A stretch of 64,000 nt of DNA from a phage. The translations under genes and the position numbers were made by a program. Below, piece by piece: positions 1 through 64,000 of the stretch. Under the pieces are notes generated by a model. That model was not told where the DNA came from. It ran no database searches and saw nothing but the letters and a program-made list of their open reading frames with translations. The DNA lies in sequence record PZ386978.1. One strand, written 5' to 3'. Positions within the stretch are counted from its first letter, which is position 1. The number at the start of each line of letters is the position of its first letter.

Positions 1-193
1 GTTTGCGTGAAGTATCAATCAACGAATCTATGTTTGTAGCCCTAACCTTTTCACGTTCATCGTTAAGATAATCATCGAGAGCCTTTTCAATCTGTGAATC
101 ATCTTGACAGATAACTGTAAAGACTGTAAAGCCGTCTGTATCATCAATTATCTTACCATAACCGCTTCTGGGATGTAACTTTTTAAGAGCCAT
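1..193 (-). CDS. hypothetical protein, partial (5' end at 193, continues past window start)
   Basis: Minus-strand ATG at 193-191 (reads MALKKLHPRSGYGKIIDD...) open to the window edge; not in supplied ORF track because truncated. Confidence 0.35.
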   Translation of the reverse strand, partial: MALKKLHPRSGYGKIIDDTDGFTVFTVICQDDSQIEKALDDYLNDEREKVRATNIDSLIDTSRK

Positions 194-194
194 A

Positions 195-578
195 TCAAAT
201 ACCTGTGCAGCTTCTGTTTTCTAAGAAATACTCAACACCATACATAGCTTTTTGCATCAAATCTTCTTTAAACTGGATACGGTGGTTGAGCATAGCCTGT
301 ACATCAATATCATCATGGTGTTTCTCTTTAATATTTGCAGATTGCAGGAAATACTCTGCAAGAACACGATACTGATAGTCAGTCACCTTATCAGTCATCT
401 CTGTCAAAGACTCTTCAGAGATTGGTTTAAGTAACTCACCATTAGCCAAAGCAATCCCTTTTACAATCTGGCAAGTATCTTCTGGAACACCTGATAAGTC
501 CACATTTGGAAGTTCTGTTGCATTGACTGGTAAATTCATTGCCATAACCATTGCAGCAGCTAATAAAATCTTTTTCAT
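195..578 (-). CDS. hypothetical secreted protein (N-terminal signal peptide)
   Basis: 127 aa ORF; N-terminus MKKILLAAAMVMAMNLPVNA is signal-peptide-like; GAGG Shine-Dalgarno upstream of ATG at 578. Confidence 0.5.
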   Translation of the reverse strand: MKKILLAAAMVMAMNLPVNATELPNVDLSGVPEDTCQIVKGIALANGELLKPISEESLTEMTDKVTDYQYRVLAEYFLQSANIKEKHHDDIDVQAMLNHRIQFKEDLMQKAMYGVEYFLENRSCTGI

Positions 579-689
579 AATGACCTCAAAGTTATATTAA
601 ATTTTGTATTACATTGGGTATAAAAATAAGCTATAACACCTGACTTGTCAACAGATTTTATAGCTTATTTGGCAGATTTTTTATAAGGC

Positions 690-1100
690 TACTGCCATCC
701 TTCCATACCAAACCGTTCCCAACCCAACCCTACAGCACCGAGCCAAACCCTACCGAACCGTGCCTAACCTGACCTAGCCGTACCTTACCAAACATCGCTT
801 AAAAACCCTCTTAGAAGACGCTTAAGTGATGTAATCGAATTTTAATGTAGCTTCGATTAACTACCCATACCTCACCTTACTTAACCGTACCGCACAGAAC
901 CACACCAAACCTAACACCACTTCTCATCACCTTATTAAAAACTCTGTTTAAAGACCTTTTAAAAAGATGAGTCTCATTTTAATGTAGATGAGACTAGCTA
1001 CCCATACCTTACCTAGCCAAACCTCACCTAACCATACCAAACCCCACTCCACCTCATTAAAAGACCCTCTTAAAGACCTTTTAAAAAGGAGCCTCCGAAG
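690..1100. repeat. three tandem ~130 bp non-coding units: ACC-rich tract followed by a conserved hairpin module
   Basis: Units at ~690-860, ~860-1000, ~1000-1100; hairpins 832-859 and 970-995 share loop TTTAATGTAG with different complementary stems; unit 3 ends in hairpin GGAGCCTCCGAAGAGGCT. Confidence 0.55.
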
Positions 1101-1116
1101 AGGCTGCCTAGTCAAA

Positions 1117-1557
1117 TTAGAAAGGTTTTCTGCGTTGTTTGTTAATGTTAGCTTTCATAGCAGCTAAATGGTTTTGCTGTTCAATCAGTCGTGAACGTTC
1201 TTGATGACTAAGTGCCATAGTGTTCACATTCTCAATTGCTTGAGTGGCTTGTTTTAAAGCACGACCAATCTTACCAGACATTTTACGTTTTGCAATAGTT
1301 GCTTGATGCTTAGGTTCAACCACACGATAACCAACACCCATTGAAGCAACCAGATAAATCTTCTCTTCTTTAAGAAGCTTCTCAATAAACTTCTCAAGCC
1401 GGTTTAGACGTGTAAGTGCATAAGCCTTCATTTCATCTTCGTACTTAACAATGTCGCCTTGATAAGTTGGCTTAACAATACCTAAGAAGGTATCCATCTC
1501 AGAATGTGATACAGTGTCACCGTAACTAAACTTTGCTGCTAATGCTTTTGTATTCAT
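1117..1557 (-). CDS. hypothetical protein
   Basis: 146 aa ORF in minus-strand gene block, tightly packed with downstream ORF. Confidence 0.5.
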   Translation of the reverse strand: MNTKALAAKFSYGDTVSHSEMDTFLGIVKPTYQGDIVKYEDEMKAYALTRLNRLEKFIEKLLKEEKIYLVASMGVGYRVVEPKHQATIAKRKMSGKIGRALKQATQAIENVNTMALSHQERSRLIEQQNHLAAMKANINKQRRKPF

Positions 1558-1559
1558 AA

Positions 1560-2165
<606 letters not shown>

Positions 2166-2214
2166 TTAGTTGATTGTTAAGTTGTTTGTAAAGAACCCTC
2201 AACAGAAGACTCTT

Positions 2215-2395
2215 TAGAAACTTGGTAGATTTTTAACGTGGCTACTACCATCCACCCATACCGCGCCCGACCCTACATTACCAGACCATACAAAGCCATA
2301 CCCAACCAAACACTACCGCACCATACCGAACATCACTTAAAAACCCTCTTAGAAGACTCTTAAGTGATGCTGGTGAGTACCCGTTGGTTTATGCT
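2215..2395. repeat. fourth copy of the ACC-rich non-coding unit seen at 690-1100
   Basis: Shares GGCTACT(A/G)CCATCC start and CTTAAAAACCCTCTTAGAAGAC(G/T)CTTAAGTGATG end with the unit at 690-840; followed by hairpin GGTGAGTA...TACTCACC. Confidence 0.5.
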
Positions 2396-2434
2396 GCTCA
2401 GTATACTCACCAAATTTTCTATGTCAACAACTTT

Positions 2435-3535
2435 TTATTCGTAGTCTCGAATAACTAACCCAACAGGGAACTGTAAAGAACCCTTACGAGTCATCTTCTG
2501 GAACTGAACCGTTAAAGGCTTCCCGATAAACTCATCAGGATGCTCAGCAAGATACTGCTTCTTCTCATGAGTAGTCTTCCATGAGACATCTACAAAGACG
2601 TTAGGAAGAGTCTCTACAACGAACTTACCATGACCACGTTTATCAGTCTTTACACCAGTCACTTTAAACTCTTCAGTGTGCATCTTCTTGTGCTTAATCA
2701 AGAAGTATGAACGGTGACAACACTCATAGAAGGAGTCTTCAGAGATTGAACGGTACATTGCACCTTCAAACTTAGCTTCAACCCACTTATCATGAGCTTC
2801 ATCAAACTCTTCCCAAGAATTTACACGACGAGACTTAACAGGAACAACTCTACAGCCATCTCTAAAGTCATTCAATGGTGAAGTCTCAATAATATCTCTA
2901 CGCTCAGGCCAAGTTTTTGAATTGTCACAGATATCATACCAGTAGAACTTAAGAAGGTGGCGGTCTGGATTGTCAGCATTCTTAATCATAGACACAATAT
3001 CTTCTAAGTCCCAACCATGAGCATAAATCTCACCATCAAAGTCTTCGACTTGTGGATGCAATTTAAGCAACAAAAGCAAATCTGGGATTAGTTCTGCTGG
3101 GACGTTGTAAACAGTATTCTCACGAGAATAAGCCGTGAAACTAACTGAATCAGCATTTCTTGAAATCCTACAACGTACACCATCCAGTTTCGGTTGAGCA
3201 TCAGCAGGAAATTTCAAATACTTTGCATGACTTACCTTCGCAGCATCGTGAGCAAGCTGTACACCTACCTTTTCAGCATTCTGTGCAGACTCTTTTGTGT
3301 AAGCATAACCTTTACGGTCAACTTGCTTTTTATACTTAGCAGAAACTTCAAAGAGAGCTTGCTGTTCAGCGTTACGCTCATTCTTTTTACCGATGTTTTT
3401 AGGTTCTGCTGTATACTCTTCAAACATCATCTTGCCATTTTCTTTGCCATACGTGGTAACAACTTTGTCACCTACAGCAACGCATGACCAGACGTTAAAA
3501 GAGCCGTCTTTATTTTGTTTGTATAGAATTGTCAT
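2435..3535 (-). CDS. ATP-dependent DNA ligase
   Basis: 366 aa; adenylation motif I KxDGxR present as PKLDGVRC; size and context typical of phage ligases. Confidence 0.8.
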   Translation of the reverse strand: MTILYKQNKDGSFNVWSCVAVGDKVVTTYGKENGKMMFEEYTAEPKNIGKKNERNAEQQALFEVSAKYKKQVDRKGYAYTKESAQNAEKVGVQLAHDAAKVSHAKYLKFPADAQPKLDGVRCRISRNADSVSFTAYSRENTVYNVPAELIPDLLLLLKLHPQVEDFDGEIYAHGWDLEDIVSMIKNADNPDRHLLKFYWYDICDNSKTWPERRDIIETSPLNDFRDGCRVVPVKSRRVNSWEEFDEAHDKWVEAKFEGAMYRSISEDSFYECCHRSYFLIKHKKMHTEEFKVTGVKTDKRGHGKFVVETLPNVFVDVSWKTTHEKKQYLAEHPDEFIGKPLTVQFQKMTRKGSLQFPVGLVIRDYE

Positions 3536-3738
3536 TTTCTCTTACCACCAATTTCCACGTCAATAACTTGAACATCACCAGCAACATCAAACTTATGAAT
3601 GATGCTTTCCACAGTGTAAGTCCAACCCTCGATGCGAACCAATTCACCTTCTCGTGGGACGATTGGATTACGTTGAGCTACGGTTGTAGTGGAGTGAACA
3701 ACATCATAACAGTAGATATAGTTTACTAGAACTTGCAT
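3532..3738 (-). CDS. hypothetical small protein
   Basis: 68 aa ORF, start overlaps stop of downstream gene. Confidence 0.35.
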   Translation of the reverse strand: MQVLVNYIYCYDVVHSTTTVAQRNPIVPREGELVRIEGWTYTVESIIHKFDVAGDVQVIDVEIGGKRK

Positions 3739-3747
3739 ATCCCCACC

Positions 3748-4002
3748 TTAAAAGAATAAGTCAGATGCTTTTGGGTTGATTAAACTCATGCAGTTTTGAA
3801 GCATGGCTTCATTGTAACCCTCTTGGCAAACTGCGTAGAGTTTATCGAAAGTTTCTTTTGATACGGGGGAGACTGATAACTCTTGGCATACACTAAGATA
3901 CCATTCGTAATCTAAGCCTCTGCTCCAAGCGTCAGCGATTAAGGCTGTAGCTTTGTCTTTGCTTCTGATAACTTCATCAGACTTTTCAATTTTACTGTTC
4001 AC
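3748..4002 (-). CDS. hypothetical protein
   Basis: 84 aa ORF in co-directional compact block. Confidence 0.4.
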   Translation of the reverse strand: MNSKIEKSDEVIRSKDKATALIADAWSRGLDYEWYLSVCQELSVSPVSKETFDKLYAVCQEGYNEAMLQNCMSLINPKASDLFF

Positions 4003-4234
4003 GATGCTCCACCTCTCTGTACGTTCGTCGATAATATATAATAAGCTGTGCTAACTCGTTGCTTTTAACATCTGAACGCAGCAGTTGCCAATCAAAACCT
4101 TTACCGACTCTTCCATACAGACTAAATAATTTTACTTTGCGTTTCATTTTGGTATACCAATACTCAGAAGTCAATATTAATACGTTCGCCCTTAAGGACT
4201 CCAGTACGGTCCCTTGCAATCTTGCCATCAACAA
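3992..4234 (-). CDS. hypothetical protein
   Basis: 80 aa ORF, overlapping start/stop with neighbours. Confidence 0.4.
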   Translation of the reverse strand: MLMARLQGTVLESLRANVLILTSEYWYTKMKRKVKLFSLYGRVGKGFDWQLLRSDVKSNELAQLIIYYRRTYREVEHREQ

Positions 4235-4391
4235 TAAGGATATGTGCAGCCCTTAAAGATTCACTATTAAAACCTTTTACGAACTTGCTAGGCATCACTA
4301 CAATAAGCATTTCCTGAATTAACTCTGGAGTGTAGCAATTGTCATGAAGTTGCTGAATAACGTCTGCAAGTGTCATTTTTGATGTCTCCAA
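4164..4391 (-). CDS. hypothetical protein
   Basis: 75 aa ORF; overlaps 3992..4234 in a different frame, so one of the two may be spurious or the start is internal. Confidence 0.35.
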   Translation of the reverse strand: METSKMTLADVIQQLHDNCYTPELIQEMLIVVMPSKFVKGFNSESLRAAHILIVDGKIARDRTGVLKGERINIDF

Positions 4392-4582
4392 TACTCAATG
4401 TCAATAAGTTCTTGTGCAATGCTTTTCAGATTACCTTTCAAGAAAACCTTCTCAGAACCAGAAAGAGATGAATTGTCAATTAACCTGTTCATCCTCTCAA
4501 ACAACTTCTGCTTACGGTTCTTGATAGTTTCCTTCGAAGCACCTTTCAACATCGCTGCATGGGTTCTTCCACGGTGGCTCAT
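4373..4582 (-). CDS. hypothetical protein
   Basis: 69 aa ORF. Confidence 0.4.
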   Translation of the reverse strand: MSHRGRTHAAMLKGASKETIKNRKQKLFERMNRLIDNSSLSGSEKVFLKGNLKSIAQELIDIEYWRHQK

Positions 4583-4633
4583 AAGCCCTCCTATACAAGA
4601 TATAGTATAAGGTACTCTTCCCTGAGCACCTTG

Positions 4634-5161
4634 TCAACTTAGTTTTGCAAACTCTCCGTGGAGTTTTACAGCAGCTTCACAGTAAGCTTTATGGGCTTCT
4701 TCAGGTGTGTCATAGTAGCCTAATGACATCTTTTTACCTTTATAGCTTATTTGTGCAACCCACCTGCCAGACTTCTTCTTCAGGCTTACACCTTTATAGC
4801 CTGATTTATTGGTGGATAGTTTGCTTTTATTCCAAGCACTTTGGCAGTCATCTGCTTCTCTTAAGTTTACAACCCTGTTATCAAGGGAGTCCCCATTAAT
4901 ATGGTCAATAACACCTTTCGGTAGCCTACCATACACGTACAGCCATGCGAGTCTGTGTGCTTTATGTGCTTTCTTGTCAAAATAGATAGTAATCTGCTTA
5001 TGACCAGTTGAGTCAATCTGGATGCTCCCCGCTACCTGTCCTGCGTACTTACTATTAAAGACTTTAACAGCCCTTGAGTCACCCTCTCTACGAAGCCAAG
5101 TAAAGACCCCTGTTTCGGGGTCATAGTGTAGTAGTTCCTTTAAACGTTCTTGTGTAATCAT
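4634..5161 (-). CDS. HNH homing endonuclease with AP2-type DNA-binding domain
   Basis: N-terminal HYDPETGVFTWL...HRLAWLYVYG...VDHINGDSLDNRVVNLREA (HNH core) then GVSLKKKSGRWVAQISYKGKKMSLGYYDTPEEAHKAY (AP2-like); start placed at internal Met (MITQERL) by comparison with paralogue at 14764. Confidence 0.7.
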   Translation of the reverse strand: MITQERLKELLHYDPETGVFTWLRREGDSRAVKVFNSKYAGQVAGSIQIDSTGHKQITIYFDKKAHKAHRLAWLYVYGRLPKGVIDHINGDSLDNRVVNLREADDCQSAWNKSKLSTNKSGYKGVSLKKKSGRWVAQISYKGKKMSLGYYDTPEEAHKAYCEAAVKLHGEFAKLS

Positions 5162-5171
5162 TTTGTCACCA

Positions 5172-7871
5172 TTAATGCACTTCCAACCACGATTTACCAA
5201 CCTTACCAGTACCAGTTACCAGTGTTTCACTCTTTAGTCCTAAGTTCTTAGAGGCTTGACCGTAATACCAATCAGTGACAGCCTTCACCTCTGCCGTCAT
5301 ACTTTCTGGGCATTCCCAACTCGTCTCGTCGTGATAGGAGCACAATAAACGAGCACCTATAGCTGGTTTGCGACCGTTCAACTTCATCAAACCTTCGTCA
5401 ATCATACGACGGCAAGCAAGGTTAATTGCCTCGTTCTGAATCTGACTTTCCGAACCCATGAGCAAATAATTCAATAACTTATGTGGAGATTTACACCACA
5501 ACCAAGCTCCAGCAACCTTTACAAAACCTCCTTTAGAGATTGCAGCAGTCTTACCAAACACCTCTTCAAGTGCCTTTTTAGTTGCTTTGTAGTCAGCTTC
5601 CAAGTCATCTAGCAGCTTCTTAATTTTAGGCAAACGAATAAAGTAAGTCTGTTTAGTCAGCGCACCTTCCTGAGTAGTTGCAGCTTTAATTGTCTTAGCA
5701 AACTTCTCATCACCTGCACCGAACAGTAGTGCATAGATACCATTCTTAGCTTTCTTACGACCTTTGCTAATCTCATGAAGAAGATTCTCATCCTGAGTAG
5801 CTCGACAAGTCAAGATGTCCTGCTCATCGTTCAAGCTAAAGTAAATACTGTTCAGTGTATGTGCATCAGTCCCTGAATAGACAACGTACAGGTCATTCTC
5901 AGAGTCATAGCGAAGGTACTTATCAATTTCTGGGTTGAGATACTCATCAAAATGTTTGCAGTAATAGCGTCCATCTTCTTGACGAATGAACTCAATTTCT
6001 TCTTTACCTTGTGTTACCGCTTTGGTGAAGTCTTTATCACCCATAAAGTTACAAAGGAGAACTAGCTGGGCTGAGTTCATGTCTACAGAGACAACGTTAG
6101 TCCCTTCCTCACAAATCCACACTGCCCTCATTGGTTCCCCATAGACAGCAGCACCAGACGGTACGTTTACAATACCATATTGTGTCATACGTCCAGTTGA
6201 AGTACCAAACACCATTGCACCAGCACTAAGGCGACCATCAGGACGAATCTGGTTCAACCAACCTTTTTCATCATCTTTTGAGTTCTCAATAGTTCTGCGT
6301 CGGTGCATTAAAGTATAGTACTTAGCAATCTTCTGTCCAAGCTCACCTTCAATCGTATCATAAGATGATTCAGTAAGTTTTGGTGAAGTACGGATTAAGC
6401 AAGGCTCAAGCAAATCTGTATATTTCTTCACAGACCAGTTATGCTCAATGTACTGTACACCTTCATGTTCAACATAACTCAAACCACATCGTTCCACCAT
6501 TTCCTGCCACTTAGGATGTTTTGTAATCATCTTTTTATTGTCTTTGAAACGACAAACTTTGACAGGGCGACCGTCTGAGTCTTTCTTGTAGTTCCAGTCA
6601 TCTGGAATCCAACCAACTGATTTCAAGTAGTCTTTAACAACTGCTACCTGAGTCATACGAGAAACTTCGAACTCAATTGGTGTATATGGTGCATCAATCA
6701 AACCTGTGTAGCGACTTGACTCAAGTTCAAAGTGGTTAACAACGTGACTGTTATAGTACTTCACAGTTTTGACTGTTTTTACTGGCTTCCAGTCTTTGCA
6801 CTTCTTACCAATCTTTGCGTTCAACTCATTGCAAATTGCACGAGCATCCTTCATTGCTACAAAACCTTCCTTGTACTCTTCACCAGTTACAGTGTTGGTT
6901 GGTGTATAGCAATTCCTTTTCTCAATGTTAAAAATCTTTGTAGTTGGCTTACCAAATGGCTTGATTTCATATGTTTGCATCTCGCCGTTACGTACCTGCT
7001 GACGATACTTCGTCTTAGGGTACTTGGTAATTCTTTTCAGACCATCTGCATGACCGAATGTTTCAACATACTCATTCCAAGCTTTTGCAAACTCTTCTCC
7101 AGTGACTTTACCTTTGGTCTTAATAGTTGGAGGAAGATGTGGTTCAACCTCTGAAGCAAGCTCATTAGTCAATTTGTCAAGTTCCTTCACATGGAACTCC
7201 ATAAGCTCTTTATCAGCTTTCCAGCCATTAATAGCTTGTTGACTCATCCAGAAAGATGTCTCTTTAGCTCGCATGTAAGTCTCATAAGTGTCTATACCAC
7301 ACTTCTTAAGCTTGAGATACTCGTTATCAAGTGCCCGTTTAGTTTTGGCGTTAATACGGATATCTTCTACAACACGAGTGAAGATTTCTGCATTCCACAC
7401 ACCCCAATGTTCAATCTCTGGTTTACGGACACCAACACGAGCACCCCATGCAGCCAAACCATGAGCACCTTTATAACCCTTTGGAGTTGGTCTATCCATC
7501 CACTGAACACGAGACTGGATAAGAGAATCCTGAAAGAAATTACTCCACGGCTTACATTTTGGATTATCAAAGTTCCATAAATCAGGTGCAATGTGATTGA
7601 AAACCCACCAGTCATAGCCGAGACCATTATGGATGCAAAGACGTTTTGCCTTTAACGCAAATTCAACACCTTCACGTAAGCCGCCCTTGATGTACTTGGT
7701 ATACTTGTGACCGAGGATAGGCTCATCTGTAAAGACCCATACAGGAGGCTCTTCATCGTCAGATTTATAGTCTGCAAAAGCCATTACGTGAACTTTAGTG
7801 AACTCAAGGAGTAAACCATCAGTCTCTGTATCACCAACTAAATGTAAGTTTTTAAAATCTACGTTTTCCAT
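5172..7871 (-). CDS. DNA polymerase, family A, with 3'-5' proofreading exonuclease
   Basis: Exo motif GDTETDG near N-terminus; polymerase motifs KKAKNGIYALLFGAG and YHDE; start at Met MENVDF with GGAGGG SD (ORF track begins 30 nt upstream). Confidence 0.9.
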   Translation of the reverse strand: MENVDFKNLHLVGDTETDGLLLEFTKVHVMAFADYKSDDEEPPVWVFTDEPILGHKYTKYIKGGLREGVEFALKAKRLCIHNGLGYDWWVFNHIAPDLWNFDNPKCKPWSNFFQDSLIQSRVQWMDRPTPKGYKGAHGLAAWGARVGVRKPEIEHWGVWNAEIFTRVVEDIRINAKTKRALDNEYLKLKKCGIDTYETYMRAKETSFWMSQQAINGWKADKELMEFHVKELDKLTNELASEVEPHLPPTIKTKGKVTGEEFAKAWNEYVETFGHADGLKRITKYPKTKYRQQVRNGEMQTYEIKPFGKPTTKIFNIEKRNCYTPTNTVTGEEYKEGFVAMKDARAICNELNAKIGKKCKDWKPVKTVKTVKYYNSHVVNHFELESSRYTGLIDAPYTPIEFEVSRMTQVAVVKDYLKSVGWIPDDWNYKKDSDGRPVKVCRFKDNKKMITKHPKWQEMVERCGLSYVEHEGVQYIEHNWSVKKYTDLLEPCLIRTSPKLTESSYDTIEGELGQKIAKYYTLMHRRRTIENSKDDEKGWLNQIRPDGRLSAGAMVFGTSTGRMTQYGIVNVPSGAAVYGEPMRAVWICEEGTNVVSVDMNSAQLVLLCNFMGDKDFTKAVTQGKEEIEFIRQEDGRYYCKHFDEYLNPEIDKYLRYDSENDLYVVYSGTDAHTLNSIYFSLNDEQDILTCRATQDENLLHEISKGRKKAKNGIYALLFGAGDEKFAKTIKAATTQEGALTKQTYFIRLPKIKKLLDDLEADYKATKKALEEVFGKTAAISKGGFVKVAGAWLWCKSPHKLLNYLLMGSESQIQNEAINLACRRMIDEGLMKLNGRKPAIGARLLCSYHDETSWECPESMTAEVKAVTDWYYGQASKNLGLKSETLVTGTGKVGKSWLEVH

Positions 7872-8128
7872 TTTTACTCCCTCTAAAATCATTAACCTCA
7901 TACATTACTGCAAAAAATTATAAAAAGCAAGTTGACAATGCACTTGACAAGGTGTTAATCTTTGCGAAGTGGGTTTTTACTTAAAAGGTTACTTAACAGT
8001 TTAACTATACAGATACTTTAAAACTCTTAAAAGATTATTTAATAGCTTTTAAAAAGCTTTAAAGTATAACGTATAGAATACGTTAAGATAAAAGATTAAA
8101 ACTTAATAGTTACTTAAAAGAGGCTTAC

Positions 8129-8551
8129 ATGCAGAAAATGTTTGTTCACCCAGACATAGCTGACTTTGTTAGAGCTTTGCAGAAGTTGGAAGAACTTGAC
8201 ATTGCTGCTCAACGGGAATATGCTCACCATCACAGGAGAATGGTTGATATACAACATGAAATAGAGTTGTCTGAAAACTATGAAGATGACTTAAAATGCT
8301 CTGTATTTGAGCATATGAAAGATGTTGCTACAGCGAGACGTAAAGCTAAAGACACAGTTGCTTTACTAGATTCTCTTAAAAAGAGGTTGCAAAGTGGTAC
8401 AGACCTGTGTAATCTGGCGTCACTGATTAACGATGTTGAAACTTCTTGGGATAGGCACTATTATCCACGCTCTGAAAAGACACTTGACTTTTCTTCATCA
8501 GAAAACTTAAAATGTTCTAGAAAGAAACTTAACCAACTGAGAGAGAAATAA
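8129..8551 (+). CDS. hypothetical protein
   Basis: 140 aa, first gene of plus-strand block after divergent intergenic region. Confidence 0.5.
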   Translation: MQKMFVHPDIADFVRALQKLEELDIAAQREYAHHHRRMVDIQHEIELSENYEDDLKCSVFEHMKDVATARRKAKDTVALLDSLKKRLQSGTDLCNLASLINDVETSWDRHYYPRSEKTLDFSSSENLKCSRKKLNQLREK

Positions 8552-8552
8552 T

Positions 8553-9353
8553 ATGAATATCGATGTAGAAAAGATGCTTGAAGAAAAAGGTATTGACGAA
8601 GCATTTTTAATCAATGCCGTAGAAAGTATGGCTATGATTCTTCGTGGGAACAACTACACAGAACAGTTTATGCCTTCAAGCTATAACTTGCCTGAAGACA
8701 AGTCTGATAACGGTGCTTTTGCAGAACAGGTTAACATGATGTTGACAGACACTACACTTGCTCTGGCATCTATTGCGGTTGGTGTTGATGCACTTGCTGA
8801 GTTTATTTTTTATGAAATGCAAAAGAATGACTATATCAGGATGTCAGACGAAGATAAGGAACTGTTGCTGACTAAGGATACTGATTTCCTTATTGACATG
8901 CTTATCTCATCAACTAGTGCTGTTATGGCTGCTCTTGAGAAGCGTATGGAAGAAAAGCTGTCACGATATGAAAAGCTTGATTGGGGCGTAGAAGAATTAA
9001 GCCCACGAATCAAGGAGATTATCCAGCAAACTAAAGAGTCTTTGGAAGAAGCTGTTGAAAATGACTCTGTAGCTGATATAGAACCACTTCAGGTGAAAGT
9101 TGCACTGATGATTCCAGCTATCTCTACGATGATGAATATCGTTGCACTAATCCAACTTTCACAGATGATGGGTATGAGTATTAAGTTTATTGAGGAGATG
9201 ACTGGCGGTGTCAGTATGCAAGCAATCAATGATGTTTTGGTGAACATTGGTGCTTCAATCATTGAAGAGAAACTACGCATTAACTTCGGTGATGATTTTG
9301 TGAAGCAACTCTCAGCTATGGCTGAAAAAGAGTCTGCTGAGCAACTGCACTAA
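8553..9353 (+). CDS. hypothetical protein
   Basis: 266 aa ORF, start 2 nt after previous stop. Confidence 0.5.
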   Translation: MNIDVEKMLEEKGIDEAFLINAVESMAMILRGNNYTEQFMPSSYNLPEDKSDNGAFAEQVNMMLTDTTLALASIAVGVDALAEFIFYEMQKNDYIRMSDEDKELLLTKDTDFLIDMLISSTSAVMAALEKRMEEKLSRYEKLDWGVEELSPRIKEIIQQTKESLEEAVENDSVADIEPLQVKVALMIPAISTMMNIVALIQLSQMMGMSIKFIEEMTGGVSMQAINDVLVNIGASIIEEKLRINFGDDFVKQLSAMAEKESAEQLH

Positions 9354-9371
9354 GTCTTTATAAATCTTACA

Positions 9372-9397
9372 AGCCTCCTTAGTTGGGGGCTTTTTAG
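9372..9397 (+). terminator. putative intrinsic terminator
   Basis: Imperfect GC hairpin AGCCTCC...GGGGGCT followed by TTTTT. Confidence 0.4.
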
Positions 9398-9414
9398 TAA
9401 TTAATGGAGATAAA

Positions 9415-10158
9415 ATGAATAAAATCATCGCATTTACTGGAAAGGCACGTTCTGGAAAAGACACCTCATGTTCTATTGTGAAGAACATCTTAGAGGATGA
9501 GTATGGCTACAATGTTGAAGTAATGGCCTTTGCAGACAACCTTAAACTATCTGCATCAAAGATATTTGACTTGACTTGGAATGACCTGTACGGTGGAACT
9601 AAAGAGACTCTACAGGTTTTTGACTTATCATATCCTGAACTGATGTTTAAAGTTACGGAAGCTATGGAGTTCACCTTCAGAGATGAACGTTACCATATGG
9701 ACTTCAAGCTTATGTCAGAGTTAACCGGACGATTAATCATAGAGCTTAAGAAGGTTGCTAAACCGACTCTATTGACACGTCTGGGGTTTAGCAAAAAGTA
9801 TAAATTCTCATCAAGACAAATTCAACAGATTTGGGGCACTGAAGTTGTCCGTAAAGTAATGGGCGACAAGTTCTGGTCTAAAGACCTTGAAAAAAGAATG
9901 GCTAGATTCTATGAAATGTGCTCACTTAGAAATCAATATGGTTTTGTCTTAATCAGCGATTTAAGATTTGACTCTGAAGCTGAATGGCTGAGTAGATTTG
10001 CACACCAAACTATTGAAGTAAAAAGAGACAATGTGGACAAAGTTTCATCACATGTTTCAGAAAATGGGATTTCTACAAAATATGAGCGTGACATTATTCA
10101 TAATAATGGTACTCTTGCAGACCTTGAGAACAAGCTAAGAGCCATCATTAAAGTTTAA
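9415..10158 (+). CDS. deoxynucleoside monophosphate kinase-like P-loop protein
   Basis: N-terminal FTGKARSGKDT P-loop resembling phage dNMP kinase. Confidence 0.55.
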   Translation: MNKIIAFTGKARSGKDTSCSIVKNILEDEYGYNVEVMAFADNLKLSASKIFDLTWNDLYGGTKETLQVFDLSYPELMFKVTEAMEFTFRDERYHMDFKLMSELTGRLIIELKKVAKPTLLTRLGFSKKYKFSSRQIQQIWGTEVVRKVMGDKFWSKDLEKRMARFYEMCSLRNQYGFVLISDLRFDSEAEWLSRFAHQTIEVKRDNVDKVSSHVSENGISTKYERDIIHNNGTLADLENKLRAIIKV

Positions 10159-10166
10159 AAGAGAGA

Positions 10167-10367
10167 ATGAAGATGAGAGTAAAAGACAATTTTAAAGTTA
10201 TTGACCACCGTTTAGTGGAACTCTCATCTCTTTCCAATGAGGTAATGATTGAACGTCTTAAGAGAGTTGAATCACGAAGGAAAGAGATTGCAGATGAAAT
10301 TCATGAACTGGACAAGATTGAAAATGGATTAAAAGCAGAACTACAACGAAGAGGTGCTAATGTCTAA
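10167..10367 (+). CDS. hypothetical small protein
   Basis: 66 aa ORF. Confidence 0.4.
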   Translation: MKMRVKDNFKVIDHRLVELSSLSNEVMIERLKRVESRRKEIADEIHELDKIENGLKAELQRRGANV

Positions 10368-12345
10368 AGGTCGTAAATTGAAAGAGGCTGGTCAGTTTGT
10401 TGGTCATTGTGCATGTCCACGTTGTGGTTCATCAGATGCTGGTTCAATCTATCATCATGACGATGATTCTTATTCGATGACTTGCTTTAGTTGTAACAAA
10501 GGTTTCCCAGAGTGGGATTTTGATAAAGGACAAATCGTGAGCACTTATTCTACTGGTTCAGACAATAAAAACCGTACTTTCCGTGGAATGGATTTAGACG
10601 ATGTGAAAGAAAACCTTGAAGCGATGGACTTGAAAGATAGGAAGATTCCTGCAAAAGTCCTTGAACGCTTAGGTATCAAGGTAGACATTGACAGTGATGG
10701 TGAAATTGATGCGCATTTCTATCCAACTTACAAACGTAATGAAGATGGTAAGCTAGAGCACGTCGGTTACCGTGTACGTCATCGTTATCCAGAAGACCAT
10801 CCAAAAGAACACCTACGAGGTAAGTTAAAAGACTTCTCAGGTGGCGTTGGAGACATTAAAGGTGAACTGGCAATGTTCGGTTCATGGATTGCTCCAGAAG
10901 GTGGTAACCGTCTATTCATCTGGGAAGGTGAGATGGAATGTGCGACAGCAATCTATATGACTTCTCTTGCGATTAAGGACAAGTCTCGTCGTAAGAATTA
11001 CTGTCACGTATCTGTTCCATCAGGTGCAAACATTAAGTCTATCAAAGACAACTATCAGTACATCACATCATTTGATGAGATTTACTTGTGCTTTGATAAC
11101 GATGAAGCAGGTGCTAAAGCTACCAAAGAGGCTGCTGGTATCCTACCTATTGAGAAGGTTCGTTTATTCCAGTATCCAGAGGGTGTAAAAGACCTTAATG
11201 AATGGTGGACAAAGTTCTATAAAGAGAAAGATACAGTTCTGGAAGGATTTAAGCAGCGTATCTACAATGCACCTCGTTACTGTCCTGCTGGTATCAAGAA
11301 CTTCGCAGATGGTTTTGAGGCAATGAAGAATCGTGGTCAGATTCCATTGATTCCTTTCCCAGAATCTTTCGGAGATTTGAACAGACTGACTTATGGTGGT
11401 TATGGTCTAGGTGAGATTACAACTCTGGCAGCACCATCTTCAGTGGGTAAATCAGCATACACTCGTGAAATGATTTACACAGCTTGGAAAGATACCGATT
11501 ACAATATTGGTGTAATTCCTGTAGAAGATACCTATGAAGAGTTGATGGAGATGCTCTGTGCAATCCACCTAAGCAAGCAGATTTCTGAGATTCCTTATGA
11601 CGAACGTGATTGGGATGAATTGAAGGAAGCACACGCAGAACTATCTAAAGGTCGTCGTATCCACATCGTAGACCATCAAGGGGCAATTGACCAAGATAAC
11701 TTGCTGGAGTTTGTTGACTATCTTGTTAATAGTTTAGACTGTAAGATTATTATTCTTGACCCTATTACGTTGGCTCTGTCACGTTCAGATACGGATGAAG
11801 AGGAAGTTTTGTCTGAGCTATTGCGTCGTTGCAAACGCTACCAGTATGCACAGGTAAACGTCTGTCACGTTCGTAAAAGTGCAGGTGGTCAGAAGGCTAA
11901 CTCCGAAGGTGGAGATATCTCTGAAGAGGATATTAAAGGTTCTGGTGCGTATTTCCAGATTTCTATGAACAACATCCTGTTAATGCGTAACAAAGTTGAC
12001 CCAGACCCTGTTAAGAAAAACTTGACAAAAATCAAGCTAACTAAATGTCGTCGTCACGGTAAGTCAACGGGTATTGCTGGTCATACTTGGTACAATCCAG
12101 ATACAGGACGCCTCATCAAAGCATCTGGTTGCGGAGTTGACATTGATGGTGCAGCAGAAAATATTCGCCAACAGTTTGGTATTGGTGAAGCTGAAGACCA
12201 TTACGATGACTCTTTGCCACATTATGAGGATGAAGTATTTGACCGTGAGACTGGTGAAGTCTATACTGAAGAGCAGCGTCAAAGCTCAACGATTCCACCT
12301 GTATTAAGTGAGGATGCAGATGACTGCCCATTCGAAACTGAGTGA
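10354..12345 (+). CDS. bifunctional DNA primase-helicase (T7 gp4-like)
   Basis: N-terminal zinc ribbon CxxC...CxxC (CPRCGSSDAG...CFSCNKGF); C-terminal DnaB-like helicase with Walker A APSSVGKSAY. Confidence 0.85.
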   Translation: MLMSKGRKLKEAGQFVGHCACPRCGSSDAGSIYHHDDDSYSMTCFSCNKGFPEWDFDKGQIVSTYSTGSDNKNRTFRGMDLDDVKENLEAMDLKDRKIPAKVLERLGIKVDIDSDGEIDAHFYPTYKRNEDGKLEHVGYRVRHRYPEDHPKEHLRGKLKDFSGGVGDIKGELAMFGSWIAPEGGNRLFIWEGEMECATAIYMTSLAIKDKSRRKNYCHVSVPSGANIKSIKDNYQYITSFDEIYLCFDNDEAGAKATKEAAGILPIEKVRLFQYPEGVKDLNEWWTKFYKEKDTVLEGFKQRIYNAPRYCPAGIKNFADGFEAMKNRGQIPLIPFPESFGDLNRLTYGGYGLGEITTLAAPSSVGKSAYTREMIYTAWKDTDYNIGVIPVEDTYEELMEMLCAIHLSKQISEIPYDERDWDELKEAHAELSKGRRIHIVDHQGAIDQDNLLEFVDYLVNSLDCKIIILDPITLALSRSDTDEEEVLSELLRRCKRYQYAQVNVCHVRKSAGGQKANSEGGDISEEDIKGSGAYFQISMNNILLMRNKVDPDPVKKNLTKIKLTKCRRHGKSTGIAGHTWYNPDTGRLIKASGCGVDIDGAAENIRQQFGIGEAEDHYDDSLPHYEDEVFDRETGEVYTEEQRQSSTIPPVLSEDADDCPFETE

Positions 12346-12819
12346 TAGTTATAAAAGAGAGGGGTTCACACCCTTCTTTGAAGAAAAAAGTTTAAATAAA
12401 TTTCAGGAAGAGTGTTTGACAAAGGTTGATAGGTTCTATAGAATGCTCTACATGAAATGTGATGGGGGTGTTGAGGTAGAAGAAAAGTTCCATCACAGTA
12501 TTATTACAGTCACTATTACTATACCTCAGCATAATATTGGTTGGCTGTTTATAATTAAAGAAAATGTGTTTGAATATCAAGTATATCGGAGAATATCATG
12601 AAACACTCTAAAGCATTTGAAAAAGTTTTTGGGGATTCCTTAAAAGCCACTGCTGGAAAACCAGCAAAATACTATGAAGAGAAACGTGTAAGAACTGGAA
12701 AAACTGCACGTAAAGCAGCTTCTAAAGATAAGCACAACTTCCAGTAATTAGTATTTGACAATAGAGTATCAACAAATTAGAATTGGTACTCTTCATAAAT
12801 TGAGATAGAGGTTTAAATA

Positions 12820-13677
12820 ATGTCTAAAGTTGTTAAAATGAAAGCTCCGGTAGAGAAGTACAATGGTACTGAACGTCAAACTCTGCGTTACCTGCTGAAA
12901 GATGTCTGGTTTTATTACCTGAACACTTCACCACGTCCGGGAAAAGGTAAGTCTATTGATAAGAAATTCCCAGGAAAAGATTGTAACTACAGCGTATCAA
13001 TTCTGGCAGAGGACGGTAACAAACTGTTTAAAGAGTTTACTAAGTCTAAGAAAAATCCAGAAGGCTGGGATAAAGTTACTACTGAAGCAGTTGATGCAGA
13101 TGACTTCGAAGAGAAGTTTGGTTGTAAACCACCTTTTGAAGCAGACACTTACTACATCTTGAAAGTAAGTCGTGCAGCAGCTTATAAAGATGGTGCTGTA
13201 TGGACAGCTAAACAGTCATTCCCTGTTATGCTTATTGAAGAAGTAAATGGTAAGCGTGTAGCTGTTAAACAGCCGATGAAGAAAATCAAAGCTCAAGCAT
13301 CTGATAAACATGAAGATGACAAGAACTATGATGTAATTCATCCAGATATTGCAGTTGGTAACGGTTCTTTTGGTAGTGTGATTCTTTCTACTCACTTCTA
13401 CACTTTTGAGAACAATGTTCTGACAAAACCTATTCAGGAGCAGTTTATCATTGATACTCTTGTGCCTTACACTGGTGGTAATGGTACTAACGGTGAACCT
13501 GAACTGGATGAAGACGAACTGGCTATGCTTGGTCTTGATGGTGTCGAAGATAACGGTGAAATCACTGAAGAAGACGCAACAGACCATAAATCTTCGAATG
13601 ATTCTGATGATGGCGATGACGAAGACTTGCCAGACCCAGATGACGAAGAAGATGAAGACTTCGATACAGAAGACTAA
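12820..13677 (+). CDS. putative single-stranded DNA-binding protein (acidic C-terminal tail)
   Basis: 285 aa with extremely acidic C-terminus ...DDGDDEDLPDPDDEEDEDFDTED, placed between primase-helicase and flap endonuclease. Confidence 0.45.
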   Translation: MSKVVKMKAPVEKYNGTERQTLRYLLKDVWFYYLNTSPRPGKGKSIDKKFPGKDCNYSVSILAEDGNKLFKEFTKSKKNPEGWDKVTTEAVDADDFEEKFGCKPPFEADTYYILKVSRAAAYKDGAVWTAKQSFPVMLIEEVNGKRVAVKQPMKKIKAQASDKHEDDKNYDVIHPDIAVGNGSFGSVILSTHFYTFENNVLTKPIQEQFIIDTLVPYTGGNGTNGEPELDEDELAMLGLDGVEDNGEITEEDATDHKSSNDSDDGDDEDLPDPDDEEDEDFDTED

Positions 13678-13739
13678 TCTCTAAAAGTTACTTTAAAGCC
13701 CTGTACTTAGTATGGGGCTTTTTCATATGGAGAGCCATA

Positions 13740-14786
13740 ATGGAGAAGTACACATTAACAAAGCTTCCCGATTCAGTTACACATGTTTTTATTGACTCTG
13801 ACAGCATTGCCTATAAAGGTGCTTGTGTAGTTGAGAAAGCAAAATATAAATATGTCAATAAACTCACAGCAGAAGAATCTGATTCGTTTGATAATGCAAA
13901 AGATGCTGCAAGATGGTTAGCAGACCAGAGAATCCTTGTGGAAGAGCTTGGTCTGACATTTGATGAAGATGAATGGGAAAGACAGACTTGGAAAGAAGCT
14001 AAGAGTGAAAAAGAAGCTATCATGGCTACTCAACAGGTGCTTCAGGAATGGCTTAAGGTTGTTGGTAAAGAAAGAACTTGGGTAGGTTATTTAACAGAGA
14101 AAGGTGTGCATAAACATAAAGACGTTAAAGGTCTTGAGCACCAATATCAAGGCAACCGTAAAGATGCTGTCACACCAACACACCTAGTTGCTTGTCGTGA
14201 GTATCTTCTGTCAAGACCAGAGTTCAAACTAATTCTTGATGGGTTTGAAGCCGACTCTATCGTTATTGCTAAAGCTGAAAAGATGGGTAAAAAGGCTGCC
14301 TTAATGAGTATTGATAAAGACCTTCGCCAAGCTGAAGGAACTTACTGCATTGATATGACCTATGAAAAGTCACCTTTGATTTTCATTGCTGATAACAACG
14401 TTGGTGAAATTTGGGATTGCCCAATAAAATCAACACCAAAAGCTAAGAAGACAGTTGGTGTAGGTTTTAAATTCCTTTGTTATCAAGCTGTGGCTGGTGA
14501 TAACGCGGATAATTATTTTGGTTTAAAGGGCGTTGGTAAGGCTACTGTAATGAAAGCCCTTGAAGGTAAAACCACCTACAAAGAGTGTCTTGATGCAATT
14601 TATGAGCTTTATGCTAAGAAAGAGTCGTACACTTATGTCTCGTGGGATGGTCAAACAATTACCAGAACACCCTTAGAGTTAATGCAGCAACACTTTTTCT
14701 TAGCTTATCAGGAAAGAAACAAGAAAGACGATTTCACTTTTGATAAGTATGGGTGGACACCAAATGTTAACTCAACAAACTCTTAA
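13740..14786 (+). CDS. 5'-3' exonuclease / flap endonuclease (FEN family)
   Basis: Helix-3-turn-helix-like motif GDNADNYFGLKGVGKAT; replication gene neighbourhood. Confidence 0.6.
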   Translation: MEKYTLTKLPDSVTHVFIDSDSIAYKGACVVEKAKYKYVNKLTAEESDSFDNAKDAARWLADQRILVEELGLTFDEDEWERQTWKEAKSEKEAIMATQQVLQEWLKVVGKERTWVGYLTEKGVHKHKDVKGLEHQYQGNRKDAVTPTHLVACREYLLSRPEFKLILDGFEADSIVIAKAEKMGKKAALMSIDKDLRQAEGTYCIDMTYEKSPLIFIADNNVGEIWDCPIKSTPKAKKTVGVGFKFLCYQAVAGDNADNYFGLKGVGKATVMKALEGKTTYKECLDAIYELYAKKESYTYVSWDGQTITRTPLELMQQHFFLAYQERNKKDDFTFDKYGWTPNVNSTNS

Positions 14787-15264
14787 AGAGCACCTGCACT
14801 ATGACCCCGAAACAGGGGTCTTTACTTGGTTAGTTGATAGAACAGGTAAGGCCAAAGCTGGCTCAGTAGCAGGTTTTAAACACCATAGCGGTTATATCTA
14901 TATAAAACTCTTCGGAAAAAGATATGCAGCACACAGACTGGCATTCTTGTATATGAAAGGATACCTCCCAAAATTTGTTGACCACAAGAATTGTATCAGA
15001 CACGACAACTGGTTCGACAATTTGAGAGAGTGTAGCAGGTCAGACAACAACTGTAATGCAGTCAAAAGAAGAGATAATAAGTCTGGTGTGAAGGGTGTAT
15101 ATTACCACAAGCAAAGAGGTAGATGGGCTGCACAAGTTAAGCATAATAAAGTTTGCTACCATCTAGGCCTATTTGACTCTGTTGCTGAGGCTGAAAAAGT
15201 TGTCAAAAAGAAAAGAGAAGAACTCCATAGAGAGTTTACAAATCACGGAGAAACTCATGAATGA
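14764..15264 (+). CDS. HNH homing endonuclease with AP2-type domain (paralogue of 4634..5161)
   Basis: Shares HYDPETGVFTWL N-terminus, HRLAFLYMKG, VDHKN...DNLRE HNH core and GVKGVYYHKQRGRWAAQV AP2-like segment; start moved to Met MLTQQTL. Confidence 0.7.
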   Translation: MLTQQTLKEHLHYDPETGVFTWLVDRTGKAKAGSVAGFKHHSGYIYIKLFGKRYAAHRLAFLYMKGYLPKFVDHKNCIRHDNWFDNLRECSRSDNNCNAVKRRDNKSGVKGVYYHKQRGRWAAQVKHNKVCYHLGLFDSVAEAEKVVKKKREELHREFTNHGETHE

Positions 15265-15761
15265 TTAAAGTTAAAGGTTTTGGGAGTTGCCCCACTTATG
15301 GTCACTGGATTTCACTATGTGGTGAAGTTGACCCAGCAAAGCACTTTGGTTTTGTCTACCTAGTGTACTGCAAAAAGACTGGACAGTACTATTTGGGTAA
15401 GAAGCAGCTTAACAGTGTGACCAAAAGAAAAGTTGCTGGGAAGACTCGGAAGAAGGTAGTCACTAAGGAGAGTGATTGGATGACTTACGAGACTTCTTCT
15501 GAGTATATTAAAAAAGATATTGATAGCTTTGGAAAAGAATTTTTTGACTTTTACATTATTCAAACCTACTACACAAAAGGTGGCCTAGTCTATGGTGAAG
15601 CAAACCTTCAACATAAATTCGATGTAATGACAAAAAGGATTGACTCGAAGCTCAGACTCTTCTACAATGCCAATATTGCAGCAATTAAGTTTATTACTAA
15701 AGAAACTTATGAAGATGCTGAAAAAAGAATCCATAAGGTAATGAAAGCAAATTGTGCTTGA
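15261..15761 (+). CDS. hypothetical protein
   Basis: 166 aa ORF. Confidence 0.45.
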   Translation: MIKVKGFGSCPTYGHWISLCGEVDPAKHFGFVYLVYCKKTGQYYLGKKQLNSVTKRKVAGKTRKKVVTKESDWMTYETSSEYIKKDIDSFGKEFFDFYIIQTYYTKGGLVYGEANLQHKFDVMTKRIDSKLRLFYNANIAAIKFITKETYEDAEKRIHKVMKANCA

Positions 15762-15782
15762 TAACTATTGAGAGAGAATAAA

Positions 15783-16031
15783 ATGTTTAACAAAAGTAAA
15801 GCTGTGAGTCATGTAGCAAAAGTTGACAGCAAGATTGAAGAACTTGAGCGCATCCTTGCAAATGCTAGAGAGTCAATAATTAAAGAAGTTGAAGCTGTTG
15901 AGTCTCAAATGCAGCACCTAATGCTTAAACGTCAAGAGCTACGTGAGCATCTAGAATATATTGAAACACGAGAGCTAAAGGTTAACAAATATTTTAAGGA
16001 GTCCGAATGTTTAACTCAAGAGAATCAGTAA
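15783..16031 (+). CDS. hypothetical protein (coiled-coil-like)
   Basis: ORF with internal start MFNKSK after GAGAGAA; heptad-like charged sequence. Confidence 0.4.
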   Translation: MFNKSKAVSHVAKVDSKIEELERILANARESIIKEVEAVESQMQHLMLKRQELREHLEYIETRELKVNKYFKESECLTQENQ

Positions 16032-16762
16032 AAAACTGGAACCTTCGTTGTGGAAACACTCAAAAGCAACCTTACAGTGATGAGTATTGGGAATCTTTAA
16101 AATCTCAATCTCTGTGTATGCTTGAAGAAGCAAAAGAGCTTGTAAAAGCAATTGAAGAGAAAGACCCCATTGAGACACTGGATGCTCAGGCAGATTTGCA
16201 ATATGTTCTTGACGGCTTGATTTATCTGTCACAACATGACCATAACGGTGCTATGAAAGCTGTTTGCCATAATAATGACCTGAAGTACACAGATGACTAT
16301 GAAGAAGCTTTAAAACGTCTTGCAGACATTGAAAAGCGTACTGGTCAAGAGTGTATTATCAGAATGTCAGTAGTTGATGGTAAAGAGTGGTATGCTATTG
16401 TTCGTGCAGCCGATGGGAAGATTATGAAGCAATCAAATCTCCCTAAAGTACAGCTTGGTGAATACATTGTAGAACTTGAAAGCCAAGAACTTTTTGTGGT
16501 AGTATCTGAGACATGCGTTATCTGCAAAGGTATTGTAGGTAGCTTAAAGGATTTGGGTGTAGATGGTTTTGTAGAAGTTAATCCAATTACCTCTAAAGCA
16601 GATAAAGACTTCTGTAAAGAGAACGGACTATGGATTGCAGATATTGTCTACTATGATGGTGAGCAGTTCCATGTAACCTCATACCCGAAACTGAATTATG
16701 ATGCTAATAACCTGAAGTGCTGGTTAAAAGGGGTTGGTTATAATGGATTCACAGAACATTAA
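16007..16762 (+). CDS. hypothetical protein
   Basis: 251 aa ORF with AGGAG SD. Confidence 0.45.
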   Translation: MFNSRESVKNWNLRCGNTQKQPYSDEYWESLKSQSLCMLEEAKELVKAIEEKDPIETLDAQADLQYVLDGLIYLSQHDHNGAMKAVCHNNDLKYTDDYEEALKRLADIEKRTGQECIIRMSVVDGKEWYAIVRAADGKIMKQSNLPKVQLGEYIVELESQELFVVVSETCVICKGIVGSLKDLGVDGFVEVNPITSKADKDFCKENGLWIADIVYYDGEQFHVTSYPKLNYDANNLKCWLKGVGYNGFTEH

Positions 16763-17066
16763 TAAAGAGGGTGTGGCTCAGAAGAGCCACTTCTCAAACT
16801 ACAATATTTCTATGACGGTGTTTATGAATGACCCGTTACTAGAAAAATATGGTGAGACTCCAGATACACTTCTGGACAATGAACAAGTTTTAAAAGCAGT
16901 CCTGTACAAATACGGGATTGATATTGAGAAAGAGTATTCTTTTGAAATCTGCCAACACAGAAACACTTTTGGTAAAGTTGTGATGGCTCCACTCTTTATG
17001 GGCGTAGAAAGGACTGACTATGGCTGGTTGTATCTGAAAAGAAACTTGGAGAAATACCGTGTCTAA
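16743..17066 (+). CDS. hypothetical protein
   Basis: ORF overlapping previous stop. Confidence 0.4.
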   Translation: MDSQNINKEGVAQKSHFSNYNISMTVFMNDPLLEKYGETPDTLLDNEQVLKAVLYKYGIDIEKEYSFEICQHRNTFGKVVMAPLFMGVERTDYGWLYLKRNLEKYRV

Positions 17067-17394
17067 AGCAAAAAAGCTATCTTATGATGACATTATCTCA
17101 GGTGCTAAGTTAGGTGTTGATAGTATCGGACAAGATGTTAAGCACGGAGACACAGTCATGTACTGTGATGACCGAAGAGGTAGAAGTGCAATCTTGTTTG
17201 GAAGAATTGTTTGCAAGATGAGAGGTAATTACGTTGTTGCAGACATGGATGTGAACGTTACACAAAAACTTGAAACAATTATGGATGCTAGCGCACCATC
17301 ATGGTTCCTAAATTGTATGCACACCTCGTCAGTCACAAAAGTAAGTGATAAGTTTTACGATATGTGGCAGAATGAGCAAATTTTCAAGATTTAA
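17059..17394 (+). CDS. hypothetical protein
   Basis: 111 aa ORF followed by terminator. Confidence 0.45.
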   Translation: MSKAKKLSYDDIISGAKLGVDSIGQDVKHGDTVMYCDDRRGRSAILFGRIVCKMRGNYVVADMDVNVTQKLETIMDASAPSWFLNCMHTSSVTKVSDKFYDMWQNEQIFKI

Positions 17395-17398
17395 ACTA

Positions 17399-17422
17399 TG
17401 GAGCCTCTTCGGAGGCTCTTTT
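17399..17422 (+). terminator. intrinsic terminator
   Basis: Hairpin GGAGCCTCTTCGGAGGCTC followed by TTTTC. Confidence 0.6.
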
Positions 17423-17440
17423 CATCTGTAGGATTCAAAA

Positions 17441-19675
17441 ATGATTAAGACAATTAAAAAATCAAACGGTACAGTAGTAAGCTTTGACCCAGAAAGACTG
17501 AACAAGTGGGCATCATGGGCAGATAAGCGTGGAATTATCTGGTCAGAAGTCACTATGGAAGCCATGAAACGTGTCTATGAAGGATGCACTACAAAAGAGA
17601 TGCACCAAGCCATGATTGATGTTTGTGTTGATAAACAAACTCAAGAGTACTCAGACATGGCTGGACGGCTACTTTTGGGTATTATCTACAAAGAAGCCTT
17701 TGGAGGCTTTACTAAGGTTCCTACACTGATTACCTTCGTTAAAAATATGGAGAGAGCAGGACTTTGGGAGAAGATGGACTATTCACAGGAAGAGCTTGAA
17801 TACCTGCAAGGTTACATCGTACACTCAAAAGATATCTCTTACGGTTATGCAGTCTTGAAACAGTTCAGAGACAAGTATGGTATCCGTGATATTAAAACGG
17901 GAAGACTTTTTGAGTCACCACAATTTATGTTTATGGGTATGGCTATGAAAGCTTTTGAGAAGCAACCAAAGCACCGTAGACTGCAAGATGTTATCAAGCT
18001 GTACACTTACCTATCTGACCTGAAGATTAACGCTCCTACGCCTTATTTAAATGGTTTAAGAGCAACTAAATCAGGTTATGCGTCATGCTGTTTGATTAAG
18101 GCAAATGATACTGCTGAGTCTCTCGGTATTGCTGCAAAGGTTGCTTATGATATGACCACAAAGCAAGCTGGTATCGGTATGCTGATGGAGACACGCACTA
18201 TTGGTGATGGTATCCGTCAAAATACGATTGAGCACATGGGTAAACTGCCTTATTACAAGCTTGTACGTTCATCTGTAGAGGCAAACAAACAGAAGAGCCG
18301 TGGTGGTTCAGCTAATAACTTCTACACTGCTCTAGACCCGCAGATTGAAGATTTACTGCGTTTGAAGCACCCTACAACGGTTCCTTCTAAACGTATTAAT
18401 GAGATGGACTACTCATTCGGCACAAACGATTATTTCTGGCAGTGTGTTCAGTATGATACAGATTGGTTGCTATTCTCTTACAAAGATGCACCAAAACTCT
18501 ATGACATGTTCTACACAGCATCTGCTGATGAGTTTGCTATGGCAGTTGGTCACGCAGTACATTCAGGAGTTAAGCACAGACGAGTAAAGGCTCGTGAAAT
18601 TGCTAAGCTGTTTATTCAACAGCGTTATGCTACAGGTCGTGTGTATCCATTCTTCACAAATAATGCGAACACACATACACCATTTAAAGAGCCTTTGAAG
18701 ATGTCAAATCTTTGTATGGAAATTGTGTTGCCAGTGTATGGTTTTGAGAAAGAGACAGACCTTTACAGAGACGATGCTGTGAAAGAGGATGGTGAGGTGG
18801 CTCTTTGCTTCCTAGCTAGTTTGGTTGCAGGGAGAATTTCAGAAGATGAATACGCTGACGTTGCTTATTATGCTCTTGCAATGGTTGACTCCGTTATTGA
18901 CCTTATGGATTATCCGTATCCGTCGATGCGTAACCACGTTCAGAAGCGTCGTTCTGTTGGGATTGGCCTTACAAATGTGGCTCATTACCTTGCGAAGAAC
19001 TACGTGAACTACTCTTCACGAGCAGGTAAAACGAAACTTCATGAACTTGCAGAGATGCACTCTTACTACCTGCATGAAGCCTCTCTGAGACTTGCTAAAG
19101 AGCGTGGAGTTCCAGAGTACATGAAGTTCACTAAGTATCCTGAAGGGTGGGTTCCTCCAAAGACAGCTAACAAGAAGATTGATGAAAAGCATGATGCGAA
19201 ACTACGATATGATTGGGATGACTTAGCACAACGTATCAAAGAGAATGGTGGAATCCGAAACTCTGTATTAGAAGCTTACATGCCTAATGAGAGTTCTTCA
19301 CTAGCAACTAATACGACAAATGGCTTGTACCCAATTCGTGACTTTATTTTAACTAAAAAGTCTGCAACTGGTAACGTGCTGTTTATTGTTCCAGACTACG
19401 AAGAGTTGAAGTATGTCTATGAAATTGCTTGGGATATTGACACCTTTGATATGATTGACTGTTATGCAATTGTTCAAAAGTTCACTGGTCAAGCTATCTC
19501 TTCAGACTTCTATGTTGACTATTCAAAGTCTAAGAAGGTATCATTGGCTCAAGCTCTGAAGTACATGATTTATGCCAACTCGGTAGGTATGAAAACCATG
19601 TACTACCTTAACAGTCGCATTGGTGTAGGTAAATCTGCACTGCAAGATGCTTATTGCGAGGGTTGTGGTGTTTAG
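17441..19675 (+). CDS. nrdA: ribonucleoside-diphosphate reductase large subunit (class I)
   Basis: 744 aa; N-terminal ATP-cone-like region; catalytic-site motif NLCMEI; followed by nrdB. Confidence 0.9.
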   Translation: MIKTIKKSNGTVVSFDPERLNKWASWADKRGIIWSEVTMEAMKRVYEGCTTKEMHQAMIDVCVDKQTQEYSDMAGRLLLGIIYKEAFGGFTKVPTLITFVKNMERAGLWEKMDYSQEELEYLQGYIVHSKDISYGYAVLKQFRDKYGIRDIKTGRLFESPQFMFMGMAMKAFEKQPKHRRLQDVIKLYTYLSDLKINAPTPYLNGLRATKSGYASCCLIKANDTAESLGIAAKVAYDMTTKQAGIGMLMETRTIGDGIRQNTIEHMGKLPYYKLVRSSVEANKQKSRGGSANNFYTALDPQIEDLLRLKHPTTVPSKRINEMDYSFGTNDYFWQCVQYDTDWLLFSYKDAPKLYDMFYTASADEFAMAVGHAVHSGVKHRRVKAREIAKLFIQQRYATGRVYPFFTNNANTHTPFKEPLKMSNLCMEIVLPVYGFEKETDLYRDDAVKEDGEVALCFLASLVAGRISEDEYADVAYYALAMVDSVIDLMDYPYPSMRNHVQKRRSVGIGLTNVAHYLAKNYVNYSSRAGKTKLHELAEMHSYYLHEASLRLAKERGVPEYMKFTKYPEGWVPPKTANKKIDEKHDAKLRYDWDDLAQRIKENGGIRNSVLEAYMPNESSSLATNTTNGLYPIRDFILTKKSATGNVLFIVPDYEELKYVYEIAWDIDTFDMIDCYAIVQKFTGQAISSDFYVDYSKSKKVSLAQALKYMIYANSVGMKTMYYLNSRIGVGKSALQDAYCEGCGV

Positions 19676-19730
19676 TTTTAACAACTATGAGGGTCGTAAA
19701 AGACCCTCTAAAAATAACTTTGGAGAGACC

Positions 19731-19988
19731 ATGAAAGATTTAATAGAAAAACATGAGCGGCCTATATACTTGCTCTACAAGCCTAGGAAAACGATGTACT
19801 ATGTGAGTAGCACAGACATAATGATAAAACAAAATGATGACTCATGGGTTGCTGGTATCTCTTACATCTCTACAGCAGATGGTAAAATCTACGCAAGACC
19901 TTATGAGATGTTTAACAAAGAAAATTGGGAAGTTTTAGACAGAAAACAAGCCTTAAAAATGATAAAGAAAGGAGAAATCACGCTATGA
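19731..19988 (+). CDS. hypothetical small protein between nrdA and nrdB
   Basis: Start at MKDLIEKHE with GGAGAG SD; ORF track begins earlier at 19647. Confidence 0.4.
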   Translation: MKDLIEKHERPIYLLYKPRKTMYYVSSTDIMIKQNDDSWVAGISYISTADGKIYARPYEMFNKENWEVLDRKQALKMIKKGEITL

Positions 19989-21058
19989 TTAACCAGCACC
20001 CAATCTTTTTAGGTGGTGAGAGAAAAACTTTTGACTCACTTAATAAGTACTACCCAAAAATCTTTGAACTTTATAAACAACAAAAAGCACAAGACTGGTC
20101 AGAAGATGAGTTCCCTTTTGAACAATCACGTCTTGATTTTGAGAGTGTCCCAGCATCAATGTCAGGTGTAATGCTTGAGATTCTTAAGTGGCAATGGGAA
20201 GCAGATACTCAAGTTGCTAAGAGCTTGGCATTTGCCTTTGCACCATTTATCTCTGATGACATTTATGCAACTGCAATTATGAAGCAGTCTGAGATTGAAA
20301 ACCTACATGCTCTCACTTACTCAGAGATTGTAAGACAATGTATTAAAAACCCTGAAACAATCTTAGATGAGATTAACCAGAATGTTGCTGTGCAAGACCG
20401 ATTAAAAACTGTGAATCGTGTTCTTGAAGAATTACTGGATGAAGGTATAAACTATCGTCTTAGTTATGTGCGTGATTCACTTCTGGACAAAGACCCTTTA
20501 CACTTCCATAAAGTGATTCTGAAAGGGCTGTTTGCAGTGACTGCACTTGAAGGTATATCTTTTATGGCATCATTTGCATGTACTTTTGCACTTGATGCTC
20601 AAGATAAATTTCAGGGTATTGCTCAAGCGGTACAGAAAATCATGCTTGACGAAATCCTTCACACTAAAATTGATATTGAAGTTTTAAAAGAAACTTTAAG
20701 AGATGATGAGTGGCAGAAAGCTTTTCAACAAATTCTTCCAGAGATTAAAGTAATCTTAGATGAAGTAGTTGAAAGTGAAGAGAAATGGTCGTATTATATC
20801 TTCTCCGAAGGACGTGCTGTAGTTGGCCTAAATACAAAGCTTCTTCATGAGTGGGTTTACTATAATGCTGCCCCACTGTATGATATGTTTGGCATTCCCA
20901 GAGATTTTGTAGCTCCTAAAGAACCACCTTTGAAGTACATGATTAAGAAGATGGAAATTGATAAAGAGCAGAATGCTAATCAGGAGCAACAGAACGGTGC
21001 GTACCTATTGAATACTGTTGTAGATGATTTGAATAGTGGATTTTTAGAGGTTCCTTAA
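19985..21058 (+). CDS. nrdB: ribonucleoside-diphosphate reductase small subunit (class I)
   Basis: Adjacent to nrdA; start placed at MINQHPIF with GGAG SD (ORF track starts 19925); size and position typical. Confidence 0.8.
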   Translation: MINQHPIFLGGERKTFDSLNKYYPKIFELYKQQKAQDWSEDEFPFEQSRLDFESVPASMSGVMLEILKWQWEADTQVAKSLAFAFAPFISDDIYATAIMKQSEIENLHALTYSEIVRQCIKNPETILDEINQNVAVQDRLKTVNRVLEELLDEGINYRLSYVRDSLLDKDPLHFHKVILKGLFAVTALEGISFMASFACTFALDAQDKFQGIAQAVQKIMLDEILHTKIDIEVLKETLRDDEWQKAFQQILPEIKVILDEVVESEEKWSYYIFSEGRAVVGLNTKLLHEWVYYNAAPLYDMFGIPRDFVAPKEPPLKYMIKKMEIDKEQNANQEQQNGAYLLNTVVDDLNSGFLEVP

Positions 21059-21300
21059 TGACTTATGTAATTTACTCCAAAACTGGATGCCCTCAATGTG
21101 AGACTGCAAAGAATTTTGCAAAAGCTCGTGGTATTGAACATGTTGTGAGAATGTTAGGGCAGGACTATGAGCTATCAGACCTGATGGATATTGCACAGAT
21201 GCCAGTTCGTCAGATGCCATTCATCATGAAAACTGATGGGCAAAACCTAAAACCTGTTGGAACGCTACAGAATTTTATGGCAGAGGTGAATAATGCTTAA
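21058..21300 (+). CDS. glutaredoxin/NrdH-like redoxin
   Basis: 80 aa, N-terminal YSKTGCPQCETAK thioredoxin-fold CxxC active site. Confidence 0.7.
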   Translation: MTYVIYSKTGCPQCETAKNFAKARGIEHVVRMLGQDYELSDLMDIAQMPVRQMPFIMKTDGQNLKPVGTLQNFMAEVNNA

Positions 21301-21499
21301 ACGCCTTTGGGAAGGTTTGGTTGTTGATGCACCAGCTATTGTGATTGGTATGCTTATTGTTAACCTATTTACTGACTTTGAACAAGGTTCATTGTTTGGA
21401 GCCATGTTACTATGGGTTATCTTTGAAATATTAGAGATACAGTTAGGTATCACTGAAAAATTAAGAGAACTCTTTTCGAAGTTTTCTAAAAAGATTTAA
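21293..21499 (+). CDS. hypothetical small hydrophobic protein
   Basis: 68 aa ORF with hydrophobic segment. Confidence 0.35.
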   Translation: MLKRLWEGLVVDAPAIVIGMLIVNLFTDFEQGSLFGAMLLWVIFEILEIQLGITEKLRELFSKFSKKI

Positions 21500-21506
21500 A
21501 ATGAAA

Positions 21507-21529
21507 GGGTCTCTTCGGAGACCTTTTTA
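21507..21529 (+). terminator. intrinsic terminator
   Basis: Hairpin GGGTCTCTTCGGAGACCC followed by TTTT. Confidence 0.6.
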
Positions 21530-21547
21530 GCATGTAAAGGGGCAATA

Positions 21548-22744
21548 ATGAACAAAGTACAGATTATTAAAAAGAACGGCTCACTCGAAGAACCTGATAT
21601 CAAAAAAGTTTTAGCAGCAGTCACAAAGTCAGCTAATAGGGTTGGGTATAAAGAACTCCCACCAGATGTTACCCAAGCTCTTGAGTCAGCATTTATGAGG
21701 ATTCTGGTAAAATCCACTAAGCAGAATAATTTACTCATTTCAGTAAATGATATTCACAGTATTGTTGAGGGTGCTTTGGCAGAAGTCAATCACGAGATTT
21801 ATGAGTCTTACTCAACATATAGAAATTACCGTAAAGAAGTTGCTCAGAATTGGGATGAGCTTTATCAGAAGACCAAAGATACACTCTTCTTAGGTGACCG
21901 AGAAAATGCTAATTTTGACAGCAGTTTAATTTCTACAAAAGGTTCAATTATTCGTGGTTATCTGACTAAAGAAATCTTTAAACAGTACCATTTAACACCA
22001 GAGGAACTTGAAGCCATTGAAAAAGGGTTTATCTATATCCATGATTTAAGAGACCTAATTTTTGGTGGTATCAACTGTTGCCTGTTTGACATTGGTAAAG
22101 TCCTGAAAGGTGGCTTTGAAATGTCTGGCATTGAATATTGTGAACCAAAGTCTGTGCTGTCGGCCTTACAGGTTATTGGTGACGTAGTTCTTTCAGCAAC
22201 TGCACAGCAATTTGGTGGCTTTACTTTAGCAGAGATTGATAAGGTACTCGTACCGTATGCTAAGAAGTCTCTACGCTATCATGCTGAGAAAGCAGCATCT
22301 TATGGTATTCCTAAAGAACATTACCACAATTATGTCATGGAGCAGTTACAGATTGAGCTAACTCAAGGTTTCCAGTCACTTGAAATGAAACTCAATACTG
22401 TGCCTTGTAGCCGTGGGGATTTTGCATTCACAACTTTGACATTCGGGTTACTTGACTCAGATATGTCCAATGAAGATAACCGACTGCAATATATGATTGC
22501 AAGTACTCTCCTAGATGTTCGTATGAATGGACAAGGTAAGAGCAAGAAGCCTGTTGTATTTCCTAAACTGGTTTATATTTATGACCAGAAGAGACACGAT
22601 GAGAATATCTGTCAAGGACACCTGTACAGTAAAGCTATTGAGTGTTGCTCTAAAGCAATGTATCCAGATTTCTTAAGTGTATCTGGTCATGGTGCTGTAG
22701 CAGAGGCTTTTGAGCGTTCTGGCAAGGTTATTTCACCGATGGGT
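21548..22744 (+). CDS. nrdD: anaerobic ribonucleoside-triphosphate reductase, exon 1
   Basis: Reading frame ends ...ISPMG at an in-frame TAA; continuation found in frame ~740 nt downstream; exon ends with U as expected for a group I 5' splice site. Confidence 0.75.
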
Positions 22745-23486
22745 TAACAAGCTCTATAGCTCATCTAAAACGTGCCTAAACAGGGAAACTCTACAGGTGT
22801 AGACAATCCTGTGCTAAATGATGTACGATGTAAGAAACTATATGACATAGGAGTATTACATGCCAAATTATCATGTTACTGAAGACGGAAGAGTCTTTAG
22901 GAAAAATGGTGTAGAACTTAAGCAGTGGAAATCCAACACTGGGTATATGAAAGTGAGGTTTTACGGTAAGAAGAATCGTGACATGTATGTTCATAGGTTA
23001 GTTGCTGAGAAATATGTACCTAACCCGAACAATCTTCCAATTGTAAAACACAAAGATGATAACAAACTGAATAACCATGCTTCTAACTTAGAATGGGGAA
23101 CTCATTCTGAGAATGTTAAAGAAGGTTATGAAAATGGTTGCTACAAGTTTTGTAAGCGTTCATATGCTGTGAAGGCTACACACAAAGTAACAAAAGAAGT
23201 TATTGTTGCGAACTCGATACGAGAGTTGTCCAAGATGCTTGGGTATAATCGCAAGACTATCTCTTCAATACTGAAGGGTGTAAAAGAATATAATAACTTT
23301 GAACATGAATTTGAATACATCTAAATGCCGAACGACTAACCGTGATGAATGTAGCGGTGTAGGGTCAAGCGACTCGAAATGGTACGCTACTTAGAAATAA
23401 GTAGAAGATATAGTCTGGACTTACTGGCGACAGTAAGCAGCTTGAATAAAGCGGGGTAAGCTTAGCGAACTTACCTGAACAACAAG
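22745..23486 (+). mobile_element. putative group I intron interrupting nrdD, carrying an HNH homing endonuclease ORF
   Basis: Non-coding flanks around ORF 22860..23324; 3' end ...AACAAG ends in G; joining 22744 to 23487 restores ...ISPMG|CRAFLSPYHNEHGEEFYVGRAN... Confidence 0.6.
22860..23324 (+). CDS. HNH homing endonuclease (intron-encoded)
   Basis: 154 aa; motifs YVHRLVAEKY...VKHKDDNKLNNHASNLEWGTHSEN typical of HNH_3 family. Confidence 0.75.
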   Translation: MPNYHVTEDGRVFRKNGVELKQWKSNTGYMKVRFYGKKNRDMYVHRLVAEKYVPNPNNLPIVKHKDDNKLNNHASNLEWGTHSENVKEGYENGCYKFCKRSYAVKATHKVTKEVIVANSIRELSKMLGYNRKTISSILKGVKEYNNFEHEFEYI

Positions 23487-24434
23487 TGTAGAGCATTTTT
23501 ATCACCATACCATAACGAACATGGTGAAGAGTTTTATGTAGGTCGTGCTAATATTGGTGCTGTATCTTTGAACTTACCAATGATTTACCAGTATTCTAAA
23601 GAGAATGGCTTAGATTTCTGGAAAGAGCTTGATAAGTACCTAGAAATGATTCGTAGTTTCCACAAGAAACGCTATGAAATGATTGCCAATATGCCAGCAA
23701 GTTCTAATCCTCTTGCATTTACACAAGGTGGTCTGTACAAAGGAACTAAGAAGCCTACTGACAGGGTTGGTTGGGATATTGTGAAGTCCTTCACAGCTTC
23801 TTTTGGGGTTACTGCGCTTGATGAGCTATCTGTTCTTGCTGAAGGTAAACGACTTCATGAAGTTGGAAGCTATAGTTTTGCATATGATGTTCTGGCATAC
23901 ATCAACATGAAAACTGAAGAGTTTAAGAACGAAGATGGCTTCTTGTATGCGGTATATGGCACTCCAGCAGAATCACTTTGTGGAACTCAGTTAAAACAGT
24001 TCAGAGATATGTTTGGCGTTATTAAAGGTGTCTCTGACAAGGAATACTTTACAAACAGTTTCCATATGAATGTTGCAGCAGACATCTCACCATTTGAGAA
24101 GCAGGACTTAGAAGAACCATTCTTCCATATCTGTAGAGGTGGCAGAATCCAGTATGTCAGGGTAGCTAACCCAGAAAACTTAACAGCACTTAAGAGTTGT
24201 ATTACGAGAGGTATGTTGAAAGGTTTCTATCAGGGACTTAACTTTGACTTAGCAATCTGTGAACATTGTGGTAACAGACCAAAGGCTGATGTTGAAGAAT
24301 GTGAGGTTTGTCATTCACATGACATCTCTGTGATTAACAGGGTGTGCGGGTACTTGTCATTCACAAAAATTAAAGGTCAGTCTCGAATGAATGATGCAAA
24401 AATCGCTGAGATTCGTGACAGGATTTCTATGTAA
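23487..24434 (+). CDS. nrdD: anaerobic ribonucleoside-triphosphate reductase, exon 2
   Basis: C-terminal zinc site CEHCG...CEVCHSH and glycyl-radical motif RVCGYLS; ORF track calls only the portion from 23568. Confidence 0.75.
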   Translation, partial: CRAFLSPYHNEHGEEFYVGRANIGAVSLNLPMIYQYSKENGLDFWKELDKYLEMIRSFHKKRYEMIANMPASSNPLAFTQGGLYKGTKKPTDRVGWDIVKSFTASFGVTALDELSVLAEGKRLHEVGSYSFAYDVLAYINMKTEEFKNEDGFLYAVYGTPAESLCGTQLKQFRDMFGVIKGVSDKEYFTNSFHMNVAADISPFEKQDLEEPFFHICRGGRIQYVRVANPENLTALKSCITRGMLKGFYQGLNFDLAICEHCGNRPKADVEECEVCHSHDISVINRVCGYLSFTKIKGQSRMNDAKIAEIRDRISM

Positions 24435-24442
24435 AACTTGAC

Positions 24443-24485
24443 AAGGTGATGTGGGTCTTGATAGGCTTACATCACCTTTTTATTT
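24443..24485 (+). terminator. intrinsic terminator after nrdD
   Basis: Stem AAGGTGATGT / ACATCACCTT followed by TTTTATTT. Confidence 0.6.
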
Positions 24486-24496
24486 GGAGTTACACT

Positions 24497-24832
24497 ATGG
24501 ACTTGTGGCTTTATGTAGCAGTTTGTGGGATTGTATGTCTGATAATCTTATTTATTCTTGGAGTAATGCGATTTAGAGACATCATACAGTCAGATTTTTT
24601 GCCTGAGTTTGCCATGATAGTTGGGGTTATTACCCTTTGTGTCTTGGCAGTGTTCTATTCATACAAAACTGTGATATGGATGGAGGAAAACAATTGTGTA
24701 AAAACTCATCAGCATCGTGAGGTTACTCATTTTGTGAGTGTACTTAGTGGTAGCACCACTATACTTGTCCCACAAACTTCTGTAGAGTATCTTTACACAT
24801 GTGATAATGGTAAAACTATATGGTGGAATTAA
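24497..24832 (+). CDS. hypothetical membrane protein
   Basis: Start at MDLWLYV with GGAG SD; two hydrophobic helices. Confidence 0.4.
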   Translation: MDLWLYVAVCGIVCLIILFILGVMRFRDIIQSDFLPEFAMIVGVITLCVLAVFYSYKTVIWMEENNCVKTHQHREVTHFVSVLSGSTTILVPQTSVEYLYTCDNGKTIWWN

Positions 24833-24834
24833 CA

Positions 24835-25035
24835 ATGACAACACTCTTAAAAGTATTGATACCCATACTACATATAGCAGTCTTCTTCTTTGGTGTTAGT
24901 GTTATGGTATGGGGATTTTCAGACCCACAATGGAGTTTCTCATATCATGGTCAGATGGACTTATGGTCATGCTTCAAACCATTTTTAGGGTTAGCTATAG
25001 CATTCAGTGCATTACCAACTAAGGTGAAATTATGA
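24835..25035 (+). CDS. hypothetical membrane protein
   Basis: Small ORF with hydrophobic segment ILHIAVFFFGVSVMVW. Confidence 0.4.
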   Translation: MTTLLKVLIPILHIAVFFFGVSVMVWGFSDPQWSFSYHGQMDLWSCFKPFLGLAIAFSALPTKVKL

Positions 25036-25427
25036 TTAAGTTGAGCCAAAAACAGTTAGAGTGGATTAAAGATTATGCCTCAGAGTGTGGCTCTTGCGAA
25101 AAGAATCACGTAAGATACTCAACATTCCATACGACCTTCACATTGTATATTGGCGACAATGTTCTAAGTGATTCTGTAGAAGATGGTGTAGCATTGCCTA
25201 ATGAATTACTTGATAAACTGGCTGTAGTCTCTGGAACTTGGTCTGAAGAAGATGGTCACGAACTATCTGACGATGTTGTCTTCTACACCCTTGAAAACAT
25301 CATGAATCCAGAGTACATTATGCTAATGACTTGCGCACAAGATTGTGTACCATTACAAAACTTTATTAAAGAGCACTGTGAAGAGTTTATTACTAAACAG
25401 GTTCCTTGTCAGGTGGTGTTTGAATGA
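25032..25427 (+). CDS. hypothetical protein
   Basis: 131 aa ORF, overlapping stop/start. Confidence 0.45.
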   Translation: MIKLSQKQLEWIKDYASECGSCEKNHVRYSTFHTTFTLYIGDNVLSDSVEDGVALPNELLDKLAVVSGTWSEEDGHELSDDVVFYTLENIMNPEYIMLMTCAQDCVPLQNFIKEHCEEFITKQVPCQVVFE

Positions 25428-25723
25428 GTAAAACAATTCGAAGAAAAGGTTTAAAGAACGTTCATGGGCTTTATGAGTGGAGAAATGAGGTACGTAACAG
25501 AGAAAACGCTTCAGATGTCTACTTCCATTCTGATATGATGTCCAGAAAAGGTGGCTCTTATGACTTTACAAGCCAACCTTGTAGAGAGATTAAGAAGGCT
25601 ACTAAACGTCTTACAAGAACACAAATAAGGCAGCTTTCTAAGACATCTTTCTTAGATGAAGACTTTGACATTGATAGTAAGTCCCCAAAGAAAGCTGCTA
25701 AGAATACTTATATGTATTGGTGA
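25424..25723 (+). CDS. hypothetical protein
   Basis: 99 aa ORF. Confidence 0.45.
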   Translation: MSKTIRRKGLKNVHGLYEWRNEVRNRENASDVYFHSDMMSRKGGSYDFTSQPCREIKKATKRLTRTQIRQLSKTSFLDEDFDIDSKSPKKAAKNTYMYW

Positions 25724-25732
25724 GGTAACTAG

Positions 25733-26218
25733 ATGAATTACATGGAGATTAGACCATTTGACACAGCTAATGGTGAAGGGGTTCGTGTAAGCCTCTTCGT
25801 AGCTGGTTGTAAGCATCACTGTGAAGGCTGCTTTAACAGGGAGTCTTGGAAGTTTAATGCTGGTAAAGTGTTCACTTATGCAAACCTATATGGAATCATC
25901 CAGTTAATGGGTGATGATGCTGTCAGTGGGTTGTCAATACTTGGTGGAGAACCTCTGGATGATAGAAACATTCAAGAGGTTACCAACATATGCAAACGTA
26001 TTAAAACCGTTTACCCAGAAAAATCTATCTGGCTCTGGACAGGTTTTCAGTTACATGAAAAAATTCACCTTGATGTGATGAAATATGTTGACGTGGTGAT
26101 TGATGGCAAGTATGATTCATCTAAACCAACAGTTAAACCATATCGTGGTTCTGATAACCAAAACCTCTGGAGAAAAGAGTATGGGTGGCAAGGTGATTGT
26201 CAGTGGAGAGCAGAGTGA
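25733..26218 (+). CDS. nrdG: anaerobic ribonucleotide reductase activating protein (radical SAM)
   Basis: 161 aa; N-terminal FDTANGEGVRVSLFVAGCKHHCEGC iron-sulfur cluster motif. Confidence 0.8.
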   Translation: MNYMEIRPFDTANGEGVRVSLFVAGCKHHCEGCFNRESWKFNAGKVFTYANLYGIIQLMGDDAVSGLSILGGEPLDDRNIQEVTNICKRIKTVYPEKSIWLWTGFQLHEKIHLDVMKYVDVVIDGKYDSSKPTVKPYRGSDNQNLWRKEYGWQGDCQWRAE

Positions 26219-26317
26219 TTATTCTGGCAAATGGACTAAGGTATAACTCCAATTGGTATCACTGAAGAAGAACTTCATAAGTTCTGTATTAAACTTTAAT
26301 GAGAGAGAGACTAAAAA

Positions 26318-26584
26318 ATGGGAATTTTAGGTAATATGAAAGCTGGATTCTTGAAGGCATTGGCAAAAGCAGCAGCAATTGTTTCTATGACTGGAAAGCA
26401 GGTCGGTGTAGATGCTTCAGCGGTTGCACAGGTTCTTACAAGCCAAATTGAAAAGCAGCCTTACATCTATGTAGGCCGTGGCAAAGGTGGTAAGAAACAA
26501 GCCCACCGTCCGTCTGGTGCAGCAGCTATTAAACGAGCAGCTAAGAAAGCTCGTAACCGTAAACGTAATAAGAAGGCTAAATAA
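26318..26584 (+). CDS. hypothetical basic protein
   Basis: 88 aa with lysine/arginine-rich C-terminus KKARNRKRNKKAK. Confidence 0.45.
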   Translation: MGILGNMKAGFLKALAKAAAIVSMTGKQVGVDASAVAQVLTSQIEKQPYIYVGRGKGGKKQAHRPSGAAAIKRAAKKARNRKRNKKAK

Positions 26585-26586
26585 TC

Positions 26587-26907
26587 ATGAGCAAAGTTTA
26601 TAACACTCGCAAATTACAGATTTTCGTACTGTGCCAGTTTATGGCTAAAGAATATAACTTCTACTATTGTGGTACAGGTTTTATTAGCGATGATGATGGC
26701 TCATACCTCCCATTCAAAGAAGCTGTAAAACTCTTTAATGAAGAGAAAAGCTCTAAGAAAGATATTGAAAAGGTTAAACTAACCTACAGCAAGAAAGATA
26801 AGAAGATTATCTGCCTAGATAACTTTGTAAAAGTTACTGGAGAAGCAAAAGAGTTTATGGATGAGAGTGAAATTTCATTCACAAGTATCTTGAAAGTAGC
26901 TCAGTAA
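26587..26907 (+). CDS. hypothetical protein
   Basis: 106 aa ORF. Confidence 0.45.
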   Translation: MSKVYNTRKLQIFVLCQFMAKEYNFYYCGTGFISDDDGSYLPFKEAVKLFNEEKSSKKDIEKVKLTYSKKDKKIICLDNFVKVTGEAKEFMDESEISFTSILKVAQ

Positions 26908-26920
26908 ACAGATACTATAA

Positions 26921-26947
26921 GGGAACTGTAAAGGTTCCCTTTTTTAT
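26921..26947 (+). terminator. intrinsic terminator
   Basis: Hairpin GGGAACTGTAAAGGTTCCC followed by TTTTTTAT. Confidence 0.6.
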
Positions 26948-26959
26948 TTTGGAGATAAA

Positions 26960-27475
26960 ATGTATCTGTCAAACCTGAAACGTTCGGCTGCAATGTCAGT
27001 TCTAAGACTCAGCTTTGAGGAACGTCAAGAGTTCATTGACTCCCACCAATATGACCCTTCTAACTCGAATCACATGGTTCTTTGGAATCGTGATAGTACT
27101 CGTGAAAGAGCACTATTCCGCTACTACCCACATTACACCGTAGACAACCTGTATGAATGTTTTGTTGTGAAGAACACCATTACAGTACTCAATAAACTTT
27201 GCAGATACACAGGTAGTCAATCCTTCACATTAGGACATCACAAACCTGTTACAAAGGGTGGTGAGCATCACTGTGCAAACTGGTTTATCCAGACTAGACT
27301 TGATAACCAGAGGCAAGGTGATAGTCTTTTAAGTACCCCTAAGATGTCCTATGAAGAGCAAGAGAAATATATCAAAAATAATATGCCAGATGTGCTTGAC
27401 AACAACTATACAGATTTGGCAATATCTCTCCTGTTGAAGTTCGAGACAGTTTATAGGGCAACTTATAATGGCTAA
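26960..27475 (+). CDS. hypothetical protein (weak HNH-like His cluster)
   Basis: 171 aa; segment LGHHKPVTKGGEHHCANW is only loosely HNH-like. Confidence 0.4.
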   Translation: MYLSNLKRSAAMSVLRLSFEERQEFIDSHQYDPSNSNHMVLWNRDSTRERALFRYYPHYTVDNLYECFVVKNTITVLNKLCRYTGSQSFTLGHHKPVTKGGEHHCANWFIQTRLDNQRQGDSLLSTPKMSYEEQEKYIKNNMPDVLDNNYTDLAISLLLKFETVYRATYNG

Positions 27476-27746
27476 AGAGAAGTGGGAGATTTTACCATTA
27501 GTCAGTGAAGGCGGTAATGGTTGTGAAATGTACATGATACGTGGTCATGTTCCAGAACCAATTGCACTTGAGATGGTAAACAACTTTACAGATGGCTCTT
27601 ACAAAGACTTAGGGGAGCCAACTATAAAGCAGCAATGGGTAAAGCCTGTACCAGACAGCACAGGTAACTGTAGTGTACTTTATCACGTTGTAGACCCTGC
27701 AAGATGCAAATCTGCAATGGCAGTAACAAACGTAACTTTTGATTGA
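27468..27746 (+). CDS. hypothetical protein
   Basis: 92 aa ORF. Confidence 0.4.
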   Translation: MAKEKWEILPLVSEGGNGCEMYMIRGHVPEPIALEMVNNFTDGSYKDLGEPTIKQQWVKPVPDSTGNCSVLYHVVDPARCKSAMAVTNVTFD

Positions 27747-27757
27747 GAGAGAAAACT

Positions 27758-28639
27758 ATGAAAACATCTATCCGTGTTACAGTTCATTCACCAACTAAAG
27801 GGACTCATGAAGAAGAGTTTAACATCATCCAATTCCCTTCTGGTGAGATTGGTGGACACTTTTCACCAGAGTTTGTTGATTTCACTGCTTATGCAGCATC
27901 ATCCATCAACAATGTGGTTATGATTGTAAAAGGTTATGATAAGGACACATTGTTTGCTGTGGCACTTGCTAAAGAGGCGGTGGATGACTTAGTACCTCAT
28001 AAGTTTGCTATGAAGACTGTTATCTTTTACTATTTGCCAAATGCACGTTACGACCGTCACATGTTTAAAGGTGATGCAGCAGCTTTGAAAGTGTTTGCAC
28101 AACAGGTTAATGCAATGGGTTTTGATGCAGTCTGTGCAGTTGACCCTCACAGTTACGTTCCAGACAACCTGTTTAACTGCTTCCAGAGTATTCCTCAAAA
28201 GGAGATTGCAGTTCACTATGCAAATGACCCTCTGATTGATTACTTAGTAGCCCCAGATGCAGGTGCTTCTAAGAAGATTGCAGAGACTGCTAAAGAGGTG
28301 GATAAACCATATATCACAATGTCTAAAGTGCGTAACCTTAAGACTGGTGAAATTACTGGTATGCGAATCCTTGATGATGTTGATTTGACAGATAAAACCG
28401 TCATGATTCTGGATGATATCTGTGATGGTGGTCGAACCTTCGTAGAAGCAGCAAAACATCTTCGTGAAGCAGGTGCAAAACGTGTGGAACTTTATGTAAC
28501 ACATGGTATCTTCTCTAAAGATGTTGAAAACCTTCTTGACAACGGTATCGACCATATTTACACTACGAACTCTTTAGGCGAAGCTAAAGACCGTGGTTTA
28601 ACACATTATAGTCAAGTTACTGTAGCAAACCTTGATTGA
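27758..28639 (+). CDS. ribose-phosphate pyrophosphokinase (PRPP synthetase)-like protein
   Basis: Type I PRTase/PRPP-binding loop VMILDDICDGGRTF in C-terminal half; ATG at 27758 preferred over track start 27743. Confidence 0.7.
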   Translation: MKTSIRVTVHSPTKGTHEEEFNIIQFPSGEIGGHFSPEFVDFTAYAASSINNVVMIVKGYDKDTLFAVALAKEAVDDLVPHKFAMKTVIFYYLPNARYDRHMFKGDAAALKVFAQQVNAMGFDAVCAVDPHSYVPDNLFNCFQSIPQKEIAVHYANDPLIDYLVAPDAGASKKIAETAKEVDKPYITMSKVRNLKTGEITGMRILDDVDLTDKTVMILDDICDGGRTFVEAAKHLREAGAKRVELYVTHGIFSKDVENLLDNGIDHIYTTNSLGEAKDRGLTHYSQVTVANLD

Positions 28640-28648
28640 AAGTTTATA

Positions 28649-28669
28649 GGGGCTTAAAAGCCCCATTTT
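28649..28669 (+). terminator. hairpin, possible terminator/attenuator
   Basis: GGGGCTTAAAAGCCCC followed by ATTTT. Confidence 0.4.
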
Positions 28670-28684
28670 GAGAGAGATTAAAAG

Positions 28685-30466
28685 ATGACTAAATCACTTT
28701 ATGCAGTACCAGCAGGTTTAAATGCAGATGCTTACAAGGCATCACATATATATCAGTATCCAGATGCTACGCAATATCTTATGTTGAACCTAACACCACG
28801 TAGCGACAAATGGTTTAACAGCCCCTTAGCAATTGATGGTGTAGTGGCTTTTGGTATTCAACGTTTCGTTAAAGATTACTTGATAGACCATTGGAATGCC
28901 ACCTTCTTTGAACGTGACAAAAAAGAAGCAATTGACGAAATCTTAGAAGTCATGAATGGTGTTCTGGGTAAAGATGCTATCGGTCGAGAGCATTGGGAAG
29001 CACTTCACGACTTAGGTTATCTACCAGTTGAAGTATACGCTGTAGAAGAAGGTACAGTTGTCCCTATGCGTGTCCCAATGATTGTCTTCCAGAACACTGT
29101 TTCAGGTTTCCATTGGGTAGCAGGTTATCTGGAAGATGCTTTCTCTGCTGAGATTTGGAAGGCTTGTACCATTGCAACTATTGCATTGCATTATAAACGC
29201 ATCTGTAAGAAGTGGGCTGACCTTACTTGTGACAATGACTTACATTTACCTTATCAGTGCCATGACTTTGCTATGCGTGGTATGTCCGGCTTTACTGATG
29301 ACGCATTTAACGCTGTAGGTCACTTAACCAGCTTTAAAGGAACTGATAGCTTCCCTGCTGTATACACGGCTAAACGCATCTATGGACAGTCTTACCCAAT
29401 TTCTGATATTGGTAGTTCTGTACCAGCCACTGAACACTCTGTAATGTGTGCAAACATTGCTTGGGAAGGTGGTAATGAATTGATTGAAGAGGAAAGACGC
29501 TTTAAAGGTGAATTACAAACCTTCCGTCGCTTCTTAACAGAAACTTACCCAACTGGTATTGCAAGTATTGTTTCAGACACTTATAACTTCTGGAGAACTG
29601 TGTCAGAAATCTTACCAGCACTTCGCAAAGAGATTATGGAACGTGACGGTAAACTGGTAATTCGTCCTGACTCTGGAGACCCTGTACACATTGTCACAGG
29701 TTATAAAGCAATCCACTTAGAGTGTGCTAAAAAGGCTTATTATGAGCACCTAAGCAAGCTGGAAGCCAGTGACACAATGCTGAATGCTGTTCTGAACATG
29801 AAGCTTGAAAACATCAGCTATGGTATTGCTGGATGGCTACTGTCAGAAGGCTACGAAATGGTTGTTGACCGAGAAGACTTTGAAGTTGCTGATACAGTGA
29901 TGTTGAAAAATGCTTATATGGTTGGCTCTGCAAACGTTGTAACACGTCCTGTAGCAGAGATTGATGGAGCTATTAAGACACTGTACAACATCTTTGGAGG
30001 AACTATTAACTCGAAAGGGTTTAAGGTACTGGATGAGCACATCGGCCTTATCTATGGTGACTCTATCACACTGGAACGTGCAAACGAAATCCTGAAGCGT
30101 CTGTATGAAATGGGTTTTGCAAGCTCTAACGTAGTGTTTGGCGTAGGCTCTTACACTTACCAGTACATGACTCGTGACACCTTTGCATTTGCTGTTAAAG
30201 CAACTCTTGCAAGCATTGGTGGTAAAGAGATTATGCTTGCAAAAGACCCTAAAACAGATAGTGGTGTTAAGAAGTCTGCTTTTGGTGGTGTAGCACCTAT
30301 GTGGGATGGTGATAAGTTGAAAGCTGTAGATGGCTACGGATTCCAGAGCTTTGCAGATGCACTTGAACATCCAGCTTGTGCTTTACGTTTAGTCTTTAGT
30401 GACTCTGAGCAGTACGGTTACACATCTCTTGGTGATATTCGAAATAATATTGACAAGCAGCTTTAA
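28685..30466 (+). CDS. nicotinamide phosphoribosyltransferase (NAMPT)-like protein
   Basis: 593 aa; overall NAMPT-like by eye, immediately downstream of the PRPP-synthetase-like gene. Confidence 0.7.
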   Translation: MTKSLYAVPAGLNADAYKASHIYQYPDATQYLMLNLTPRSDKWFNSPLAIDGVVAFGIQRFVKDYLIDHWNATFFERDKKEAIDEILEVMNGVLGKDAIGREHWEALHDLGYLPVEVYAVEEGTVVPMRVPMIVFQNTVSGFHWVAGYLEDAFSAEIWKACTIATIALHYKRICKKWADLTCDNDLHLPYQCHDFAMRGMSGFTDDAFNAVGHLTSFKGTDSFPAVYTAKRIYGQSYPISDIGSSVPATEHSVMCANIAWEGGNELIEEERRFKGELQTFRRFLTETYPTGIASIVSDTYNFWRTVSEILPALRKEIMERDGKLVIRPDSGDPVHIVTGYKAIHLECAKKAYYEHLSKLEASDTMLNAVLNMKLENISYGIAGWLLSEGYEMVVDREDFEVADTVMLKNAYMVGSANVVTRPVAEIDGAIKTLYNIFGGTINSKGFKVLDEHIGLIYGDSITLERANEILKRLYEMGFASSNVVFGVGSYTYQYMTRDTFAFAVKATLASIGGKEIMLAKDPKTDSGVKKSAFGGVAPMWDGDKLKAVDGYGFQSFADALEHPACALRLVFSDSEQYGYTSLGDIRNNIDKQL

Positions 30467-30480
30467 AAGTATATGATAAG

Positions 30481-30504
30481 AGGCTCCTACGGGAGCCTTT
30501 TTAA
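30481..30504 (+). terminator. intrinsic terminator
   Basis: AGGCTCCTACGGGAGCCT followed by TTTTAA. Confidence 0.6.
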
Positions 30505-30519
30505 TTTCTGGAGAAAGAT

Positions 30520-30855
30520 ATGAAAATCAAAGAGATGAACATTAACGTTGTCCTAGAAGAACGTTGGGAAAACATTAAGAAACCTGAAGATGGTAAAAAG
30601 TTCCTTAACAAAATTTTAGTAGCAGCTAAAGAAGAACTGACTGGCAAGATTGCAGCAGCAATCACAATAAAAGTCTGTGTAAAAGGTCTTCCACAACATC
30701 ACCAATTTGCACTTGACGAGTTTAAAGAAAGCTTCTACAATCCAAACAAACAGATACTTGAAAGTAACTTTGCAGTGTCTACAAGTATCGTCCATGACAG
30801 AAGCTTTATCCTTTACAAAAACATGAGGGGTGAGTCATGCAAGCATATTGGATAG
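30520..30855 (+). CDS. hypothetical protein
   Basis: 111 aa ORF. Confidence 0.45.
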   Translation: MKIKEMNINVVLEERWENIKKPEDGKKFLNKILVAAKEELTGKIAAAITIKVCVKGLPQHHQFALDEFKESFYNPNKQILESNFAVSTSIVHDRSFILYKNMRGESCKHIG

Positions 30856-31013
30856 AAATTTTACTGTCACTTGGTAGTGTAGCAGTATTTGTTTACCTTC
30901 TTTGCAAGTACTATGCAGAGCACAAGAAGTGTGATTACTGCAACGGGGAAGGGTATACGAGAGCAGGCTGTTGCCCTATTTGTGGTGGTTCTGGTAAAAT
31001 GTTTAATAAGTAA
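30837..31013 (+). CDS. hypothetical small membrane/zinc-ribbon protein
   Basis: ~58 aa ORF below the track cutoff: hydrophobic N-terminus then CDYCNGEG...CCPICGGSG. Confidence 0.3.
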   Translation: MQAYWIEILLSLGSVAVFVYLLCKYYAEHKKCDYCNGEGYTRAGCCPICGGSGKMFNK

Positions 31014-31041
31014 TTTAACAGTAAACTAAGAGGAAAGTATT

Positions 31042-33408
31042 ATGCGCATGGTAAACGACCACGCAGAAGTGATTAAGAGTTCAACTTCTTTGGAGACATC
31101 TCAAGCACAGATTACAATGACACCTGAAATGTTCAGCCTTTTGAGTTCAGGTGTATACACATTCAAAGAAAGGGCAGTAATTCGTGAACTGTCATGTAAC
31201 GCAGTAGATGCTCAAAAAGAAGCTGGAAAAGAGAACATCCCATTCCATGTGCATTTACCTACTCGATTTGAGCCTTACTTTGAAGTCCGTGACTTTGGAA
31301 CTGGTTTAACCCATGACAAAGTAATGAGTTTGTATCTGAACTATGGGGCTTCTACGAAGAATGACTCCAATGATTACATTGGTGCAATGGGTATCGGCTC
31401 AAAATCCCCATTTGCAATTGCTCAGTCATTCACAGTATCTAGCTATGTTGATGGTGTTGTTAATAAGTACTCTGTTTACCTTGAGAATGGTATCCCTCAA
31501 GTAACTAAGCTTACTACCAACCCAACAAATGAACCCAATGGTTTAGCTGTACGTGTAGCAGTTGCTGACCATCGTATCTCAAAGTTCTTTGAAGAGGCTG
31601 GTCACGTATACTCATACTTTGCTGTAAAACCAGAAAGTAATATTGTGTACGACGATGTATTAGCAGATATGAACGTCATTGCCCGTGAAGAGGGTGTTTA
31701 TGATGCCATGATTCATAAGCAAAGTTGGCGCTCTAGCGGTAACAGGACAGAGTTTAATGTGGTGATGGGTAATATCACCTATCCAGTTAACATGGAAGCG
31801 TTACTTGGTGATGATTTCTTCAAAGTCTTGCCAGAATTTTTCCGTAGGAGCGTAGACCTTGTAAACATCTACATGCCTATCGGTTCAGTTGCTATTGCAG
31901 CTTCTCGTGAAGCATTGCAGATGAATGATACGACAAAAAATGTTATCATTGAAGCTACTAAAAAGATAACTGAAGCAATTACAAAGGATGTTATCAAGAA
32001 AGTTAACAGCCAACCTACACTCATGGATGCTGCACAGGCTTATGCTGAGTTACGTTTGAACTCACGAGAGATGTTTAATGCTGTGTGTCCAAAGCTAGAG
32101 TGGGGAGGCGTTAAGCTTGATTCTCTGGAAGAAGAATTACTAAACATTCGTCGTGGGATTATCTACGCAGAAGACGGCTCAGTCATTTATGAACGTGACG
32201 GTAAAGGTAATATCAAGGTTGATAGGAACGGGAACAATATCCCTAAAGTGGATTATCTTTATAACCCAGTTGCTTATGTCAAGTTCAACTCTTTAGAGAG
32301 TAAGATTCGTGCAACAGCACTTTCCTACACTCAAGAGGCAAGTATGTTCAATATCTTTGGTGCAATGCGTAAAAGCCAAATTGAACAGTTTTTGTTCGTG
32401 ATTAATGACCGTCGTAATAAAAATGGCACTGAGAAGACTGTAGGCCGCAATCAGATTCTGCGTGGTGCATGTCGAGACTACGCTAACGAGTCAAGCCTGT
32501 TCCACAGATACAATGGTATTGTGTTTGTATTCTCGACTGAAAAAGAGTTAGATGATTTAATCAATCTGCATAAACTTGATAAAAGTTTGTTAAAGATTGT
32601 GAAGATGTCTGATAAGGAACACCATTATCAGCGTAAAGAAGCTGTGAGGGGTGTTGTAAAACTCTGGAAAGCTGTTCCATCAGAAACTAAAGCTTCATAC
32701 ACAGAGGTGTCAGAAGACCTAGATACAATTGAAGAACCCCAGCTTTATATCAAGGCAGTAGGCGACACAGTTGATGGTGAATGTTTTTGCTCATCCCCAG
32801 AAGATGTAGCTAAAACAATTGCTAATTTTATAGGAAAAACAGTCTATGTTTTCCGAAAAGCAAATTGGAAAAAGATACCAGAAGACTGGATTGAAGTAGA
32901 TGAGAAGCTATTGAATGACAGCTTAACTGATGTTCACTGGATTAATCATAACAGGTATATGACACGTATCTATATGAATGGTGTCCTTGACCTTACAAGT
33001 AGTTGGATTATTGCCAGAAACTTTACGTTTAATAACAAGAAGATTTCTCGCGGGTATTGCTATTCACGAGATACAAACAAAACCATCTTCTTAGAAGGTA
33101 ATGAGAATGCTGTTGAGGCAATGTTTGGTAAGATTCAGTATGTGGCTGCACCGTTTGCATACACTTACACTATCAGTGTTCTTCAGGATTTGAAGTCATG
33201 CCTTGACAATGATACAAAACTGTACAAAAAGATTAAGAAAGCGGGTGACCGCATGGTTATCAAACTGACAAACTACCTTTCAAAAAGAAAACAAGAAAAC
33301 TTCTTGCTTTCCCATTTAGATTGGAATAAAGTGTCACCCATCGAAGTGAGTAAGTTCTTAGGCTTTGATGTGAAGTGTGTTCCAGAAGGGACTACAATTT
33401 ACGATTAA
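31042..33408 (+). CDS. rIIA: rIIA-like protein (GHKL ATPase-like N-terminal domain)
   Basis: N-terminal motifs RAVIRELSCNAVDA, VRDFGTGL and SNDYIGAMGIGSKSPF closely resemble T4 rIIA as I recall it. Confidence 0.75.
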   Translation: MRMVNDHAEVIKSSTSLETSQAQITMTPEMFSLLSSGVYTFKERAVIRELSCNAVDAQKEAGKENIPFHVHLPTRFEPYFEVRDFGTGLTHDKVMSLYLNYGASTKNDSNDYIGAMGIGSKSPFAIAQSFTVSSYVDGVVNKYSVYLENGIPQVTKLTTNPTNEPNGLAVRVAVADHRISKFFEEAGHVYSYFAVKPESNIVYDDVLADMNVIAREEGVYDAMIHKQSWRSSGNRTEFNVVMGNITYPVNMEALLGDDFFKVLPEFFRRSVDLVNIYMPIGSVAIAASREALQMNDTTKNVIIEATKKITEAITKDVIKKVNSQPTLMDAAQAYAELRLNSREMFNAVCPKLEWGGVKLDSLEEELLNIRRGIIYAEDGSVIYERDGKGNIKVDRNGNNIPKVDYLYNPVAYVKFNSLESKIRATALSYTQEASMFNIFGAMRKSQIEQFLFVINDRRNKNGTEKTVGRNQILRGACRDYANESSLFHRYNGIVFVFSTEKELDDLINLHKLDKSLLKIVKMSDKEHHYQRKEAVRGVVKLWKAVPSETKASYTEVSEDLDTIEEPQLYIKAVGDTVDGECFCSSPEDVAKTIANFIGKTVYVFRKANWKKIPEDWIEVDEKLLNDSLTDVHWINHNRYMTRIYMNGVLDLTSSWIIARNFTFNNKKISRGYCYSRDTNKTIFLEGNENAVEAMFGKIQYVAAPFAYTYTISVLQDLKSCLDNDTKLYKKIKKAGDRMVIKLTNYLSKRKQENFLLSHLDWNKVSPIEVSKFLGFDVKCVPEGTTIYD

Positions 33409-33487
33409 AGTGTTTGACAAGGGGCTTCAAAGCCCCTTAGAATAGCCTTACAAAATGATTTATTAACTAACAAGAGAGAGTAATAAG

Positions 33488-34597
33488 ATGACTATTAAAA
33501 CTAAAGCACAGATTGACGCAGAAATTTACAAACTGGTTAAAGAGGGTAAGCTGACTAAAACAGCTATTGCACAGAAATTTAACACCTCAACCCGTTCAGT
33601 CGGTCGTGCTGTAGAGCGTCATGAAGCAACCTTAAAAGGTAAGAAAAAGGTAGCTTCTAAACCAGCTACGAAGACTTTGAAGCAAGTTGCTAAATCAGTT
33701 AAAAAGAAAGCTGGAAAACCAGTTGAAAATGTTGTTAAAGAGACTGTACAAAAGGCTCCGGTAAATAAACTACACGAAGCTATGCAGAATGGTAACCAGA
33801 TTGAGTATATGATTACTGGCGATTCTGTTATCATGACTTTCGGTGCAGATTCTGAAATCGTTGAATCTACCCATCCGAACTACAAAGAAATCGTAATGGC
33901 TGTTGTATCCGGTGAGTATAAGAAAGCTTTCGAACTGATGAACATTCGTAAGTCTATCGAAAACTTCACTCAGGGTGCTATCACAATCAAAGGTGACAAG
34001 CTATTCTACGGTGCTGTTGAGATGCGTTCTACTCTGGTTGACCGTATTCTTCACATGATGAAGACTGGAGATAAAGGTTTTGAACGCCTTGTGATGTTCT
34101 TCGAAAAACTGATGGAAAACCCATCTAAAGACTCTGTAGAACAACTTTGGGGCTTCGTATCTCACCTTGATGTTGAAATTGATGAAGAAGGTTACATCAT
34201 TGGTTGGAAGAAAGTATCTACTCGTGAAGGCAAGCTGGTTGACTCCCACACCTACAGAGTACCTAATGATTTGGGTAACATTGTAGAAATGCCACGTTGG
34301 ATGGTTGATAATAACCGTAACGTGACTTGCTCTCAAGGTCTTCATGTTGGTGCTTGGGATTATGTTCGTTGCTTCTCAGGTGATACAATTCTGAAGGTTC
34401 GTGTCCATCCACGAGACGTTGTATCCGTACCAACTGATTACAATGATATGAAGATGCGCTCGTCTCGTTATGAAGTTGCAGCAATCGTTGATAATCAACG
34501 TAAAGTGCTGAAAGCATGGGATGGCAAGACTGAAGCTTTGCATGTCATCGTTGGCACTGCTGGAGAACTTATCTCCCAACGTAAACGTGAAATCTAA
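33488..34597 (+). CDS. rIIB: rIIB-like protein
   Basis: C-terminal CSQGLHVG...VRVHPRDVVSVPTDYNDMKMR matches the T4 rIIB C-terminal signature as I recall it; follows rIIA. Confidence 0.75.
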   Translation: MTIKTKAQIDAEIYKLVKEGKLTKTAIAQKFNTSTRSVGRAVERHEATLKGKKKVASKPATKTLKQVAKSVKKKAGKPVENVVKETVQKAPVNKLHEAMQNGNQIEYMITGDSVIMTFGADSEIVESTHPNYKEIVMAVVSGEYKKAFELMNIRKSIENFTQGAITIKGDKLFYGAVEMRSTLVDRILHMMKTGDKGFERLVMFFEKLMENPSKDSVEQLWGFVSHLDVEIDEEGYIIGWKKVSTREGKLVDSHTYRVPNDLGNIVEMPRWMVDNNRNVTCSQGLHVGAWDYVRCFSGDTILKVRVHPRDVVSVPTDYNDMKMRSSRYEVAAIVDNQRKVLKAWDGKTEALHVIVGTAGELISQRKREI

Positions 34598-34614
34598 TAA
34601 GTAATTTCTTAAAA

Positions 34615-34637
34615 GGCTGCTTCGGCGGCCTTTTTTA
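34615..34637 (+). terminator. intrinsic terminator
   Basis: GGCTGCTTCGGCGGCC followed by TTTTTTAT. Confidence 0.6.
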
Positions 34638-34697
34638 TTTGTATTTTGTGCAGAGTGCTGTATAATTGTTGTCACGATAAACTAAACAGGAGAACCA

Positions 34698-35246
34698 ATG
34701 AAGAAATTGATTCTAGGTTTGTGCTTAATGTTTACAGCACACTTATCTTATGCAGTTGACTGCCCAGAGCTATCAATTAGCCAAAAAGTAAACATGTTAA
34801 AAGCTTACCAGTATGGTGAGAATAACATGGGTAAAGGTTGGGGTATCACTCTAGCTGCTATAGCCTTACAAGAGTCAGAGTTAGGTCTGAATGTAGAGAA
34901 TAAAAAGACACATGATTATGGTATCTTCCAGAATCACTTGAAGACTGTTGTAAAGCGTAACAAAATCAGTCCTAATGTGGCTAAAAAGAAACTCTTAAAA
35001 GATTTTGACTATGCTGCAAAGGAAACACACAAAGAGCTTGAATTTTGGACTAAGGTACACGGTCAACCAAAGTCAAAGAAGACTTTACAAAAAGTTTTAG
35101 CATCATATAATGCTGGGTATTCGTACAGAATCCCTAAAGCTAAGAAATATTCTCAAAATGTCTATAACAATATGAAAGTCATCGCTCAATGTGAATTTGC
35201 AACAAACATTTCTAAGGTAAATCATGAAAAAATTAAGAAAGTCTGA
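34698..35246 (+). CDS. putative secreted lytic transglycosylase-like protein
   Basis: Signal peptide MKKLILGLCLMFTAHLSYA; ALQESELG...YGIFQ resembles the SLT-domain catalytic region. Confidence 0.45.
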   Translation: MKKLILGLCLMFTAHLSYAVDCPELSISQKVNMLKAYQYGENNMGKGWGITLAAIALQESELGLNVENKKTHDYGIFQNHLKTVVKRNKISPNVAKKKLLKDFDYAAKETHKELEFWTKVHGQPKSKKTLQKVLASYNAGYSYRIPKAKKYSQNVYNNMKVIAQCEFATNISKVNHEKIKKV

Positions 35247-35919
35247 TGAAGTACTGTGTCATGCTTATGACTTGCATCCTCATGAGTTAGGGCTTGATTC
35301 CTGTATATGGACTCCAGAACAGTGCAGGGATTTTGAAGACACTGCAAGAGAGGTTGCATGTTCACTCGAAGAGTTCCACACATCAGAACCAATTGTGAAC
35401 GTTGTGGACAAAGAGACTGGACAATCTATAGGTGTAAGACGTGACAGTTTAGTCATAGTCAATAAAGACCTTGTAGAAAAAGGTAACCTCATCTTAGCAG
35501 ATATTGATGGTGTTCTTACAAATTTTAATCACGAAGATTGTTCAACGGAATTGACTGATGGTTCATTTTCACAGTACACTAATCTTCTTGACTCTGTAAG
35601 AGCAAAACCAACGTATGTTTTCAATATCATTGATGCAATTGCTAATCATGCTGCCGTTGGACTCTTGACAGCGAGAGGCGAATCTCAGAGAATACCCACT
35701 GAGATGTTTTTAAGGCATAACACAGAGCATGATTATATGCTTTTTATGCGTGGTTTTGGAACTAACTCTATAAGTGCAGAAAGTTTGAAAGTGAGGATGA
35801 TTCAGTCTTGCATTCTGCCTTACTTTAATATAGTATGTTTTATAGAAGATACAGAGAAGAATGTGCAGAAGGTGAACAGAATCCTTCCACACATCAAAAC
35901 CATGTTAGTTAAACATTGA
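35224..35919 (+). CDS. hypothetical protein
   Basis: 231 aa ORF. Confidence 0.45.
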   Translation: MKKLRKSDEVLCHAYDLHPHELGLDSCIWTPEQCRDFEDTAREVACSLEEFHTSEPIVNVVDKETGQSIGVRRDSLVIVNKDLVEKGNLILADIDGVLTNFNHEDCSTELTDGSFSQYTNLLDSVRAKPTYVFNIIDAIANHAAVGLLTARGESQRIPTEMFLRHNTEHDYMLFMRGFGTNSISAESLKVRMIQSCILPYFNIVCFIEDTEKNVQKVNRILPHIKTMLVKH

Positions 35920-35929
35920 GAGAAAACTT

Positions 35930-36394
35930 ATGAACAATATCATTACGGTAGCACTGGACGTTACGGCAAACAAATCTGAAGTAGTTCGTAACATTATCAA
36001 GAGCAACTTTGAGGGTAAAATCTTCCGTGCTGTCAATGTAAAAGCAGACGGCAACATCCGAGAGTATCGTGCTCTTTTGAATGTTAAGAAACACGTCAAA
36101 GGTTCTGGTTCAACGACTGCACACAAAGAAAACCTGATGACTATCTATGATATGGGGATGGCCTCAGAATTAGGTGCTGAAGGTATCGTTAAAGAAGGTG
36201 CTCCGTACCGCTCTTTCAATCTGGAAACTGCTCTTATGCTTTCCTTTACAAGTGGTTCTAAAACAACCACTTATCTCTTTACTGATGCTGCAACGGTATC
36301 TGCTATCAAGGATAACGCTATCAAAGCTGGGGTAGCTGCTGCTGCAAAAGCTTCTTCGATGGCTGCAAATGTCCTTGCTAAAGTCCTCGGTTAA
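35930..36394 (+). CDS. hypothetical protein
   Basis: 154 aa ORF. Confidence 0.45.
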   Translation: MNNIITVALDVTANKSEVVRNIIKSNFEGKIFRAVNVKADGNIREYRALLNVKKHVKGSGSTTAHKENLMTIYDMGMASELGAEGIVKEGAPYRSFNLETALMLSFTSGSKTTTYLFTDAATVSAIKDNAIKAGVAAAAKASSMAANVLAKVLG

Positions 36395-36404
36395 GGTTAA
36401 GATA

Positions 36405-36428
36405 CAGGCTCCTTCGGGAGCCTTTTTC
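36405..36428 (+). terminator. intrinsic terminator
   Basis: CAGGCTCCTTCGGGAGCCT followed by TTTTC. Confidence 0.6.
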
Positions 36429-36446
36429 ATTTCAGGAGATTGTTAA

Positions 36447-36794
36447 ATGACATTTAAAGAGTTCTGTCAAGCTACTTTCATAATTGTTTTCTTAGTTGGG
36501 GCAGGTGTCTGGGGAGGATACTCTTACAGAGACTACCAAGTTGCTGAAACTGAGCTAAACAATCAAAAGCTCATAAGTGTTGCTAAAGATGCTTATCAGG
36601 AAGGATTAGTTACACTGAGCACCAATTACAAAAATGATTTGAAAGATGTGCTTGCTAAGAATAAGCACACAAAAGAGGTACTAACATATGAAAAAACTAA
36701 GCCAGAGTTTTATAATGTTTGTGTTACTGATAATTATGTCAGGGTGTTCAACGAACAAAGTGAACAGTACATTCAAAAACTCCCAAGTAAGTGA
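36447..36794 (+). CDS. membrane-anchored protein, possible i-spanin
   Basis: N-terminal transmembrane helix FIIVFLVGAGVWGG then soluble domain; an overlapping out-of-frame lipoprotein ORF begins inside its 3' end. Confidence 0.35.
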   Translation: MTFKEFCQATFIIVFLVGAGVWGGYSYRDYQVAETELNNQKLISVAKDAYQEGLVTLSTNYKNDLKDVLAKNKHTKEVLTYEKTKPEFYNVCVTDNYVRVFNEQSEQYIQKLPSK

Positions 36795-36957
36795 GAGTGA
36801 TAAGTACACTCAAGAAGAATCACGGTATATCGTCAAAGGCAACACAGGCAGTGATGTAGCAGCAGCACTTGAGTTCTACCGTGACGGCTTTTACCAGTGT
36901 ACAATTAAAGCTAATAACCTTATTGACATGATTTTATTAGGGAATAAGCAGCAATGA
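36688..36957 (+). CDS. lipoprotein, possible o-spanin
   Basis: Signal peptide with lipobox LLIIMSGC|S; starts within the preceding gene in another frame. Confidence 0.4.
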   Translation: MKKLSQSFIMFVLLIIMSGCSTNKVNSTFKNSQVSESDKYTQEESRYIVKGNTGSDVAAALEFYRDGFYQCTIKANNLIDMILLGNKQQ

Positions 36958-37223
36958 CAGAGAATCAAGACACTTTCTATGTAGAAGGTTACTTACTGTT
37001 GCCACGACCAAAAGAAACTTATATGCGAATTGATTTCTTACCAACCATTATGGATAATGTGATGTGCCATATCTTTATGCAAGGTGTCACAGCACAACTT
37101 AAACATGTTGGTAAAGAGTGCAAAATAAAGATTGACACTCATCCAGAAATCAAAGAGAATCACTACACATGGTTCTTACCAGACTCTAAAGAAATCTTAG
37201 CAGTTCTTAAAACGAGGAAGTAA
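36954..37223 (+). CDS. hypothetical protein
   Basis: 89 aa ORF. Confidence 0.4.
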   Translation: MTENQDTFYVEGYLLLPRPKETYMRIDFLPTIMDNVMCHIFMQGVTAQLKHVGKECKIKIDTHPEIKENHYTWFLPDSKEILAVLKTRK

Positions 37224-37225
37224 CT

Positions 37226-37552
37226 ATGCAGATTAATGGAAGAGACTTTGTAGCCGTTTACTACGAGAAAGGTAAAGAAGTTGGCGTAGCACAAGTATCT
37301 TATGGCAATGGTAAGTGGCTATATGGAACAATCGCAGTAGTAGGAACAAGAAGTGATACAAAAACTTTTAAAGATTGTGTTGAACTTCTTGAAGAATCCA
37401 TCCATAATCATTGGTGTCTGATATGGATGACTGATAACGAAGTGATGGAGCGTTTCAAAAAGATTGATATCCACATTGACAGTATTGAGCATGTTGATTT
37501 ATATGAGCTAACTGAGAAGGTAAACTATGAAAGTAATACTAGCCAGAGATAA
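37226..37552 (+). CDS. hypothetical protein
   Basis: 108 aa ORF. Confidence 0.4.
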   Translation: MQINGRDFVAVYYEKGKEVGVAQVSYGNGKWLYGTIAVVGTRSDTKTFKDCVELLEESIHNHWCLIWMTDNEVMERFKKIDIHIDSIEHVDLYELTEKVNYESNTSQR

Positions 37553-37754
37553 AAAGACACGAAAACTTATCAGGTCAGCAGTGTTCATTGGACGAAATGA
37601 GGTCATCCCATTTACAGCAAATGATGTGATAGTTTACAGGAAAAACTTAGTATTCACTGACTGCTTACGTGGCTTCATCTCTGAACCATTGGAAGACTTT
37701 AAAAGTCGTTGTGGTAAAGGTATCATCATTCAAGAGGCAATTATTCATGGCTGA
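37527..37754 (+). CDS. hypothetical protein
   Basis: 75 aa ORF. Confidence 0.35.
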   Translation: MKVILARDKKTRKLIRSAVFIGRNEVIPFTANDVIVYRKNLVFTDCLRGFISEPLEDFKSRCGKGIIIQEAIIHG

Positions 37755-37947
37755 CTTCTGCAAAGACTGTTCTATCGAGATGTTTGGACGTGATACAGGT
37801 GCCTTAAAAGGTCTCATCACTGAAGATGACTTTAAAGCTGGCTATGCAATGCCAGTAATCTGTGAAGGTTGTGGGTGCATCTGGGTAGACCACGAAGGGC
37901 AACGTGTAAAACCTTCAGAAGATAAAGAATCTTGGGAGAGATGTTAA
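37747..37947 (+). CDS. hypothetical small Cys-rich protein
   Basis: Start at MADFCKDC; CxxC...CEGCGC pattern suggests a zinc ribbon. Confidence 0.4.
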   Translation: MADFCKDCSIEMFGRDTGALKGLITEDDFKAGYAMPVICEGCGCIWVDHEGQRVKPSEDKESWERC

Positions 37948-38733
37948 ATGGGCATTGTAAAAATCATCAATGGTGATATCTTTGCAGCATTTGATAAAGG
38001 TAAGTTTGACGTCATTGGTCACGGTTGCAACTGTATGAATTTAATGGGTGCAGGTATCGCTGACAAGATTTCTAAACTTTACCCAAAAGCATATGAGACC
38101 GATACAGAAGTTTATCTATATGCAGGTGGTATAGGCCACAAACCCTGTGAAAATTTACTGGGTAATTTCTCTGTAGCACGTTTAAAACAAGGTCGCATAG
38201 CTAACCTTTACACTCAACTTAAGACTGGTAAAGATGCCAGATACAGTGCTTTAGAGTCATCTTTGAAACAGCTTAACAGATACTGTGAAGTCAACCAGTT
38301 GAAGAAGGTTGGTCTACCTATGATTGGTGCAGGTATCGGTGGGCTAGACCCTCAAGCCGTCACAGTTATCATTAATCAGGTGATGAAGAGTGTAGATGTG
38401 TATCTTTATGTCTACGAAGGAGAGATGTACCACAAGTTACGCTCAGGTTGGAAGAACTACTGTGAACCAGAATACTTTGCAGGTGTAGTAGTGTTCACTA
38501 ATGATGCAGTTACCCTCTTCAGACGAAGAAAAGGTAAGATACATCAAAGTAACCCTCCGGTTGAAAAGATGTCTCTAAGTAACGCTCTAGTTACCCACCT
38601 GTCGAAGAGCAGTCACAGGATTGCAGTAACATTTGGCAGTGATGCAGATGCTTACATCTATGCAAGAACTGATGAGGATATCGAGACGGTTTTCTCTTCA
38701 CCAGAGCTTACCTTCTTAGACGCAAAGAACTAA
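37948..38733 (+). CDS. macro-domain-like protein (ADP-ribose binding/processing)
   Basis: N-terminal NGDIFAAFDKGKFDVIGHGCNCMNLMGAGIADKI follows the macro-domain pattern GDI...D.IVNAAN...GGGV..AI. Confidence 0.5.
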   Translation: MGIVKIINGDIFAAFDKGKFDVIGHGCNCMNLMGAGIADKISKLYPKAYETDTEVYLYAGGIGHKPCENLLGNFSVARLKQGRIANLYTQLKTGKDARYSALESSLKQLNRYCEVNQLKKVGLPMIGAGIGGLDPQAVTVIINQVMKSVDVYLYVYEGEMYHKLRSGWKNYCEPEYFAGVVVFTNDAVTLFRRRKGKIHQSNPPVEKMSLSNALVTHLSKSSHRIAVTFGSDADAYIYARTDEDIETVFSSPELTFLDAKN

Positions 38734-38805
38734 GAAACTTCGTAGTATATTCACAATAGACTAAGCCTTTCTTATCTGGTAAATTTCTCAGGTAAGGAGG
38801 GCTTT

Positions 38806-38992
38806 TTCATTTCAGAATTGTGCAGGTAGAGTTCTGTAGAGAAATCTATAGAGAAAATTTTGAACTCCAAAGAGAAAATTCATTTTCAAACTGTGCAGGT
38901 AATCTCCAAAGAGCTTTTTCATTTTCAAAACGTGCAGACCCCGCTCAGGTCGGGCAAGAAAAATCATTTTAGAATTGTGCAGGTAGGTGGGT
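38806..38992 (+). repeat. four direct repeats, consensus TTTTCATTTTCARAAYTGTGCAGGTA (iteron-like)
   Basis: Copies near 38814, 38879, 38926 and 38963, spaced ~45-65 bp, in the 500 bp non-coding gap upstream of the small-gene array. Confidence 0.6.
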
Positions 38993-39162
38993 GTAGGTGG
39001 GGCTGTCGCCATTTCTCACAAGGCTACCACATCTGGAAATAAAAGTCAACAGAAAAATTTGTAGCGGATTGAAAAATAATTCTTGATTGTAGTTCTGTTT
39101 TGTGGTAGTCGCGCGCACCCGTTTCATTACAATCTTTGCAAAAAATATTTTTAAAATTCCTA

Positions 39163-39191
39163 TTGACTCTTTGAGTATGGTTATCTAATAT
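39163..39191 (+). promoter_or_regulatory. sigma70-like promoter for the small-gene array
   Basis: TTGACT at 39163-39168, 17 nt spacer, TAATAT at 39186-39191. Confidence 0.55.
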
Positions 39192-39241
39192 TTGCATCAG
39201 ACGGGCAATCAAGCCCACTTCCTAAACTGGAGAATCTAAAA

Positions 39242-39448
39242 ATGCTTTACAGTCGTGAATTGATGGTTACAACTAACGTTAACACAAAGGTAAAACGTTT
39301 TTACATGCAAATTTGTGGCGTATGGTCTAGAATATCAGAGGCTGACTATTGCAACTATGTAGAAACAGCTATAAACTCTAATTGCTACCTTACAAGAAAT
39401 ACAAGAAAGTACATAAGACAGACAGCAATTTACTACTACGATAAATAA
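39242..39448 (+). CDS. hypothetical small protein (array ORF1)
   Basis: 68 aa; preceded by conserved leader CCTAAACTGGAGAATCTAAAAATG. Confidence 0.5.
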   Translation: MLYSRELMVTTNVNTKVKRFYMQICGVWSRISEADYCNYVETAINSNCYLTRNTRKYIRQTAIYYYDK

Positions 39449-39538
39449 AAAGTACTTTACAGGGGGCTTATAAGGCTGTACAGTAAGCCCCAGATAAAGA
39501 GCTTTACCACATTAACCCTTAAACTAGGAGATTCTAAA

Positions 39539-39919
39539 ATGGCATATCGCGCACCTAAATTCATCAATAAAGACAACTTTCGCAACGCACTGGAGAAGTC
39601 ACTTGATGAGAATTTTAAAGGCAACGTTATTGTTGTTCACTCGTTTAATTTCAAGTATGATATCAACGGGAATAAAATCAACCATTACACGGCAACCATG
39701 ATAGATGGTACACTATCAAGTGAAAAAGCCATTTTGCATGCACTTGCTGGACGTGGTAAAAAACTGATAAAATGCGATAAGAGACGTTATCAGGGTGGCG
39801 CATATGGTTATGATGATACTGTTTATCATCTTGAAAATATGGGCTATCAAGTAGAAAAAGCTGGAGTATCACAAATCATCGGGAGTGACGGCTATGTGAC
39901 AATCTTCAAAATTAAATAA
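39539..39919 (+). CDS. hypothetical protein (array ORF2)
   Basis: 126 aa; conserved leader upstream. Confidence 0.5.
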   Translation: MAYRAPKFINKDNFRNALEKSLDENFKGNVIVVHSFNFKYDINGNKINHYTATMIDGTLSSEKAILHALAGRGKKLIKCDKRRYQGGAYGYDDTVYHLENMGYQVEKAGVSQIIGSDGYVTIFKIK

Positions 39920-40007
39920 AAAGTACTTTACAGGGGGCTTATAGTTCGATAAAGTAAGCCCCAGATAAAGAGCTTTACCACTAAATCCTAAATTGGAGAT
40001 TCAAAAA

Positions 40008-40298
40008 ATGGCTATTATCAAAAACGTTGTAATTCCTGCAAAAACTCGTGATGACGCTCGCATCATGGCGAAAAAGTTAGGCGGGAAAGTGGTTGACAAT
40101 GGAAAACAATCTGCTGTAAGATGGGGTGTGAAGGCTGATAAACAGTTGAAGTTAAAAAATTCACCAATAAACCTTTTTACATGTGTAAACACTATCGGGA
40201 AGACAAATGTATACACGAAAAAGGCATATATTAGACGCGTAGCCTTAACATCTCCCATTCGTACAATGAGAAGCTATGCAAAGCTAAAAATTAACTGA
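40008..40298 (+). CDS. hypothetical protein (array ORF3)
   Basis: Start at MAIIKNVV right after conserved leader GGAGATTCAAAAA; track ORF begins 15 nt upstream inside the leader. Confidence 0.5.
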   Translation: MAIIKNVVIPAKTRDDARIMAKKLGGKVVDNGKQSAVRWGVKADKQLKLKNSPINLFTCVNTIGKTNVYTKKAYIRRVALTSPIRTMRSYAKLKIN

Positions 40299-40385
40299 TA
40301 AAGTACTTTACAGGGGGCTTAAAAGTTGATATCTTAAGCCCCAGATAAAGAGCTTTACCACTCAATCCTAAACTGGAGATTCAAA

Positions 40386-40898
40386 ATGAAGACTGTAGAC
40401 GCTACTTTTGAAGTTGTAAAAGAAAAATTCACTATTATTTATGAAGCGGTAAATTGCTACGAAGCAAGCCATAATCTTGATAATTGGAAGTTTACAGATG
40501 ACCATCAAGGCGGCGTGACTGTTAAAAATCCTAACTGTCAGCATAATGAATTTAAATATGCAATCCCTTTACATTACAGCCTTAAACAGCTTTCTAGTGA
40601 CTATGCAAAACAAGGCCGGGAAAATCCATCAAAAGAGGCTTACGCAAGCTTACAGAAAGAACTAGAAAGAGATTTAGAGGCTTCAGAGTACAACCTTGCC
40701 GCGAAAGTTGTCGATGCAAACGGTAACACGGTTTTAGAAAGTTTTTATCTTGGTTATGCTTTCGATTGGTGCTATCGTGACGGCGATGATTTAGAGGATA
40801 GACTAAAAGAAGAGGTGAACAATTCAGACGCAGAAACTGAAGTATTAGAACGTTTGGAATCGTTGAAAGACTCAGTGATGAATATCTTTAAGAACTAA
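40386..40898 (+). CDS. hypothetical protein (array ORF4)
   Basis: 170 aa; conserved leader upstream. Confidence 0.5.
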   Translation: MKTVDATFEVVKEKFTIIYEAVNCYEASHNLDNWKFTDDHQGGVTVKNPNCQHNEFKYAIPLHYSLKQLSSDYAKQGRENPSKEAYASLQKELERDLEASEYNLAAKVVDANGNTVLESFYLGYAFDWCYRDGDDLEDRLKEEVNNSDAETEVLERLESLKDSVMNIFKN

Positions 40899-40989
40899 AT
40901 AGATTTCTTTACACGGGGTTATCAAGCTGGTAGGATAGCCCCAGATAAAGAGATTTATCAAATAAAGCCCTTAAACTAGGAGATTCAAA

Positions 40990-41286
40990 ATGAAATTATC
41001 AAATAAAGTTCGTGAAAATCTAAGCAAGTTACTAAACAAAATTGATTTCATTGAAACATCAAGAAATAATCATGATGTTATGGAATGGTTGCACGGCAAA
41101 ATAAAAGGCCGTCGTGTAGTGATTTGCTTATGGAATAGCTGCAGGGAGTATAAAAAACCTGTATTGCAAGTCAATATTTATGATGACACCTTTAAAAGTC
41201 CTGTAAAGTCTAAAAGCGATTTATTAGAATCCTATGAGATAACTGTAAATGGTAAAGTGTCACGTAAAGAGGAAACACCATGCTGA
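40990..41286 (+). CDS. hypothetical protein (array ORF5)
   Basis: 98 aa; conserved leader upstream. Confidence 0.5.
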   Translation: MKLSNKVRENLSKLLNKIDFIETSRNNHDVMEWLHGKIKGRRVVICLWNSCREYKKPVLQVNIYDDTFKSPVKSKSDLLESYEITVNGKVSRKEETPC

Positions 41287-41612
41287 TGACTGGTATCACT
41301 GCAATCATTGCCATTTTCGCGCTCTATAAGGCATATAAAGCCTATAATCTAGCAAATAAGGCAATCACGCAGCAGGTTAGCAATAGCCTTGTAGAGAGCT
41401 TTCTAGAGCGCCTCAGTGATGAGCAAATAAAGCGGCTAGAGATGAGCTTCAGATATAAAGCGAAAACCTATCAGATAAGTGACATCTTCAAAGATGATTT
41501 TCAGTTAGTCGATGATTATAATTCACTGATAAATGCTTTAAATATCAGTGACTTAAAAGACTACTACGCTGTAATTGTTCAAGAATTGAGCAAACGAAAA
41601 CAAAGTGTTTGA
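41280..41612 (+). CDS. hypothetical membrane-anchored protein (array ORF6)
   Basis: Start overlaps the ORF5 stop (no repeat unit between); N-terminal hydrophobic helix. Confidence 0.45.
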   Translation: MLMTGITAIIAIFALYKAYKAYNLANKAITQQVSNSLVESFLERLSDEQIKRLEMSFRYKAKTYQISDIFKDDFQLVDDYNSLINALNISDLKDYYAVIVQELSKRKQSV

Positions 41613-41702
41613 CACTGGTTTTTAGATAGATTAAATTACACATCAACGGGGAGGTAATAACCTTCCCCACTAAATAAAGTCCTTAAACTAGGAGAGTCTA
41701 AA

Positions 41703-41975
41703 ATGTATACTACTAACAATGGTCGTACTTTAAATGTAACTTTACGTCACTATGTAGACGGTGTAATGCACTTTGAGGATTTACGGGCTGAACAACATAT
41801 CTTAGATTGGCAAGTAGCAGGACTCCAAAAAACTGCTACGGGATATGGTAAAAAGATTCCAACCAGTTGGAAAGTACACTACGAAGGACGTTTGCGCAGA
41901 ATTTATCAAGATGTATGTAGTAATAGCGCAGCAAGTTACATCATAGTAAAAGGTAAAAAACTGCACTTAGTATAA
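41703..41975 (+). CDS. hypothetical protein (array ORF7)
   Basis: 90 aa; type 2 leader upstream. Confidence 0.5.
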   Translation: MYTTNNGRTLNVTLRHYVDGVMHFEDLRAEQHILDWQVAGLQKTATGYGKKIPTSWKVHYEGRLRRIYQDVCSNSAASYIIVKGKKLHLV

Positions 41976-42060
41976 AGTGCTTTACATGGGGCTTAAAAGT
42001 CTGTAAAGTAAGCCCCAGATAAAGAGCTTTACCACTAAATCCTAAATTGGAGATTCTAAA

Positions 42061-42465
42061 ATGGCTATTAACAACCGTGAATTATCAATCTTAAAAGCAC
42101 GTTTGACCGTTAACCGGATTAATGTTATTACGTCATCAGCACCGGACGAAACATTACACAACATTATCGGGAAGATTCAAAGCGTTATCTTAGACGTTGA
42201 AAATGTAAAAAGCTCATTGGCTGACGTTGCAGCAGGTATCACGCTAGACGGTGCACAATATGAAATGGCTGACATGTTAGGCAAATCAAAGATAATGAAT
42301 AAAGAGCTTGATTTAAAAATGTTTCGATTTGCCGTGAAAGTGTGGCTATCCGTCGAGTATGACGCCAATTTTGCAATCGCTGATTTCTTTGCCACTTGGT
42401 TACAACGTAATTTGACAAATCACGATTTTCGTGATGTCTGTGATGCAATTTATGCAGAACTCTAA
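42061..42465 (+). CDS. hypothetical protein (array ORF8)
   Basis: 134 aa; type 1 leader upstream. Confidence 0.5.
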   Translation: MAINNRELSILKARLTVNRINVITSSAPDETLHNIIGKIQSVILDVENVKSSLADVAAGITLDGAQYEMADMLGKSKIMNKELDLKMFRFAVKVWLSVEYDANFAIADFFATWLQRNLTNHDFRDVCDAIYAEL

Positions 42466-42568
42466 AAATTTTATTGACACTGGTTTTTAGATAGATTAAA
42501 TTACACATCAACGGGGAGGTAATAACCTTCCCCACTAAATAAAGTCCTTAAACTAGGAGATTCTAAAA

Positions 42569-42772
42569 ATGGCTATTATTAATGGCTTAACCATTGAAAC
42601 TACACACATCAAAGATATTAAAGTTGGTGATATAGTCCTTTCCCACGGCGTAGAAAAAACTGTCACTGCAAAGGATATCAAAGAGGATTCTTTCATGGGT
42701 AGGACTCTCTTCGGTGATTCTTATTGCTTAGGTTATCTTGCAGTTTTAAAAGTTGTCAAAAATAACAAATAA
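42569..42772 (+). CDS. hypothetical protein (array ORF9)
   Basis: 67 aa; type 2 leader upstream. Confidence 0.5.
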   Translation: MAIINGLTIETTHIKDIKVGDIVLSHGVEKTVTAKDIKEDSFMGRTLFGDSYCLGYLAVLKVVKNNK

Positions 42773-42858
42773 AGTACTTTACAAGGGGCTTATAGTTCGA
42801 TAAAGTAAGCCCCAGATAAAGAGCTTTACCACTAAATCCTTAAACTAGGAGATTCAAA

Positions 42859-43425
42859 ATGAAATGCTATCACGGCACTACTCTGAAAAACTTTGTAAAC
42901 CTGCTTAAAGGTGGCGACAAGCCGGAAGGTATCTGGAACTGCTCTTACATGGATGATTGTTTTTACGTTTACCCGATGGATAAGATTATCAAGACGGAAT
43001 GCCTGGAAGATGAAGAAGCCTCTTACATCCGTGAACGCTGCATTCAAAACGCTTTAGAGTCGGGGCTTATTACGGCAGCTTTCCAAATGGAAACGCAGGA
43101 AGTGATTGTAATTGAGATGGATATCCCAGAGGAAGAACTTGAGGACGATTATTCTTGTGACAACATGAGCGAAATCGCCAGCTTTACCGGTTACTTTGAT
43201 AAAGATTGGATTATTGGTATTCACTCAACGAAATTTAGTGCAATGTATGCGCCATTCTTTGTACCTGATACAACTAACCTAAATTTGGGATATATTGACG
43301 ATGATTTGTTGAGTATTGCAAAAATTGTACAGAATAGCGGGGATACTTCTTCTTTGTTTTGTGACCTGCTGGATAAAATTACCGAGAATCTCACAGAGCG
43401 CAATCTAAGCGACTTTTTAGACTAA
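42859..43425 (+). CDS. hypothetical acidic protein (array ORF10)
   Basis: 188 aa; type 1 leader upstream. Confidence 0.5.
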   Translation: MKCYHGTTLKNFVNLLKGGDKPEGIWNCSYMDDCFYVYPMDKIIKTECLEDEEASYIRERCIQNALESGLITAAFQMETQEVIVIEMDIPEEELEDDYSCDNMSEIASFTGYFDKDWIIGIHSTKFSAMYAPFFVPDTTNLNLGYIDDDLLSIAKIVQNSGDTSSLFCDLLDKITENLTERNLSDFLD

Positions 43426-43488
43426 GCAGTACAAAGACACTAATTTCCAACTTAAGGCCCATACAGGGCCATTTAAAGGGCTTAAATC

Positions 43489-43722
43489 ATGCTTACAACC
43501 GTTTACCTTATCCTTTCTGTTTGTAATGGCCATTCATGTGACTTTAAAGGGCTTGAGGAGTTCACAGGAAGTAAAGAAAATACTATTCAAGTTTGCCAGA
43601 TAGCAAGACAAGACTACCCCGCCAGTGACGACATTCAATGCTACTTTAAGACAGAAGATGAAGACGGAATCTATTTTGACAGCGTTGACGGTCAATATGA
43701 AATTATCATAGAAAAAGATTAG
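43489..43722 (+). CDS. hypothetical protein (array ORF11)
   Basis: 77 aa; preceded by a different hairpin GGCCCATACAGGGCC. Confidence 0.45.
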   Translation: MLTTVYLILSVCNGHSCDFKGLEEFTGSKENTIQVCQIARQDYPASDDIQCYFKTEDEDGIYFDSVDGQYEIIIEKD

Positions 43723-43810
43723 ACAAGCCTGATAAAAGTCTGTAAATTGTCAATCAACGGGGGTAACAACCTCCCACTACATAAAACCCTTAAACTAGGA
43801 GATTCAAAAA

Positions 43811-44152
43811 ATGGCTTATGTAACTGTAATTACCAATAAACCGGATTCATCTTGGTCAACTCAAGTAAGCGACAAGATGTCACCTATGCAGTGCCTAAAA
43901 TACTTTGAGCAATGGAATAAAGGCGAGGATGTAAGCCCCTTTCAAATAATGCAGATTATTCATGTAGACAATGAAGGGAAGAAAACGACTCTGAACAGTG
44001 AGTACTATGCAAGCCGCTTCGAAACGAGAAGTAAAGCAATGAAGCTTCTACGTGAATCCGGTTATGCTCATATTGCCGCACTAATCTGGGATGACCTGCT
44101 AAAAAGTCAACGTATCAGCTATGTAAAGCCTGAAAAAATATTCATCAGTTAA
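43811..44152 (+). CDS. hypothetical protein (array ORF12)
   Basis: 113 aa; type 2 leader upstream. Confidence 0.5.
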   Translation: MAYVTVITNKPDSSWSTQVSDKMSPMQCLKYFEQWNKGEDVSPFQIMQIIHVDNEGKKTTLNSEYYASRFETRSKAMKLLRESGYAHIAALIWDDLLKSQRISYVKPEKIFIS

Positions 44153-44184
44153 TCAATAACTTACAAAAAACTTTTAAAAAAGTG

Positions 44185-44213
44185 TTGACAATACCCCTTG
44201 ACATTGGTAACTT
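44185..44213 (+). promoter_or_regulatory. possible internal sigma70-like promoter
   Basis: TTGACA at 44185-44190 (second TTGACA at 44198), 17 nt spacer, weak -10 TAACTT. Confidence 0.35.
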
Positions 44214-44371
44214 TGTTCGAGGGGGTTTATCTAAAAGGGATTCACTTAAAAGATTCTTTATAGATAAGCTTAAAAAATTGCTTGCAATCAGTTATCAAAA
44301 CAAGTAAATTACTAATCAACGGGAGGGATGACCTCCCCACTAAATAAAATCCTTAAACTAGGAGAGCCAAA

Positions 44372-44902
44372 ATGAACAAGTTTAAAGCTATCAACTTCAT
44401 TCGTTCAAATGCTGTAATGTCAAAACCTGTAAAAGACACATACGAATTTCGCTGCAATGGGGTACACTTTGCAACCATCACTAAGTCAGAAAACGGGGCT
44501 TATTACATTCATCGCCGTAATGTTTCTACTGTTGTAGTCTCTCACTTTATGCAAGCTGTAGCGGAATTATTACCATTATTCTTAGAGATTTATCTAGATG
44601 AGTGTAAAAACGTTCGTAACCACGTTAAAAACCTTTTAAACGGTTATAAAATGGCTTATGAACGTTCTATCAAGTCCTTAAACAAGTTCTATAAAGCCCC
44701 TATGAATACCGTTTCAATGGCTTACAGTGTAAGCGGTGAGTTGGTTAGCCTCTTCGAAGTGGAAGAAATAGAACTGCATGACTTGCGCCCTAGTGGTTAC
44801 TCTAAGACACTGGGAGAAGGCTTATCTTTCAATATCAAGAACTTAGAAAAAACTTTAAAAGATATTGAAAAAGATATTGACGAAACAATCAAAAGTCTGT
44901 AA
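44372..44902 (+). CDS. hypothetical protein (array ORF13)
   Basis: 176 aa; type 2 leader upstream. Confidence 0.5.
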   Translation: MNKFKAINFIRSNAVMSKPVKDTYEFRCNGVHFATITKSENGAYYIHRRNVSTVVVSHFMQAVAELLPLFLEIYLDECKNVRNHVKNLLNGYKMAYERSIKSLNKFYKAPMNTVSMAYSVSGELVSLFEVEEIELHDLRPSGYSKTLGEGLSFNIKNLEKTLKDIEKDIDETIKSL

Positions 44903-44968
44903 ATTGTTAATCAACGGGGAGGGAATGAACTTCCCCACTAAGTAAAGTCCTAAACTGGAGTTATCAAG

Positions 44969-45232
44969 ATGGAAAACGTAGAGTTAACCACACTTTTACA
45001 AATCGCAACCGACAAAGAAAACGTAGCATTATTACACCGCATTGAAAGCGATTTGTTCAATGGTGAAATCATCAAAGAGTCTTATGAAGTTGTTGGATTC
45101 AAAGATGGTAAAGCATTTGGATTCTTTGACCTCGACAAAGGCAACGCGGTTACAAAATATGATGTTTTATCTTGTGAGATTCTTACAAAATACAACGAAA
45201 AAAGGCTTGCAACTTACGACAACATGCAGTAA
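44969..45232 (+). CDS. hypothetical protein (array ORF14)
   Basis: 87 aa; type 2 leader upstream. Confidence 0.5.
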   Translation: MENVELTTLLQIATDKENVALLHRIESDLFNGEIIKESYEVVGFKDGKAFGFFDLDKGNAVTKYDVLSCEILTKYNEKRLATYDNMQ

Positions 45233-45311
45233 ATTACTAATCAACGGGGAGGGAATGAACTTCCCCACTAAACAAAACCCTTAATCAACTTCCTAAACTG
45301 GAGATTCTAAA

Positions 45312-45560
45312 ATGGCTACTATCCGCGCAACTGTTAACGAATTCGGCTTCTACTCTCTGGACGTTAAATTTGACCTTGTAGGTACTGATAACGCCTTTGA
45401 AATGGTGAAAGGCCTTATCATCCAGACCATCAGCGATTACAACCCCTCTGATGAATTCTGGAAAGAAACAAAAGAGGAAGTTCTCAAAGAGGGTTACACT
45501 TATCACTATTGGGGTGAAAAAATTGTATCCCTGTACTACGACAAAAAAGGCACTAACTAA
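45312..45560 (+). CDS. hypothetical protein (array ORF15)
   Basis: 82 aa; leader CCTAAACTGGAGATTCTAAAATG upstream; last gene of the plus-strand block. Confidence 0.5.
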   Translation: MATIRATVNEFGFYSLDVKFDLVGTDNAFEMVKGLIIQTISDYNPSDEFWKETKEEVLKEGYTYHYWGEKIVSLYYDKKGTN

Positions 45561-45598
45561 ACGCCGCAACGGGGCTAAATAGCCCCAGATACCTTTAC

Positions 45599-45620
45599 AG
45601 CCCCTTAAATGGGGCTTTTT
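45599..45620 (+). terminator. intrinsic terminator closing the plus-strand block
   Basis: GCCCCTTAAATGGGGC followed by TTTTTT. Confidence 0.6.
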
Positions 45621-47298
45621 TACGTCTATCAAATTCCTTTCCAGAATCTTAAAACCCACCTAACAAGTCAGAACTTTACCAGACCTTAAAAAGCAATAAC
45701 TCTATAGTCTACTCTATAGCCTTTTATCAAATCAACTGATTGGCATTGTTACCAATCCCTTAAATATAAGCCCATAACCCGAAAGGGAAGGGCAACCACT
45801 AAAATGCTCTATAAAGCTCTATAACAGCCTTATCAACCTAACTTAAGCAATCATATTAACCCACTCTAAAAAGCCCTTCCTAGAGCTTCCCAGAGCCTTA
45901 AAAGAATCTTATAAGGGGTGTAAGCTTTATCATCTCGTTAGTATTCTTGTGAACTACTATAAAGGGCTATGAGATAGGACTCTATGAGGGTAATTCATTA
46001 CCTGAATCACTATCGAATCCTATTGTTATTGTCTTAAAAGTATGTTATAGGGGCTTAAAAGTAGCTTAAAAGTTACGTAAAAGAGGCTATAAAGTTACGT
46101 AAATGCTAGCCCCCTTAACATTTTCTTAACAATTTCTTAACAAACCCTACATAGTTATGCTTGTTAGAGACTTGTTAGCCCCTTGTTAAATCTCTGTTAA
46201 GACCACGTAAAAGCCTTGTAAGAGTCTTTGGCATAGCCTTAAAAGCCACTGTAAAGCCCTATAAAGAGCTATCCATACAGTTGAGGGGTAAATACTAGGA
46301 AGATGCTTAAAAGAGCCTATAAAGAGTTATAGAGAGCTTTTAAGAGGTATGTTTAAGGAATCACTAAGAAAGGAAAGGGAACGATAAGAAAAGAGTAGTG
46401 ACCATGTTAATAGCTTGTTAAAAAGATTAAGCACTTGTTAGGAACTTGTTAATTATCTTAACAAAATAACTCTTTAAAATTAACTTGTTAGCTCTTGTTA
46501 GCCATCTGTTAAGCATCTGTAAAGACTATTCAGCACTTGTTAAGAATCTGTTACAACCTTGTTAGTTCTGTTAAGAAACTGTTAAGACCTTTGAAGAGAT
46601 GTTAAGAAGATGTTATGACTGTTAAGAGATTGTTAAGGATATTTTAAAATTTTGCAAAGGGGGTGTTAAGGGGCTGTTAAGGGCTACCAAGCAGATATAC
46701 ATCCTAATCAGATATTTTCAGTTCCTTCAAAGACCCTAAAAAATGACTTGATAGTCCTATTTTATAAAAATTTTAAAATTCTGGATAATTACCTAGACAG
46801 TCTTTTAAAATACAGGCAGAAACAGGCTTATAAGATACCTTGTTAGTACCGTGTTAGACCTTGTGAGATAAGGTCTGTAAAGATATTCCTGTTAAGTTTG
46901 TTAAAACAGTCTATATAGAGGCTTAGTAATACCTAGTGAACACCTATAGAGGGTATCATAGCTGACATAGAGATTAAGAGGTGTATAGGGGCTTCTAAGA
47001 GTGTGTAGAGAGATGGTTAAGGTGATTGTATAGGCTGTTAAGAAGGCTTGTTAGAAGAGTGTTTAGAAGGTTTGTTAGAGGGCTAGTTAGAAGGGTTATA
47101 CAGAGGGGCTATTAAGACCACTAGATAATTACTAAGATACTATATAGTACTATATAACTATATAGAGAGTAAGATTAAGAAGGTTGTTAAGAAGGGTAGA
47201 TATTTTATTCACATATGATGGTGACCCAGAGGTTGGGACAACCGATAAAATTTTATAAAAATTAAAAAGCCCCCAATTAAGGAGGCTCTTAAGATATT
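45621..47298. repeat. 1.7 kb ORF-free region densely populated with short YTGTTAR / CTATAAAG-type repeats
   Basis: No ORF of 60 aa or more on either strand in the supplied track; ~18 YTGTTAR copies at 46380-46680, more at 46130-46215 (both orientations) and 47030-47200; lies between convergent gene blocks. Confidence 0.65.
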
Positions 47299-47904
47299 TT
47301 AAATCAGTGTTTCCAGAACTGTTTTTAATGATGACTTGGTTGTCTGATAAAAATGAGTGAATCCGTTGTTGTTATCAAATATCTGCATCATAACAGCATC
47401 TCCCTTGATTGGGTACACTCGGATATCATAGTGAAACCCATTAAAGACAGCAGAACCGTTACAGAACACACTAAAATCATCCACTGAGATATACTCTTCA
47501 TGCCCTGTGATTTTTATACAGACACCTTTGCTCGGTCTCTTAGGGTTGATATCTTCCATCACAGACATATTCTGTCCACCAAGAGATACCATAGTGACCA
47601 CTTTACGGTTCTTCTGTTTAAAGTACATTTTAACTTTCTGTAAAGTGTCTTCATAGAACGGATAAGACTTCTCTACAAAGATTCCTTCTAATGGCTCTTT
47701 ACCATTTTCAACTTCTCTGTTATGCCGTACTGCAAAGATAATTTGTTCGAACCAGTCAAGATTTTCTTCGGAGAGTGCTTCTCGAACATCACTCCAGTCA
47801 AGTACTAGGTAGTTACCTTCAACTTCTTTTAAGTTATCTTTTTCCATAGCTGTCACACCATTATCGTAAAACTTGGTAGTCTGGTACTGCAAACTTGTTG
47901 TCAT
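47299..47904 (-). CDS. hypothetical protein
   Basis: 201 aa; first (3'-most) gene of minus-strand block. Confidence 0.5.
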   Translation of the reverse strand: MTTSLQYQTTKFYDNGVTAMEKDNLKEVEGNYLVLDWSDVREALSEENLDWFEQIIFAVRHNREVENGKEPLEGIFVEKSYPFYEDTLQKVKMYFKQKNRKVVTMVSLGGQNMSVMEDINPKRPSKGVCIKITGHEEYISVDDFSVFCNGSAVFNGFHYDIRVYPIKGDAVMMQIFDNNNGFTHFYQTTKSSLKTVLETLI

Positions 47905-48325
47905 TGTTTTTAATGAGGTCTTCTTCTGTTACTAAGAATGTAAGACCACACAAGTGTGTATAGCGGCTATCATACTCAAATATTTTAAGTAAGTATTTAC
48001 CATCATGATAGACAGATTCTACTACACCTTTTGCAACAATCTTTCCAGTCTTGAAGTCTTTAAGACGGTATACATTACCAACTTTAGGGACTGTTTTCAC
48101 TTCAGGTTCTTTTAGCTTCTCACCAGCTTCTACATCCCCTAGTAAGTGAGAACTTTCAAACGCTACATATTGCATATAAGCTTCTGAGCATTCCCAGATA
48201 AAACAGTGTACAAGAACCTTAGCAGCATGTCTTGAGCAATTCAACTTATCACAAATCTCTTTGTACATTTCATCTTTAGTTGAGTTGTCAAGCATTGCTT
48301 TTTGGACTACTTCTTTAATTTTCAT
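47861..48325 (-). CDS. hypothetical protein
   Basis: 154 aa ORF. Confidence 0.45.
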   Translation of the reverse strand: MKIKEVVQKAMLDNSTKDEMYKEICDKLNCSRHAAKVLVHCFIWECSEAYMQYVAFESSHLLGDVEAGEKLKEPEVKTVPKVGNVYRLKDFKTGKIVAKGVVESVYHDGKYLLKIFEYDSRYTHLCGLTFLVTEEDLIKNNDNKFAVPDYQVLR

Positions 48326-48737
48326 AAGCTCTCCGAATAACCCTATTAAGCGTCTCTAAAGTCAGCTTTCCAGATTCTAAATGTGGCATAACAAGCTTTA
48401 AAGCTTTTTCAACATCATGCACAACATCTATTATACCTTCTGCATAGGCTTCCACAAGGATATCTTTTACACCAATATAGCTTTCATTGATGAGGACTTG
48501 CATATCAAAATCTTTTGGATTCCGGTTTAATTTACCTCTCCAATACCCATCTACATTAAAAGATATGACTTCACACTCATGAAAGTCTACACCATCTGCA
48601 CTAAATGGGTTAAGTATTGTGCATTGGATTGGATATTCTACACCAGTGGTGTCAACATCAAAGACTTTCACAGAAGTGAGTGGTTTCTTTGTTTTAGAGC
48701 AGTAAACTGTCAATCTTTTACCAATAAGCTCTTTCAT
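48315..48737 (-). CDS. hypothetical protein
   Basis: 140 aa ORF. Confidence 0.45.
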   Translation of the reverse strand: MKELIGKRLTVYCSKTKKPLTSVKVFDVDTTGVEYPIQCTILNPFSADGVDFHECEVISFNVDGYWRGKLNRNPKDFDMQVLINESYIGVKDILVEAYAEGIIDVVHDVEKALKLVMPHLESGKLTLETLNRVIRRAYEN

Positions 48738-48793
48738 TTCGCTACCTTCTAAGTTTCTACAAAGGGGCTATCAAGTAACCCCTAAGTTATTAC

Positions 48794-49015
48794 TCAGACT
48801 TTTTCAGTCTTCTTATCGGATTTCTTACTAGTCTTCTTCTCAGCTTTCTGTTCAGGCTCCTTCTCAGGAGTTGCCTTGATAACCATATCAAGAAGCTCTG
48901 ATAAGTCACTCTTCAGCAAAGTAACAGGCTGCTCGTTGTAGAAGTTTTTGTCAAGATAAACTTTAAACTCTTCTATAGAAGGAAATCCAAAAATTGGTAC
49001 AGGTGTCTTAATCAT
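48794..49015 (-). CDS. hypothetical protein with lysine-rich C-terminus
   Basis: 73 aa ORF. Confidence 0.4.
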   Translation of the reverse strand: MIKTPVPIFGFPSIEEFKVYLDKNFYNEQPVTLLKSDLSELLDMVIKATPEKEPEQKAEKKTSKKSDKKTEKV

Positions 49016-49091
49016 TACTTAGTCTCTCCATAGGCATCTTTTAAGATTGCCTTGTTAATCATTTCAGCGATTGCAAAACGAACACATACAG

Positions 49092-49625
49092 CTATAATTG
49101 TAGGTTGCATTCTTTACTTACCTCTTCAAGTTTAACCTCAGAATCCTTAAGTCGTTTCTTATGAACTCTGAATCTTATTAGTGAGATGATGATACCAGCT
49201 AAAGGGACAGCATACAAGTACCAGATATCATGTAGCTTTGCAGTAATCTGTGTAATGGTTAAATCTTGAGCTATGTAGCTGATTGCTGATACTGCCAGTA
49301 ACGTTGCTAAGAAGAACGCCAGTACCATAACAATACTTAGGCAACCTCTGGCATGGTGTTCATGCTTAATGCACTTATTCTTTTCGTCAACAACTCTGTT
49401 GTAGTCATTTGCAAAGTCTCTGTAGAAAGCTTTCAGGTATTCTTGAGTGTAGCCTTCAAAGCAACCTGTGCCATACCAATAATCACCACCAAAATGTGCT
49501 ATGATACCGGTATCTCCATTTGGTTTCGTCACTCTTAAAGAAGTGTGATGGCGAGTATCCTGAAAATCTATCTTGTATCTTTCTTCGTAAATCATTTTCC
49601 AACCCCTCTCAATCGTTTGTTCCAT
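49092..49625 (-). CDS. hypothetical membrane protein
   Basis: 177 aa with two C-terminal hydrophobic helices. Confidence 0.45.
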   Translation of the reverse strand: MEQTIERGWKMIYEERYKIDFQDTRHHTSLRVTKPNGDTGIIAHFGGDYWYGTGCFEGYTQEYLKAFYRDFANDYNRVVDEKNKCIKHEHHARGCLSIVMVLAFFLATLLAVSAISYIAQDLTITQITAKLHDIWYLYAVPLAGIIISLIRFRVHKKRLKDSEVKLEEVSKECNLQL

Positions 49626-49810
49626 TCAAGGTCAACAAGTCTTTGCAGGACTTTCCCTCTAGGTGTTACACCTTTTAAATCTGCATCATAGCAACGGTAA
49701 AAGTCACCTTCAGCGTGTTTACCATAGCATTTTCTGATATTCTGGCTTCTACGATACTGTTCTAACAGGGAAAGTTTGTAGTAATCTTCAACTGTAGTTA
49801 ACTTTTTCAT
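49592..49810 (-). CDS. hypothetical protein
   Basis: 72 aa ORF. Confidence 0.35.
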   Translation of the reverse strand: MKKLTTVEDYYKLSLLEQYRRSQNIRKCYGKHAEGDFYRCYDADLKGVTPRGKVLQRLVDLEWNKRLRGVGK

Positions 49811-50352
49811 TCTTTCACCATAGCATTTCTGAACTGGCGTTGTGTTTCTCTTGTAATTTCGTTTGGAGTAAACCCTGCTTTTAGCATATCTCTGAAAAGA
49901 GCTTCTAAGTGGTTCCTCTCAATGATGTAAATGGCATTCTGAATAGCTGTTTTATGCTCCTTCAAGTCACTGCTCATCTCTTCACACTTACTGGTAAGCT
50001 CTGTATCAACTCTCTTAAAGGGTGGTATAATATGTGTATGACCACCTTTAGCAGCATCCATGAAAAATTTAAAAGATTCTTCAGAGTCCTTTAAAGCAAT
50101 TCCTATAAAGTTTTTGTAAGCACCTGTGAAAGATAAGGAATCAATCTCAGCAGTTGAGTATACAGTCCCTGCACACAGTCTTGCAGAAGTACTAAATGTG
50201 TGGTTTGGTGTTGTGTCAAAGTCTAAGTTCTTCAGTGGTCGGAAATAAACTGTACCATTTTGTGAGATGTGTGTTACAACAGCCTCAACACTCTTTGAAG
50301 GGTTCTGCTTAACATACAAAATAATTTTATCGTGCTCTTTCACTTTAGCCAT
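49807..50352 (-). CDS. hypothetical protein
   Basis: 181 aa ORF. Confidence 0.45.
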   Translation of the reverse strand: MAKVKEHDKIILYVKQNPSKSVEAVVTHISQNGTVYFRPLKNLDFDTTPNHTFSTSARLCAGTVYSTAEIDSLSFTGAYKNFIGIALKDSEESFKFFMDAAKGGHTHIIPPFKRVDTELTSKCEEMSSDLKEHKTAIQNAIYIIERNHLEALFRDMLKAGFTPNEITRETQRQFRNAMVKE

Positions 50353-50424
50353 ATCTACTCTCCAGAAACTAAAAAGGGAACTACCTCTCGATAGCTCCCA
50401 TCATAATCAGTTTTGTATAATCGG

Positions 50425-51006
50425 TCAAGAGTATTTTTTAGGCAGTAATGCACTGCGCTTGTTACTCTCTTCACTCAATAGTGCAATGAAATCATCACTT
50501 TTACCTTTCCACGGGCTAAATGAAGGGATATGCTCACGGATAGCCTCAATCACTGTTTTAAGTGCTGTGTTCTTCATCCACCAATCAGGGTCTGCTGATG
50601 CTACCACGTAGTATCCACCGTCATCAGTTAAAATTGGCTCTGAAATACATGGTGAAATCAAAGTGGTGATAATTGAACCATTGTTCATGTAGTATGTGCG
50701 CTTCATAACCTTTTCAAGAAGCTTGTGAAGGTCACCAAACAGTGTTACAAGTTCTTTGTGGTCGATGTCTTTTTCGAGATTTGCTCGGTACTTCAATAGT
50801 GCAGCATCAACCTCTCTGTCATTAAACTTGAAGTACTGGACTTCATCAACAAGGCAAACACTGATATTGTTAACATTCATAGTCAACTTGCAAACTTTTG
50901 CAGGAGAGTTGATGTTTGGTTGAAAAAGTGCAACACACCCTTCAATATTTCCAAAGTGTTGTACAAGTGTTACTTGTGGAATGATATCCTGTTGCTCTTC
51001 GGACAT
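50425..51006 (-). CDS. hypothetical protein
   Basis: 193 aa ORF. Confidence 0.45.
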   Translation of the reverse strand: MSEEQQDIIPQVTLVQHFGNIEGCVALFQPNINSPAKVCKLTMNVNNISVCLVDEVQYFKFNDREVDAALLKYRANLEKDIDHKELVTLFGDLHKLLEKVMKRTYYMNNGSIITTLISPCISEPILTDDGGYYVVASADPDWWMKNTALKTVIEAIREHIPSFSPWKGKSDDFIALLSEESNKRSALLPKKYS

Positions 51007-51350
51007 TACAGTTTCCTCATTAAATACTTTTTAAGTTGTGTGTTAGGTTTCTCAAAAACTTCTATAGAAGATATCTTGACAGATTCACCACGCATACCAG
51101 TATGTTTGAATATGTAATACTCTAACATCCCTATGTACTTTGCTGGTAAGTCATATTTGACATACACCGTCACAGAATCTTCAAATTCGACAACCTTTGT
51201 ACCATCTTTATAGTTAAACTCTTTAGGATGGTTGTAGTTGTCTATGTCGTACATTAAAAAGAGTCTTTTACGTTGTAAGTCAAGCTTATTTGTTAAAGAC
51301 TCTTTGATATCTGAGAAGTTTTTGTAAACTGTGACATGGAGCTTACTCAT
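51006..51350 (-). CDS. hypothetical protein
   Basis: 114 aa ORF. Confidence 0.45.
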   Translation of the reverse strand: MSKLHVTVYKNFSDIKESLTNKLDLQRKRLFLMYDIDNYNHPKEFNYKDGTKVVEFEDSVTVYVKYDLPAKYIGMLEYYIFKHTGMRGESVKISSIEVFEKPNTQLKKYLMRKL

Positions 51351-51636
51351 CGTTAAACTCTCTGACGAAGAAATAGTTGACTTTGTTATTGCCTACCATA
51401 AGGTCAAAGCAGGTATTCTCAAAAGGTTTGTTGTAGGCATCGTATGAAACATATGGGTCAGCTACTTGCTTAGTGCTTAACTTCTTACTTGATGGGTTTA
51501 AGAGGCCACCATATAGTTTCTTGATAGCCTCTTCTACAACAGACCAGATAATTTCGTCAGTAATTTCTTCGTACAGGTCAAGTTCACGCTCTAGTGAGAA
51601 GTCACAAATAGGGAAAACAACCTGTACTTTACTCAT
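51343..51636 (-). CDS. hypothetical protein
   Basis: 97 aa ORF. Confidence 0.45.
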   Translation of the reverse strand: MSKVQVVFPICDFSLERELDLYEEITDEIIWSVVEEAIKKLYGGLLNPSSKKLSTKQVADPYVSYDAYNKPFENTCFDLMVGNNKVNYFFVREFNDE

Positions 51637-52031
51637 TAACGAATAACCTGTGATACTTGAATTGCTTCGGTTACTGACAAGTCACCTACTTTCTCTTCTT
51701 TGATAAAAGTGAAGGTGAGTTCAACAGGTTCTTGTTCTTCTTGCTCAACTGGAACACCATTAAGCTCATCAAAGATTGATTGAGTTGTCCAGTCTTCTCC
51801 ACCATCTGGGTAGTGGATTGCATAAAGAGGTAACTCTAAATTATACCAAGCAAAAACAGGACAACCATCTACATCATCTCGACATCTGTGTAGGTATGTG
51901 TTTGTGCCTTCAAAATGTAAATGCAGATTACCATTCTTCTCATAGAGAATCGCATCTCGCAGGTCTAGTTCTTCATCTCCACTGTAACGGCTAACATCGA
52001 CTTTAACTTTAATCTGACTGATATTATTCAT
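51636..52031 (-). CDS. hypothetical protein
   Basis: 131 aa ORF. Confidence 0.45.
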   Translation of the reverse strand: MNNISQIKVKVDVSRYSGDEELDLRDAILYEKNGNLHLHFEGTNTYLHRCRDDVDGCPVFAWYNLELPLYAIHYPDGGEDWTTQSIFDELNGVPVEQEEQEPVELTFTFIKEEKVGDLSVTEAIQVSQVIR

Positions 52032-52422
52032 AAAAACCTCTCTCTGCTAGTTTTATCTTTTCTTTGAGAGTTTCACAACGCTCTATGTGGTATTTTGCTT
52101 CACACTCATGGGTTGCTAACTCTCTTTCAAGTAGAGTTTTATAATAACCTGATAATTGCTCTGCTGTCAATGGGTGTTCAGAAATAATATCTAATCCACT
52201 CTCTCCAAGAGGGTTGAACCGACCGTACTCATCTACTTTGTAACTCTCGAACCTGAAAAACCCATTCTTAGCACGGGTGATAGGTGATAGTTCAGTTAAC
52301 TCTACAGTGAACTTTGTACAAACCTCATCACCACTTACTACAATCTGGCTGCCAATAATCCTCACCATTGAACCATCACGAGTGTACTTAAAAGTCCCAA
52401 AATCACTAGCCCAAAGTTTCAT
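52024..52422 (-). CDS. hypothetical protein
   Basis: 132 aa ORF. Confidence 0.45.
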   Translation of the reverse strand: MKLWASDFGTFKYTRDGSMVRIIGSQIVVSGDEVCTKFTVELTELSPITRAKNGFFRFESYKVDEYGRFNPLGESGLDIISEHPLTAEQLSGYYKTLLERELATHECEAKYHIERCETLKEKIKLAERGFYE

Positions 52423-52441
52423 AGTTTTCTCCTTATGAAAA

Positions 52442-52463
52442 TAAAAAGGCTCCCGAAGGAGCC
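52442..52463 (-). terminator. intrinsic terminator downstream of the endolysin gene
   Basis: On minus strand: GGCTCCTTCGGGAGCC followed by TTTTTAT. Confidence 0.55.
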
Positions 52464-52473
52464 TATGAAGATA

Positions 52474-52938
52474 TTACTTTGGGTATACACTGTCAAGATA
52501 AATGTCAGCTTCCATTCTACGTCTGTTTTTCAGGCCGTTTGAAGTGACCCTCTTACCTTTGACTGTAACCTTGTTCCACCACTGCATAGCTTCTGCACAA
52601 CCTACCTTGTCACCAGCATTATGTCGCTTGATAAATGTAGAATCCTGCATAGCTGTGATACCGATGTTGTATGTTTCACTTACAAGTGCATCAAACTCGT
52701 TCTGAGAAGTTGGAACCTTGATGGCTTTGTTCACTGCTGCAACGAACTTTTCAACATCTTCGAGAAGATACTGTTCAGCTTGTTCAGCGGTAATCTTCAT
52801 ACCCATCTTAACAGGTTTACCAGAAATACGGATTGTTCCGTACCCAATTGTAGGGATTCCAGCAGAATCTTCGTAAGCCTCTAGCTTAAGACCTTCAAAG
52901 AACTTAATAGCCTCTAAACCTTTCTGTGAGAGTTGCAT
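52474..52938 (-). CDS. endolysin, glycoside hydrolase family 24 (T4-lysozyme-like)
   Basis: N-terminal EGLKLEAYEDSAGIPTIGYG catalytic E...D...T signature. Confidence 0.8.
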   Translation of the reverse strand: MQLSQKGLEAIKFFEGLKLEAYEDSAGIPTIGYGTIRISGKPVKMGMKITAEQAEQYLLEDVEKFVAAVNKAIKVPTSQNEFDALVSETYNIGITAMQDSTFIKRHNAGDKVGCAEAMQWWNKVTVKGKRVTSNGLKNRRRMEADIYLDSVYPK

Positions 52939-54323
52939 TATGCCTCCCCTGCTGGGTTAACTGTAACTGTTGCCGCATTAGATGTTACAGAGCCACCTGC
53001 GCCAGTAACTACACAGGTGTAGCTTCCTGCATCAGCAGTGGTTGCACCTTCTTTGGTGTAAGTTGCAGTAGTTGCATCAAGGATGTCTTCCTCACCTTTC
53101 TTCCACTGGTAACCTGTCGCACCTGTTGCCACAACATTCAGTGTTAAGGTCTCACCTTCAGTGATTTCTTGATTGGTTGGCTGTTGAGTGATTACCGGAA
53201 GTGCATTCACAGTAACTGTTGCTGCATTAGATGTGACTGTTGTGCCACCTGCACCAGTAACTACACAAGTGTATGAACCAGCATCGGCAGGAGCTACACT
53301 AGCTTTCGTGTAAGTCGCACCAGTTGCACTAGGGATGTTTACATTGTCCTTTTTCCATTGGTAACCTTCTGCGCCTGTAGCCTCAACACTCAGTGTCAAA
53401 GAGCTACCATCATTAACTACCTGATTGGTTGGCTGCTTGGTAATAACTGGTAAAGCATTTACCGTGACAGTTGCAGGGCTAGAAGTAACAGAACCACCTG
53501 CACCTGTTACGACGCAAGTGTATGAACCTGCATCTGCTGGCAGAGCACCAGACTTGCTATAGGTAGCCCCTGTAGCCGAAGGAATGTCAGAGCCATCTTT
53601 CTTCCACTGGTAACCCGTTGCACCCGTTGCAGTCACTTCCAAGCTGATGTTTCCACCCTCATTGATGGTCTGGCTAGAAGGTTGCTGTGTAATCACAGGT
53701 AGTGCGTTAACAGTAACTGTTGCCGCATCTGAGGTAACACTTGTCCCAGCCTCTCCAGATACAACACAAGTGTATGAACCAGCATCAGAAGGTGCTACAG
53801 ACTGTTTTGTGTAGGTTGCAGATGTGGCGCTAGTGATATCCTCACCATCCTTTTTCCATTGATATCCAGTGGCATTAGTTGCAATAATGCTTAGGGTAAG
53901 TGTACCACCTTCATTTACTGTTTGATTGGTTGGTTGCTGAGTAATTGATGGTGGCTTGATAGCATCCTTCAACTTAGCGTTCAACATTGAGAACGGCTTA
54001 ACCCTTGCCAACCATTCACAATAAATTGTATCAACGTCTTTACCATTGATAATTGCATATTGTAAGTCCATGAAGAAGTCAGAAGTTCTCATTTGAGCAC
54101 CGATGCTGTAAAGCAACTCATCACTAAATGGAACTTTGTAGTCTGGTTTGTAGTCAAACTCCTCAACTTCTGCAATATCAGCTTCAGGCCAATACGAACT
54201 GTAGGTAAGTGGTAAAATAGCCTCTTGATATGTTCTAAAATCATATCTCTTACCAGCTTTTACGTTTGCAATGAAGCCCTTCACAAACTCTTTGAAGTCT
54301 GGGTAAGTCTTTGCTTTAATCAT
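52938..54323 (-). CDS. protein with four tandem Ig-like domains
   Basis: 461 aa; four ~90 aa repeats each with GATGYQWKKDG...SATGATY...ADAGSYTCVV; N-terminal ~110 aa paralogous to 54320..54691. Confidence 0.6.
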   Translation of the reverse strand: MIKAKTYPDFKEFVKGFIANVKAGKRYDFRTYQEAILPLTYSSYWPEADIAEVEEFDYKPDYKVPFSDELLYSIGAQMRTSDFFMDLQYAIINGKDVDTIYCEWLARVKPFSMLNAKLKDAIKPPSITQQPTNQTVNEGGTLTLSIIATNATGYQWKKDGEDITSATSATYTKQSVAPSDAGSYTCVVSGEAGTSVTSDAATVTVNALPVITQQPSSQTINEGGNISLEVTATGATGYQWKKDGSDIPSATGATYSKSGALPADAGSYTCVVTGAGGSVTSSPATVTVNALPVITKQPTNQVVNDGSSLTLSVEATGAEGYQWKKDNVNIPSATGATYTKASVAPADAGSYTCVVTGAGGTTVTSNAATVTVNALPVITQQPTNQEITEGETLTLNVVATGATGYQWKKGEEDILDATTATYTKEGATTADAGSYTCVVTGAGGSVTSNAATVTVNPAGEA

Positions 54324-54691
54324 TTCTTTTTAGCCTCTAAATGTGCGTTTAGTCTAAAATAACCTTTGTGGTGTGGAGATACATCACCAACAACAATGCC
54401 TTTAACCTTATAACCTTTACCAATTACATACTGGATATCCATAAGGAATCTTCCAAGACCAACAATATGGAACATTGGATATAATAGATTCTCAGAGTCT
54501 GGGATATTGATTTCTGGTTTATAGGTGCGTTGTTCGCTTGTTGGTGTAATATCTTCTTCAGGCCATTTACTGAGTCTCCATGTCAAAGGTGTTGGGATAA
54601 CATCATTAAGGTTGTACCTTTCACCATTTTGCACGGAATTGATATAGGATTGTAGGAAGCAATAAAAGTCTTTTGCACTCTTAGCTTTCAT
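54320..54691 (-). CDS. hypothetical protein, paralogue of the N-terminal domain of the Ig-repeat protein
   Basis: Shared pattern KAK...F...V..G.RY...SKWPE.DI...YKP...FMD(I/L)QY(V/A)I. Confidence 0.5.
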   Translation of the reverse strand: MKAKSAKDFYCFLQSYINSVQNGERYNLNDVIPTPLTWRLSKWPEEDITPTSEQRTYKPEINIPDSENLLYPMFHIVGLGRFLMDIQYVIGKGYKVKGIVVGDVSPHHKGYFRLNAHLEAKKK

Positions 54692-54738
54692 TAAATATCC
54701 TTATAAATAGTTAAAGGGGCATCAGCCCCTATTCACAC

Positions 54739-55329
54739 TTAAGCTTTGGTCTTAAGTAGGTTCTTAAGTTTTTTAAGATTCATACTCTCATCAAACTTAA
54801 AACCAAATCCATTGACATAATCAATGAACTCGGATTTCTTACTGAGTGACAGTGCGTAACTCATATCAAAGTTCTTACTTGTTTCTGCGTCTGGACTAGA
54901 GTTCACATCAAATGAAATTTCTGTAGGCTCTTGCTTACTTTTTCTCATATTATCAACCAACAAACATGTATAGTTTGCTGGATAGAAGTTTACACTACCA
55001 TCAACGTAGCTGTACTTATTATTATGGATAAGGTTGGAAAATACCTTAAGGAATGTTTCTGAGTCGTGGCAAACAAGTTTGAATTGGCTACTCTCTCCAA
55101 GCGCAACTAATGAGTACGGGCTTTCACTATCAAAGTTATAGTTTGGATTCGATGCAGTCACTGTTACACGCATCAAGTTATTAGCAATAGTCTTCTGTTT
55201 AAAAGAATTTTGAACATAGTGAAGACCCCTCTCACACTGATTGACTAGCTCTTTAAGTAGGTCATTTGCATATGGTGAGTTAATTGATACAGAGCCGTCA
55301 CTATTGTAATTAAAACTTACTGTTAACAT
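54739..55329 (-). CDS. hypothetical protein
   Basis: 196 aa ORF. Confidence 0.45.
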   Translation of the reverse strand: MLTVSFNYNSDGSVSINSPYANDLLKELVNQCERGLHYVQNSFKQKTIANNLMRVTVTASNPNYNFDSESPYSLVALGESSQFKLVCHDSETFLKVFSNLIHNNKYSYVDGSVNFYPANYTCLLVDNMRKSKQEPTEISFDVNSSPDAETSKNFDMSYALSLSKKSEFIDYVNGFGFKFDESMNLKKLKNLLKTKA

Positions 55330-55556
55330 TTTTCAGTTCTCCTGCGATTTATAATTTTGCTGCAATAGAGAAACGAAGTAAACTCACTGGAAGAAACCAC
55401 TAAGTGTTGTTCACTAGATTGAGCCATTGCCCTGAAATACATTCCAGTCAAAGCATCATAGTGACTATTCTTTCCAATTGAGGTTATATAGCCATGACTC
55501 TTTGCAGTTTGATATAAATCTATAATATCTGTGATTTCTAATTGGGAACTACACAT
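55323..55556 (-). CDS. hypothetical protein
   Basis: 77 aa; first gene of the minus-strand block. Confidence 0.4.
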   Translation of the reverse strand: MCSSQLEITDIIDLYQTAKSHGYITSIGKNSHYDALTGMYFRAMAQSSEQHLVVSSSEFTSFLYCSKIINRRRTEKC

Positions 55557-55948
55557 AGATAATCCTCTTGTCTTCTGTAATTTTGAAAGAACAGGTACAG
55601 ACCAATTTCAGAGGATGAATAGTAGATTAATTCTACTCTTTTTGATTCCTTACAGTGATTGGTATTCTTACCTTTCTTCGGTTTATTTGATTTTCTCATT
55701 AAGTCTCCTTTGTAGAACAAGGCAGACCTACAGCTTTAAGTAAGATGGTACAGTAATCCATACAACAAGTCAAGAACTATTGCAAGTTAAAAAAGTTGTT
55801 GACAAAGTACTTGACAAGGTGTAGGCTTATAAATACTTAGAAGATAACTTAAAAGGTTCCTCTAAAAAGGCTATTTAAACAGATATCTTTCTGGATATCT
55901 ATCTTTTATCTTAAAAGCCTTTTAAGAGGTCTTATAAGAGGCATACCA

Positions 55949-56320
55949 ATGAAAAACAGAACAAACAAAGGCCAGTTTAAAAAAGGCCAATCTGGAAACC
56001 CATCTGGAAGACCAAAAGGCTCTCGTAACAAAAGCTCACTTGTAAAAGCTCAACTGACCATTGATAATTCTGCTGAGTTTGCTGCAAAACTGTTTGAGGC
56101 GATTGTTACAAGGGACGCTGCTAAGCTTGCAGAGTTCGGGTTAAACACAGACGACGTAACCATCAAGAGTATGATTGAGGTCGGTAAAACCATCTTTACT
56201 CACTCAGCAGGTGAGATGAAAGCACTTGCAGCAGACACTAAGAAGACTCCTGATAACGGTGGTCAGTCCCAGACAGATAACAAACCAACGTTCTCTGCTG
56301 TTGCAACGCTCAAAAAATAA
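55949..56320 (+). CDS. hypothetical protein with N-terminal GNPSGRPKG motif
   Basis: 123 aa; basic N-terminus KGQFKKGQSGNPSGRPKGSRNK. Confidence 0.5.
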   Translation: MKNRTNKGQFKKGQSGNPSGRPKGSRNKSSLVKAQLTIDNSAEFAAKLFEAIVTRDAAKLAEFGLNTDDVTIKSMIEVGKTIFTHSAGEMKALAADTKKTPDNGGQSQTDNKPTFSAVATLKK

Positions 56321-56402
56321 TTTTAAAAGGTGTTGACAGACTCTACAAAGTTGCTCTAAAGTCTGTCACATCGACAAACAAAATGAGAGAAGAGAGTAAA
56401 AT

Positions 56403-57818
56403 ATGAGCGAATTATTTAAACATGCGCACCTTCATGCAGGTCGAACTGAAAATGTTGCTGTAAACCATACTTCATCAATGTCTGCTCTTGTAGACTTTTA
56501 CAAAGCTGCTGGTTCAAGCCGTAGCAATGTAGAAATCTTACCAGACCTGTTCTACAAAGCTTTGCGTGAGGATGTTGATGTTGCAGTTCGTATTTTACTG
56601 CATATGCGAGATGTACGAGAAGGTATGGGTGAGCGTAAAGCCTTCAGAACTGTTTTACTTCAAGCAATCGAAGACAAAGTTTTAGAGCCTACACAGGTTC
56701 TTCGCATTATGGATAAGATTGCAGAACTTGGTCGTTTTGATGACTTCAAAATCTTCGTAGGTACTCGTTTCGAGACAGATGCCTTCAAACATTTAGAAGC
56801 AGCATTACTAGACCCTGCAACAGCAGGTTTGGCAGCTAAGTGGTTACCACGAGTCAAACCACGTCATAAACAGTTTGTAAAACGTTTCTGCAAGTTTGCC
56901 AACTTGAGTGAGAAAGAGTACCGTACACTGTTGTCTGCACTATCTGATACAGTTGAGCAAAAAATCTCTGCTAATGAGTTTGGTAAGATTGATTACAGTA
57001 AGATTCCTTCACTTGCTGCTGCACGTTACCAAAAACTGTTTAACCGTAAAGATGGAGAACGCTACAAAGCTTACATTGAGTCTTTATCAAAGGGTGAGGC
57101 TAAGATTAATGCTGGTGCTGTTTACCCATACGATGTGATTAAATCTGTCAAGCATGGTAATGCAGATGTTGCTAATGAGCAGTGGAAAGCACTACCAAAC
57201 TGGATGGCAGAGGGTGAAAACATCTTATGTATGACTGATGTTTCAAGCTCAATGTCTTGGGTGAATTTTGGTTCAATCACTGCTCTTGATATTGGCGTAT
57301 CACTTGCCTTGTATGTAGCAGAACACAATACAGGTTGCTTTAAGGATGAGTTGATGGTTTATTCAACAAACCCTCACTTCATTGAACTGAGTGGTGATTT
57401 ACGAAACCGTCATCGTCAGGTGATGCGATACGTTGAATATGGCTCAACTAACTTACAAGCAGCTTTTGAACGCATTCTTGAGATAGGTAAGAGAAACAAC
57501 TTGACTCAGAAAGATATGCCAAGTAAGCTTATCATCTTCTCCGATATGGAGTTCAATCAGGTTGATGGAGCTAACGGTCGTACAAACTTTGAAGCAATTC
57601 AGAGTAAGTACAAGAAAGCTGGATACGAAATGCCACAACTGGTATTCTGGTACTTAGCAAACCGTAATGGTACTTGCGAAGTATCTGTTAAGGATAACGG
57701 TGTAGCAATGGTATCTGGTTTCTCTCCAGCCACTTTAAAAGCTCTGCTTGGTGGTGAGAAGTTTGACCCAATCAGCGTAATGCTCAAAGCAGTAATGATT
57801 GACCGTTATATCTGGTAA
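56403..57818 (+). CDS. vWA-domain protein (MIDAS DxSxS), possibly Ro60/TROVE-like
   Basis: 471 aa; MIDAS-like CMTDVSSSM in C-terminal half; helical N-terminal half; TROVE assignment is a guess. Confidence 0.45.
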   Translation: MSELFKHAHLHAGRTENVAVNHTSSMSALVDFYKAAGSSRSNVEILPDLFYKALREDVDVAVRILLHMRDVREGMGERKAFRTVLLQAIEDKVLEPTQVLRIMDKIAELGRFDDFKIFVGTRFETDAFKHLEAALLDPATAGLAAKWLPRVKPRHKQFVKRFCKFANLSEKEYRTLLSALSDTVEQKISANEFGKIDYSKIPSLAAARYQKLFNRKDGERYKAYIESLSKGEAKINAGAVYPYDVIKSVKHGNADVANEQWKALPNWMAEGENILCMTDVSSSMSWVNFGSITALDIGVSLALYVAEHNTGCFKDELMVYSTNPHFIELSGDLRNRHRQVMRYVEYGSTNLQAAFERILEIGKRNNLTQKDMPSKLIIFSDMEFNQVDGANGRTNFEAIQSKYKKAGYEMPQLVFWYLANRNGTCEVSVKDNGVAMVSGFSPATLKALLGGEKFDPISVMLKAVMIDRYIW

Positions 57819-57836
57819 AAAGTTTTAAAAAGGGTA

Positions 57837-57865
57837 TTGACAATGTGTTTGATACCCTTTAATAT
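57837..57865 (+). promoter_or_regulatory. sigma70-like promoter upstream of tRNA cluster
   Basis: TTGACA 57837-57842, 17 nt spacer, TAATAT 57860-57865. Confidence 0.55.
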
Positions 57866-57927
57866 GTTCTACATAGAAACGAAACGAGAGCTTTTCTAAG
57901 ATACTGAAAAATATTTTAAAAAAGTTC

Positions 57928-57958
57928 TTGACAATCACTAAAAAATAATGTTAAAGTG
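57928..57958 (+). promoter_or_regulatory. possible second promoter upstream of tRNA cluster
   Basis: TTGACA 57928-57933 with weak -10 candidates (TTAAAG/TAAAGT). Confidence 0.35.
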
Positions 57959-57983
57959 GTTACATAGAGTTTGAAAAGTTTAT

Positions 57984-58057
57984 CTCTGTTTAGCTCAGCT
58001 TGGTAGAGCGTTCCGTTTGGGGCGGTAAGGCCGGAGGTTCAAGTCCTCCAACAGAGA
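57984..58057 (+). tRNA. tRNA-Pro (anticodon UGG)
   Basis: Acceptor CTCTGTT/AACAGAG, D-arm GCTC..GAGC, anticodon loop TTTGGGG, T-arm GGAGGTTCAAGTCCTCC, CCA encoded. Confidence 0.7.
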
Positions 58058-58067
58058 CCAAATTAAT

Positions 58068-58142
58068 GTTCCAGTAGACAAAATGGTATAGTCACCACTC
58101 TTTCAAAGTGGATATTTGAGGGTTCAAATCCCTTCTGGAACG
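58068..58142 (+). tRNA. tRNA-Glu (anticodon UUC)
   Basis: Acceptor GTTCCAG/CTGGAAC, anticodon stem CCACT/AGTGG with loop CTTTCAA, T-loop TTCAAAT, CCA encoded. Confidence 0.7.
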
Positions 58143-58152
58143 CCAGTTTTGA

Positions 58153-58226
58153 CAGAAGACCAATTACAGCAAACTTAATCTTATTCATCTGAAGGTAAAT
58201 CGGACAAAGAAGAGATTTGGTCTGGT
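58153..58226 (+). ncRNA. conserved stem-closed element, copy 1
   Basis: CAGAAGACCAATTACAGCAA...ATTTGGTCTGG; stem AGACCAA/TTGGTCT. Confidence 0.4.
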
Positions 58227-58237
58227 CATTAAGAATT

Positions 58238-58310
58238 GCGGGTATAGAGAAAGGGCGTCTCACATGTCTCATTAGCATGGTATCGGCAGGTTCGACTCCT
58301 GCACCCGCCT
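58238..58310 (+). tRNA. tRNA-Met family (anticodon CAU; initiator, elongator or Ile-lysidine undetermined)
   Basis: D-stem GAGA/TCTC, anticodon stem CATGT/GCATG with loop CTCATTA, T-arm GCAGGTTCGACTCCTGC; acceptor boundary ambiguous by 1 nt. Confidence 0.6.
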
Positions 58311-58317
58311 CCAAATT

Positions 58318-58384
58318 TACAGAAGACCGTTTACAGCAATATTTATTAAATTTTTAGCGGAAAAATTGAAAGATACGGTCTGGT
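58318..58384 (+). ncRNA. conserved stem-closed element, copy 2
   Basis: CAGAAGACCGTTTACAGCAA...ATACGGTCTGG; stem AGACCGT/ACGGTCT (compensatory to copy 1). Confidence 0.4.
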
Positions 58385-58396
58385 AATACTAAACAT

Positions 58397-58470
58397 GGTT
58401 AGGAAGCACATAAGGTATGTGCGGTCGCCTGTTAAGCGAATGGCACAGGGTTCGAATCCCTGACTAACCG
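58397..58470 (+). tRNA. tRNA-Asn (anticodon GUU)
   Basis: Acceptor GGTTAGG/ACTAACC, D-stem GCAC/GTGC, anticodon loop CTGTTAA, T-arm CAGGGTTCGAATCCCTG, CCA encoded. Confidence 0.7.
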
Positions 58471-58542
58471 CCAAATTTAGGAGAGAAGCGATTGCTCACC
58501 GATTTGTAAGGTGCAAGTCCTTAGCCTGAATAGAAATTAAAT

Positions 58543-58627
58543 GTGTCGTTATCCCGTAGATGGTAGCGGTGGGGACTGTAAATCCCTTGTCATTGAGACT
58601 CGGTAGGTTCGACTCCTACACGGCACA
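58543..58627 (+). tRNA. tRNA-Tyr (anticodon GUA), long variable arm
   Basis: 85 nt; acceptor GTGTCGT/ACGGCAC, anticodon loop CTGTAAA, long variable arm, T-arm GTAGGTTCGACTCCTAC, CCA encoded. Confidence 0.65.
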
Positions 58628-58635
58628 CCAATAAA

Positions 58636-58710
58636 GGTTATGTAGTTTAATTTGGTTAAAATACTCCCCTGTCACGGGAGATGATGAGGGTTCAAATCCA
58701 TTCGTAACCG
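58636..58710 (+). tRNA. tRNA-Asp (anticodon GUC)
   Basis: Acceptor GGTTATG/CGTAACC, anticodon stem CTCCC/GGGAG with loop CTGTCAC, T-loop TTCAAAT, CCA encoded. Confidence 0.65.
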
Positions 58711-58773
58711 CCAATTTTGAGAGGGCTATTTAGCCCCTCCCTTAAAGAGTTCTTACGAGTATTCTTTAAAGGA

Positions 58774-58849
58774 GCAGAAGACCAAATACAGCAAGTTACT
58801 TAAAATTTCAAGCCAATTTAATTTTGAAAAATTTAAAACTTGGTCTGGC
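58774..58849 (+). ncRNA. conserved stem-closed element, copy 3
   Basis: CAGAAGACCAAATACAGCAA...CTTGGTCTGG; stem AGACCAA/TTGGTCT. Confidence 0.4.
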
Positions 58850-58860
58850 TCAACAAATTT

Positions 58861-58993
58861 ACAGAAGACCGTTTACAGCAAAACTTAAACAATCTATTTC
58901 TCGGTAAAGAAAAGGCGAAGGTTCGATTCCTTCACTCGGCAGATGTCGAGTTGGTGTAATGGTAGCACTTAAGATGATAAACAACGGTCTGGT
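58861..58993 (+). ncRNA. conserved stem-closed element, copy 4, with an embedded permuted tRNA-like segment
   Basis: CAGAAGACCGTTTACAGCAA...AACGGTCTGG; interior has T-arm GAAGGTTCGATTCCTTC + ACTCGGC directly followed by GTCGAGT + D-arm-like GGTGTAATGGTAGCAC. Confidence 0.4.
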
Positions 58994-59136
58994 AATTATC
59001 TTTGTAGATAAGTTATTAAGCTTACCTGTGAGTATGCGACCACAAAGGGTGAAGGGTAAATTCTAGATTTAAACCCAAAAAGGCACATCGCTACAGACCT
59101 TAAGCAAGTCTGGGTAGCTTATCTACAAAGATAATT
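58994..59136 (+). repeat. 19 bp perfect inverted repeat enclosing ~105 nt
   Basis: AATTATCTTTGTAGATAAG at 58994-59012 and its exact reverse complement CTTATCTACAAAGATAATT at 59118-59136. Confidence 0.6.
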
Positions 59137-59140
59137 TAAT

Positions 59141-59213
59141 GGAAGTGTAGCAGAATGGTGATGCGGCAGACTTTTAATCTGACAGGCGATGGGTTCGAAT
59201 CCCTCCACTTCTA
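59141..59213 (+). tRNA. tRNA-Lys (anticodon UUU)
   Basis: Acceptor GGAAGTG/CACTTCT, anticodon loop CTTTTAA, T-loop TTCGAAT, CCA encoded; paralogue of tRNA at 60730. Confidence 0.6.
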
Positions 59214-59220
59214 CCAATAT

Positions 59221-59294
59221 GGTTCAGTCGCAGATAAGGTAATGCAAGGGTCTCATAAGCCCTATGAATGTGGGTTCGATTCCCATCTGAACCT
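59221..59294 (+). tRNA. tRNA-Met family, second copy (anticodon CAU)
   Basis: Acceptor GGTTCAG/CTGAACC, anticodon stem AGGGT/GCCCT with loop CTCATAA, T-loop TTCGATT, CCA encoded. Confidence 0.65.
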
Positions 59295-59298
59295 CCAA

Positions 59299-59371
59299 GC
59301 TGGTATAGTTAAGAAGGTTATAACACTCCCCTGATAAGGGAACATCGGTGGTTCGATTCCACCTACCAGTA
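59299..59371 (+). tRNA. tRNA-Ile (anticodon GAU)
   Basis: Acceptor GCTGGTA/TACCAGT, D-stem GTTA/TAAC, anticodon loop CTGATAA, T-arm GGTGGTTCGATTCCACC, CCA encoded. Confidence 0.7.
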
Positions 59372-59389
59372 CCAATTTCAATAAAGTTG

Positions 59390-59418
59390 TTGACATTGAG
59401 ATGTGACTACTTTATAGT
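59390..59418 (+). promoter_or_regulatory. sigma70-like promoter inside tRNA cluster
   Basis: TTGACA 59390-59395, 17 nt spacer, TATAGT 59413-59418. Confidence 0.55.
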
Positions 59419-59622
59419 AACCTTAGTTTTCGTTGCGTAGCGTCTATTTTGCAAATTTAAAATAAATGCAAACGACAATGTTTTTCTGGCAGTAGCTTGA
59501 TAGGCTAAACACCAGTGAGGTCTTCCAATCCCTCATCAAAGAATTTGGCGTACTAGCCCACGGTATGATTAATAAGGTGGGCATCTTTAAGGGCTTTCTA
59601 AGAGAGTCTTTAAAGATAATTA

Positions 59623-59701
59623 CGGGGCGTATCTCAGCTGTCTTCTAAACAGCCGTTAATCGAGTAAGTGGAGTATGCGGGTTCGAGTCCTGCCGCCTCG
59701 A
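59623..59701 (+). ncRNA. atypical tRNA-like gene (acceptor + T-arm + anticodon-like hairpin with loop CTTCTAA; no recognisable D-arm)
   Basis: Acceptor CGGGGCG/CGCCTCG, T-arm GCGGGTTCGAGTCCTGC, hairpin GCTGT-CTTCTAA-ACAGC (would read UCU, Arg), 22 nt extra segment, CCA encoded. Confidence 0.4.
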
Positions 59702-59718
59702 CCAATTTTGGAGAAATC

Positions 59719-60066
59719 ATGAAAACTTGTATTAGGTGCAAACTCAGCAAGGATGAAAATGATTTCTACATGAAAGATGGTAGGAGAACTCATTCATACT
59801 GTAAAAAGTGTGTTAATGAGCAAACCATAGAAAGACAAAGAGCACTTAAACTCTCAGCTATTGAGTACAAAGGTGGGGTTTGTCACGATTGTGGTAAAAA
59901 GTATCATCCAGCAGTGTATGACTTCCATCATTTGAATCCTTCAGATAAAGATTTTAACATTGGTCATAGGAAAAGCCTTAAGTTCTCTCAAGAACTAAAA
60001 GATGAACTTGACAAATGTGTTTTGCTATGTTCAAATTGCCATAGGGTAAGACATGCAAAGTATTAG
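59719..60066 (+). CDS. HNH endonuclease within tRNA cluster
   Basis: Start at MKTCIRCK with GGAG SD (track start 59668 overlaps the upstream tRNA-like gene); zinc-finger cysteines and HNH core DFHHLNP...CSNCHRVRH. Confidence 0.7.
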   Translation: MKTCIRCKLSKDENDFYMKDGRRTHSYCKKCVNEQTIERQRALKLSAIEYKGGVCHDCGKKYHPAVYDFHHLNPSDKDFNIGHRKSLKFSQELKDELDKCVLLCSNCHRVRHAKY

Positions 60067-60203
60067 TTAGCAGATTACTTAGACGACCTTAGCGGGTCTC
60101 CGTGTAGGGAGGTGGTCTGTATCTCATGTTTTCCAGAACATGTAAATAATCTGAGAAGGGGCTTTACAGTGTTGAGATAATACGGTAAGCTTCGAATTAT
60201 AGT

Positions 60204-60283
60204 GTGGGACGATGTTAAGACTCTAAGGCATGAGCAACGGCCTCCAAAACCGTTTCAAAGGGGTTCAACTCCTCCGTCCCATG
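60204..60283 (+). tRNA. tRNA-Trp (anticodon CCA), 5' boundary uncertain
   Basis: Anticodon loop CTCCAAA, T-loop TTCAACT, acceptor GTGGGAC/GTCCCAT, CCA encoded; D-region longer than canonical. Confidence 0.5.
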
Positions 60284-60299
60284 CCAAAGTCTTATTAGG

Positions 60300-60387
60300 G
60301 GTAGGTAGCGGCTAATGGCAGCCAAACAGTCTTGAAAACTGTTGCCACTGTAGAGATACGGTGAGGGTTCGACTCCTTTACTTACCG
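60300..60387 (+). tRNA. tRNA-Ser (anticodon UGA), long variable arm
   Basis: 88 nt; acceptor GGTAGGT/ACTTACC, anticodon stem ACAGT/ACTGT with loop CTTGAAA, long variable arm, T-loop TTCGACT. Confidence 0.65.
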
Positions 60388-60644
60388 CCTAATAAGATTT
60401 AAAGCCAAGCTTCATTCGGATGTTGCTTTGGTATCACTCGTGTATTGTCGTACACACTGATAAAACACTTAGTAGGTGTCACGGAGAAGAGATAATATCA
60501 AGCTCTCCAAAGGTTCTAGTCACCGGATTAAACAAGACTATGCAAAGACCTTTTTAGGTCTTTTTAGAGGGCTTCTAAGGTTATTACAGCTTGTTGTGGA
60601 ACCTTGTTGCTTAGGTTCTTAGAAGTTCTCTAAAAAGATTTAAT

Positions 60645-60719
60645 GGGAGATTGATGGTAATTGGTAAACCTATCTCGCTTAGAACGAGATGTTTGAGGGT
60701 TCGAATCCCTTGTCTCCTA
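60645..60719 (+). tRNA. tRNA with anticodon UAG (Leu by anticodon) but short variable arm
   Basis: Anticodon stem TCTCG/CGAGA with loop CTTAGAA, T-arm GAGGGTTCGAATCCCTT, acceptor GGGAGAT/GTCTCCT, CCA encoded; 5 nt variable loop. Confidence 0.5.
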
Positions 60720-60729
60720 CCAAATTAAT

Positions 60730-60802
60730 GCAGGTGTAGCAAAATGGTTATGCGGCTGACTCTTAATCAGTAAGACGATGGGTTCAATTCCCTCCACCTG
60801 TA
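60730..60802 (+). tRNA. tRNA-Lys (anticodon CUU)
   Basis: Acceptor GCAGGTG/CACCTGT, anticodon loop CTCTTAA, T-loop TTCAATT, CCA encoded. Confidence 0.6.
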
Positions 60803-60811
60803 CCAGACATT

Positions 60812-60884
60812 GGGGTCATAGTTTATATGGTTAAAATTCGAGTTTTGCAAACTTGGGAACTGAGTTCAATTCTCAGTGACTCCA
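60812..60884 (+). tRNA. tRNA-Ala (anticodon UGC)
   Basis: Acceptor GGGGTCA/TGACTCC, anticodon loop TTTGCAA, T-arm CTGAGTTCAATTCTCAG, CCA encoded. Confidence 0.65.
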
Positions 60885-60893
60885 CCAATTAGT

Positions 60894-60965
60894 GCATCCA
60901 TAGTTTAAACGGGAAAATTACAGTCTTCCAAACTGAGGTTGAGGGTTCGATTCCCTCTGGATGCT
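60894..60965 (+). tRNA. tRNA-Gly (anticodon UCC)
   Basis: Acceptor GCATCCA/TGGATGC, anticodon loop CTTCCAA, T-arm GAGGGTTCGATTCCCTC, CCA encoded. Confidence 0.7.
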
Positions 60966-60975
60966 CCAAATTAAT

Positions 60976-61048
60976 GCTCCTATCGTATAATCGGCTATTA
61001 CGGTTGCCTTGTAAGCAACTTATCAGGGTTCGAATCCTTGTGGGAGCA
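60976..61048 (+). tRNA. tRNA-Thr (anticodon UGU)
   Basis: Acceptor GCTCCTA/TGGGAGC, anticodon stem GTTGC/GCAAC with loop CTTGTAA, T-loop TTCGAAT, CCA encoded. Confidence 0.7.
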
Positions 61049-61054
61049 CCAATT

Positions 61055-61143
61055 CAGAGGTCAAGTGAAAGACCGCTGGTGTCAACTGAAGACCGTAACA
61101 AATTCCACGGAGTTGAGTTAGCGGCACAACTTCAGACCTCTTT
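61055..61143 (+). ncRNA. large hairpin element between tRNAs
   Basis: Outer stem CAGAGGTC / GACCTCTT enclosing ~75 nt that contains CTGAAGACCGTAACAA (related to the CAGAAGACC elements) and inner stem TGAAG/CTTCA. Confidence 0.35.
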
Positions 61144-61146
61144 CAT

Positions 61147-61218
61147 ACTCGCTTAGTTTATATGGTAAAACATCACCCTTACAAGATGAAGAAAAAGGTT
61201 CAAGTCCTTTAGTGAGTA
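61147..61218 (+). tRNA. tRNA-Val (anticodon UAC)
   Basis: Acceptor ACTCGCT/AGTGAGT, D-stem GTTT/AAAC, anticodon loop CTTACAA, T-arm AAAGGTTCAAGTCCTTT, CCA encoded. Confidence 0.65.
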
Positions 61219-61222
61219 CCAT

Positions 61223-61297
61223 GTTCCAGTATCCCAATTGGCAGAGGATGCAAGCTCAAACCTTGTATTAGTGACGGTTCGAATCCGTCTTGGAACA
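61223..61297 (+). tRNA. tRNA with anticodon CAA (Leu by anticodon) but short variable arm
   Basis: Acceptor GTTCCAG/TTGGAAC, anticodon stem GCAAG/CTTGT with loop CTCAAAC, T-arm GACGGTTCGAATCCGTC, 75 nt, CCA encoded. Confidence 0.5.
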
Positions 61298-61305
61298 CCA
61301 ATTTT

Positions 61306-61378
61306 GCAGGATTAGTTCAAATGGATAGAGCAACAGTCTACGAAACTGTTAATAGGGGTTCGAATCCCTTATCCTGCG
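61306..61378 (+). tRNA. tRNA-Arg (anticodon ACG)
   Basis: Acceptor GCAGGAT/ATCCTGC, anticodon stem ACAGT/ACTGT with loop CTACGAA, T-loop TTCGAAT, CCA encoded. Confidence 0.7.
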
Positions 61379-61399
61379 CCAGATAAGCAAGAGGAATTT

Positions 61400-61642
61400 A
61401 TGCAAACATTAACCGTCGTTGAACATGAAAATTCCAATAGTATTGAGTTTGTAAGGGTTCCCACTATAGATACCCACATTTTCTTAAAAGTCGGATGGGA
61501 ATGCGACCCAATAAAAGTAGAAAGATTTATTGGTCATTGCTTTGGTGGAAGACAACTTAAAAGTGTCAATTTTGAGACAATGTTGCCAGAAAGCTCAGAA
61601 ACAAATAATAATGCTTACCTCCTTACGAGGGTTAGACAATGA
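61400..61642 (+). CDS. hypothetical protein within tRNA cluster
   Basis: 80 aa ORF between tRNA genes; coding status uncertain. Confidence 0.3.
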   Translation: MQTLTVVEHENSNSIEFVRVPTIDTHIFLKVGWECDPIKVERFIGHCFGGRQLKSVNFETMLPESSETNNNAYLLTRVRQ

Positions 61643-62196
61643 GATACTTAAAATATGCTTCATGGATTTTCTTAGCTTTACTAGACCCAATTGCAGCAAT
61701 CCTAGCAGTTATCTTAGCACCTTTCGTAGTTCCATTCTACAGTGAGAAGAAAGGGCATCTACCTTTTGGATTCAGATGGATGGAGACCTATGACAACCCA
61801 ATTGATGGTGACGAAGGTCACGTTAAAAGATGGGCTAAGATTAGAAAGATTGGTAAGCTAGGTGTCTACATGCAGAGAGTCGGATGGCTATGGAGAAACA
61901 AAGCTTATAACTTCTCTTACCATGTATTAGGAAGAGATGTAAAAGATGTCACTAAGTGGAAAGGTAATATCAACGTAAGTTCTGACCCTGAAGATAATCA
62001 GACAGGTTATCTCCTAATGTGGAACAACAATGCTTGGGGATTATTTGCTTTTATTCCGTCAATTAAAGTCTTTGGTAAACAGTTTTACTGGAGAATTTAT
62101 GTTGGATGGAAACTAAAAAGTGTTGTCCCAGAAGAAAGAGCATTCTCAAGGGAAAGAGTTATGTTGGCATTCTTTATTCATCCACTGAGAAAGTAA
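61639..62196 (+). CDS. hypothetical membrane protein within tRNA cluster
   Basis: 185 aa; N-terminal hydrophobic helices IFLALLDPIAAILAVILAPFVVPF; Trp-rich. Confidence 0.45.
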   Translation: MRYLKYASWIFLALLDPIAAILAVILAPFVVPFYSEKKGHLPFGFRWMETYDNPIDGDEGHVKRWAKIRKIGKLGVYMQRVGWLWRNKAYNFSYHVLGRDVKDVTKWKGNINVSSDPEDNQTGYLLMWNNNAWGLFAFIPSIKVFGKQFYWRIYVGWKLKSVVPEERAFSRERVMLAFFIHPLRK

Positions 62197-62204
62197 AGAT
62201 TTAA

Positions 62205-62277
62205 AGGGGATTAGTTTACAAGGTTAAAACCTCGGTCTTTGAAATCGAAGAAGTTGGTTCAATTCCAACATCCCCCG
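62205..62277 (+). tRNA. tRNA-Gln (anticodon UUG)
   Basis: D-stem GTTT/AAAC, anticodon loop CTTTGAA, T-arm GTTGGTTCAATTCCAAC, acceptor 3' ATCCCCC, CCA encoded. Confidence 0.65.
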
Positions 62278-62282
62278 CCAAT

Positions 62283-62358
62283 GCTCCATTACTCCAATTG
62301 GCAGAGAGGCCAGACTTAAAATCTGTGTTATGTATCGGTTCGAATCCGATATGGAGTA
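62283..62358 (+). tRNA. tRNA with anticodon UAA (Leu by anticodon) but short variable arm
   Basis: Acceptor GCTCCAT/ATGGAGT, anticodon loop CTTAAAA, T-arm ATCGGTTCGAATCCGAT, 76 nt, CCA encoded. Confidence 0.5.
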
Positions 62359-62366
62359 CCAAATTT

Positions 62367-62439
62367 AGCGGTATAGCATAACTGGCAATGCAACAGTCTC
62401 TGAAGCTGTCCTATTAAGGTTCAAATCCTTATGCCGCTG
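62367..62439 (+). tRNA. tRNA-Gln (anticodon CUG)
   Basis: Acceptor AGCGGTA/TGCCGCT, D-stem GCAT/ATGC, anticodon loop CTCTGAA, T-arm TAAGGTTCAAATCCTTA, CCA encoded. Confidence 0.65.
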
Positions 62440-62473
62440 CCACTTCTAAGGGTTCTTACGAGAGTCCTTAAAT

Positions 62474-62546
62474 GTGGCCTTATCATAAATGGTAATGACC
62501 CATGCTGTGAACATGGTCTATACGGGTTCAAATCCCGTAGGTCACC
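62474..62546 (+). tRNA. tRNA-His (anticodon GUG)
   Basis: Acceptor GTGGCCT/AGGTCAC, D-stem TCAT/ATGA, anticodon stem CCATG/CATGG with loop CTGTGAA, discriminator C, CCA encoded. Confidence 0.7.
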
Positions 62547-62554
62547 CCAATTTA

Positions 62555-62629
62555 TAGTCCAAGTAGCTTATATGGTTAAAGCGCGTGTCTGAAAAACATG
62601 AGAAGAGGGTTCAAATCCCACTGGACTAC
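62555..62629 (+). tRNA. tRNA-Phe (anticodon GAA)
   Basis: Acceptor TAGTCCA/TGGACTA, anticodon loop CTGAAAA, T-loop TTCAAAT. Confidence 0.65.
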
Positions 62630-62647
62630 CAATTTCAAAGGTGCTTA

Positions 62648-63382
62648 ATGAAAGAGATGACAGAACAAGGTAAGGAGATTTTTAATCTCTTAAAAACCGG
62701 TAAAGGGTTTTCTAACCCACTTATTACTGGTGCAGCAGTTCTCGGTGGAACCGTAGCTGCCTCTACATCACTTGTAAGCTCTATTAGCTCTGTAACAGAC
62801 CCTACAATGAAGGAGAAGCTTGTTGCTGCTGGACTTACAACAGTCCTTCTAAACAGTTTTACAACCAGCCTTACAAGCACTACAGCAACTACTAAGACCC
62901 TAACAGACTATGGTCAAAAGTCTATTGATGAGTTTTCATCACGTATGCAGGTAGCAAAGGGCTATTCCAATGTTATGGGTGCAGCAGGAGAACAAGTTGG
63001 TTGTACACCATTTAGTGGTATTATGGGTGTTGCTACAGAATATGGTCAAAAAGCTATTGACATGATGAACAGTACACTAGATAGTGTTAACGGTGTATTA
63101 AGTGACTTACAAGACGCTATTGACAAGGGTCTTGATACCGTTTCTGATTTAGCTAACCAAGCTGTTAGCAAGATTAATGAAGGTATCTCAAAGATTACAG
63201 CTTATGCAGATGAAGTTGTGCAGATGATTGAAGAAGAAGCTGCCCTTATTGCAGAGTACCTTAAAACGAATATCAATGGGTTCTTAGCAGGTATCTTACC
63301 AGATTGGTTTGATGATGCTTGTAAAACTGGTGTGATTGACACTATTGCAACACCAGAAATGAAGAACGCATTACAGAAATAA
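62648..63382 (+). CDS. hypothetical Ser/Thr-rich protein with hydrophobic segment
   Basis: Start at MKEMTEQ (track start 62585 overlaps tRNA-Phe); segment PLITGAAVLGGTVAASTSLVSSISSV. Confidence 0.45.
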   Translation: MKEMTEQGKEIFNLLKTGKGFSNPLITGAAVLGGTVAASTSLVSSISSVTDPTMKEKLVAAGLTTVLLNSFTTSLTSTTATTKTLTDYGQKSIDEFSSRMQVAKGYSNVMGAAGEQVGCTPFSGIMGVATEYGQKAIDMMNSTLDSVNGVLSDLQDAIDKGLDTVSDLANQAVSKINEGISKITAYADEVVQMIEEEAALIAEYLKTNINGFLAGILPDWFDDACKTGVIDTIATPEMKNALQK

Positions 63383-63383
63383 T

Positions 63384-63473
63384 GGAAGATTAACCCTAAA
63401 AGGTAAGGGAGCAGTTTGCTAAACTGCCAGTAGCTGAGAAATCGGTGTACCAGTTCAAGTCTGGTATCTTCCT
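63384..63473 (+). tRNA. tRNA-Ser (anticodon GCU), long variable arm
   Basis: 90 nt; acceptor GGAAGAT/ATCTTCC, anticodon stem GCAGT/ACTGC with loop TTGCTAA, long variable arm, T-arm ACCAGTTCAAGTCTGGT, CCA encoded. Confidence 0.7.
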
Positions 63474-63480
63474 CCAATTT

Positions 63481-63553
63481 GAATCCGTGACAGAAATGGC
63501 TATGTGCCTGTCTGCAAAACAGGTTTATAAGGGTTCGAGTCCCTTCGGATTCT
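63481..63553 (+). tRNA. tRNA-Cys (anticodon GCA)
   Basis: Acceptor GAATCCG/CGGATTC, anticodon stem CCTGT/ACAGG with loop CTGCAAA, T-arm AAGGGTTCGAGTCCCTT, CCA encoded. Confidence 0.7.
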
Positions 63554-63593
63554 CCAAGTTATTTTACTCTCTCTCAATTAAAATAATAATAAT

Positions 63594-63653
63594 GCCCTGC
63601 TATAAGTATTCTTCCTTTCGCTACCGAAGAGTATTTTTAGACAGGGCTTTTTT
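63594..63653 (+). terminator. intrinsic terminator closing the tRNA cluster
   Basis: Long hairpin GCCCTG...CAGGGC followed by TTTTTT. Confidence 0.55.
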
Positions 63654-63778
63654 ACAGAGTTATACTTTATAGGAAGACTTATACAGTATGTCTCTGACGT
63701 ACATTGTGGTTTCTCCTTGACGGTCTCTGTACCGTCTTTTTTAAGGGGAAACAAGATTTATTATTTGGAGAAAACATA

Positions 63779-63979
63779 ATGAGCGAGAACGTTTATAAAG
63801 AACTTTATGAAGCTAACAAGAAGTTAGAGTTTATGCAGAATACTATCATGGCAATTGCAGATAGATTATCTGTAGCAACAGGTATTGATATTAAAGAAGC
63901 ATCTATGGATGCACTTCTTGATGCTGTTGATGCAAAGTTCGAAGTTAAGAAAGAAGAGACTGCTACAGACTCTGAATAA
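63779..63979 (+). CDS. hypothetical small protein
   Basis: Start at MSENVYKELYE with GGAG SD (track start 63704). Confidence 0.4.
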   Translation: MSENVYKELYEANKKLEFMQNTIMAIADRLSVATGIDIKEASMDALLDAVDAKFEVKKEETATDSE

Positions 63980-64000
63980 TTCTATTTGCGGAGGCGCTTA

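What the first reader, a model, noticed from the sequence alone, without database searches (positions are those of the whole stretch)
58153..58993. Four copies of a stem-closed element with compensatory base changes inside the tRNA cluster
Between tRNA genes there are four elements beginning CAGAAGACC-NNN-TACAGCAA and ending NNN-GGTCTGG, where the 7 bp closing stem is AGACCAA/TTGGTCT in copies 1 and 3 and AGACCGT/ACGGTCT in copies 2 and 4. Those paired substitutions indicate a selected RNA structure. The loops are 40-110 nt and not tRNA-like; a related hairpin lies at 61055-61143. These could be small stable RNAs, tRNA-processing scaffolds, or targets of the nearby HNH endonuclease.
Basis: seen in the sequence. 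Interest (0 to 1): 0.6.

Follow-up and report, generated by a model that had tools for sequence, protein, structure and literature searches.

The report
Y-like RNAs beside phage Ro60-like gene
The four repeats are small structured RNAs from a widespread, so far unannotated family that sits next to a phage gene for a Ro60-like RNA-binding ring protein, so they are most likely that protein's partner "Y RNAs", and one of them mimics a tRNA.

Summary
Four + strand elements (58150-58228, 58317-58386, 58772-58851, 58859-58995) share a 7-bp closing stem, a 3-nt spacer, CAGCAA, and a G after the 3' strand.

The window is a Felix O1-like phage. The elements begin 332 nt downstream of ORF 56403-57818. 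Its predicted structure matches only Ro60 proteins over its full length, although Pfam calls it DUF2828+DUF7788. It is the ortholog of Bas63 gp130.

The same RNA module, with about 145 different stem sequences, flanks homologues of this gene on the gene's strand. I found it in 43 of 75 viral contigs and 51 of 80 bacterial or MAG contigs, and in phages of Mycobacterium, Listeria, Campylobacter, Aeromonas and Yersinia. It occurs whether or not tRNA genes are nearby.

Copy 4's loop is not "non-tRNA-like". It is a circularly permuted cloverleaf (V hairpin, T arm, closed acceptor stem, D arm), which is the YrlA architecture, and covariation supports it strongly.

The elements lack the known Ro-binding motif, and Rfam YrlA does not detect them.

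Best reading: these are Y-RNA-like partners of a divergent Ro60-like protein, released from the tRNA precursor. This is a new variant of a known kind. Binding and expression are untested.

The parts
56403..57818 (+). Gene for the Ro60-like protein (471 aa), the proposed protein partner. It is the ortholog of Bas63 gp130 (bas63_0130).
   Evidence: Pfam assigns DUF2828 + DUF7788 and gives no TROVE hit even at E<=10. PHROG 850 is named 'RNA-binding protein'. The AF2 model has pLDDT 87.9 and pTM 0.88. The top 12 Foldseek PDB hits are all Ro60/Rsr/phage phiLo Ro60, aligned over the full length with E 4e-8 to 2e-6; the next hits match the vWA domain only. The MIDAS-like DVSSSM motif is visible in the sequence, and D279, S281 and S283 are invariant. 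Synteny with bas63_0130 is shown.
57837..57957 (+). Two sigma-70-like promoter matches (57837-57865 and 57928-57957) upstream of the tRNA/Y-like RNA array.
   Evidence: both score 10/12. No terminator-like site on the + strand lies between them and 59390.
58150..58228 (+). Copy 1, a short Y-like RNA. Outer helix 58150-53/58225-28; AGA 58154-56; 7-bp stem 58157-63/58217-23; spacer TTA; CAGCAA 58167-72; G 58224.
   Evidence: In relatives the whole loop is replaced while the stem and CAGCAA are kept (L047, L068, L031).
58317..58386 (+). Copy 2, a short Y-like RNA. Outer helix 58317-20/58383-86; stem 58324-30/58375-81; CAGCAA 58334-39; G 58382.
   Evidence: The outer helix shows a compensatory change, TTAC/GTAA to TTGC/GCAA, in L046 and L065.
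58772..58851 (+). Copy 3, a short Y-like RNA. Outer helix 58772-75/58848-51; stem 58779-85/58840-46; spacer ATA; CAGCAA 58789-94; G 58847.
58859..58995 (+). Copy 4, a YrlA-type Y-like RNA. Outer helix 58859-62/58992-95; stem 58866-72/58984-90; CAGCAA 58876-81; G 58991.
58897..58968 (+). Permuted tRNA-like domain inside copy 4. V/anticodon-like hairpin 58897-58912; T arm 58917-58933 (loop TTCGATT); closed acceptor-like stem 58934-40/58945-51 with loop AGAT; D arm 58954-58968 (loop AATGGTA).
   Evidence: The MFE fold shows these arms. ARAGORN finds a cloverleaf once the halves are un-permuted and finds none in the native order (run at 90% of the default threshold). Relatives replace the acceptor-like stem completely in three ways. 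RNAalifold on 21 diverse members recovers the T, AS and D arms, and 19 of 21 pairs are compensatory. Pairing is 97% against 61% in shuffles.

Best explanation
The four elements are genes for small non-coding RNAs of the Y-RNA kind. They are the RNA partners of the Ro60-like ring protein encoded just upstream at 56403-57818.

Each RNA has a constant 'handle'. This is a 7-bp helix formed by its 5' and 3' ends, a 3-nt spacer, single-stranded CAGCAA, an A-rich strand opposite, and a G after the helix. In Felix-like phages there is also a 4-bp outer helix. Each RNA also has a variable 'cargo' loop. In copies 1-3 the cargo is a short A/U hairpin. In copy 4 it is a circularly permuted tRNA-like domain (V hairpin, T arm, closed 7-bp acceptor-like stem, D arm), as in bacterial YrlA.

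Proposed mechanism:
(1) Inferred from sequence. The RNAs are transcribed with the tRNAs from the promoters at 57837 and 57928 as one precursor.
(2) Inferred. The host enzymes that mature the neighbouring tRNAs (RNase P, RNase E, 3' exonucleases) release them, and the terminal helices protect their ends.
(3) Inferred from genomic linkage. The Ro60-like protein binds the handle.
(4) By analogy with Ro60/Y RNA/PNPase and with YrlA. The cargo tethers the ring to other factors, and the tRNA-like cargo recruits tRNA-recognising enzymes or acts as a decoy for them.
(5) From the literature. The RNP supports infection under host attack, because deleting the orthologous Bas63 gene 130 sensitises the phage to the Ppl defence system.
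For: Protein partner.
- The predicted structure matches only Ro60 family structures over its full length.
- It is the ortholog of Bas63 gp130. The authors of PMC11482910 found that protein Ro60-like, found it needed against Ppl, and guessed that Y RNAs hide among the adjacent tRNAs.

Linkage of the RNA module to the gene.
- I used a fixed definition: 7-bp stem, 3 nt, CAGCAA, 12-170 nt, complementary strand.
- Within 600 nt of homologous genes on the gene's strand, 57 of 118 CAGCAA sites in 75 viral contigs qualify. The opposite strand gives 0 of 16, the background is 3-8%, and control hexamers give 0-7.
- In 80 independent bacterial or MAG contigs, 105 of 160 sites qualify, against 3 of 36 on the opposite strand.
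- At least one module is present in 43 of 75 and 51 of 80 loci.
- The module also occurs in mycobacteriophage LilDestine, Campylobacter phage CP30A, Listeria phage A511, Aeromonas phage 4_4572 (7 tandem copies by the fixed definition, plus one CAACAA variant, ending 14 nt before the start codon) and Yersinia phage P778.
- There are 258 distinct modules with 145 distinct stem sequences. All seven pairs take many pair types. G follows the stem in 84% of modules.
- The module is independent of tRNA genes: 27 of 38 tRNA-free loci have it.

The window itself.
- Only these four sites qualify, against 0.56 expected by chance.

Copy 4 as a tRNA mimic.
- Searches support this. The covariation score is 0.93 against 0.24 in shuffles, and slid controls pair at 37-45% against 97%.
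- A relative with the same architecture gets a full-length sub-threshold Rfam YrlA hit (L087, 39.1 bits, E 4.5e-5).

Parallels in the literature.
- Having several Y RNAs per locus, with one tRNA-like and processed from a common precursor, matches Salmonella, M. smegmatis and D. radiodurans and Thermus phage phiLo.
Against: - I have no expression, end-mapping or binding data for any member.
- The known Ro-binding motifs are absent. GGUCCGA is not present. GNCGAAN0-1G occurs only once, inside the T-stem junction of copy 4 (58914), and it is not conserved in relatives.
- Rfam Y_RNA and YrlA models do not hit any of the four copies, even at E<=10.
- The protein has no Pfam TROVE match, and its structural similarity to Ro60 is moderate (TM 0.5-0.65).
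- Single-sequence folding energies of the four copies are not exceptional (z -0.75 to -1.93).
- In many relatives the modules lie in what could be the 5' UTR of the protein gene, so a cis-regulatory role is not excluded for those.
- About 40% of homologous loci show no module by my strict definition.
- A covariance model built from truncated modules failed to recover the copies. This was a limit of the method.
Confidence: 0.74

Rival explanations
1. The modules are cis-acting protein-binding sites that regulate the Ro60-like gene. They would act as autoregulatory operators or decoys in its mRNA, rather than as free trans-acting RNAs.
For: In many relatives the modules sit directly upstream of the gene on the same strand. 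In Aeromonas phage 4_4572 the last module ends just before the AAAGGAG ribosome-binding site. Modules are likewise upstream in A511 and CP30A.
Against: In the window they lie downstream of the gene, beyond two promoter-like sites and two tRNA genes. Across loci they occur upstream or downstream, in up to 8 tandem copies (seven by the fixed definition plus a CAACAA variant in Aeromonas 4_4572), and they carry tRNA-like cargo under selection. M. smegmatis Y RNAs are also encoded upstream of rsr and are processed out of a common precursor.
Confidence: 0.08
2. The elements are spacer or processing elements of the tRNA precursor. They would be helices that guide RNase III, RNase E or RNase P, or that insulate neighbouring tRNAs, with no function of their own.
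For: They lie between tRNA genes, 3-9 nt from tRNA ends. T4 also has stable RNAs in its tRNA cluster.
Against: 27 of 38 homologous loci without any tRNA within 5 kb still have the module next to the Ro60-like gene. Most tRNA junctions in this window have no such element. The invariant single-stranded CAGCAA and the selected tRNA-like domain are not explained by this reading. T4 rnaC and rnaD lack the module.
Confidence: 0.06
3. The elements are free structured RNAs, but they work with a partner other than the Ro60-like protein, for example a host tRNA enzyme. The genomic linkage would then reflect only co-regulation.
For: Binding has not been tested. The handle does not resemble known Ro60-binding sites.
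Against: The linkage to this one gene persists across unrelated phage backbones and hosts where nothing else in the neighbourhood is shared.
Confidence: 0.08
4. The elements are selfish repeats (MITE-like, with terminal inverted repeats) or recognition sites of the nearby HNH homing endonuclease.
For: There are multiple copies with inverted-repeat ends. An HNH ORF lies at 59710-60066.
Against: The elements are strictly strand-specific. Stem sequences differ freely between phages while pairing is kept. HNH insertions in relatives replace tRNA genes and leave the elements intact. I saw no target-site duplications in the flanks listed by my scripts, though I ran no dedicated test for them.
Confidence: 0.02
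5. Copy 4 is a circularly permuted tRNA gene that yields a functional tRNA after cutting and rejoining, as in Cyanidioschyzon merolae.
For: The 3' half precedes the 5' half. When un-permuted it reads as a cloverleaf, and the variant with a 7-nt loop reads as tRNA-Thr(GGU).
Against: In relatives the acceptor-like stem is closed by arbitrary loops (AGAT, TACG, GCCAAACA) and its sequence is replaced wholesale, so no identity elements or CCA end are conserved. The window's hairpin loop has 6 nt. Many family members carry no tRNA-like part at all. That bacteria lack the splicing endonuclease/ligase route is my own knowledge and was not tested here.
Confidence: 0.02

Closest known systems
Bacterial YrlA / Y RNA-like RNAs (Rfam RF02553; Chen et al. 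2014, PMC4201824)
   Same: They are encoded within 2 kb of a Ro60-type gene on the same strand. There are several paralogous RNAs per locus. The 5' and 3' ends pair. One RNA carries V, T, closed acceptor stem and D arms in that order, with T and D conserved and the acceptor stem free to vary. They are processed from a shared precursor.
   Different: The handle is different. Here it is a 7-bp helix, 3 nt and CAGCAA, instead of the GNCGAAN0-1G motif within a longer interrupted stem. The Rfam model does not detect the window's copies and reaches only 39 of the 69 bits required on the best relative. The partner protein belongs to DUF2828/DUF7788, not to Pfam TROVE. The RNAs are embedded in a tRNA array.
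Thermus phage phiLo Ro60 with Yrl1/Yrl2 (PMC12135203; PDB 9KOP, 9L5Y)
   Same: A phage-encoded Ro60-fold protein has adjacent small RNAs that it binds. It is the top structural match of the window's protein. The authors propose that it hijacks host PNPase.
   Different: The phiLo RNAs were identified by the CGAA motif, which is absent here. Sequence identity to the window's protein is about 15%.
Metazoan Y RNAs (Rfam RF00019) with Ro60/TROVE2
   Same: Both have a modular design: a terminal helix that binds the ring protein, plus a variable loop that tethers effectors. Both occur as small paralogous families (Y1, Y3, Y4, Y5).
   Different: The bulged GGUCCGA helix is absent, there is no Rfam hit, and the biogenesis differs.
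T4 stable RNAs C and D (species 1 and 2) in the tRNA cluster
   Same: They are small stable RNAs of unknown function, co-transcribed and co-processed with phage tRNAs.
   Different: They have no CAGCAA-stem module, and no homologue of the Ro60-like gene is annotated in the 8 kb of T4 around its tRNA cluster; I did not search the rest of the T4 genome for one.
Circularly permuted tRNA genes (red alga Cyanidioschyzon merolae)
   Same: The 3' half of a cloverleaf is encoded before the 5' half.
   Different: Nothing here indicates re-ligation into a working tRNA. The acceptor end is closed by a loop and is not conserved.

Membership tests
Y RNA in the broad sense (non-coding partner of a Ro60-type protein) | Encoded close to a Ro60-type gene (within about 2 kb in bacteria), on the same strand | tested here: met
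   Copy 1 starts 332 nt after the stop codon of ORF 56403-57818 and copy 4 ends 1177 nt after it, all on the + strand. The Ro60 fold is supported.
Y RNA in the broad sense (non-coding partner of a Ro60-type protein) | 5' and 3' ends pair into a terminal helix that is conserved as a structure | tested here: met
   There are 145 distinct stem sequences, and every one of the seven pairs changes on both sides.
Y RNA in the broad sense (non-coding partner of a Ro60-type protein) | Known Ro60-binding motif (GGUCCGA bulged helix, or GNCGAAN0-1G / CGAA) | tested here: not met
   No GGUCCGA is present. The single GGCGAAGG at 58914 lies in the T-stem junction and is not conserved in relatives. The conserved element is CAGCAA instead.
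Y RNA in the broad sense (non-coding partner of a Ro60-type protein) | Physically bound and stabilised by the Ro60-type protein | not testable with these tools
   This needs RIP or EMSA experiments. Only genomic co-occurrence is shown here.
YrlA (Rfam RF02553) | tRNA-like domain in the order V, T arm, closed acceptor stem, D arm | tested here: met
   Met by copy 4 only. Copies 1-3 lack it.
YrlA (Rfam RF02553) | Match to the Rfam covariance model at the gathering score (69 bits) | tested here: not met
   There is no hit on 58850-59005 even at E<=10 and none in the 5.8-kb scan. The relative L087 4307-4407 scores 39.1 bits.
YrlA (Rfam RF02553) | GNCGAAN0-1G near the 5' end | tested here: not met
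   The 5' region reads (C)AGA-AGACCNN-NUA-CAGCAA.
Ro60 / TROVE protein family (for the partner ORF 56403-57818) | HEAT-repeat ring plus C-terminal vWA domain with a MIDAS motif | tested here: met
   The AF2 model has pLDDT 87.9. Full-length Foldseek matches go to Ro60 structures only. D279, S281 and S283 are invariant.
Ro60 / TROVE protein family (for the partner ORF 56403-57818) | Sequence match to Pfam TROVE, or to solved Ro60 chains | tested here: not met
   Pfam gives only DUF2828 and DUF7788 at E<=10. Neither phmmer nor a profile finds any Ro60 chain in the PDB sequences.
Circularly permuted tRNA gene | Both halves re-form a tRNA with a conserved acceptor end, identity elements and a processing motif at the junction | tested here: not met
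   The halves do form a cloverleaf. However, the acceptor stem is closed by variable loops and its sequence is replaced in relatives.
Canonical tRNA (Rfam RF00005 / ARAGORN) | Detected as a tRNA in the native order | tested here: not met
   ARAGORN finds none. The Rfam tRNA model gives only a partial hit of 15.5 bits, E 0.74.
MITE-like repeat / homing-endonuclease site | Sequence-conserved terminal inverted repeats, either orientation, association with endonuclease insertions | tested here: not met
   Only one strand is used. Stems are conserved as pairs, not as sequence. HNH insertions lie elsewhere.

The most novel reading that the evidence does not exclude
The 'stem + CAGCAA' handle defines a large, previously unrecognised class of RNP adaptor RNAs for the DUF2828/DUF7788 branch of Ro60-like proteins. 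The class is found in hundreds of phages of Gram-negative, Gram-positive and actinobacterial hosts, and in bacterial genomes. Its exchangeable cargo is typically a tRNA mimic, either permuted or complete. In this reading the RNP acts on the tRNA pool during infection. It would serve as a decoy or sponge for tRNA-targeting defence nucleases, or as a platform for tRNA quality control and repair. The RNAs, and not just the protein, would then be required for the anti-Ppl phenotype seen for Bas63 gp130.
Probability: 0.3. Interest if true: 0.85.

Novelty: new variant of a known kind. Interest (0 to 1): 0.72.

Why it matters
Ro60/Y RNA particles are known from animals, from about 5% of bacteria and from a few phages, but their function is still debated.

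This finding points to a much larger sister system with a different RNA handle and a divergent ring protein. The search for homologous proteins returned 2347 protein clusters, and 710 phage records carry a homologue.

It names the actual RNAs that the Bas63 study could only guess at. In current annotations they go unannotated, or are overlaid by spurious opposite-strand ORFs.

It also offers a tractable E. coli phage in which the protein already has a phenotype, sensitivity to the Ppl defence. That makes the role of Y-type RNAs and tRNA mimicry in phage-host conflict directly testable.

Finally, it gives genome annotators a simple signature for a new RNA family that Rfam 15 does not contain.

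Tried and rejected
1. Rfam scans of the window (gathering and E<=10) and of 12 related loci found no family covering the elements. The only hits were chance-level 'Dicty Class I' matches and sub-threshold YrlA hits in relatives.

2. I built a covariance model (R1) from 107 non-Felix modules with truncated loops. It failed: local-end states swallowed CAGCAA and the long loops were penalised, so only copy 2 appeared, at E 4.7. This is a failure of the method, not evidence against membership. I replaced it with an explicit fixed-geometry scan that has strand, hexamer and random-sequence controls.

3. The pair count on alignment A2 is circular for the percentage paired, because the sequences were selected for pairing. 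I use it only to show the diversity of pair types.

4. Sequence searches of the protein against the PDB found nothing. Only the fold comparison revealed Ro60.

5. I considered T4 rnaC and rnaD as possible relatives and rejected them.

6. I considered the 61055-61143 hairpin as a fifth copy and rejected it.

7. Literature searches for DUF2828, 'Ro-like RNA binding protein' and Felixounavirus transcriptomes found no description of these RNAs. The supplementary tables of Chen et al. 2014 are not held, and the Sim et al. 2020 review could not be read. I therefore cannot exclude that some mycobacteriophage members were listed there.
Full report
WHAT IS THERE

The pattern AGAAGACCNNNTACAGCAA occurs four times in the window, all on the + strand, against 0.04 expected from shuffles. 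Reading the sequence gives four elements: 58150-58228, 58317-58386, 58772-58851 and 58859-58995.

Each element has the following parts:
- a 4-bp outer helix (TGAC/GTCA, TTAC/GTAA, GAGC/GCTC, TTAC/GTAA);
- an asymmetric break, with AGA on the 5' side and G on the 3' side;
- a 7-bp inner helix, AGACCAA/TTGGTCT in copies 1 and 3 and AGACCGT/ACGGTCT in copies 2 and 4;
- a 3-nt spacer (TTA or ATA);
- the hexamer CAGCAA;
- a loop of 35-101 nt.

On its own it is thin. There are only two stem states. Copies 2 and 4 are recent duplicates. The folding energies are not unusual, with z from -0.75 to -1.93.

CONTEXT

The window is a Felix O1-like myovirus. It is 99.3% identical to VpaE1_ev108 and 98.7% to Bas63/JohannRWettstein over the tRNA region. 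The elements lie among 25 tRNA genes. Two promoter-like sites at 57837 and 57928 lie upstream, and no terminator-like site lies on the + strand before 59390. No record that I inspected annotates the elements. Some place spurious opposite-strand ORFs over them.

The gene immediately upstream, 56403-57818, is annotated 'vWFA protein' or 'RNA-binding protein'. It carries Pfam DUF2828 + DUF7788 and PHROG 850. It has no sequence match to TROVE or to any PDB chain.

I built an AlphaFold2 model from a 37-sequence alignment (pLDDT 87.9, pTM 0.88). I then searched it against the PDB. The top twelve matches are all Ro60 proteins, aligned over the whole length with E from 4e-8 to 2e-6 and TM 0.5-0.65: Thermus phage phiLo Ro60, Xenopus Ro60 and Deinococcus Rsr. 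Everything below them matches only the vWA domain.

The gene is bas63_0130 by synteny. The PhageMaP preprint reports that gp130 is structurally Ro60-like. It also reports that deleting it sensitises Bas63 to the Ppl defence system. [quoted passage not shown]

THE LOOP OF COPY 4 IS A tRNA MIMIC

The minimum-energy fold of copy 4 shows four features:
- a hairpin at 58897-58912;
- a T arm, GAAGG-TTCGATT-CCTTC, at 58917-58933;
- a 7-bp helix closed by AGAT at 58934-58951;
- a D arm, GTGT-AATGGTA-GCAC, at 58954-58968.

This is the V, T, closed acceptor stem, D order that defines bacterial YrlA (PMC4201824).

I joined the two halves in tRNA order and ran ARAGORN at 90% of its default threshold. It draws a cloverleaf. 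The native order gives nothing.

In Felix-like relatives the T and D arms are constant. The helix between them is replaced wholesale in three ways:
- ACTCGGC-AGAT-GTCGAGT;
- ACACGT-TACG-GCGTGT;
- ACCCTTC-GCCAAACA-GAAGGGT.

THE FAMILY

Homologues of the protein occur in 710 phage records. They include mycobacteriophages where the protein is annotated 'Ro-like RNA binding protein'. They also include Yersinia, Vibrio, Aeromonas, Campylobacter, Listeria, Staphylococcus and Enterococcus phages.

Reading the flanks of a few of these genes showed the same module with unrelated stem sequences:
- In Aeromonas phage 4_4572, at least eight tandem copies end 14 nt before the start codon.
- In Yersinia phage P778, three lie among the downstream tRNAs, one of them with a T arm.
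- In LilDestine, three fill the 368-nt gap after the gene, where there are no tRNAs.
- In CP30A there are two and in A511 three, upstream of the gene.

I then fixed a definition: a 7-bp stem with at most one G-U pair, exactly 3 nt, CAGCAA, 12-170 nt, and the complementary strand. I applied it to two independent sets of loci oriented on the gene.

In 75 viral contigs with 39-47% protein identity:
- 57 of 118 CAGCAA sites within 600 nt of the gene on its strand have the stem;
- 0 of 16 do on the other strand;
- 3-8% do elsewhere;
- control hexamers give 0-7.

In 80 bacterial or MAG contigs:
- 105 of 160 sites have the stem, against 3 of 36 on the other strand;
- control hexamers give 1-11. The highest is the one-letter variant CAGCAT, which may include real variant modules.

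At least one module is present in 43 of 75 and 51 of 80 loci.

Across 258 distinct modules there are 145 distinct stem sequences. The base after the stem is G in 84%. The first pair is A-U in about 73%. The spacer tends to UUA, and the strand before the 3' stem is A-rich.

The association is with the gene, not with tRNAs. Of 38 viral loci with no tRNA gene within 5 kb, 27 have the module.

When this externally derived definition, plus the 3' G, is applied to the window, exactly the four copies qualify. Random sequences give a mean of 0.56 and a maximum of 3 in 200 trials.

COVARIATION IN THE CARGO

I aligned 21 diverse members that carry a T arm. They were selected only on the closing stem and a T-arm pattern. 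RNAalifold recovers the closing stem, T arm, acceptor-like stem and D stem, and 19 of 21 pairs show compensatory changes.

The pair count gives 97% of cells paired, against 61% in shuffles and 37-45% when partners are slid by 1-3 columns. The covariation score is 0.93 against 0.24. The acceptor-like and D stems were not part of the selection, so this test is not circular for them.

Other members carry the tRNA-like part in normal order. Some carry a complete tRNA inside the handle, for example L122 4734-4834.

RELATION TO KNOWN FAMILIES

This looks like a Y RNA system and probably works like one. The parallels are a constant protein-binding handle, a variable effector loop, several paralogues per locus, one tRNA-like member, and processing from a precursor.

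It does not pass the membership tests for the curated families:
- Neither Rfam Y_RNA nor YrlA hits any copy, even at E<=10.
- The best relative scores 39 bits, against a gathering score of 69.
- The known Ro-binding motifs are absent.
- The protein is not a Pfam TROVE member.

I therefore class it as a new variant of a known kind. The literature I could search contains no description of these RNAs.

There are two caveats. The supplementary tables of Chen et al. 2014 are not available to me, and the 2020 review by Sim et al. could not be read.

MECHANISM

Shown here:
- the anatomy of the elements;
- selection on the helices;
- genomic linkage to a gene whose protein has the Ro60 fold.

Inferred:
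- co-transcription with the tRNAs;
- release by the tRNA-maturing enzymes (the elements sit 3-9 nt from tRNA ends);
- binding of the handle by the protein;
- use of the loops as tethers or decoys.

M. smegmatis YrlA, which also has a 7-bp acceptor-like stem, is cut by RNase P and receives CCA. Copy 4 might therefore be cut at 58944/58945. This is a speculation to test. The biological pay-off is suggested only by the Bas63 gp130/Ppl result.

RIVALS

I considered five alternatives: cis-regulatory sites, mere processing spacers, another partner, selfish repeats or HNH targets, and a working permuted tRNA. Each has specific evidence against it, given in the rival entries. Together I give them about a quarter of the probability.

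Noticed in passing
window 59618-60061: A 444-nt segment replaces the 81-nt tRNA-Arg(UCU) segment of the closest relatives VpaE1_ev108 and Bas63. It holds a tRNA-like sequence at 59622-59703, which ARAGORN does not call, followed by an HNH endonuclease ORF at 59710-60066. Felix O1 shares the window's version. It looks like a homing-endonuclease cassette that brought its own variant tRNA.
   Followed up: partly
L001 (Felix O1) 1907-2401; L002 (nataliec) 601-1035: Other HNH-type insertions in relatives replace tRNA-Met and tRNA-Glu respectively. tRNA genes, not the Y-like elements, are the insertion sites.
   Followed up: partly
window 61055-61143: A stable hairpin between tRNA-Thr and tRNA-Val (-30.7 kcal/mol, z -3.6), conserved in Felix-like phages. 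It contains GAAGACCGTAACAAA but no CAGCAA module. Its function is unknown.
   Followed up: partly
window 58994-59136: A long hairpin with 22-nt arms that are 95% complementary. Near its apex, at about 59093-59113, it reads ACAGACC-TTA-AGCAA-GTCTGG, which looks like a collapsed fifth copy of the module.
   Followed up: no
window 59316-59621: Sub-threshold tmRNA-like matches (permuted tmRNA 29.2 bits, E 0.004; tmRNA 15.4 bits) lie in a 245-nt non-coding stretch that begins at the best promoter-like site of the region, 59390-59418. A similar weak tmRNA hit occurs in Yersinia phage P778 at L072 9009-9149.
   Followed up: no
window 60206-60280 and 60554-60643: A tRNA-like sequence with a CCA anticodon region scores only 23 bits and ARAGORN does not call it. 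A separate 26-nt inverted repeat lies upstream of tRNA-Leu.
   Followed up: no
L076 (Listeria phage A511) 2465-3016 and 3669-3920: A ROOL RNA-like match (87.5 bits; gathering score 99.1) lies between tRNA genes and the Ro60-like gene gp57. Three CAGCAA modules follow it directly. Large phage RNAs, tRNAs and the Ro60-like locus cluster together here.
   Followed up: no
L122 4734-4834; L233 2838-2930: Some family members enclose a normal-order tRNA-like domain, or a complete tRNA (tRNA-Thr UGU, 52.9 bits), inside the CAGCAA handle. In these the 7-bp closing stem takes the place of an extended acceptor stem.
   Followed up: partly
L238 (Bas63) 3133-3407; L001 (Felix O1) 664-915 and 1459-1689: Public annotations place short opposite-strand 'hypothetical protein' ORFs over the Y-like RNAs and tRNAs. 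These ORFs are probably spurious.
   Followed up: no
window 58914-58921: GGCGAAGG matches the YrlA motif GNCGAAN0-1G. It lies at the junction of the variable loop and the T stem of copy 4, and relatives read GGAGAAGG or GGAGAGGG there. The match is probably coincidental.
   Followed up: yes

What the first reader, a model, noticed from the sequence alone, without database searches (positions are those of the whole stretch)
58905..58966. Permuted tRNA-like segment: T-arm and 3' acceptor immediately followed by a matching 5' acceptor and D-arm
Inside element copy 4 a perfect T-arm (GAAGGTTCGATTCCTTC) and 3' acceptor strand ACTCGGC are followed within 4 nt by GTCGAGT, which pairs with that acceptor, and a D-arm-like GGTGTAATGGTAGCAC. 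No anticodon arm follows. This is either a circularly permuted or split tRNA gene, a tRNA remnant from recombination, or an overlap of two decayed tRNAs.
Basis: seen in the sequence. Interest (0 to 1): 0.5.

Follow-up and report, generated by a model that had tools for sequence, protein, structure and literature searches.

The report
Phage Y-RNA-like tRNA mimic
The "permuted tRNA" is real, but it is not a tRNA gene or a remnant: it is the tRNA-shaped domain of a small non-coding RNA of the Y-RNA type, one of four encoded just downstream of the phage's Ro60-like protein gene, and it appears to identify the RNA partners that two recent papers on such phage proteins could only guess at.

Summary
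T-arm, 3' acceptor strand, a 4-nt cap, a matching 5' acceptor strand and a D-arm lie at 58917-58968, with no anticodon arm and no CCA. It is not a tRNA gene or debris. A helix (58866-73/58983-90) encloses the segment and is followed by a conserved UACAGCAA motif. The window holds four copies of this helix+motif module (58150-58995); only copy 4 has the tRNA-like insert. All lie within 1.2 kb downstream, same strand, of a 471-aa protein whose model matches only Ro60/TROVE structures full-length. In 80 loci from other phages that encode homologs, 96 of 141 modules lie beside the gene on its strand. 32 such loci contain no tRNA. A covariance model built without Felixounavirus sequences finds 58865-58991 as top hit (50.5 bits, E~3e-7). 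22 of 24 pairs covary. Sister genera rewrote the capped acceptor helix with full compensation. One contig carries the un-permuted form. Best reading: a YrlA-like Y RNA partnering a phage Ro60-like protein. It fails YrlA's GNCGAA motif and has no Rfam match, so it is a new variant of a known kind. Binding and function are inferred. The protein's Ro60 likeness was already published; the RNAs were not, in the literature I could search.

The parts
56403..57818 (+). Gene for the 471-aa Ro60-like protein (HEAT-repeat ring plus vWA domain; Pfam DUF2828+DUF7788; ortholog of Bas63 gp130)
   Evidence: Pfam match. AF2 model with pLDDT 89 and pTM 0.88. The top 12 Foldseek PDB hits are all Ro60/TROVE, full length, E 3e-8 to 2e-6, TM up to 0.65, and the next hits are vWA-only with E>1e-3. 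Invariant D279-x-S281-x-S283, T349 and D381, positions consistent with a vWA MIDAS motif. PHROG 850 'RNA-binding protein'. bas63_0130 is the ortholog.
57837..57957 (+). Two sigma-70-like promoters (57837-57865 and 57928-57957) ahead of tRNA-Pro; likely drive the tRNA and module transcript
   Evidence: 10/12 consensus matches each; no + strand terminator-like site through 59400. These are consensus matches only, and the total count in the region was not above the shuffled expectation.
58150..58228 (+). Module 1: outer helix UGAC/GUCA, AGA/G internal loop, inner helix AGACCAA/UUGGUCU, UUACAGCAA motif, short hairpin insert. Lies between tRNA-Glu and tRNA-Met.
   Evidence: Conserved at the same position in Mooglevirus and Suspvirus.
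58317..58386 (+). Module 2: UUAC/GUAA outer helix, AGACCGU/ACGGUCU inner helix, UUACAGCAA motif, short insert. Lies between tRNA-Met and tRNA-Asn.
   Evidence: The outer helix changes with compensation to UUGC/GCAA in Suspvirus CHB7. Weak full-length R1 hit of 18.7 bits.
58772..58851 (+). Module 3: GAGC/GCUC outer helix, AGACCAA/UUGGUCU inner helix, AUACAGCAA motif, AU-rich hairpin insert
58859..58995 (+). Module 4, the whole RNA that contains the finding: UUAC/GUAA outer helix, AGA/G loop, inner helix, motif, and the permuted tRNA-like insert
   Evidence: MFE fold. R1 model built without Felixounavirus sequences gives 58865-58991 at 50.5 bits, E~3e-7, over the full model.
58866..58873 (+). 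Basal (inner) helix, 5' strand AGACCGUU; pairs with 58983-58990
   Evidence: 8/8 pairs. All 8 pairs of this helix show double-sided changes across members.
58874..58881 (+). Conserved motif UACAGCAA; family consensus U-W-CAGCAA. Proposed protein-binding internal loop, opposite the A-rich 58974-58982.
   Evidence: C, G, C, A invariant in 12 members. Present in all 4 window modules and in modules of 60/80 distant loci. Also present in Listeria phage cka15.
58884..58887 (+). CUUA, pairs with UAAG 58970-58973; a 4-bp stub in the place of the anticodon stem
   Evidence: MFE fold. Not tested by covariation.
58893..58915 (+). Long variable-arm hairpin (UCUAUUUCU-CGGUAA-AGAAAAGG), class-II-like
   Evidence: Fold. 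HP1 has a different hairpin at the same place, CUUUCA-GGGUA-UGAGAG, read.
58917..58933 (+). T-arm GAAGG-UUCGAUU-CCUUC
   Evidence: 4 of its 5 pairs covary across members; G53-C61 is conserved.
58934..58951 (+). Capped acceptor helix: ACUCGGC (58934-40), A73-like A plus GAU cap (58941-44), GUCGAGU (58945-51)
   Evidence: 7/7 pairs. All 7 pairs covary across members. Rewritten with compensation in sister genera.
58952..58968 (+). U8-G9 then the D-arm GUGU-AAUGGUA-GCAC, with A14, G18 and G19 present
   Evidence: 2-3 of its 4 pairs covary.
58983..58990 (+). Basal (inner) helix, 3' strand AACGGUCU

Best explanation
The segment is the tRNA-mimicking domain of a ~137-nt non-coding RNA (58859-58995) built like a bacterial YrlA-type Y RNA. 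Its 5' and 3' ends pair into a bulged basal helix. A conserved single-stranded UACAGCAA motif sits just above that helix. The apical part folds as a tRNA without an anticodon arm: variable arm, T-arm, an acceptor helix closed by a 4-nt cap, and a D-arm. Three sister RNAs (modules 1-3) share the basal helix and motif but carry plain hairpins instead, like YrlB next to YrlA.

Proposed mechanism:
1. The RNAs are transcribed with the tRNA array from the promoters at 57837-57957.
2. They are cut free by the same RNase P and 3'-end processing that matures the flanking tRNAs. Modules 1 and 2 lie 4-10 nt from tRNA ends.
3. The phage's Ro60-like ring protein, encoded immediately upstream, binds the basal helix and motif.
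4. The tRNA-like domain then brings in, or occupies, a tRNA-recognising factor.
5. Because the acceptor helix has 7 bp plus a discriminator-like A, RNase P may also cut at 58944/58945. That would give a two-piece RNA with a free acceptor end, as shown for M. smegmatis YrlA.

Shown here by computation: the RNA structure, its family, the genomic linkage to the protein gene, and the protein's fold. Inferred: expression, processing, binding, and any role in the anti-defence activity reported for the Bas63 ortholog.
For: Structure:
- Long-range helix and cloverleaf in the MFE fold.
- 98.3% and 96.8% of cells paired, against ~58% shuffled and 39-46% slid.
- 21-22 of 24 pairs have double-sided changes.

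Blind homology:
- Model R1, built only from other phages, finds 58865-58991 at 50.5 bits, E~3e-7. The next hit is 21 bits and is an ordinary tRNA junction.
- Orthologs in Mooglevirus and Suspvirus score 47-54 bits. Their acceptor helices are fully rewritten: ACUCGGC/GUCGAGU, ACACGU/GCGUGU, ACCCUUC/GAAGGGU.

Partner protein:
- Foldseek top 12 hits are all Ro60/TROVE.
- The Listeria phage homolog matches Rsr by HHpred according to its authors.
- Mycobacteriophage homologs are annotated 'Ro-like RNA binding protein'.

Linkage:
- 96 of 141 modules lie on the gene's strand within 2.5 kb, against 14, 16 and 15 in the other classes. The reversed control gives 36 hits, evenly spread.
- 60 of 80 loci have at least one module.
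- All 16 significant R1 hits are on the gene's strand.
- 32 loci have a module but no tRNA.
- Three modules lie directly upstream of the homolog in Listeria phage cka15, after a consensus promoter. That paper reports very high transcription of unannotated regions there.

Architecture: the arm order V-T-AS-D and the capped acceptor are those described for YrlA.

Processing precedent: some members encode N73-CCA in the cap (L037b, L047, L063b, HP1). M. smegmatis YrlA is cut by RNase P and receives CCA.
Against: - No expression, processing or binding data exist for this phage.
- The YrlA 5' motif GNCGAAN0-1G is absent from the basal region. A GGCGAAG string at 58914-58920 lies in the T-stem and is not conserved in L002.
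- Rfam gives no Y-RNA or YrlA hit. I could not confirm that Rfam holds a YrlA model.
- The protein is linked to Ro60 only by fold. Profile searches of PDB sequences do not reach Ro60.
- Members used for the pair counts were chosen for having these helices, so the percentage paired is partly built in.
- The 80 loci are not independent lineages; several are near-identical.
- The link between the cka15 modules and that paper's highly transcribed regions is my inference, because the text gives no coordinates.
Confidence: 0.7

Rival explanations
1. The modules are cis-acting elements of the transcript rather than free RNAs that form a particle. Examples would be an autoregulatory operator or a stabiliser of the Ro60-like mRNA, or processing and punctuation signals inside the tRNA precursor. 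In this reading the tRNA-like insert serves as an extra RNase P entry site.
For: In many loci a module starts 25-35 nt after the protein's stop codon, where a 3'-UTR element would sit. In the window the modules lie between tRNAs in one probable transcription unit. The 7-bp acceptor helix would suit RNase P.
Against: There are up to four copies per genome, spread over 1.2 kb and separated from the gene by tRNAs. The apical domains are variable and elaborate while the base is constant, which is the modular design of Y RNAs. In Listeria phage cka15 the modules are upstream of the gene behind their own consensus promoter. A mere cleavage signal would not need a conserved D-arm, T-arm and variable arm with tertiary-contact nucleotides.
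Confidence: 0.13
2. It is a real structured tRNA-mimic RNA that works independently of the Ro60-like protein. It might act as a decoy or sponge for host tRNA-targeting defence nucleases or tRNA-modifying enzymes, or as a two-piece tRNA-like molecule that is given CCA and perhaps charged.
For: The tRNA core is complete and conserved. Several members encode CCA in the cap, and L037 carries standard-order units with a free CCA end. The phage invests heavily in tRNAs.
Against: This does not explain the conserved helix+CAGCAA base, which modules without any tRNA-like insert also have. It does not explain why that base tracks the protein gene even in loci without tRNAs. No anticodon arm exists for anticodon nucleases to recognise.
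Confidence: 0.1
3. It is a functional circularly permuted or split tRNA gene whose halves are rejoined or assembled into a decoding tRNA.
For: 3' half before 5' half with a perfectly matching acceptor stem. ARAGORN accepts the un-permuted core.
Against: No anticodon stem-loop exists in any order. The 4-bp stub leads into the basal helix. No bulge-helix-bulge motif, no intron, no CCA. ARAGORN with introns allowed and Rfam find nothing. The 29-nt variable region exceeds what ARAGORN accepts. The standard-order relatives in L037 also lack an anticodon arm.
Confidence: 0.02
4. It is debris: a tRNA remnant from recombination or two decayed neighbouring tRNAs, without function.
For: It lies in a tRNA array that also contains homing-endonuclease genes and at least one degenerate tRNA-like sequence.
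Against: It is conserved in 246 phage records at 80% coverage or more. All four helices are maintained by compensatory change across genera and across unrelated phages. It is enclosed by a helix that covaries. It is detected blind by the R1 model. Real junctions do not cross-pair.
Confidence: 0.02

Closest known systems
YrlA, the bacterial Y RNA with a tRNA-like domain (Chen et al. 2014, PMC4201824; structure preprint 10.1101/312249)
   Same: It is encoded within a few kb of a Ro60-type gene on the same strand. Its 5' and 3' ends form the basal stem. The apical domain mimics tRNA with the arm order V, T, capped acceptor-like stem-loop and D, has no free CCA end, and has the anticodon stem replaced by the stem leading to the protein site. 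Shorter sister RNAs without the tRNA domain occur alongside it (YrlB).
   Different: The 5' motif is U-W-CAGCAA above a helix that often begins AGR, not GNCGAAN0-1G. The partner protein belongs to Pfam DUF2828/DUF7788, not TROVE. There is no Rfam match. The acceptor helix is a full 7 bp and the variable arm is long. It lies inside a phage tRNA array. Binding has not been tested.
M. smegmatis YrlA, which is processed by RNase P and receives CCA (PMC4201824)
   Same: It has a 7-bp acceptor-like helix. Some relatives of the window RNA even encode N73-CCA in the cap (HP1, L037b, L047, L063b), which suggests the same cleavage into a two-piece RNA.
   Different: No cleavage data exist here, and the window copy has no CCA (cap A-GAU).
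Thermus phage phiLo Ro60 with Yrl1 and Yrl2 (PMC12135203)
   Same: A phage-encoded Ro60-fold protein with small RNAs encoded beside it. 9kop and 9l5y are the two best structural matches of the window protein.
   Different: The phiLo RNAs were picked by the CGAA motif and a stem-bulge-stem shape, and no tRNA-like domain is described for them. Binding was shown there and not here.
Bas63 gp130 (PhageMaP preprint 10.1101/2024.10.10.617714) and Listeria phage CKA15_055 (PMC12282133)
   Same: These are the same protein family. gp130 is the direct ortholog. Both papers noted the Ro60/Rsr likeness and suspected nearby Y RNAs.
   Different: Neither paper identified the RNAs. PhageMaP guessed that some annotated tRNA genes might be Y RNAs. 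Here the candidates are un-annotated modules between the tRNAs, defined by a helix plus the CAGCAA motif.
Circularly permuted tRNA genes (Cyanidioschyzon merolae) and two-piece, permuted tmRNA genes
   Same: The 3' acceptor/T-arm part is encoded upstream of the 5' acceptor/D-arm part, and the junction lies at the acceptor end.
   Different: Those genes yield a decoding tRNA (with an anticodon arm and bulge-helix-bulge processing) or a tmRNA (with a tag reading frame and pseudoknots). None of these features is present. ARAGORN and Rfam tmRNA models give no hit at this site.

Membership tests
YrlA-type Y RNA (criteria of Chen et al. 2014) | Encoded within ~4 kb of a Ro60 ortholog, on the same strand | tested here: met
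   Module 4 starts 1.04 kb after the stop of ORF 56403-57818, on the same strand. The protein is Ro60-like by fold only. It matches Pfam DUF2828+DUF7788; no TROVE model was reported at E<=0.01.
YrlA-type Y RNA (criteria of Chen et al. 2014) | GNCGAAN0-1G motif near the 5' end (the presumed Ro60 contact) | tested here: not met
   The 5' region reads UUACAGAAGACCGUUUACAGCAA. The only GNCGAAG string (58914-58920) lies in the T-stem and is changed in L002. A different motif, U-W-CAGCAA, is conserved instead.
YrlA-type Y RNA (criteria of Chen et al. 2014) | tRNA-like module in the order V arm, T arm, capped acceptor-like stem-loop, D arm | tested here: met
   Covariation in all four helices.
YrlA-type Y RNA (criteria of Chen et al. 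2014) | Nucleotides for tRNA tertiary contacts (U8, A14, G18-G19, T-loop UUCRA, G53-C61, Levitt pair 15-48) | tested here: inconclusive
   U8, A14, G18G19, UUCGA and G53-C61 are present. Positions 15/48 read A/C, which is not a standard Levitt pair. No 3D test was done.
YrlA-type Y RNA (criteria of Chen et al. 2014) | Bound by the Ro60/Rsr protein; carries tRNA-type modifications | not testable with these tools
   Needs immunoprecipitation and modification mapping.
YrlA-type Y RNA (criteria of Chen et al. 2014) | Match to a curated covariance model | tested here: not met
   No Rfam hit other than a T-arm fragment at E=7. There were none in 10 related loci either. I could not verify that Rfam 15 contains a YrlA model.
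Ro60/TROVE protein (for the partner ORF) | HEAT-repeat ring plus C-terminal vWA domain with a MIDAS motif | tested here: met
   Full-length Foldseek matches to 9kop, 9l5y, 2i91, 1yvp, 1yvr, 2nvo and 9nep. Invariant DxSxS, T and D positions consistent with MIDAS.
Ro60/TROVE protein (for the partner ORF) | Sequence membership (Pfam TROVE, or a profile hit to solved Ro60 structures) | tested here: not met
   Pfam gives DUF2828+DUF7788 only. phmmer and an hmmsearch profile against PDB sequences do not reach Ro60.
Canonical tRNA gene | Acceptor, D, anticodon and T arms in standard order; detected by tRNA finders | tested here: not met
   No anticodon arm. No call by ARAGORN, with or without introns, or by Rfam tRNA.
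Circularly permuted tRNA gene (algal type) | 3' half upstream of 5' half, joined at the acceptor end | tested here: met
Circularly permuted tRNA gene (algal type) | A complete anticodon stem-loop split at, or flanked by, a bulge-helix-bulge processing motif, yielding a decoding tRNA | tested here: not met
   Only a 4-bp stub (58884-87/58970-73) that leads into the basal helix; no anticodon loop.
Two-piece (permuted) tmRNA | tRNA-like domain plus a tag reading frame and pseudoknots | tested here: not met
   No ARAGORN tmRNA call. The weak Rfam tmRNA and tmRNA_permuted hits lie elsewhere, at 59316-59621, below threshold.

The most novel reading that the evidence does not exclude
The helix + U-W-CAGCAA modules are a previously undescribed, widespread class of Y-like RNAs. 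They would be the dedicated partners of the DUF2828-type Ro60-like proteins found in at least 710 cultured phage genomes, from Felixounavirus to Herelleviridae, mycobacteriophages and jumbo Vibrio phages. Their exchangeable apical domains include tRNA mimics in both permuted and standard order. Some of these carry an encoded CCA, are cut by RNase P into two-piece tRNA-like molecules, and the particle is what counters host defence (the 'ppl' system for Bas63 gp130).
Probability: 0.45. Interest if true: 0.8.

Novelty: new variant of a known kind. Interest (0 to 1): 0.66.

Why it matters
Ro60-Y RNA particles are known from animals to bacteria, but their function in bacteria and phages is poorly understood. 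Two recent studies found a Ro60-like protein in a Felixounavirus and in a Listeria phage, and each could only guess at its RNA partners. In the Felixounavirus the protein counters an anti-phage defence system. In the Listeria phage it was detected in purified virions, next to the most highly transcribed regions of the genome.

This analysis gives concrete, testable RNA candidates with exact coordinates, a defining motif, a working covariance model and a secondary structure. It also shows that the same RNA-protein pairing recurs in very different phage groups. In addition, it documents a natural case where one RNA architecture exists in both circular permutations, and it explains un-annotated gaps and doubtful small ORFs in the tRNA regions of hundreds of deposited phage genomes.

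Tried and rejected
- ARAGORN on the un-permuted construct with the native 29-nt variable region found nothing. I traced this to the variable-region length rather than to a poor tRNA core.
- phmmer and a 32-sequence profile against PDB sequences did not reach Ro60. Only the structure comparison did.
- Rfam at lax thresholds gave nothing useful.
- A full-text search for DUF2828 returned only irrelevant plant and tardigrade papers.
- Plain MAFFT misaligned the acceptor cap and the 3' basal strand. I replaced it with a segment-parsed, N-padded alignment.
- One member of my set, 'L037a', turned out to be the junction of two standard-order tandem units whose helix strands are quasi-palindromic. It stayed in the A3/A4/A5 counts and in the R1 training set as 1 of 10-16 rows.
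- In tandem arrays such as L012, the 5' half of one unit can also pair with the 3' half of the next. The permuted reading is therefore not the only possible one there. In the window it is the only one.
- My first loose motif scan was too noisy (409 hits against 114 in the control) and was replaced by a stricter one.
- A search for standard-order forms found only the L037 units.
- I considered group I intron halves, an attP-like tRNA fragment and a terminator. There is no intron hit, the phage lineage is virulent (my own knowledge, not tested here), and there is no U-run after the helix.

Full report
**1. Context.** The window is a Felixounavirus (FelixO1-like phage of Escherichia and Salmonella); 409 phage records match this stretch. 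It carries a 25-gene tRNA array at 57984-63556 on the + strand. The finding lies in a 427-nt gap (58714-59140) between tRNA-Asp and tRNA-Lys. Neither ARAGORN nor Rfam calls anything there.

**2.
- Read directly, the parts are:
  - T-arm GAAGG-TTCGATT-CCTTC, 58917-58933
  - 3' acceptor strand ACTCGGC, 58934-58940
  - AGAT, 58941-58944
  - 5' acceptor strand GTCGAGT, 58945-58951, pairing 7/7
  - TG, then the D-arm GTGT-AATGGTA-GCAC, 58954-68
- There is no anticodon arm and no CCA, unlike the other tRNAs of the array.
- It is not a chance tRNA junction. The 24 real junctions in the window cross-pair only 1-5 of 7, and non-cognate strands reach 7/7 in 5 of 600 combinations.
- A strict scanner for this topology gives 20 hits against 0 in reversed sequence over 1 Mb.
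- I un-permuted the segment in silico, adding a dummy anticodon loop and one closing pair. ARAGORN failed at first. That was caused only by the 29-nt variable region. With 25 nt or fewer it calls a tRNA with 6/6 loops at default threshold, against 4/200 for shuffled halves.

**3.
- The MFE fold pairs AGACCGUU (58866-73) with AACGGUCU (58983-90). This encloses a cloverleaf read in permuted order: a 4-bp stub (CUUA/UAAG) in the anticodon-stem position, a long variable-arm hairpin, the T-arm, the acceptor helix capped by AGAU, and the D-arm.
- Below the helix there is an AGA/G internal loop and a 4-bp outer helix (UUAC/GUAA). Directly above it lies UACAGCAA.
They share the base, and their inner and outer helices covary between copies: CCAA/UUGG against CCGU/ACGG, and UGAC/GUCA, UUAC/GUAA, GAGC/GCUC.
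- Only copy 4 carries the tRNA-like insert.

**4. The neighbouring protein.**
- ORF 56403-57818 (+, 471 aa) ends 166 nt before the first tRNA. Pfam gives DUF2828+DUF7788.
- Sequence and profile searches of the PDB do not reach any Ro60.
- A confident AF2 model (pLDDT 89, pTM 0.88) matches only Ro60/TROVE structures full-length. The top 12 hits are Thermus phage phiLo Ro60, Xenopus and human Ro60, and D. radiodurans Rsr, with E 3e-8 to 2e-6 and TM up to 0.65. After them only vWA domains follow, at E>1e-3.
- Invariant DxSxS, T and D positions consistent with a MIDAS motif are present. PHROGs names the family 'RNA-binding protein'.
- This likeness is already published:
  - The ortholog Bas63 gp130 was reported as Ro60-like and as a counter to the 'ppl' defence system. 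[quoted passage not shown]
  - The Listeria phage homolog CKA15_055 (29% identity) was linked to Rsr by HHpred. It was found in purified virions and lies within 2 kb of three very highly transcribed non-coding regions.
  - Mycobacteriophage homologs are annotated 'Ro-like RNA binding protein'.

**5. The RNA module tracks that protein across phages.** I fetched 80 viral contigs that encode homologs at 38-98% identity.
- A scan for a helix of at least 7 bp abutting WCAGCAW found 141 modules. 96 lie on the gene's strand within 2.5 kb. The other three strand/position classes hold 14, 16 and 15. The reversed-sequence control gives 36, evenly spread.
- 60 of the 80 loci have at least one module, and it often starts 25-35 nt after the stop codon.
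- 32 loci have a module but no tRNA anywhere in the fetched sequence, so the linkage is to the protein gene and not to tRNA arrays.
- The apical inserts vary. They include short hairpins, tRNA-like domains, and another conserved fold. This is the modular design of Y RNAs.
- In Listeria phage cka15, three modules sit directly upstream of the gene behind a consensus promoter: AGGAAUC-UAACAGCAAU...GAUUCCU and two more.

**6. The tRNA-like members are one family.**
- I parsed twelve members from nine sources, the window and eight viral contigs, into segments. Their helices are almost perfect despite unrelated sequences.
- In that alignment 98.3% of cells pair, against 58% after shuffling and 39-46% with slid partners. 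21 of 24 pairs show changes on both sides. The members were selected for having these helices, so this figure is partly built in.
- For an unbiased test I built model R1 from the ten non-Felixounavirus members. In the 64-kb window its top hit is 58865-58991 (+) at 50.5 bits, E~3e-7, over the full model. The next hit is 21.3 bits, partial, and is the tRNA-His/tRNA-Phe junction.
- Over 75 loci all 16 significant hits lie on the gene's strand, and six of them were not in the training set. On that alignment 96.8% of cells pair and 22 of 24 pairs covary.

**7. Evolution within the lineage.**
- Mooglevirus and Suspvirus keep the synteny and all four modules.
- The T-arm, D-arm, base and motif are conserved, but the acceptor helix is rewritten with full compensation:
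  - ACUCGGC-AGAU-GUCGAGU in Felixounavirus
  - ACACGU-UACG-GCGUGU in Sf15 and CHB7
  - ACCCUUC-GCCAAACA-GAAGGGU in HP1, which thereby encodes G-CCA
- R1 scores these orthologs at 47-54 bits. This rules out decayed debris.

**8. Permutation is real.**
- In contig L037 two tandem units have the standard order: 5' acceptor strand, D-arm, A-rich linker, a capped hairpin (CAAACU-GACA-AGUUUG), UAUUCAGCA, V, T-arm, 3' acceptor strand, N73, CCA. This is the same secondary structure opened at the acceptor end instead of at the base.
- The standard-order form is rare.
- It also showed that my 'L037a' was a junction of those two units. In tandem arrays both readings are possible. In the window only the permuted reading exists.

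**9. Interpretation.**
- The architecture matches YrlA as defined by Chen et al.. That covers the gene position, the paired ends, the V-T-AS-D tRNA mimic without a free CCA, and sister RNAs lacking the mimic.
- It fails two membership features. The GNCGAAN0-1G motif is replaced by U-W-CAGCAA, and there is no curated-model hit. The partner protein is a different sequence family.
- I therefore file it as working like a YrlA-type Y RNA but as a new variant, not a member.
- Expression, release by tRNA-processing enzymes, protein binding to the base, possible RNase P cleavage at 58944/58945 (precedent: M. smegmatis YrlA), and any role in counter-defence are all inferences.
- Two consensus promoters precede the array, and no + strand terminator interrupts it.

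**10. Rivals.**
- A cis-regulatory or processing element: 0.13.
- A tRNA decoy that works independently of the protein: 0.10.
- A true permuted tRNA gene: 0.02.
- Debris: 0.02.

**11. Novelty.** The protein's Ro60 likeness is known, and Y RNAs with tRNA mimicry are known, including in phages with TROVE-type Ro60. The RNA family defined here appears undescribed in Rfam and in the literature I could search. That covers its motif, its spread, its two permutations, and its identity as the candidate partner of these proteins.

Noticed in passing
window 58994-59136: A ~145-nt multi-branched hairpin lies immediately after module 4 (z = -6.9). Its long basal stem and a small inner hairpin (CAGAC-CUUAAGCAA-GUCUG) are kept by compensatory changes in Mooglevirus and Suspvirus (CAAACC-CUUUAGCAA-GGUUUG). 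It is probably a further structured RNA. The AGCAA loop recalls the module motif. There is no Rfam match.
   Followed up: partly
window 59622-59704: A tRNA-like sequence with a paired acceptor (CGGGGCG/CGCCUCG), A-CCA, a T-arm and an anticodon arm reading UCU (Arg), but no D-arm and a long extra region. ARAGORN rejects it even at -ps85, and Rfam gives only a weak tRNA-Sec-like hit (25 bits). The HNH-endonuclease ORF 59668-60066 starts inside it.
   Followed up: partly
window 60206-60280: A weak tRNA-like Rfam hit (23 bits) that shares a 23-nt stretch with the tRNA-Arg(UCU) annotated in Bas63. It may be a decayed tRNA-Arg in this phage.
   Followed up: no
L008 5276-5370, L009 3133-3232, L013 149-280, L019 1265-1373, L034 5734-5828: Modules with the same helix+ACAGCAA base carry a different conserved apical domain (...AACCUUUCUGGAGGGGAAAGCAAAAACUCGCC...). 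This suggests a second kind of effector domain in this RNA family.
   Followed up: no
L036 5786-5894: A family member in which the T-arm is followed almost directly by the D-arm. The capped acceptor helix is missing.
   Followed up: no
L086 (Listeria phage cka15) 6810-8021: An RtcB-type 'tRNA splicing ligase' gene lies 1.3 kb downstream of the Ro60-like gene on the same strand. This echoes the rsr-yrlBA-rtcBA operon of Salmonella.
   Followed up: no
L082 3234-3386 and 3398-3508 (bas63_0137, bas63_0138); L083 1956-2084 (HP1_22); window ORFs 58840-58959 (+) and 58859-58984 (-): Small 'hypothetical protein' genes are annotated across modules 3 and 4 and the following hairpin in deposited relatives. 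Given the RNA covariation they are probably not genes.
   Followed up: no
window 58474-58542: The 69-nt spacer between tRNA-Asn and tRNA-Tyr folds into a hairpin better than all 200 shuffles (z = -2.6). It has no CAGCAA motif.
   Followed up: no
hits H25/H90 (GU169904 'Staphylococcus phage SA1') and H52 (MG065664 'Campylobacter phage A132'): Records named for Staphylococcus and Campylobacter phages contain sequence 97-99% identical to this Felixounavirus. They are likely contaminated or mislabelled deposits.
   Followed up: no
L032 11696-11922: A group I intron (Rfam, 71.5 bits) in a distant phage contig that also carries the Ro60-like gene and modules.
   Followed up: no
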